This document shows positions 1-12,736 of a DNA stretch of 12,736 nucleotides, piece after piece. The notes beneath the pieces were generated by a model. The model was not told the origin of the DNA. It did not search any database and worked only from the letters and a program-made list of their open reading frames with translations. A program made the position numbers and the translations under genes. The stretch comes from a candidate division WOR-3 bacterium (GTDB taxonomy: Bacteria > Hydrothermota > Hydrothermia > B15-G9 > WFZT01). The stretch is from positions 1 to 12,736 of the forward strand of contig JALUEE010000064.1 in NCBI GenBank assembly GCA_027053075.1, in the 5' to 3' direction. The first letter of the stretch is position 1, and each line of letters begins with the position of its first letter.

Positions 1-1016
1 ACGGTTTCCACACTTGGTGGATTAAGAATGAATAGAGTGCCCGCTTCGGAACTTTTCAACATGGAGATACCTTCCTCAATTTCCCTGAAATACCTGACCT
101 CACGGCTGCCCCTCAAAAAATTAATCTCCAGATACTCTGGTCCTGTCAGCTCCTCATCGTATAAAAGTCCAAAGATTCCGTCTTCGGTGATAATCCCGAT
201 CGAACGTTTATTGTCCTCTATGAACTTTTTAAGCTCATCAATAATGGCAAATTTCTTTGCATTTCGGGGGATGGGAACTTTCCAGCTTACTGCCCGGTGT
301 GTTGCGAGAATCACCACTCCCGGGTCATAGATAGAGGTCACAGTTACCATCCTATAGGTATACGGCCCTTCGTGCCCATGTTTTTTTCTCATTTCATCCC
401 GATAGAGCAGGGCAGTTTTAAACCTGTGATGACCATCGGCAATTACAAATTTACTATTTCTGAAGCATTCTTCAATGTCCTGTCTCCTCACATACCAGAC
501 AGAATGAACCTCACCATCGAGTGTGTATATCTCCGGCTCACCCTCGATAAAACTCTTAAAGTCCCGGCAACTATCGGTAAGAAGGAACACCTGGCCAAAA
601 TTAACCTGTGTGGCTCTCAGGAGGTTTAATCTATCTTCAACCACCTTCGGGAACGTCCTTTCGTGGGGGAAAACGTATGATTCCCCATCTTCTGGCAGTC
701 TCAGAATGCCGATCACGTGGGTGCGTTTGTACTTCCTGCCTCCCACCTCAAACTCAACCTGGTAAATGTAGTATCCGGGCTCATGGTCAATTTTCAGCAC
801 TCCCTGCTGTATAAATTCTTCATACGTGAGTTTAGCTAATTGGTAATCTCTTCTCTCGAATCCACCGGGCAGAATAATGCGCGCAATATTGTATGGATTT
901 CTGATGTATTTCTCGTACTGTTCAGGGGTTATCTTGTCATAGGGCAGGGAAATTGGGGGAATTCCGTTTTGTGTGGTATTTTTCTTGAATCTTATTCCTT
1001 TAAAAGGCTTAAGCAT
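1..1016 (-). CDS. DUF1015 family protein (ParB/Srx-like DGHHR motif), 3'-truncated by the window edge
   Basis: Manual translation of the minus strand from ATG at 1016 is open to position 1 (>338 aa): MLKPFKGIRF...SLPYDKI...NPYNIARIILP...YYIYQVEF...VFPHERTFPKVVEDRLNLLRATQVNFGQVFLL...FVIADGHHRFKTAL...DPGVVILATHRAV...FILNPPSVET. The PFxG, PYD, PHExT, IADGHHR and THR motifs are typical of DUF1015. It is probably absent from the ORF track because it has no stop in the window. Confidence 0.88.
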   Translation of the reverse strand, partial: MLKPFKGIRFKKNTTQNGIPPISLPYDKITPEQYEKYIRNPYNIARIILPGGFERRDYQLAKLTYEEFIQQGVLKIDHEPGYYIYQVEFEVGGRKYKRTHVIGILRLPEDGESYVFPHERTFPKVVEDRLNLLRATQVNFGQVFLLTDSCRDFKSFIEGEPEIYTLDGEVHSVWYVRRQDIEECFRNSKFVIADGHHRFKTALLYRDEMRKKHGHEGPYTYRMVTVTSIYDPGVVILATHRAVSWKVPIPRNAKKFAIIDELKKFIEDNKRSIGIITEDGIFGLLYDEELTGPEYLEINFLRGSREVRYFREIEEGISMLKSSEAGTLFILNPPSVET

Positions 1017-1026
1017 GATAAGAAAG

Positions 1027-1099
1027 TGGAGCCGGGGGGATTTGAACCCCCGACCTCAGGAGTGCGATTCCTGCGCTCTCCCAACTGAGCTACGGCCCC
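1027..1099 (-). tRNA. tRNA-Ala(CGC), CCA not encoded
   Basis: Reverse complement is GGGGCCGTAGCTCAGTTGGGAGAGCGCAGGAATCGCACTCCTGAGGTCGGGGGTTCAAATCCCCCCGGCTCCA. It has a 7-bp acceptor stem with the G3:U70 Ala identity pair, anticodon stem CAGGA/TCCTG with loop AT-CGC-AC, T-loop TTCAAAT, and discriminator A73 followed by CTT. Confidence 0.96.
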
Positions 1100-1196
<97 letters not shown>

Positions 1197-1207
1197 AGCG
1201 GACTTGA

Positions 1208-1236
1208 ATTATACTTTGCCCCTCCAAAAATTTCAA
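1208..1236 (-). promoter_or_regulatory. sigma70-type promoter of the tRNA-Ser/tRNA-Ala/DUF1015 unit
   Basis: Minus strand TTGAAA (1236-1231), 17-nt spacer, TATAAT (1213-1208), ending 11 nt upstream of the tRNA-Ser 5' end, with AT-rich sequence upstream. Confidence 0.85.
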
Positions 1237-1290
1237 TTTTACTCGAGCTTATTCGTAAAATTTCAAGACCTTTAATTTTTAATGAAAATT

Positions 1291-1349
1291 TGCCTCTACT
1301 TCTTATTCCTTTCCCACGCACAAAGTGCGTGGGAAAGGATAGGGGGAAT
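1291..1349. repeat. Extragenic palindrome, copy A
   Basis: Perfect 15-bp stem TCCTTTCCCACGCAC (1307-1321), loop AAA, GTGCGTGGGAAAGGA (1325-1339), with a pyrimidine-rich 5' tail and TAGGGGG 3' flank. It resembles 8323-8368. No U-tract on either side. Confidence 0.75.
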
Positions 1350-1421
1350 TACCAAACAAACCCAATTCAAATCAAATTTTCCCCAGTATTACCCCCATTT
1401 TCCCGACAAAATAACGGTTTT

Positions 1422-2681
1422 TTAGTGTGTTCCTTCTTCCCAGCTTGTTAGATAGTACTTTTGCTCCTCGGTAAGTTTATCAATCTCAATTTCCATGGAA
1501 TGGAGCTTCAGGCTTGCAATCTCTCTGTCAATCTCATCGGGTAAGGTATAAACCTTTTTCTCGAGCCTGTTCCGGTTTTCCTTTATATACTTCACTGCGC
1601 GCGCCTGATTGGAGAATGACATGTCCATGACCGTTGGGGGATGCCCCTCTGCAGAGGCGAGATTTACCAGCCTGCCCTCTGCCAGCAGATAAATCCTCTT
1701 TCCATCTGGTAAAGTGTACTTTTTCACATTGGGCCTTACATCCTCAATCGAAACGGCCATCTTTCTCAAGCCAGCGACATTGATTTCGACATCAAAGTGG
1801 CCGGAATTTGCAAGAATTGCCCCATCTTTCATCTTCTCAATGTGAGATAGGTCAATGACATTCTTATCCCCTGTTACTGTCACAAAGAAATCACCAATCT
1901 CTGCCGCTTTTTCCATAGGCATGACCTCAAAGCCATCCATGACTGCCTCAAGTGCTCTCACTGGATCAACCTCTGTGACAACTACCCTCGCCCCCATCCC
2001 TTTCGCGCGCATTGCAAGGCCTCTCCCGCACCATCCATAGCCGGCCACCACAAAAATTGAGCCAGCGATCAGTAAATTGGTGGCCCTCAATATGCCATCT
2101 ATGGTTGATTGACCTGTTCCATACCTATTGTCAAATAGGTACTTTGTCTTTGAGTCATTTACTGCAATTATTGGGTACTGGAGAACACCGTCCTTTTCCA
2201 TTGCACGGAATCTGATAACACCTGTGGTCGTCTCTTCCGTCCCACCCCAGACTTTTCGTGCAAGCTCCGGAAGTTTGCTATGTAGATATGCTGTGAGGTC
2301 ACCCCCATCGTCCAGGGTGACAACGGGTTCAATCTCAAGGACGTTTTTGATATTTTCGTAATATTCATCGGCCGAATCACCGTGCACGGCAAAGACTTCG
2401 ATGCCATAATCTTTGACAAGTGACGCAGCAACATCATCTTTTGTGCTCAGGGGATTTGAAGCCGAGAGCCTCACATGGGCACCAGCCGCTTTGAGCGTAA
2501 TCATCAGTGCAGCCGTCTCTGGTGTCACATGAAGACAGGCCCCGATATTCATGCCTTCAAAGGGCTTTTCCTTCTCGTATTCCTCTCTAATTTTTGCAAG
2601 AACAGGCATGTGGTCCATTGCCCACTCGATCTTCTTTTTCCCAGATTCGTTTAAAGACAAATCTTTAACCCTGTATTTCAT
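1422..2681 (-). CDS. ahcY: Adenosylhomocysteinase (SAH hydrolase), 419 aa
   Basis: Motifs [53 protein letters not shown] (NAD-binding), [15 protein letters not shown] and [11 protein letters not shown]. Start reassigned from TTG 2726 to ATG 2681 (MKYRVKD), which has GGAGGT 5 nt upstream (2692-2687). Confidence 0.97.
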
Positions 2682-2703
2682 TCGTGACCTCCATTTTTTG
2701 CAA

Positions 2704-2733
2704 ATTATAAAGCAGTTTGACAGCACGCGTCAT
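2704..2733 (-). promoter_or_regulatory. Putative ahcY promoter
   Basis: Minus strand perfect TATAAT (2709-2704) with a partial -35 ATGACG (2733-2728) at 18-nt spacing, just upstream of the ahcY SD. Confidence 0.6.
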
Positions 2734-2745
2734 GAATAATATAAG
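2717..2745 (+). promoter_or_regulatory. Putative prpD-prpB promoter
   Basis: TTGACA (2717-2722), 17-nt spacer, TATAAG (2740-2745). Predicted +1 at about 2752-2753. Confidence 0.7.
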
Positions 2746-2752
2746 TAATGCT

Positions 2753-4099
2753 ATGGACGAGTATCTTCTCATAATAGCCCAGTACTCGCTCCACCCCTTC
2801 AAGCTCAGTGAAAATGCCAAAACTGAAGTAAAGAAAAGGATTATTGACACCTTTGGGGTTGCTATCGCTGCTCTCCCCCAGCTAAAACCCTACTTTCAGA
2901 AATTCCCCTTCGCTCAGGCCTCCAAAGGCTCAAGCATTCTGGGTGCCGATGTAAAGGTTTCGCCAGACCATGCAGCTTTCTTCAATGGTTTTTTGGCAAG
3001 GTACCTCGATTTTAACGACACTTATCTTTCAAGAGAGCCCCAGCATCCTTCAGACGTGATCATGCCTCTTCTTGCACTGGCAGAATTTAATGGAAATTCA
3101 GGTGCTGAGCTTATTGAAGCCATCGCAGTCGCCTACGAAATAGACACGGCGCTTTGTGACTGGGCAAGCCTCAAAGCCAATGGATGGGACCATGTTAACT
3201 ACATCGGAATTGCCACCGCCGCAGCCGCTTCAAGACTACTTAAACTTACGCTCGAGCAAACCATGAACGCAATTTCCATAACCGTGACGTCCAACATATC
3301 GACGCGACAAACGAGAACTGGCGAAATTTCCATGTGGAAAGGAGCAGCCGCAGCAAATTCTGCCAGAAATGCTATCTTTTCAACACTAATAGCATCGACT
3401 GGTATCACAGGACCTCGCGAACCTTTCACAGGTCCTTTTGGATTCATAAATCAGTTGCTACATCGCGAGAAACTGAATGAAAGAGCATTTGATAGGTTGA
3501 AAAGTTTTCCGTCCCCTGAGCGCATTCTGGACACACATATAAAAGTCTACCCTGTTGAGTACATGGCTCAGGGAGCTATCGAGGCTGTGCTCTCTTTGGA
3601 CGTATCACCAGCCCAAATAAAGAGAGTGCTTGTGGAAACATTCGAAATGGCGTATAGTATCCTTGCAAAGGATAGCGAAAGATGGAAACCTGAAACTCGA
3701 GAAACTGCCGACCATTCACTTCCCTACCTTGTTGCTCGTGCTCTCTTTGATAAAACGATAAATGAGGGCTCGTTTACTGCAACCAAGATAAAAGACCCGG
3801 GATTGAGAAAATTTATAGAGGAGAAAGTAGAGGTACAGGTGAATAAAAAGTACTCTGAAATGTATCCAGAGTTTCTGCCGACAAAAGTCAGGCTTGAGCT
3901 CGAGGACGGCAAGGTAACAGAGCGAGAGGTACTCGTACCCCGTGGGCATGCGAAAAATCCTCTCAACACTGAAGAAGTCCTTGAAAAATTCAGGAAAATT
4001 GCCGGTGATAAACATGAGTTTCTCGACCTTGCTTTCCATCTTGAAGAAGTAAAAAATCTGGATTTGATTTTCAAATCTTTAAAACCTGGAGGTTTATGA
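2753..4099 (+). CDS. prpD: MmgE/PrpD family protein, probable 2-methylcitrate dehydratase, 448 aa
   Basis: Motifs AAFFNG..RYLDFNDT..HPSD, AYEI, GWDH, RxGxxSMWKG, ADHSLPY and PRGHxxNPL, adjacent to prpB. Start reassigned to ATG 2753 (MDEYLL) because the track's TTG 2717 is the -35 box. Confidence 0.88.
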   Translation: MDEYLLIIAQYSLHPFKLSENAKTEVKKRIIDTFGVAIAALPQLKPYFQKFPFAQASKGSSILGADVKVSPDHAAFFNGFLARYLDFNDTYLSREPQHPSDVIMPLLALAEFNGNSGAELIEAIAVAYEIDTALCDWASLKANGWDHVNYIGIATAAAASRLLKLTLEQTMNAISITVTSNISTRQTRTGEISMWKGAAAANSARNAIFSTLIASTGITGPREPFTGPFGFINQLLHREKLNERAFDRLKSFPSPERILDTHIKVYPVEYMAQGAIEAVLSLDVSPAQIKRVLVETFEMAYSILAKDSERWKPETRETADHSLPYLVARALFDKTINEGSFTATKIKDPGLRKFIEEKVEVQVNKKYSEMYPEFLPTKVRLELEDGKVTEREVLVPRGHAKNPLNTEEVLEKFRKIAGDKHEFLDLAFHLEEVKNLDLIFKSLKPGGL

Positions 4100-4998
4100 T
4101 GAAAATTTTTGAGGTAAGAGACCTCGATGCAGGAGTTAGATTGAAGGAAGCCCTCTCAAGGGGAGAAACAATCGTGGCTCCTGGAGTATTCAACCCAATA
4201 TCCGCAATGCTCGCCAAAAAACATGGATTTAAAGCTATTTATCTTTCCGGTGCGGCATTAACTGCCAGCTATGGCCTGCCTGACCTGGGACTTATCACCC
4301 TTGATGAAATCCTCTACATGGTGCGAAAAATCTATTCGATAGTGAATTTGCCCATAATTGTGGACGCAGATGTAGGCTTCGGTGGGGTCCTGAATGTTGC
4401 AAGAACCACGAAAGAACTCGAAGAGGCTGGAGCCGCTGCAATGCAGATCGAAGACCAGGAAATGCCCAAAAAATGCGGACATTTGAGTTCGAAAAAGCTG
4501 ATACCGGCAGAGGAAATGGTTTACAAAATCCGGGCAGCAAGGGAAGTTAGAAAGAACTTGCTCATCATAGCTCGAACAGACGCAAGGGCGGTTGAGGGGC
4601 TCAGGAAAGCCATTGAACGTGCGCAGATGTATGCAGAAGCTGGAGCAGACATAATTTTTCCTGAAGCACTGATTAGCAATGAGGAATTTGAGCTTTTCAG
4701 GCGGGAAATTCATATTCCACTCCTCGCAAACATGACTGAGTTCGGTCGCACACCTTACACCACTGTGAAAGAATTCTCTGAAATGGGCTACAACATAGTG
4801 ATTTTCCCCGTTACAGCGTTGAGAATGGCCCTAACTGCAATCGAGGATACATATAGAGAGCTCTCAAAGAAAGGCACCCAAAGAGATCTCTTACCCCAGA
4901 TGATGACGAGAGAAGAACTCTACCGTCTTATCAACTACTACGATTACGAGGAATTTGATAAGGAATTGAGCGGGAAAAAGGATGATTGGATTAGATAA
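4099..4998 (+). CDS. prpB: 2-methylisocitrate lyase
   Basis: ICL/PEP-mutase family motifs YLSGA, GLPDLG, VDADxGFG, IEDQxxPKKCGH (PrpB-type catalytic loop), ARTDA, IFPEAL and LANMTEFG. SD GGAGGT at 4088-4093 favours ATG 4099 (TGATG overlap with the prpD stop); ATG 4096 is the alternative. Confidence 0.93.
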   Translation: MKIFEVRDLDAGVRLKEALSRGETIVAPGVFNPISAMLAKKHGFKAIYLSGAALTASYGLPDLGLITLDEILYMVRKIYSIVNLPIIVDADVGFGGVLNVARTTKELEEAGAAAMQIEDQEMPKKCGHLSSKKLIPAEEMVYKIRAAREVRKNLLIIARTDARAVEGLRKAIERAQMYAEAGADIIFPEALISNEEFELFRREIHIPLLANMTEFGRTPYTTVKEFSEMGYNIVIFPVTALRMALTAIEDTYRELSKKGTQRDLLPQMMTREELYRLINYYDYEEFDKELSGKKDDWIR

Positions 4999-5839
4999 GC
5001 GTGTTCAGGGCAAATACCGGTGTGCCAACTGGCTTGCCGAGCCTTCTTGACACGACTCCACACTTGATTTGAAGGAGCAGGAAAACTTCCCTCGATGCAT
5101 CATCAAGGGTCTCAAAATTTGCGTGCCCCTTGGCAAGCACAATATCTGCTGAGTTGAAATGCTCCATAAACTCTTCGCTCACCTCTTTAAAGTCAACTCC
5201 GAGAGCATCGGAACCGGTTTCGATTACTTTGATTCCGCTGATATCCAATCCCACGAGGTCATAAGCGGTAACGTCATTTAAAACGGGCCCGCTTTTTACA
5301 GCGAGGAGCTTTTCTTCCACGTCGAGGTTCTTTAAAAAGTAAATATCAAACACCACCTCACCCGCGTTGTCTGCAATGAGGAGGAATTTTCTGGCATTCT
5401 GCAGTTTTTCTTTAAAAATGTCGTAGTGGTCAATGCCAAAGCCTATCTCAAAATTTCTTTTTAAGGTTTCAATGACGTCAAATTTATCCTGAGTTCCGAG
5501 GTCAATGATGTTCCCTGAGGCCATTAAAATAAGCCTGTATTTTAGAGGGTCTTCTGAAGTCTCTACCTGATCACGAACTTTGTCCAGGATATCCAGAGCA
5601 AGACTGTTGTGCTCTTTTTTAAACTCTCTATAGGGGTCTTTAACCGGAAAGTACTTGCTACCCGTTCGTATCGAACGGGTAGCAATGTACGCCGGTGAAT
5701 AATTTAAGTCCAGTCCTTTGATATATTCCCAGGATTCCTTGATGGCATCCAGGATAACTTCATCATCCATCCCCGCTGCCCTCATAAGACGTAACACCTG
5801 ATTGAGGGCACAGGGAAAACACTCAGGACCCGCTTTCAC
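4991..5839 (-). CDS. DUF89/ARMT1-like metal-dependent (damage-control) phosphatase
   Basis: N-terminal ECxPC, DPYxxxK, GNIID, DNAGEVVFD, KxGPxLND, KGxANFETL and C-terminal KC. The GTG start overlaps the upstream stop (GTGA). Confidence 0.88.
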   Translation of the reverse strand: MKAGPECFPCALNQVLRLMRAAGMDDEVILDAIKESWEYIKGLDLNYSPAYIATRSIRTGSKYFPVKDPYREFKKEHNSLALDILDKVRDQVETSEDPLKYRLILMASGNIIDLGTQDKFDVIETLKRNFEIGFGIDHYDIFKEKLQNARKFLLIADNAGEVVFDIYFLKNLDVEEKLLAVKSGPVLNDVTAYDLVGLDISGIKVIETGSDALGVDFKEVSEEFMEHFNSADIVLAKGHANFETLDDASREVFLLLQIKCGVVSRRLGKPVGTPVFALNTLI

Positions 5840-7878
5840 TTGCTTTCTTCCTGCTCCTTCTTGGCTTCTTCGATTATTTTCTGAGCGATCTCCTTTGGCA
5901 CTTCCTGATAGTGAGAGAACTTCATTGTGAATGTGCCACGTCCCTTTGTAATGGACCTGAGAGTTGATGAATATTTGTAAAGCTCTGCAAGAGGCACATG
6001 GGCCTTGATTACCTGCATCTTTCCTTCGGCTTCCATCCCGAGGATTCTACCACGACGTGAATTCAGGTCACCAATCACATCTCCCATGTACTCCTCGGGA
6101 ACCCTTACCTCGACCTCATAAACAGGCTCAAGGAGGTACGGGTCTGCATTGGCCTCAGCCTCTTTAAATGCCATGGAGCCAGCAATTTCAAAGGCAAGGT
6201 TAGACGAATCAACCGGATGGTACTTTCCATCATAAAGGGTTACTTTGACATCAACAACCTTATATCCCGCGAGTACACCCTTCTCCATGGCCTTTTTAAT
6301 TCCGGCCTCAACAGATGGGATGAACTGTGATGGAATCGCCCCGCCAAAAATCTCATTAACAAATTCGTATCCGCCACCGCGTGGCAGGGGCTCTATTTTT
6401 ATGTAACAGATTCCATACTGACCGTGTCCACCTGTCTGCTTAACATACTTACCCATTGCTTGTGCAGGCTTACGGATGGATTCACGATAGGGAATCTTGG
6501 GCTTGGAAGTGTCCACATTCACCCCAAACTTATCTCTGAGCTTTGAAACAATCACATCAAGATGAATCTCACCAAGACCGGAAATTAATGTTTGCTTGAG
6601 CTCAGGGTCGTAATGAAATTCAAATGTCGGGTCTTCGTCTCTCAATCTTGAAAGACCTTCTGAGACCTTTTCCTGGTCTTCTCTGGTCTTCGGGACAATG
6701 GCCACGGAAATCGTCGGGTGCGGAAATTCAATACCTTCGAGAACAACAGGTCTGTCTTTGGAACAAAGAGTATGGCCGGTCTTGGTTTCCTTGAGCTTTA
6801 CAAGCGCGCCAATCATTCCAGGGATGAGCTTATCTGTCTCTTTTCTTTCCTTACCCCGGACGAGATAAACCTGGTTGATCTTCTCGGTGCGCCCGAGATT
6901 TGCATTCAAAACCTCGGTTCCAGGAGTGAGTGTTCCTGAATAAACTTTTATGAGGTAAAGCTCTCCAACATGTAGCTCTGAGATGGTTTTGAACACAAGG
7001 GCAACAAGGGGTTCATTGGGATCAGGTTTAATTTCAATTTCTTCATCCCCCGCCTTGCCAATTTCTTTAGGAGCATTGAGAGGAGAGGCACCATATTCAG
7101 CAATAAAGTCCACAAGCTCCTCAACACCTATCATTTCTTTTGCCTCTCCAAAGAGCAAGGGGATAATATCACCACTGATGATACCTTCTCTCAGTGTTTT
7201 GGCAAGCTCGTCTGATGAAATTTCCTCGCCTTCCATATACTTTTCGAGGAGCTCCTCAGAAAGCTCAATGGTGGCCTCTTTCAACTGCTCGGCCCACGCT
7301 TCGGCCATGTCTTTGCATTCGGCATCAAGGGATGAGAGGTCACCATTGACGAGGTCAAATACCCCTTTGAACCCTTCACCCGAGCCGAGAGGAACCTGCA
7401 GGGGAACAACTCCGTTTCCAAAAGTATCCTTAAGCTCCTGAATTAGGGCATCCACGTTAATTTCAGGGGATTTCATTTTATTGACAAAAATGATCCTTGG
7501 AATCCCCCTCTTCTTTGCAATTTCATAATATTTTTCAGCCCCCACCTCGACACCGGAGGACGCATCAATGACAACCACTGCATTATCCGCGGCCCTTAGA
7601 CCTGCTGCGACCTCACCTGCAAAATCAAGATAACCTGGTGTATCAATAAGATTTATCCATTTCCCTTTCCAGTCGAAGTAGGCCACTGCGAGATTAATGG
7701 TAATCTTACGTTTAACCTCTTCTGGATCGAAATCAAGGATGGAATTTCCCTGATCCGGACTATTTAAACGGCTTGTGACTTTTGCCTTATAAAGGATTGC
7801 CTCAGCAAGGGAAGTTTTACCTGAACCACCGTGGCCAATAAGAGCGAAATTTCTGACAGCACTCACATCTAAACTCAT
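5836..7878 (-). CDS. fusA: Elongation factor G paralog (EF-G2-like), 680 aa
   Basis: G1 GHGGSGKT, switch I RKITI, G3 DTPGY, domain III EDPT and GLGEIHL, domain IV KQTGGHGQYG, GGAIP and YHPVDSS, domain V LLEP..GDLNSRRG..LRSIT.GRG. SD AAGGAGGA at 7891-7884. No rpsL/rpsG/tuf neighbours and divergent G motifs, so a paralog rather than the housekeeping fusA. Confidence 0.93.
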   Translation of the reverse strand: MSLDVSAVRNFALIGHGGSGKTSLAEAILYKAKVTSRLNSPDQGNSILDFDPEEVKRKITINLAVAYFDWKGKWINLIDTPGYLDFAGEVAAGLRAADNAVVVIDASSGVEVGAEKYYEIAKKRGIPRIIFVNKMKSPEINVDALIQELKDTFGNGVVPLQVPLGSGEGFKGVFDLVNGDLSSLDAECKDMAEAWAEQLKEATIELSEELLEKYMEGEEISSDELAKTLREGIISGDIIPLLFGEAKEMIGVEELVDFIAEYGASPLNAPKEIGKAGDEEIEIKPDPNEPLVALVFKTISELHVGELYLIKVYSGTLTPGTEVLNANLGRTEKINQVYLVRGKERKETDKLIPGMIGALVKLKETKTGHTLCSKDRPVVLEGIEFPHPTISVAIVPKTREDQEKVSEGLSRLRDEDPTFEFHYDPELKQTLISGLGEIHLDVIVSKLRDKFGVNVDTSKPKIPYRESIRKPAQAMGKYVKQTGGHGQYGICYIKIEPLPRGGGYEFVNEIFGGAIPSQFIPSVEAGIKKAMEKGVLAGYKVVDVKVTLYDGKYHPVDSSNLAFEIAGSMAFKEAEANADPYLLEPVYEVEVRVPEEYMGDVIGDLNSRRGRILGMEAEGKMQVIKAHVPLAELYKYSSTLRSITKGRGTFTMKFSHYQEVPKEIAQKIIEEAKKEQEESK

Positions 7879-7915
7879 AATCGTCCTCCTTAATGGATTT
7901 CAAAAATTGGCATAA

Positions 7916-7945
7916 ATTATAGACTTCCCTCAATTTTGGTGTCAA
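7916..7945 (-). promoter_or_regulatory. Consensus sigma70 promoter of the EF-G paralog/DUF89 operon
   Basis: Minus strand TTGACA (7945-7940), 18-nt spacer, TATAAT (7921-7916); both hexamers are perfect. Confidence 0.85.
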
Positions 7946-8044
7946 CTTAAGGGAAAATGTTCCCCTGGTTATTTTTTAGCTGTGAATAGATTGACCAGAG
8001 AAGTGAGGTTAAACAAGTTTCACCAAGCATGATAAGTTGCGAAA

Positions 8045-8085
8045 CTCCCTCCCTTCCTCTGGAAGGGAGGGTTGGGGTGGAATGG
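8045..8085 (-). repeat. Extragenic palindrome, copy B
   Basis: Stem CCCTCCCTTCC (8047-8057), loop TCT, GGAAGGGAGGG (8061-8071). On the minus strand it reads CCATTCCACCCCAACCCTCCCTTCCAGAGGAAGGGAGGGAG (pyrimidine tail followed by hairpin). Confidence 0.78.
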
Positions 8086-8141
8086 ATAAATTAGTTGAGC
8101 AAAAATATTTATGTTCAGGTTATCATTCGAAAGAGCGTTAA

Positions 8142-8190
8142 TCTTTCCCCATTCTCCCCTGACCCCTCCTTCCCCGGGGAAGGAGGGGAA
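8142..8190 (+). repeat. Extragenic palindrome, copy C
   Basis: Pyrimidine tail TCTTTCCCCATTCTCCCCTGA followed by a perfect 26-nt palindrome CCCCTCCTTCCCCGGGGAAGGAGGGG (8163-8188). Confidence 0.8.
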
Positions 8191-8322
8191 ATTTACCGAC
8201 TGGTTTGCGATAGTTAACGGAATTATGAGAATCTTAAAAAGTGCAACTTAAATTGAGGATTTTTCGAAACAGACTTACTTAAGGAGAACCTCGCTTGAAT
8301 GTTTAGAAAGATCAAAATGTAA

Positions 8323-8368
8323 GCCCTCACCCTAACCCTCTCCCGCGAAGCGGGAGAGAGTTAGGGGC
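8323..8368 (+). repeat. Extragenic palindrome, copy D (BoxC-like)
   Basis: GCCCTCACCCTAACCCTCTCCCGC-GAA-GCGGGAGAGAGTTAGGGGC: a 17-bp stem (8330-8346/8350-8366) with one mismatch, about 28 nt downstream of the DUF5916 gene stop. Confidence 0.8.
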
Positions 8369-8395
8369 ATTCCGCTTAAAATTTTTAACCCAACC

Positions 8396-10474
8396 CTAAA
8401 ATGGTATTGCCCAGCGGATTTTTACCGCTGCTATGCTCTCGCTCTTCTCAAGTTCATTTTCTCCCTCCTGATATGCCTGGTTAAGCACGATATAAAACGT
8501 AGATTTGGGCATAAACTGATATTTAAACCTCAGTCCAAACCTCACACTTCCAACGTCCCACTTATTCTGGTAGTAGGGGACCGTTTCCACTGTAATAACC
8601 ACACTCTTTTCGGGGTCAAAATAAATTCCAATACTCGGACGAAAACTCAAGAATATCTCCTCCACATTGTTCGTCTTCCCAAGCTCCACCCAATAATTAA
8701 AATCCTCCATAAACGAAACGTGGTCAGTTATAGAAAAATTCCCCCATACACCACCGTTGAAAGTCCAGCCAAATAAATTGAGCCGGTAATTCCATTTCTT
8801 AGCAAGATTATTCCATGTTCCACAGCTAAATTTGCTGCTGTTTTTCCCAAACTCAAAGTGCCCCGTCCACGTCGTCCTGTTTACCCCAAAGTCATAACTA
8901 TTACCGATCCCTCCAAAACCTGAAATAACAAATCCACCTCTGAAATTTAATCTGCTAAAGAGTATAAGTGTTTTCTCATATACGTCTTCCCCATGCTTTT
9001 TGTTAATTATCACTTCAAAAGCTCGCATTACAAATCTCACCTTCTTACCTCTGGGGTATGTTACCTTTCCTCCTATAAGTCTTATCCATACTCCGGGGTC
9101 TTCACCCAAATAGCCCGTTGAATTCAAATTTAATTTCTCGCCAACATAACTAAACCCCACGCCTCCAAGGAAGCTTGAATAAAAGTAATCATAACCTATC
9201 CTAAATCCATTCCCCCACACTGTATCTGCCTTGGAGCGAACTCCCTGAAAAATTACCTCGTGTGGACCAGAGTTAAATTTACCATCAAGCGAAAAATTTG
9301 CATCAATGTTTGACGAATCCTTCCTTGAGGCGATCAAAACTCCTACAGTTGATTTACCCAGAGTTTTAAACCTGAATACATTCCACAAATAAGCAGGCTC
9401 ATAATCTGAATCACCATAGTGGACACCTTCTGTGTAGATGCCCATATAACCAATCTGGCTTTTTGAAGTTTTGGCTGTGAACTTTGCCCCAAAGAGAATG
9501 GGAACCTCTGTTCCATCTGGAAGTCTCCTCCCGATTCTTCTCGAATAAAACACGTGGAATGGCCAAAAAACATCTCCGAAGGTGGTTCTCACAGGCTTGA
9601 ATATCTCATTTGCTTCTACGAAGAATGGACGTCTCTCACGTAAGTATAGCTCATATTTCGATAGATTCAGTGCAAAGGGATCTGCCTCTATCTGGGCAAA
9701 ATCAGGCTTAAAAGTTGTGTTGAGAATAAAATTCGGTGAAATGTTCCAGTTGAAATCAAGTCCAAAACGAGGCCTGGTTTTACCCTTCCCCACACCATAA
9801 TCTTCATTTTTAACAAGACCAACAGGATAAAACTCCATTCCCATTCCGCGAGTTCCGGGCTTAATAGCCTCGAGGATTCCGTAGGCTGAAACCCTCTCCT
9901 GATACTCTTTGGGTGGTAAAGGCCAGTAATCAACTTCATGGAGGTTAGGGATCCATCTTTTCACCTGCAAGCCCCATTTCGAAATGCCAGCCTTGTACCT
10001 GATCGATCTGAAAGGGATTTTAAGTTCTGCCACATATTTGTGAGGATAAGTCTTGACCTTCGCGAACCAGTATCCATCCCATGCCGAATTCTTTCTCGCT
10101 CCGTTATCAGAAATGACACCATCTTCTTTATAACCGGGTGCAGAGACCCGGAAATAATACGCATCCTGCCTTGAAAAAACAGGATCAAGATAAATAGTAA
10201 CTCCATCGTTCGATCCGGAAAGTGTGGCCATTAGCTTTCTTTTTCCTGTATATGCAACAGCGAGGATATAGAGGTTTGACTCATCCTGCAAAAATTTAAC
10301 CACAGTTTTGTAAGTAGCAGGTTCACCGTAATCGGGAATAAACTGCTTGAACTCGTAAATCGAATCAGCAGTAGTCCAGATAGAATCCACAATTCCGTCT
10401 AATTTCGGAGCCTTTGCAACTGCCTTCACGGATACACTGTGAAGGGCAGCTACCAATAGCAAACCTAACAGCAT
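8396..10474 (-). CDS. Secreted/outer-membrane protein with an N-terminal CBM9-like domain, DUF5916-like region and C-terminal beta-barrel
   Basis: Hydrophobic N-terminal signal peptide; APKLDG...W...T.V...D..NLYI...AELKIPF.SIRY...WG (CBM9/DOMON-like); PDFAQIEAD...L...ERRPFF.E...FYSRRIG (DUF5916 signature); alternating aromatic/Gly strands ending KIRWAIPF. SD AAAGGAGGT at 10488-10480. Confidence 0.8.
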   Translation of the reverse strand: MLLGLLLVAALHSVSVKAVAKAPKLDGIVDSIWTTADSIYEFKQFIPDYGEPATYKTVVKFLQDESNLYILAVAYTGKRKLMATLSGSNDGVTIYLDPVFSRQDAYYFRVSAPGYKEDGVISDNGARKNSAWDGYWFAKVKTYPHKYVAELKIPFRSIRYKAGISKWGLQVKRWIPNLHEVDYWPLPPKEYQERVSAYGILEAIKPGTRGMGMEFYPVGLVKNEDYGVGKGKTRPRFGLDFNWNISPNFILNTTFKPDFAQIEADPFALNLSKYELYLRERRPFFVEANEIFKPVRTTFGDVFWPFHVFYSRRIGRRLPDGTEVPILFGAKFTAKTSKSQIGYMGIYTEGVHYGDSDYEPAYLWNVFRFKTLGKSTVGVLIASRKDSSNIDANFSLDGKFNSGPHEVIFQGVRSKADTVWGNGFRIGYDYFYSSFLGGVGFSYVGEKLNLNSTGYLGEDPGVWIRLIGGKVTYPRGKKVRFVMRAFEVIINKKHGEDVYEKTLILFSRLNFRGGFVISGFGGIGNSYDFGVNRTTWTGHFEFGKNSSKFSCGTWNNLAKKWNYRLNLFGWTFNGGVWGNFSITDHVSFMEDFNYWVELGKTNNVEEIFLSFRPSIGIYFDPEKSVVITVETVPYYQNKWDVGSVRFGLRFKYQFMPKSTFYIVLNQAYQEGENELEKSESIAAVKIRWAIPF

Positions 10475-10487
10475 GATTTACCTCCTT

Positions 10488-11243
10488 TTAATAGTGGGAC
10501 AAAACCCCCATATTCCGTGCCTTTTTCTCAAAATATGAAAACACGGCAAAACCAATAAAAAGGTAGAGAAACGACGTAAAAGAAAGTATTAAGAGGTCAG
10601 TCCCCGGAAGTTGCCATAATTTAATACCATCGTGCATAACTTTTTGAATCATGCGATATCCGAGTCCAAGGGGGAGAAATTTCAGGTATAGATGCTTTTC
10701 CACAGGTGCAGCAATGAGAAAAGCAAAGGCAAGCTGCATTATCTGATAACTCGAGCTAATTCGTTTGTAAATCAGGGCAAGTCCACCGAGCATAAACCCA
10801 AGACCATAAATCGCGATAATTGTTATTATCCAGAGAGGAATTATCGAGACGACATCAAGGTGAAGGAATTTGCCGGTTGTTATCATCATCAAAATTAAGA
10901 TGATACTCTGAATGAGGAACGAGTATATGAAGTTAGCTACAATCATTGCAGCAGATACCCATTTGAATCCATAGGGTATCATAAATAGCTGCTCAAGAGT
11001 TCCCAATCTCGCTTCAGAAAGTAAAGACTGGGATAGCAAACTGTAAGCATCAAGAGTTGATCCCCATATCCAGAAGCCTACCACTATACCCTCGATTGTT
11101 TTATTACCCAGGAAAGATTTTGCCCCTAAAAATACAAAGAGGAAGATCATGTAGAGGGTGAAAATGTAGGACAGAGTATTGAAAAAATAAAATCGCGTAT
11201 CGTAGTATTCCCTTTTTATCATTGCCCAGAATAGATTGAGCAT
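10488..11243 (-). CDS. ABC-2 type exporter permease
   Basis: 251 aa with about 6 hydrophobic segments, N-terminal xKRE and the E.R.GTLEQL motif of ABC-2 permeases. Starts 3 nt after the ATPase stop, with SD AGGAGG at 11256-11251. Confidence 0.88.
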   Translation of the reverse strand: MLNLFWAMIKREYYDTRFYFFNTLSYIFTLYMIFLFVFLGAKSFLGNKTIEGIVVGFWIWGSTLDAYSLLSQSLLSEARLGTLEQLFMIPYGFKWVSAAMIVANFIYSFLIQSIILILMMITTGKFLHLDVVSIIPLWIITIIAIYGLGFMLGGLALIYKRISSSYQIMQLAFAFLIAAPVEKHLYLKFLPLGLGYRMIQKVMHDGIKLWQLPGTDLLILSFTSFLYLFIGFAVFSYFEKKARNMGVLSHY

Positions 11244-11246
11244 TTT

Positions 11247-12185
11247 CTATCCTCCTGCCACAAATCTTATAAAAACTTCTTCGAGATCAGGCTGGATTTT
11301 TTCGATTGATATGAGTTTTCCACCACTTCTTCTGATTACTTCCAAGAGCTCATAAAGTGCGTCCTCGTCCTGAAGCTCAAATTCAACGGCCCTGTTTTCC
11401 TCTTGGTCATAGCTCTTTAAGACCTTTATGCCATTCAGGAAATCAAAATTTATGTTTCCATTTTTGAAGACCACTTTGAAGAAGTTTGCTGAAAACATAT
11501 CAATCAGGTTTGAGACCTTGTCGTCTGCTATTATTTTCCCCTTCTTAATGATGATTACCCTGTCGCAAATATCCTGGACGACTTTCATGTTGTGACTTGT
11601 AAGGAGAATAGCATTACCATCATTTTTTGCAATGTCCCTGAGAGTATTTTTAAGTTCGTTGGTGGTCATCACATCCAATCCCAGTGCTGGCTCATCAAGG
11701 AGCAATAAAGGGGCTTTCCTTATTAATGCACAGCACACAGCAACCTTTTGCTGCATACCTCGTGAGAGCTTCATCACTGGTTTATCGGCAACCTCTAAAA
11801 GATTAAATTTTTCCAGTAATTCTTCACGATAGTTTCGAATGCTCCCTGTAGAAAATCCCCATGCATTTGCGAAGAAATCGATATTCTGTCTTGGGGTTAA
11901 TACCCAGTAGATATTCCTGTTACTCTCGAGAACAGCGGCAACCTTCCTGAGGGTATGTTTTTTATCACTGCGGATATTTTTACCATCGATGAAAATGTCT
12001 CCAGAAGTGGGTTCAATAAGTGAGGCAATCATTTTTACTGTTGTGGTCTTCCCTGCACCGTTTGGCCCAAGCAACCCAACAATTTCTCCCCTCTTGACTT
12101 CAAAACTTATATTATCCACAGCAAGGACCTTTTTCGACCTATAGCTATAAATTTTGCTTACGTTTTTGACTTTAAGGATATCCAT
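11247..12185 (-). CDS. ABC transporter ATP-binding protein (DrrA/CcmA-like exporter type)
   Basis: Walker A GPNGAGKTT, signature LSRGMQQK, Walker B LLLLDEP, xGLD, H-loop TSH and C-terminal LEEVF. Start is uncertain: ATG 12185 (MDILKVKNVSK) or TTG 12200, neither with a clear SD. Confidence 0.93.
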   Translation of the reverse strand: MDILKVKNVSKIYSYRSKKVLAVDNISFEVKRGEIVGLLGPNGAGKTTTVKMIASLIEPTSGDIFIDGKNIRSDKKHTLRKVAAVLESNRNIYWVLTPRQNIDFFANAWGFSTGSIRNYREELLEKFNLLEVADKPVMKLSRGMQQKVAVCCALIRKAPLLLLDEPALGLDVMTTNELKNTLRDIAKNDGNAILLTSHNMKVVQDICDRVIIIKKGKIIADDKVSNLIDMFSANFFKVVFKNGNINFDFLNGIKVLKSYDQEENRAVEFELQDEDALYELLEVIRRSGGKLISIEKIQPDLEEVFIRFVAGG

Positions 12186-12353
12186 TTTCTTTTCGACCAA
12201 AAATTTGAATGAAACTGAGGTTTTGAGATAAGCCGTAAAGTTTGGAAAATTTCATCCACTTCTATTTCCCCCTGTCGTTAATTTAGAAATTTTCTGACTT
12301 TATCCAGCTTCCCAAATCACAATTTTCTTCTGCCTTTTGCATAAGAGGAAGTC

Positions 12354-12425
12354 TTAGTACCACGCTGGACAAGGTAGTTCTCTCATGGGCTTACCAAAAC
12401 TCAAATTGTCTTCAGCAGTGTGCAT
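12354..12425 (-). CDS. Putative 23-aa small protein MHTAEDNLSFGKPMRELPCPAWY
   Basis: ATG directly abuts the upstream stop (TAA-ATG) and has GAGGAGG 5 nt upstream. Too short for the ORF track. The SD could be a by-product of Glu-Glu-Ala codons. Confidence 0.4.
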   Translation of the reverse strand: MHTAEDNLSFGKPMRELPCPAWY

Positions 12426-12736
12426 TTATGCCTCCTCAGTTTCACCAGGTTCAATATATCCAACATGCACTGGTCCCAATTTTGTAAAAATGTTAAAAAC
12501 AGGGACATTACCTTCCATTGATACAATCTCCGGCTCTATCTCGAGTGAACCATGCTTTTGCGAAGCATTCACCAGTGCTTTAAATCCCGGAGGAAGCAAT
12601 ATCTTTACACCACCAAGTTTATTTGATAGATTAAGTGTTTGTATCCCCTCATGGAGAAAGAGTTCTGCCCCACCAAGATGAGTGCTAATATTTGCAACCT
12701 CTGCCGTTACATCTAAAATGACTTTCCCCAATGAAA
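12426..12736 (-). CDS. C-terminal part of a beta-strand-repeat protein (DUF4097/LiaG-like), 5'-truncated by the window edge
   Basis: The frame is open to the window edge. Recurrent xxG-x-hydrophobic-x-hydrophobic units: SLGKVIL, HLGGAEL, KLGGVKI, KHGSLEI, KLGPVHV. The family assignment rests on this pattern only. Confidence 0.55.
   Translation of the reverse strand, partial: SLGKVILDVTAEVANISTHLGGAELFLHEGIQTLNLSNKLGGVKILLPPGFKALVNASQKHGSLEIEPEIVSMEGNVPVFNIFTKLGPVHVGYIEPGETEEA

Follow-up and report, generated by a model that had tools for sequence, protein, structure and literature searches.

An EF-G2 paralog of candidate division WOR-3 that lacks the guanine-reading aspartate of G4 and carries an acid in G5

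The aspartate of the G4 motif (NKxD) is taught as a fixed guanine determinant of translational GTPases, and in laboratory mutants of EF-Tu and Ras its exchange for asparagine shifts the specificity to xanthine nucleotides. IFT22/RabL5 reportedly binds guanine nucleotides without a classical G4 by way of an Asp in G5, an observation attributed to Wachter and co-workers in 2019, and according to a citing paper it was co-purified with GTP; unlike the factor described here, it is a eukaryotic small GTPase. In the complex of EF-G with GDP, as described in the accessible text of PMC8446442, the G4 Asp accepts hydrogen bonds from N1/N2 and the side chain of the G5 Ser contacts O6, which places both side chains at one base edge. 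The closest described relatives of our protein are the EFG II paralogs. The main text of Margus, Remm and Tenson (2011, PMC3150367) calls both G4 NKxD and G5 gSAx conserved in EFG II, lists Gly16, Leu25, Thr291, Gly333 and Lys352 (1WDT numbering) as type I positions, and treats EFG I, or the spdEFG pair, as indispensable. Other EF-G paralogs without the catalytic His, as ours, are EF-G2 of B. thetaiotaomicron (PDB 8DMF/7UVP) and of M. smegmatis (9K0Z). The published accounts that we consulted report little or no ribosome-dependent GTPase activity for the two, slow translocation by the Bacteroides protein, and an accessory or stress role for both beside a canonical EF-G. The G4 changes named there for the M. 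smegmatis protein are N to T and M to L, and the Asp is not among them.

The window examined here, a 12,736-nucleotide stretch of DNA from a candidate division WOR-3 bacterium, encodes an EFG II (EF-G2-type) elongation factor G paralog of 680 amino acids and five domains (5836..7878, minus strand; assigned from the ORF, NCBIfam and Pfam). In an NCBIfam profile search this protein scored 889.8 bits against NF009381 (cut-off 583). An AF2 model with a mean pLDDT of 89.4 was matched by Foldseek to EF-G structures at TM up to 0.94 (7n2v), and model and match together confirm the EF-G fold. The protein shares with the EFG II subfamily (PMC3150367; NF009381; T. thermophilus EF-G-2, PDB 1WDT/2DY1) the five domains, a location outside the str operon, an intact domain IV, the loss of RGITI, the exchange of the catalytic His for Tyr and all five type I markers, which map to G15, L24, T298, G342 and K361 by way of an alignment with T. 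thermophilus EF-G. In our tree it groups with Tyr-type paralogs, with a support of 100 against the canonical copies. The features of canonical EFG I (AHIDAGKT, RGITI, DTPGH and usually a place in the str operon) are absent, and although the score against TIGR00484 (684.5) exceeds the cut-off of 659.4, motifs and context do not fit EFG I. The protein also falls below the NCBIfam cut-offs of the Bacteroides family (595 of 1000) and the M. smegmatis family (626 of 890).

The first three G motifs follow the EFG II pattern, as judged from an alignment of the 147-member WOR-3 clade defined below. The G1 P-loop reads GHGGSGKT (residues 15–22; 7813..7836, minus strand) with the Gly at first position typical of EFG II, and its G20-K21-T22 is present in all 147 rows. 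G2 is RKITI (57–61; 7696..7710, minus strand), with Thr instead of the Ser of the xxxSx consensus; the Mg-contacting Thr/Ser is retained in 142 of the 147 rows (Ser100/Thr42/Gly5), and E54 in every one. G3 is DTPGY (79–83; 7630..7644, minus strand), in which D79-P81-G82 is invariant (147/147) and the His site is Tyr in 113 rows and Phe in 34. These non-canonical G1, G2 and G3 motifs are ordinary EFG II hallmarks. The changes in G4 and G5 are not, because NKxD and gSAx are the motifs that PMC3150367 calls conserved in EFG II. Our protein carries NKMK in G4 (133–136; 7471..7482, minus strand), without the guanine-reading Asp, and GEA in G5 (244–246; 7141..7149, minus strand), where the Ser has given way to an acid that may have become the guanine reader. 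Both motifs align without gaps opposite NKMD and GSA of T. thermophilus EF-G. The pair NKxD and gSAx is not a subfamily-specific marker; it is nevertheless the state described for EFG II, from which this protein departs.

The first-pass annotation had read these motifs from AAT AAA ATG AAA (7482-7471, N133-K134-M135-K136) and GGA GAG GCA (7149-7141, G244-E245-A246), and both readings are exact. A contig from sequencing run X1, which possibly represents the source sample, shows 0 differences from positions 6900-7950, and among the differences listed for three other runs none falls within the seven G4/G5 codons. All five other genomes of the genus also encode NKMK and GEA, several of them with synonymous codons. 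Since run X1 and the five congeners agree with the window, we can eliminate a sequencing or assembly error. The gene is not decaying either, as the same annotation had argued from its intact domains: GKT and DxPG persist in 147/147 rows, the fold is modelled with high pLDDT, dN/dS amounts to 0.01-0.06 where dS is computable, and within the genus the G core has a pN of 0.04-0.07 against a pS of 0.6-0.76. These substitution patterns indicate that the EF-G2 paralog is under purifying selection. An organism-wide change of nucleotide can be excluded as well, since the EF-Tu, LepA and IF2 of this genome (all NKID) and its two other EF-Gs retain NKxD. The named close homologues of the paralog come from candidate divisions WOR-3 and TA06; an Atlas search with it returned generic EF-G fragments.

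To describe the spread of the G4/G5 change we combined 30 loci from 41 relatives, 120 database homologues and 80 hand-picked regions, mostly the best match per family, from a search of 262 genomes of the phylum (240 positives). Rows no longer than 600 aa were omitted, as were four loci that were duplicates or broken and a further 7 duplicates; the 228 rows retained were used for a tree built without the G4 and G5 columns. One clade with a support of 99 comprises 147 of these rows, some of them near-duplicates. In this clade position 245 is an acid in 144/147 rows (Asp115, Glu29, other 3), and position 136 is occupied by K73, T33, G11, A9, R7, S6, D4, N2 and E2. The G4 Asn also drifts (S19, T15), the G4 K134 is retained in 137/147 rows and the G5 Ala/Ser in 138/147, and the position two residues after the G5 Ser site is L50/K39/Y16 and others. 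By comparison, none of the 73 outgroup EFG II rows has an acid in G5, and their G4 position is D56, E10 and N7. As a check for query bias we picked 19 further EF-G regions by domain IV, including five further families, which brought the families sampled to 39/43. Eighteen of these regions are EFG II, mostly from the five lower-scoring families, and all 18 have Asp or Glu in G5; the remaining one is canonical. A metagenome pattern scan that permitted D/E at G4 matched at least 120 loci; among the 80 matches listed, 13 have a non-acid G4, all of them with an acid in G5 and at least 69% identity to clade members. Judged from these alignments, loss of the G4 Asp with an acid in G5 is a phylum-wide trait of WOR-3 EF-G2, found in nearly all sampled relatives. 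Neither the G4/G5 swap nor the WOR-3 EF-G paralogs are described in the literature that we searched, an incomplete coverage in which supplementary alignments (e.g. of PMC3150367 and PMC4342817) may show them.

Two side observations concern the same alignment. Family f4 (L055, L056, L414) has an EFG II on a long branch whose G domain has eroded much further (GQPLSGKTY; TQYS in G4, with N and K lost; VES/VDG in G5), and the checked genomes of this family also carry a second EF-G with an intact domain IV. In domain II of P0001 (residues 301-363), E301, H303, E306, G320, N335, R345, V360 and K363 are clade-specific and conserved; these residues, unlike those of other EFG II, may mark altered ribosome contacts.

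How are the two sites coupled? Among the 228 rows the acid is found at G4 only in 77, at G5 only in 141, at both sites in 3 and at neither in 7. The corresponding counts are 141, 2, 4 and 1 for 148 cluster representatives with both sites, drawn from among the 150 matches listed in a 50%-cluster search. With the motif columns left out of the tree, parsimony gives three changes of the G5 acid. Two of these are losses, and in both the G4 Asp is back: P0024/P0029 have NKMD with GCA/GSA, and L084 has SKVD with GNS. An AU test rejected the exclusion of these revertants from the clade (p-AU 0.0006, 30 rows), which speaks against their being basal rows, and windowed identity favours the clade in 17/18 windows with one tie, leaving no obvious recombination. 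A sister lineage outside the clade carries both acids (L161, L177, L208 and P0284, NKxD with GDA). Inside it lies P0282 with NKLS and GEA, and its placement with the WOR-3 rows was rejected (p-AU 2.7e-9, 22 rows); the G4 Asp was therefore lost independently there. From these placements we infer that lineages with a G5 acid lost the G4 Asp at least two times, and that it came back where the G5 acid disappeared. An independent-pairs test of G4 against G5 gave three pairs changing the same way, none opposite and four without difference, which are too few events for significance (p=0.25). Seven outgroup EFG II rows (P0037, P0041, P0042, P0066, P0072, L033, L034) have a natural Asp to Asn change in G4 and no G5 acid (NKMN with GAA or GSA, SKLN with GAG or GAA), so the acid is not always needed. 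The first-pass annotation had proposed a compensatory charge swap. Its compensatory part is borne out by the return of the G4 Asp at both losses of the G5 acid. The specific Lys/Glu pair is not: Lys and Glu occur together in 21/147 rows only, and it is the G5 acid, not its G4 partner, that is conserved.

We lean toward the reading that the G5 acid replaces the G4 Asp as the reader of guanine N1/N2, in a factor that would still bind GTP/GDP and be competent for translocation. Of the options raised in the first-pass annotation this is the second, that the Glu takes over base recognition, and it is likely the best. The G5 Ser would have changed to Asp first, so that for a time this acid and the G4 Asp faced one base edge together. 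The G4 Asp, no longer needed, could then have been replaced through drift by Lys, Thr, Gly, Ala or Arg, with K136 as one of several tolerated fillers and no required partner. With the G4 Asp out of the way, an Asp or Glu at the G5 Ser position should be able to contact N1/N2. Hydrolysis by the protein is probably slow or intrinsic, as it is in other EF-G2s that lack the His. If either acid suffices, the double-acid forms, the drift at position 136 and the reversions are all explained; the G4 site behaves, as far as its alignment column tells, as if freed from constraint. Asp or Glu from outside NKxD reads N1/N2 in 61/298 guanine complexes, according to the accessible text of PMC11594714.

We consider it distinctly less probable, as the main rival reading, that specificity has relaxed or switched, with the G5 acid taking adenine N6 (or reading only N1-H) and the loss of the G4 Asp lifting a block against adenine N1, such that ATP or any purine triphosphate (ITP, XTP) could serve. 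An acceptor lost at N1 and one gained near position 6 would be just what adenine requires, and since the G5 Ser normally donates to O6, a carboxylate could repel O6 and suit adenine N6. The available text of PMC7952092 offers a precedent in SpoIVA, a natural ATPase in which the G4 Asp is replaced by K/H/N/R at a poorly constrained position and N, D or S is most often found at the G5 Ser position; an Era changed to NSxR and SAE hydrolysed ATP and not GTP. FeoB is described in PMC11406355, as far as its accessible part goes, as having its ATP use tuned jointly by G4 and G5 residues. SpoIVA and the engineered Era-ATPase resemble our protein in the TRAFAC fold, the preserved G1-G3, a variable polar G4 and an acidic G5. 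On the published description, however, SpoIVA is no translation factor, has lost the G4 Lys that is retained here (137/147), and has its decisive, tested acid two residues after the Ser instead of at the Ser, a position that in our clade is mostly Leu, Lys or Tyr. Of the SpoIVA-like set of a lost G4 Asp, a lost G4 Lys and an acid at Ser+2, WOR-3 EF-G2 shows the first only. The Ala/Ser of G5, which reads O6 through its backbone amide, persists in 138/147 rows, and the double-acid forms and the two full or near-full reversions to NKxD with a Ser-like G5 are simpler with an unchanged nucleotide.

It seems improbable that the G5 acid is purely structural, capping the G4 turn, with weak GTP binding by way of the phosphates, stacking and the O6 amide; the coupling would then be that of a swapped hydrogen-bond pair in which base recognition is uninvolved. 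Relaxed G domains are known for EFG II (PMC3150367, main text), the G4 Asn drifts in the clade, and seven outgroup rows manage with neither acid. Against this stand the 20/147 rows with Gly or Ala at G4, which could not pair with the acid and still keep it, and the coincidence of the acid losses with the return of the G4 Asp. Least of all do we expect the other option of the first-pass annotation, a K136-E245 salt bridge that fills the base pocket and leaves a nucleotide-free pseudo-GTPase: Lys with Glu is invariant in this genus and frequent in its order, 80/147 rows combine a basic residue with the acid, and some EF-G2s are reported to lack ribosome-dependent GTPase activity, but 67/147 rows have no basic partner (T33, G11, A9, S6, D4, N2, E2), M. 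smegmatis EF-G2 is described as still binding guanine nucleotides, and GKT, DxPG and E54, complete in 147/147 rows across the phylum, are unexpected for an empty site and leave no degenerate P-loop or Walker B. The 21/147 count of Lys with Glu, set beside an acid in 144/147, rules out an obligatory salt bridge.

We then turned to the question as to what this factor may do beside the other EF-Gs. Domain IV of the paralog scores 157 bits against PF03764 and has both translocase loops intact in the alignment, loop I as KYVKQTGGHGQYG (477–489; 6412..6450, minus strand) and loop II as DGKYHPVDSSNLAF (550–563; 6190..6231, minus strand). The genome encodes two further EF-Gs with canonical G1-G5, a str-operon fusA (L257:1005-3092, G000:C42) with a degenerate domain IV and an orphan copy (L258:1190-3292, G000:C56) with an intact one (160 bits). 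The str fusA and 17 related copies (L117-L130, L132, L134, L136), 14 of the latter directly before tuf, have canonical G motifs and have lost loop II and most of loop I, several retaining the GG of loop I; two str-operon copies score 47 and 39 bits against PF03764. The str-operon fusA of this class resembles a recycling-only EF-G in these features and would presumably be unable to translocate. Loss of loop glycines explains the translocation defect of mitochondrial EF-G2 in the accessible text of PMC9067457.

A single strong domain IV match was obtained in 27 of the 40 class genomes with a completeness of at least 93%. This match is the EFG II in 26 of the 27; in the other, G040, a canonical copy provides it, and a contig end truncates the EFG II. 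The remaining 13/40, this genome included, have two or more intact domains IV. A third EF-G was not found in the GTPase inventories of five genomes that are 98-100% complete, two of them in 3-4 contigs. Since the domain IV of the str-operon EF-G is degenerate, EF-G2 may be the working translocase in most sampled genomes of the class. The term sole translocase does not apply to the genome of the window, because it has the canonical C56 copy, which could share or hold this job. In 93/105 genomes from other classes, two or more copies are intact even though the swap is present there too; the pocket change is thus of greater age and extent than the apparent exchange of roles. The division of labor recalls that of spdEFG1/spdEFG2 (Borrelia) and mitochondrial EF-G1/EF-G2 in its apparent split between a copy with an intact and one with a degenerate domain IV. 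It differs in that recycling would fall to the str-operon fusA, whose G1-G5 are canonical, and translocation to the rewired EFG II.

The orphan canonical EF-G of the C56 type is patchy in the class: the class inventory shows it in families f1, f4, f8, f9 and f10 but in none of f2, f3, f5, f6, f7, f11 and f12. The only intact-domain copy of genome G001 (L005:1323-3362), otherwise a 90%-identical orthologue, has an in-frame TAA at codon 214, where a 95%-identical database protein has Tyr; this stop may be an assembly error or mark a pseudogene.

The gene is preceded by a promoter-like site with a full match to the sigma70 consensus (TTGACA-N18-TATAAT, 12/12; 7916..7945, minus strand) and by a Shine-Dalgarno-like AGGAGG 6 nt before the ATG (7885..7890, minus strand, by direct reading). 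Such a 12/12 site was found before the gene in 10/10 loci examined at the level of the order, with differing spacers, and is absent from 20/20 loci of other orders, one of which has an 11/12 and one a 10/12 match. A DUF89/damage-control phosphatase-like gene (4991-5839, minus strand; below the NCBIfam cut-off) overlaps the EF-G2 stop by 4 nt, and this linkage recurs in 7/30 loci, in families f1 and f2 only. Elsewhere in the window, a 692-aa ORF (8396-10474, minus strand), whose start resembles a signal peptide and which matched nothing in NCBIfam, lies downstream of genes for an ABC transporter ATPase and a membrane protein. In the region made up of 2717-4998 (plus strand) and 1422-2726 (minus strand), a prpD-like gene (below cut-off) is paired with prpB (above cut-off), divergent from ahcY. 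At about 1000-1200, short ORF translations resemble the antisense of tRNA genes.

The EFG II family itself is known; new here is that a textbook motif has been rewired across a phylum, and possibly in an essential factor. Published EFG II retain the motifs that are both changed here across the phylum, and published EFG I is held to be indispensable, in contrast to the 26/40 class genomes in which only the EFG II has an intact domain IV. The finding amounts to one EF-G without the G4 Asp across a whole bacterial phylum. Its natural states (G4 only, both, G5 only, reverted) map a mutational path and give ready test pairs, and a cultured WOR-3 strain exists according to the accessible text of PMC12285271. 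That the same His-less EF-G2 is the sole EF-G with intact loops in many genomes bears on the role of GTP in translocation, which is debated in the literature as far as we have consulted it, and would run counter to the published opinion that EFG II is no substitute for EFG I. A bolder proposal, to which we give little credence, is that in most of the WOR-3 class the everyday translocase is an EF-G2 without catalytic His and guanine-reading Asp that runs on ATP or any purine triphosphate, with the GTP-using str-operon EF-G reduced to recycling; an ATP-run EF-G2 would be a natural non-GTP translation factor. If its use of GTP is normal, WOR-3 EF-G2 would be a neat specialist case of pocket rewiring, and if it is not, a major exception in translation.
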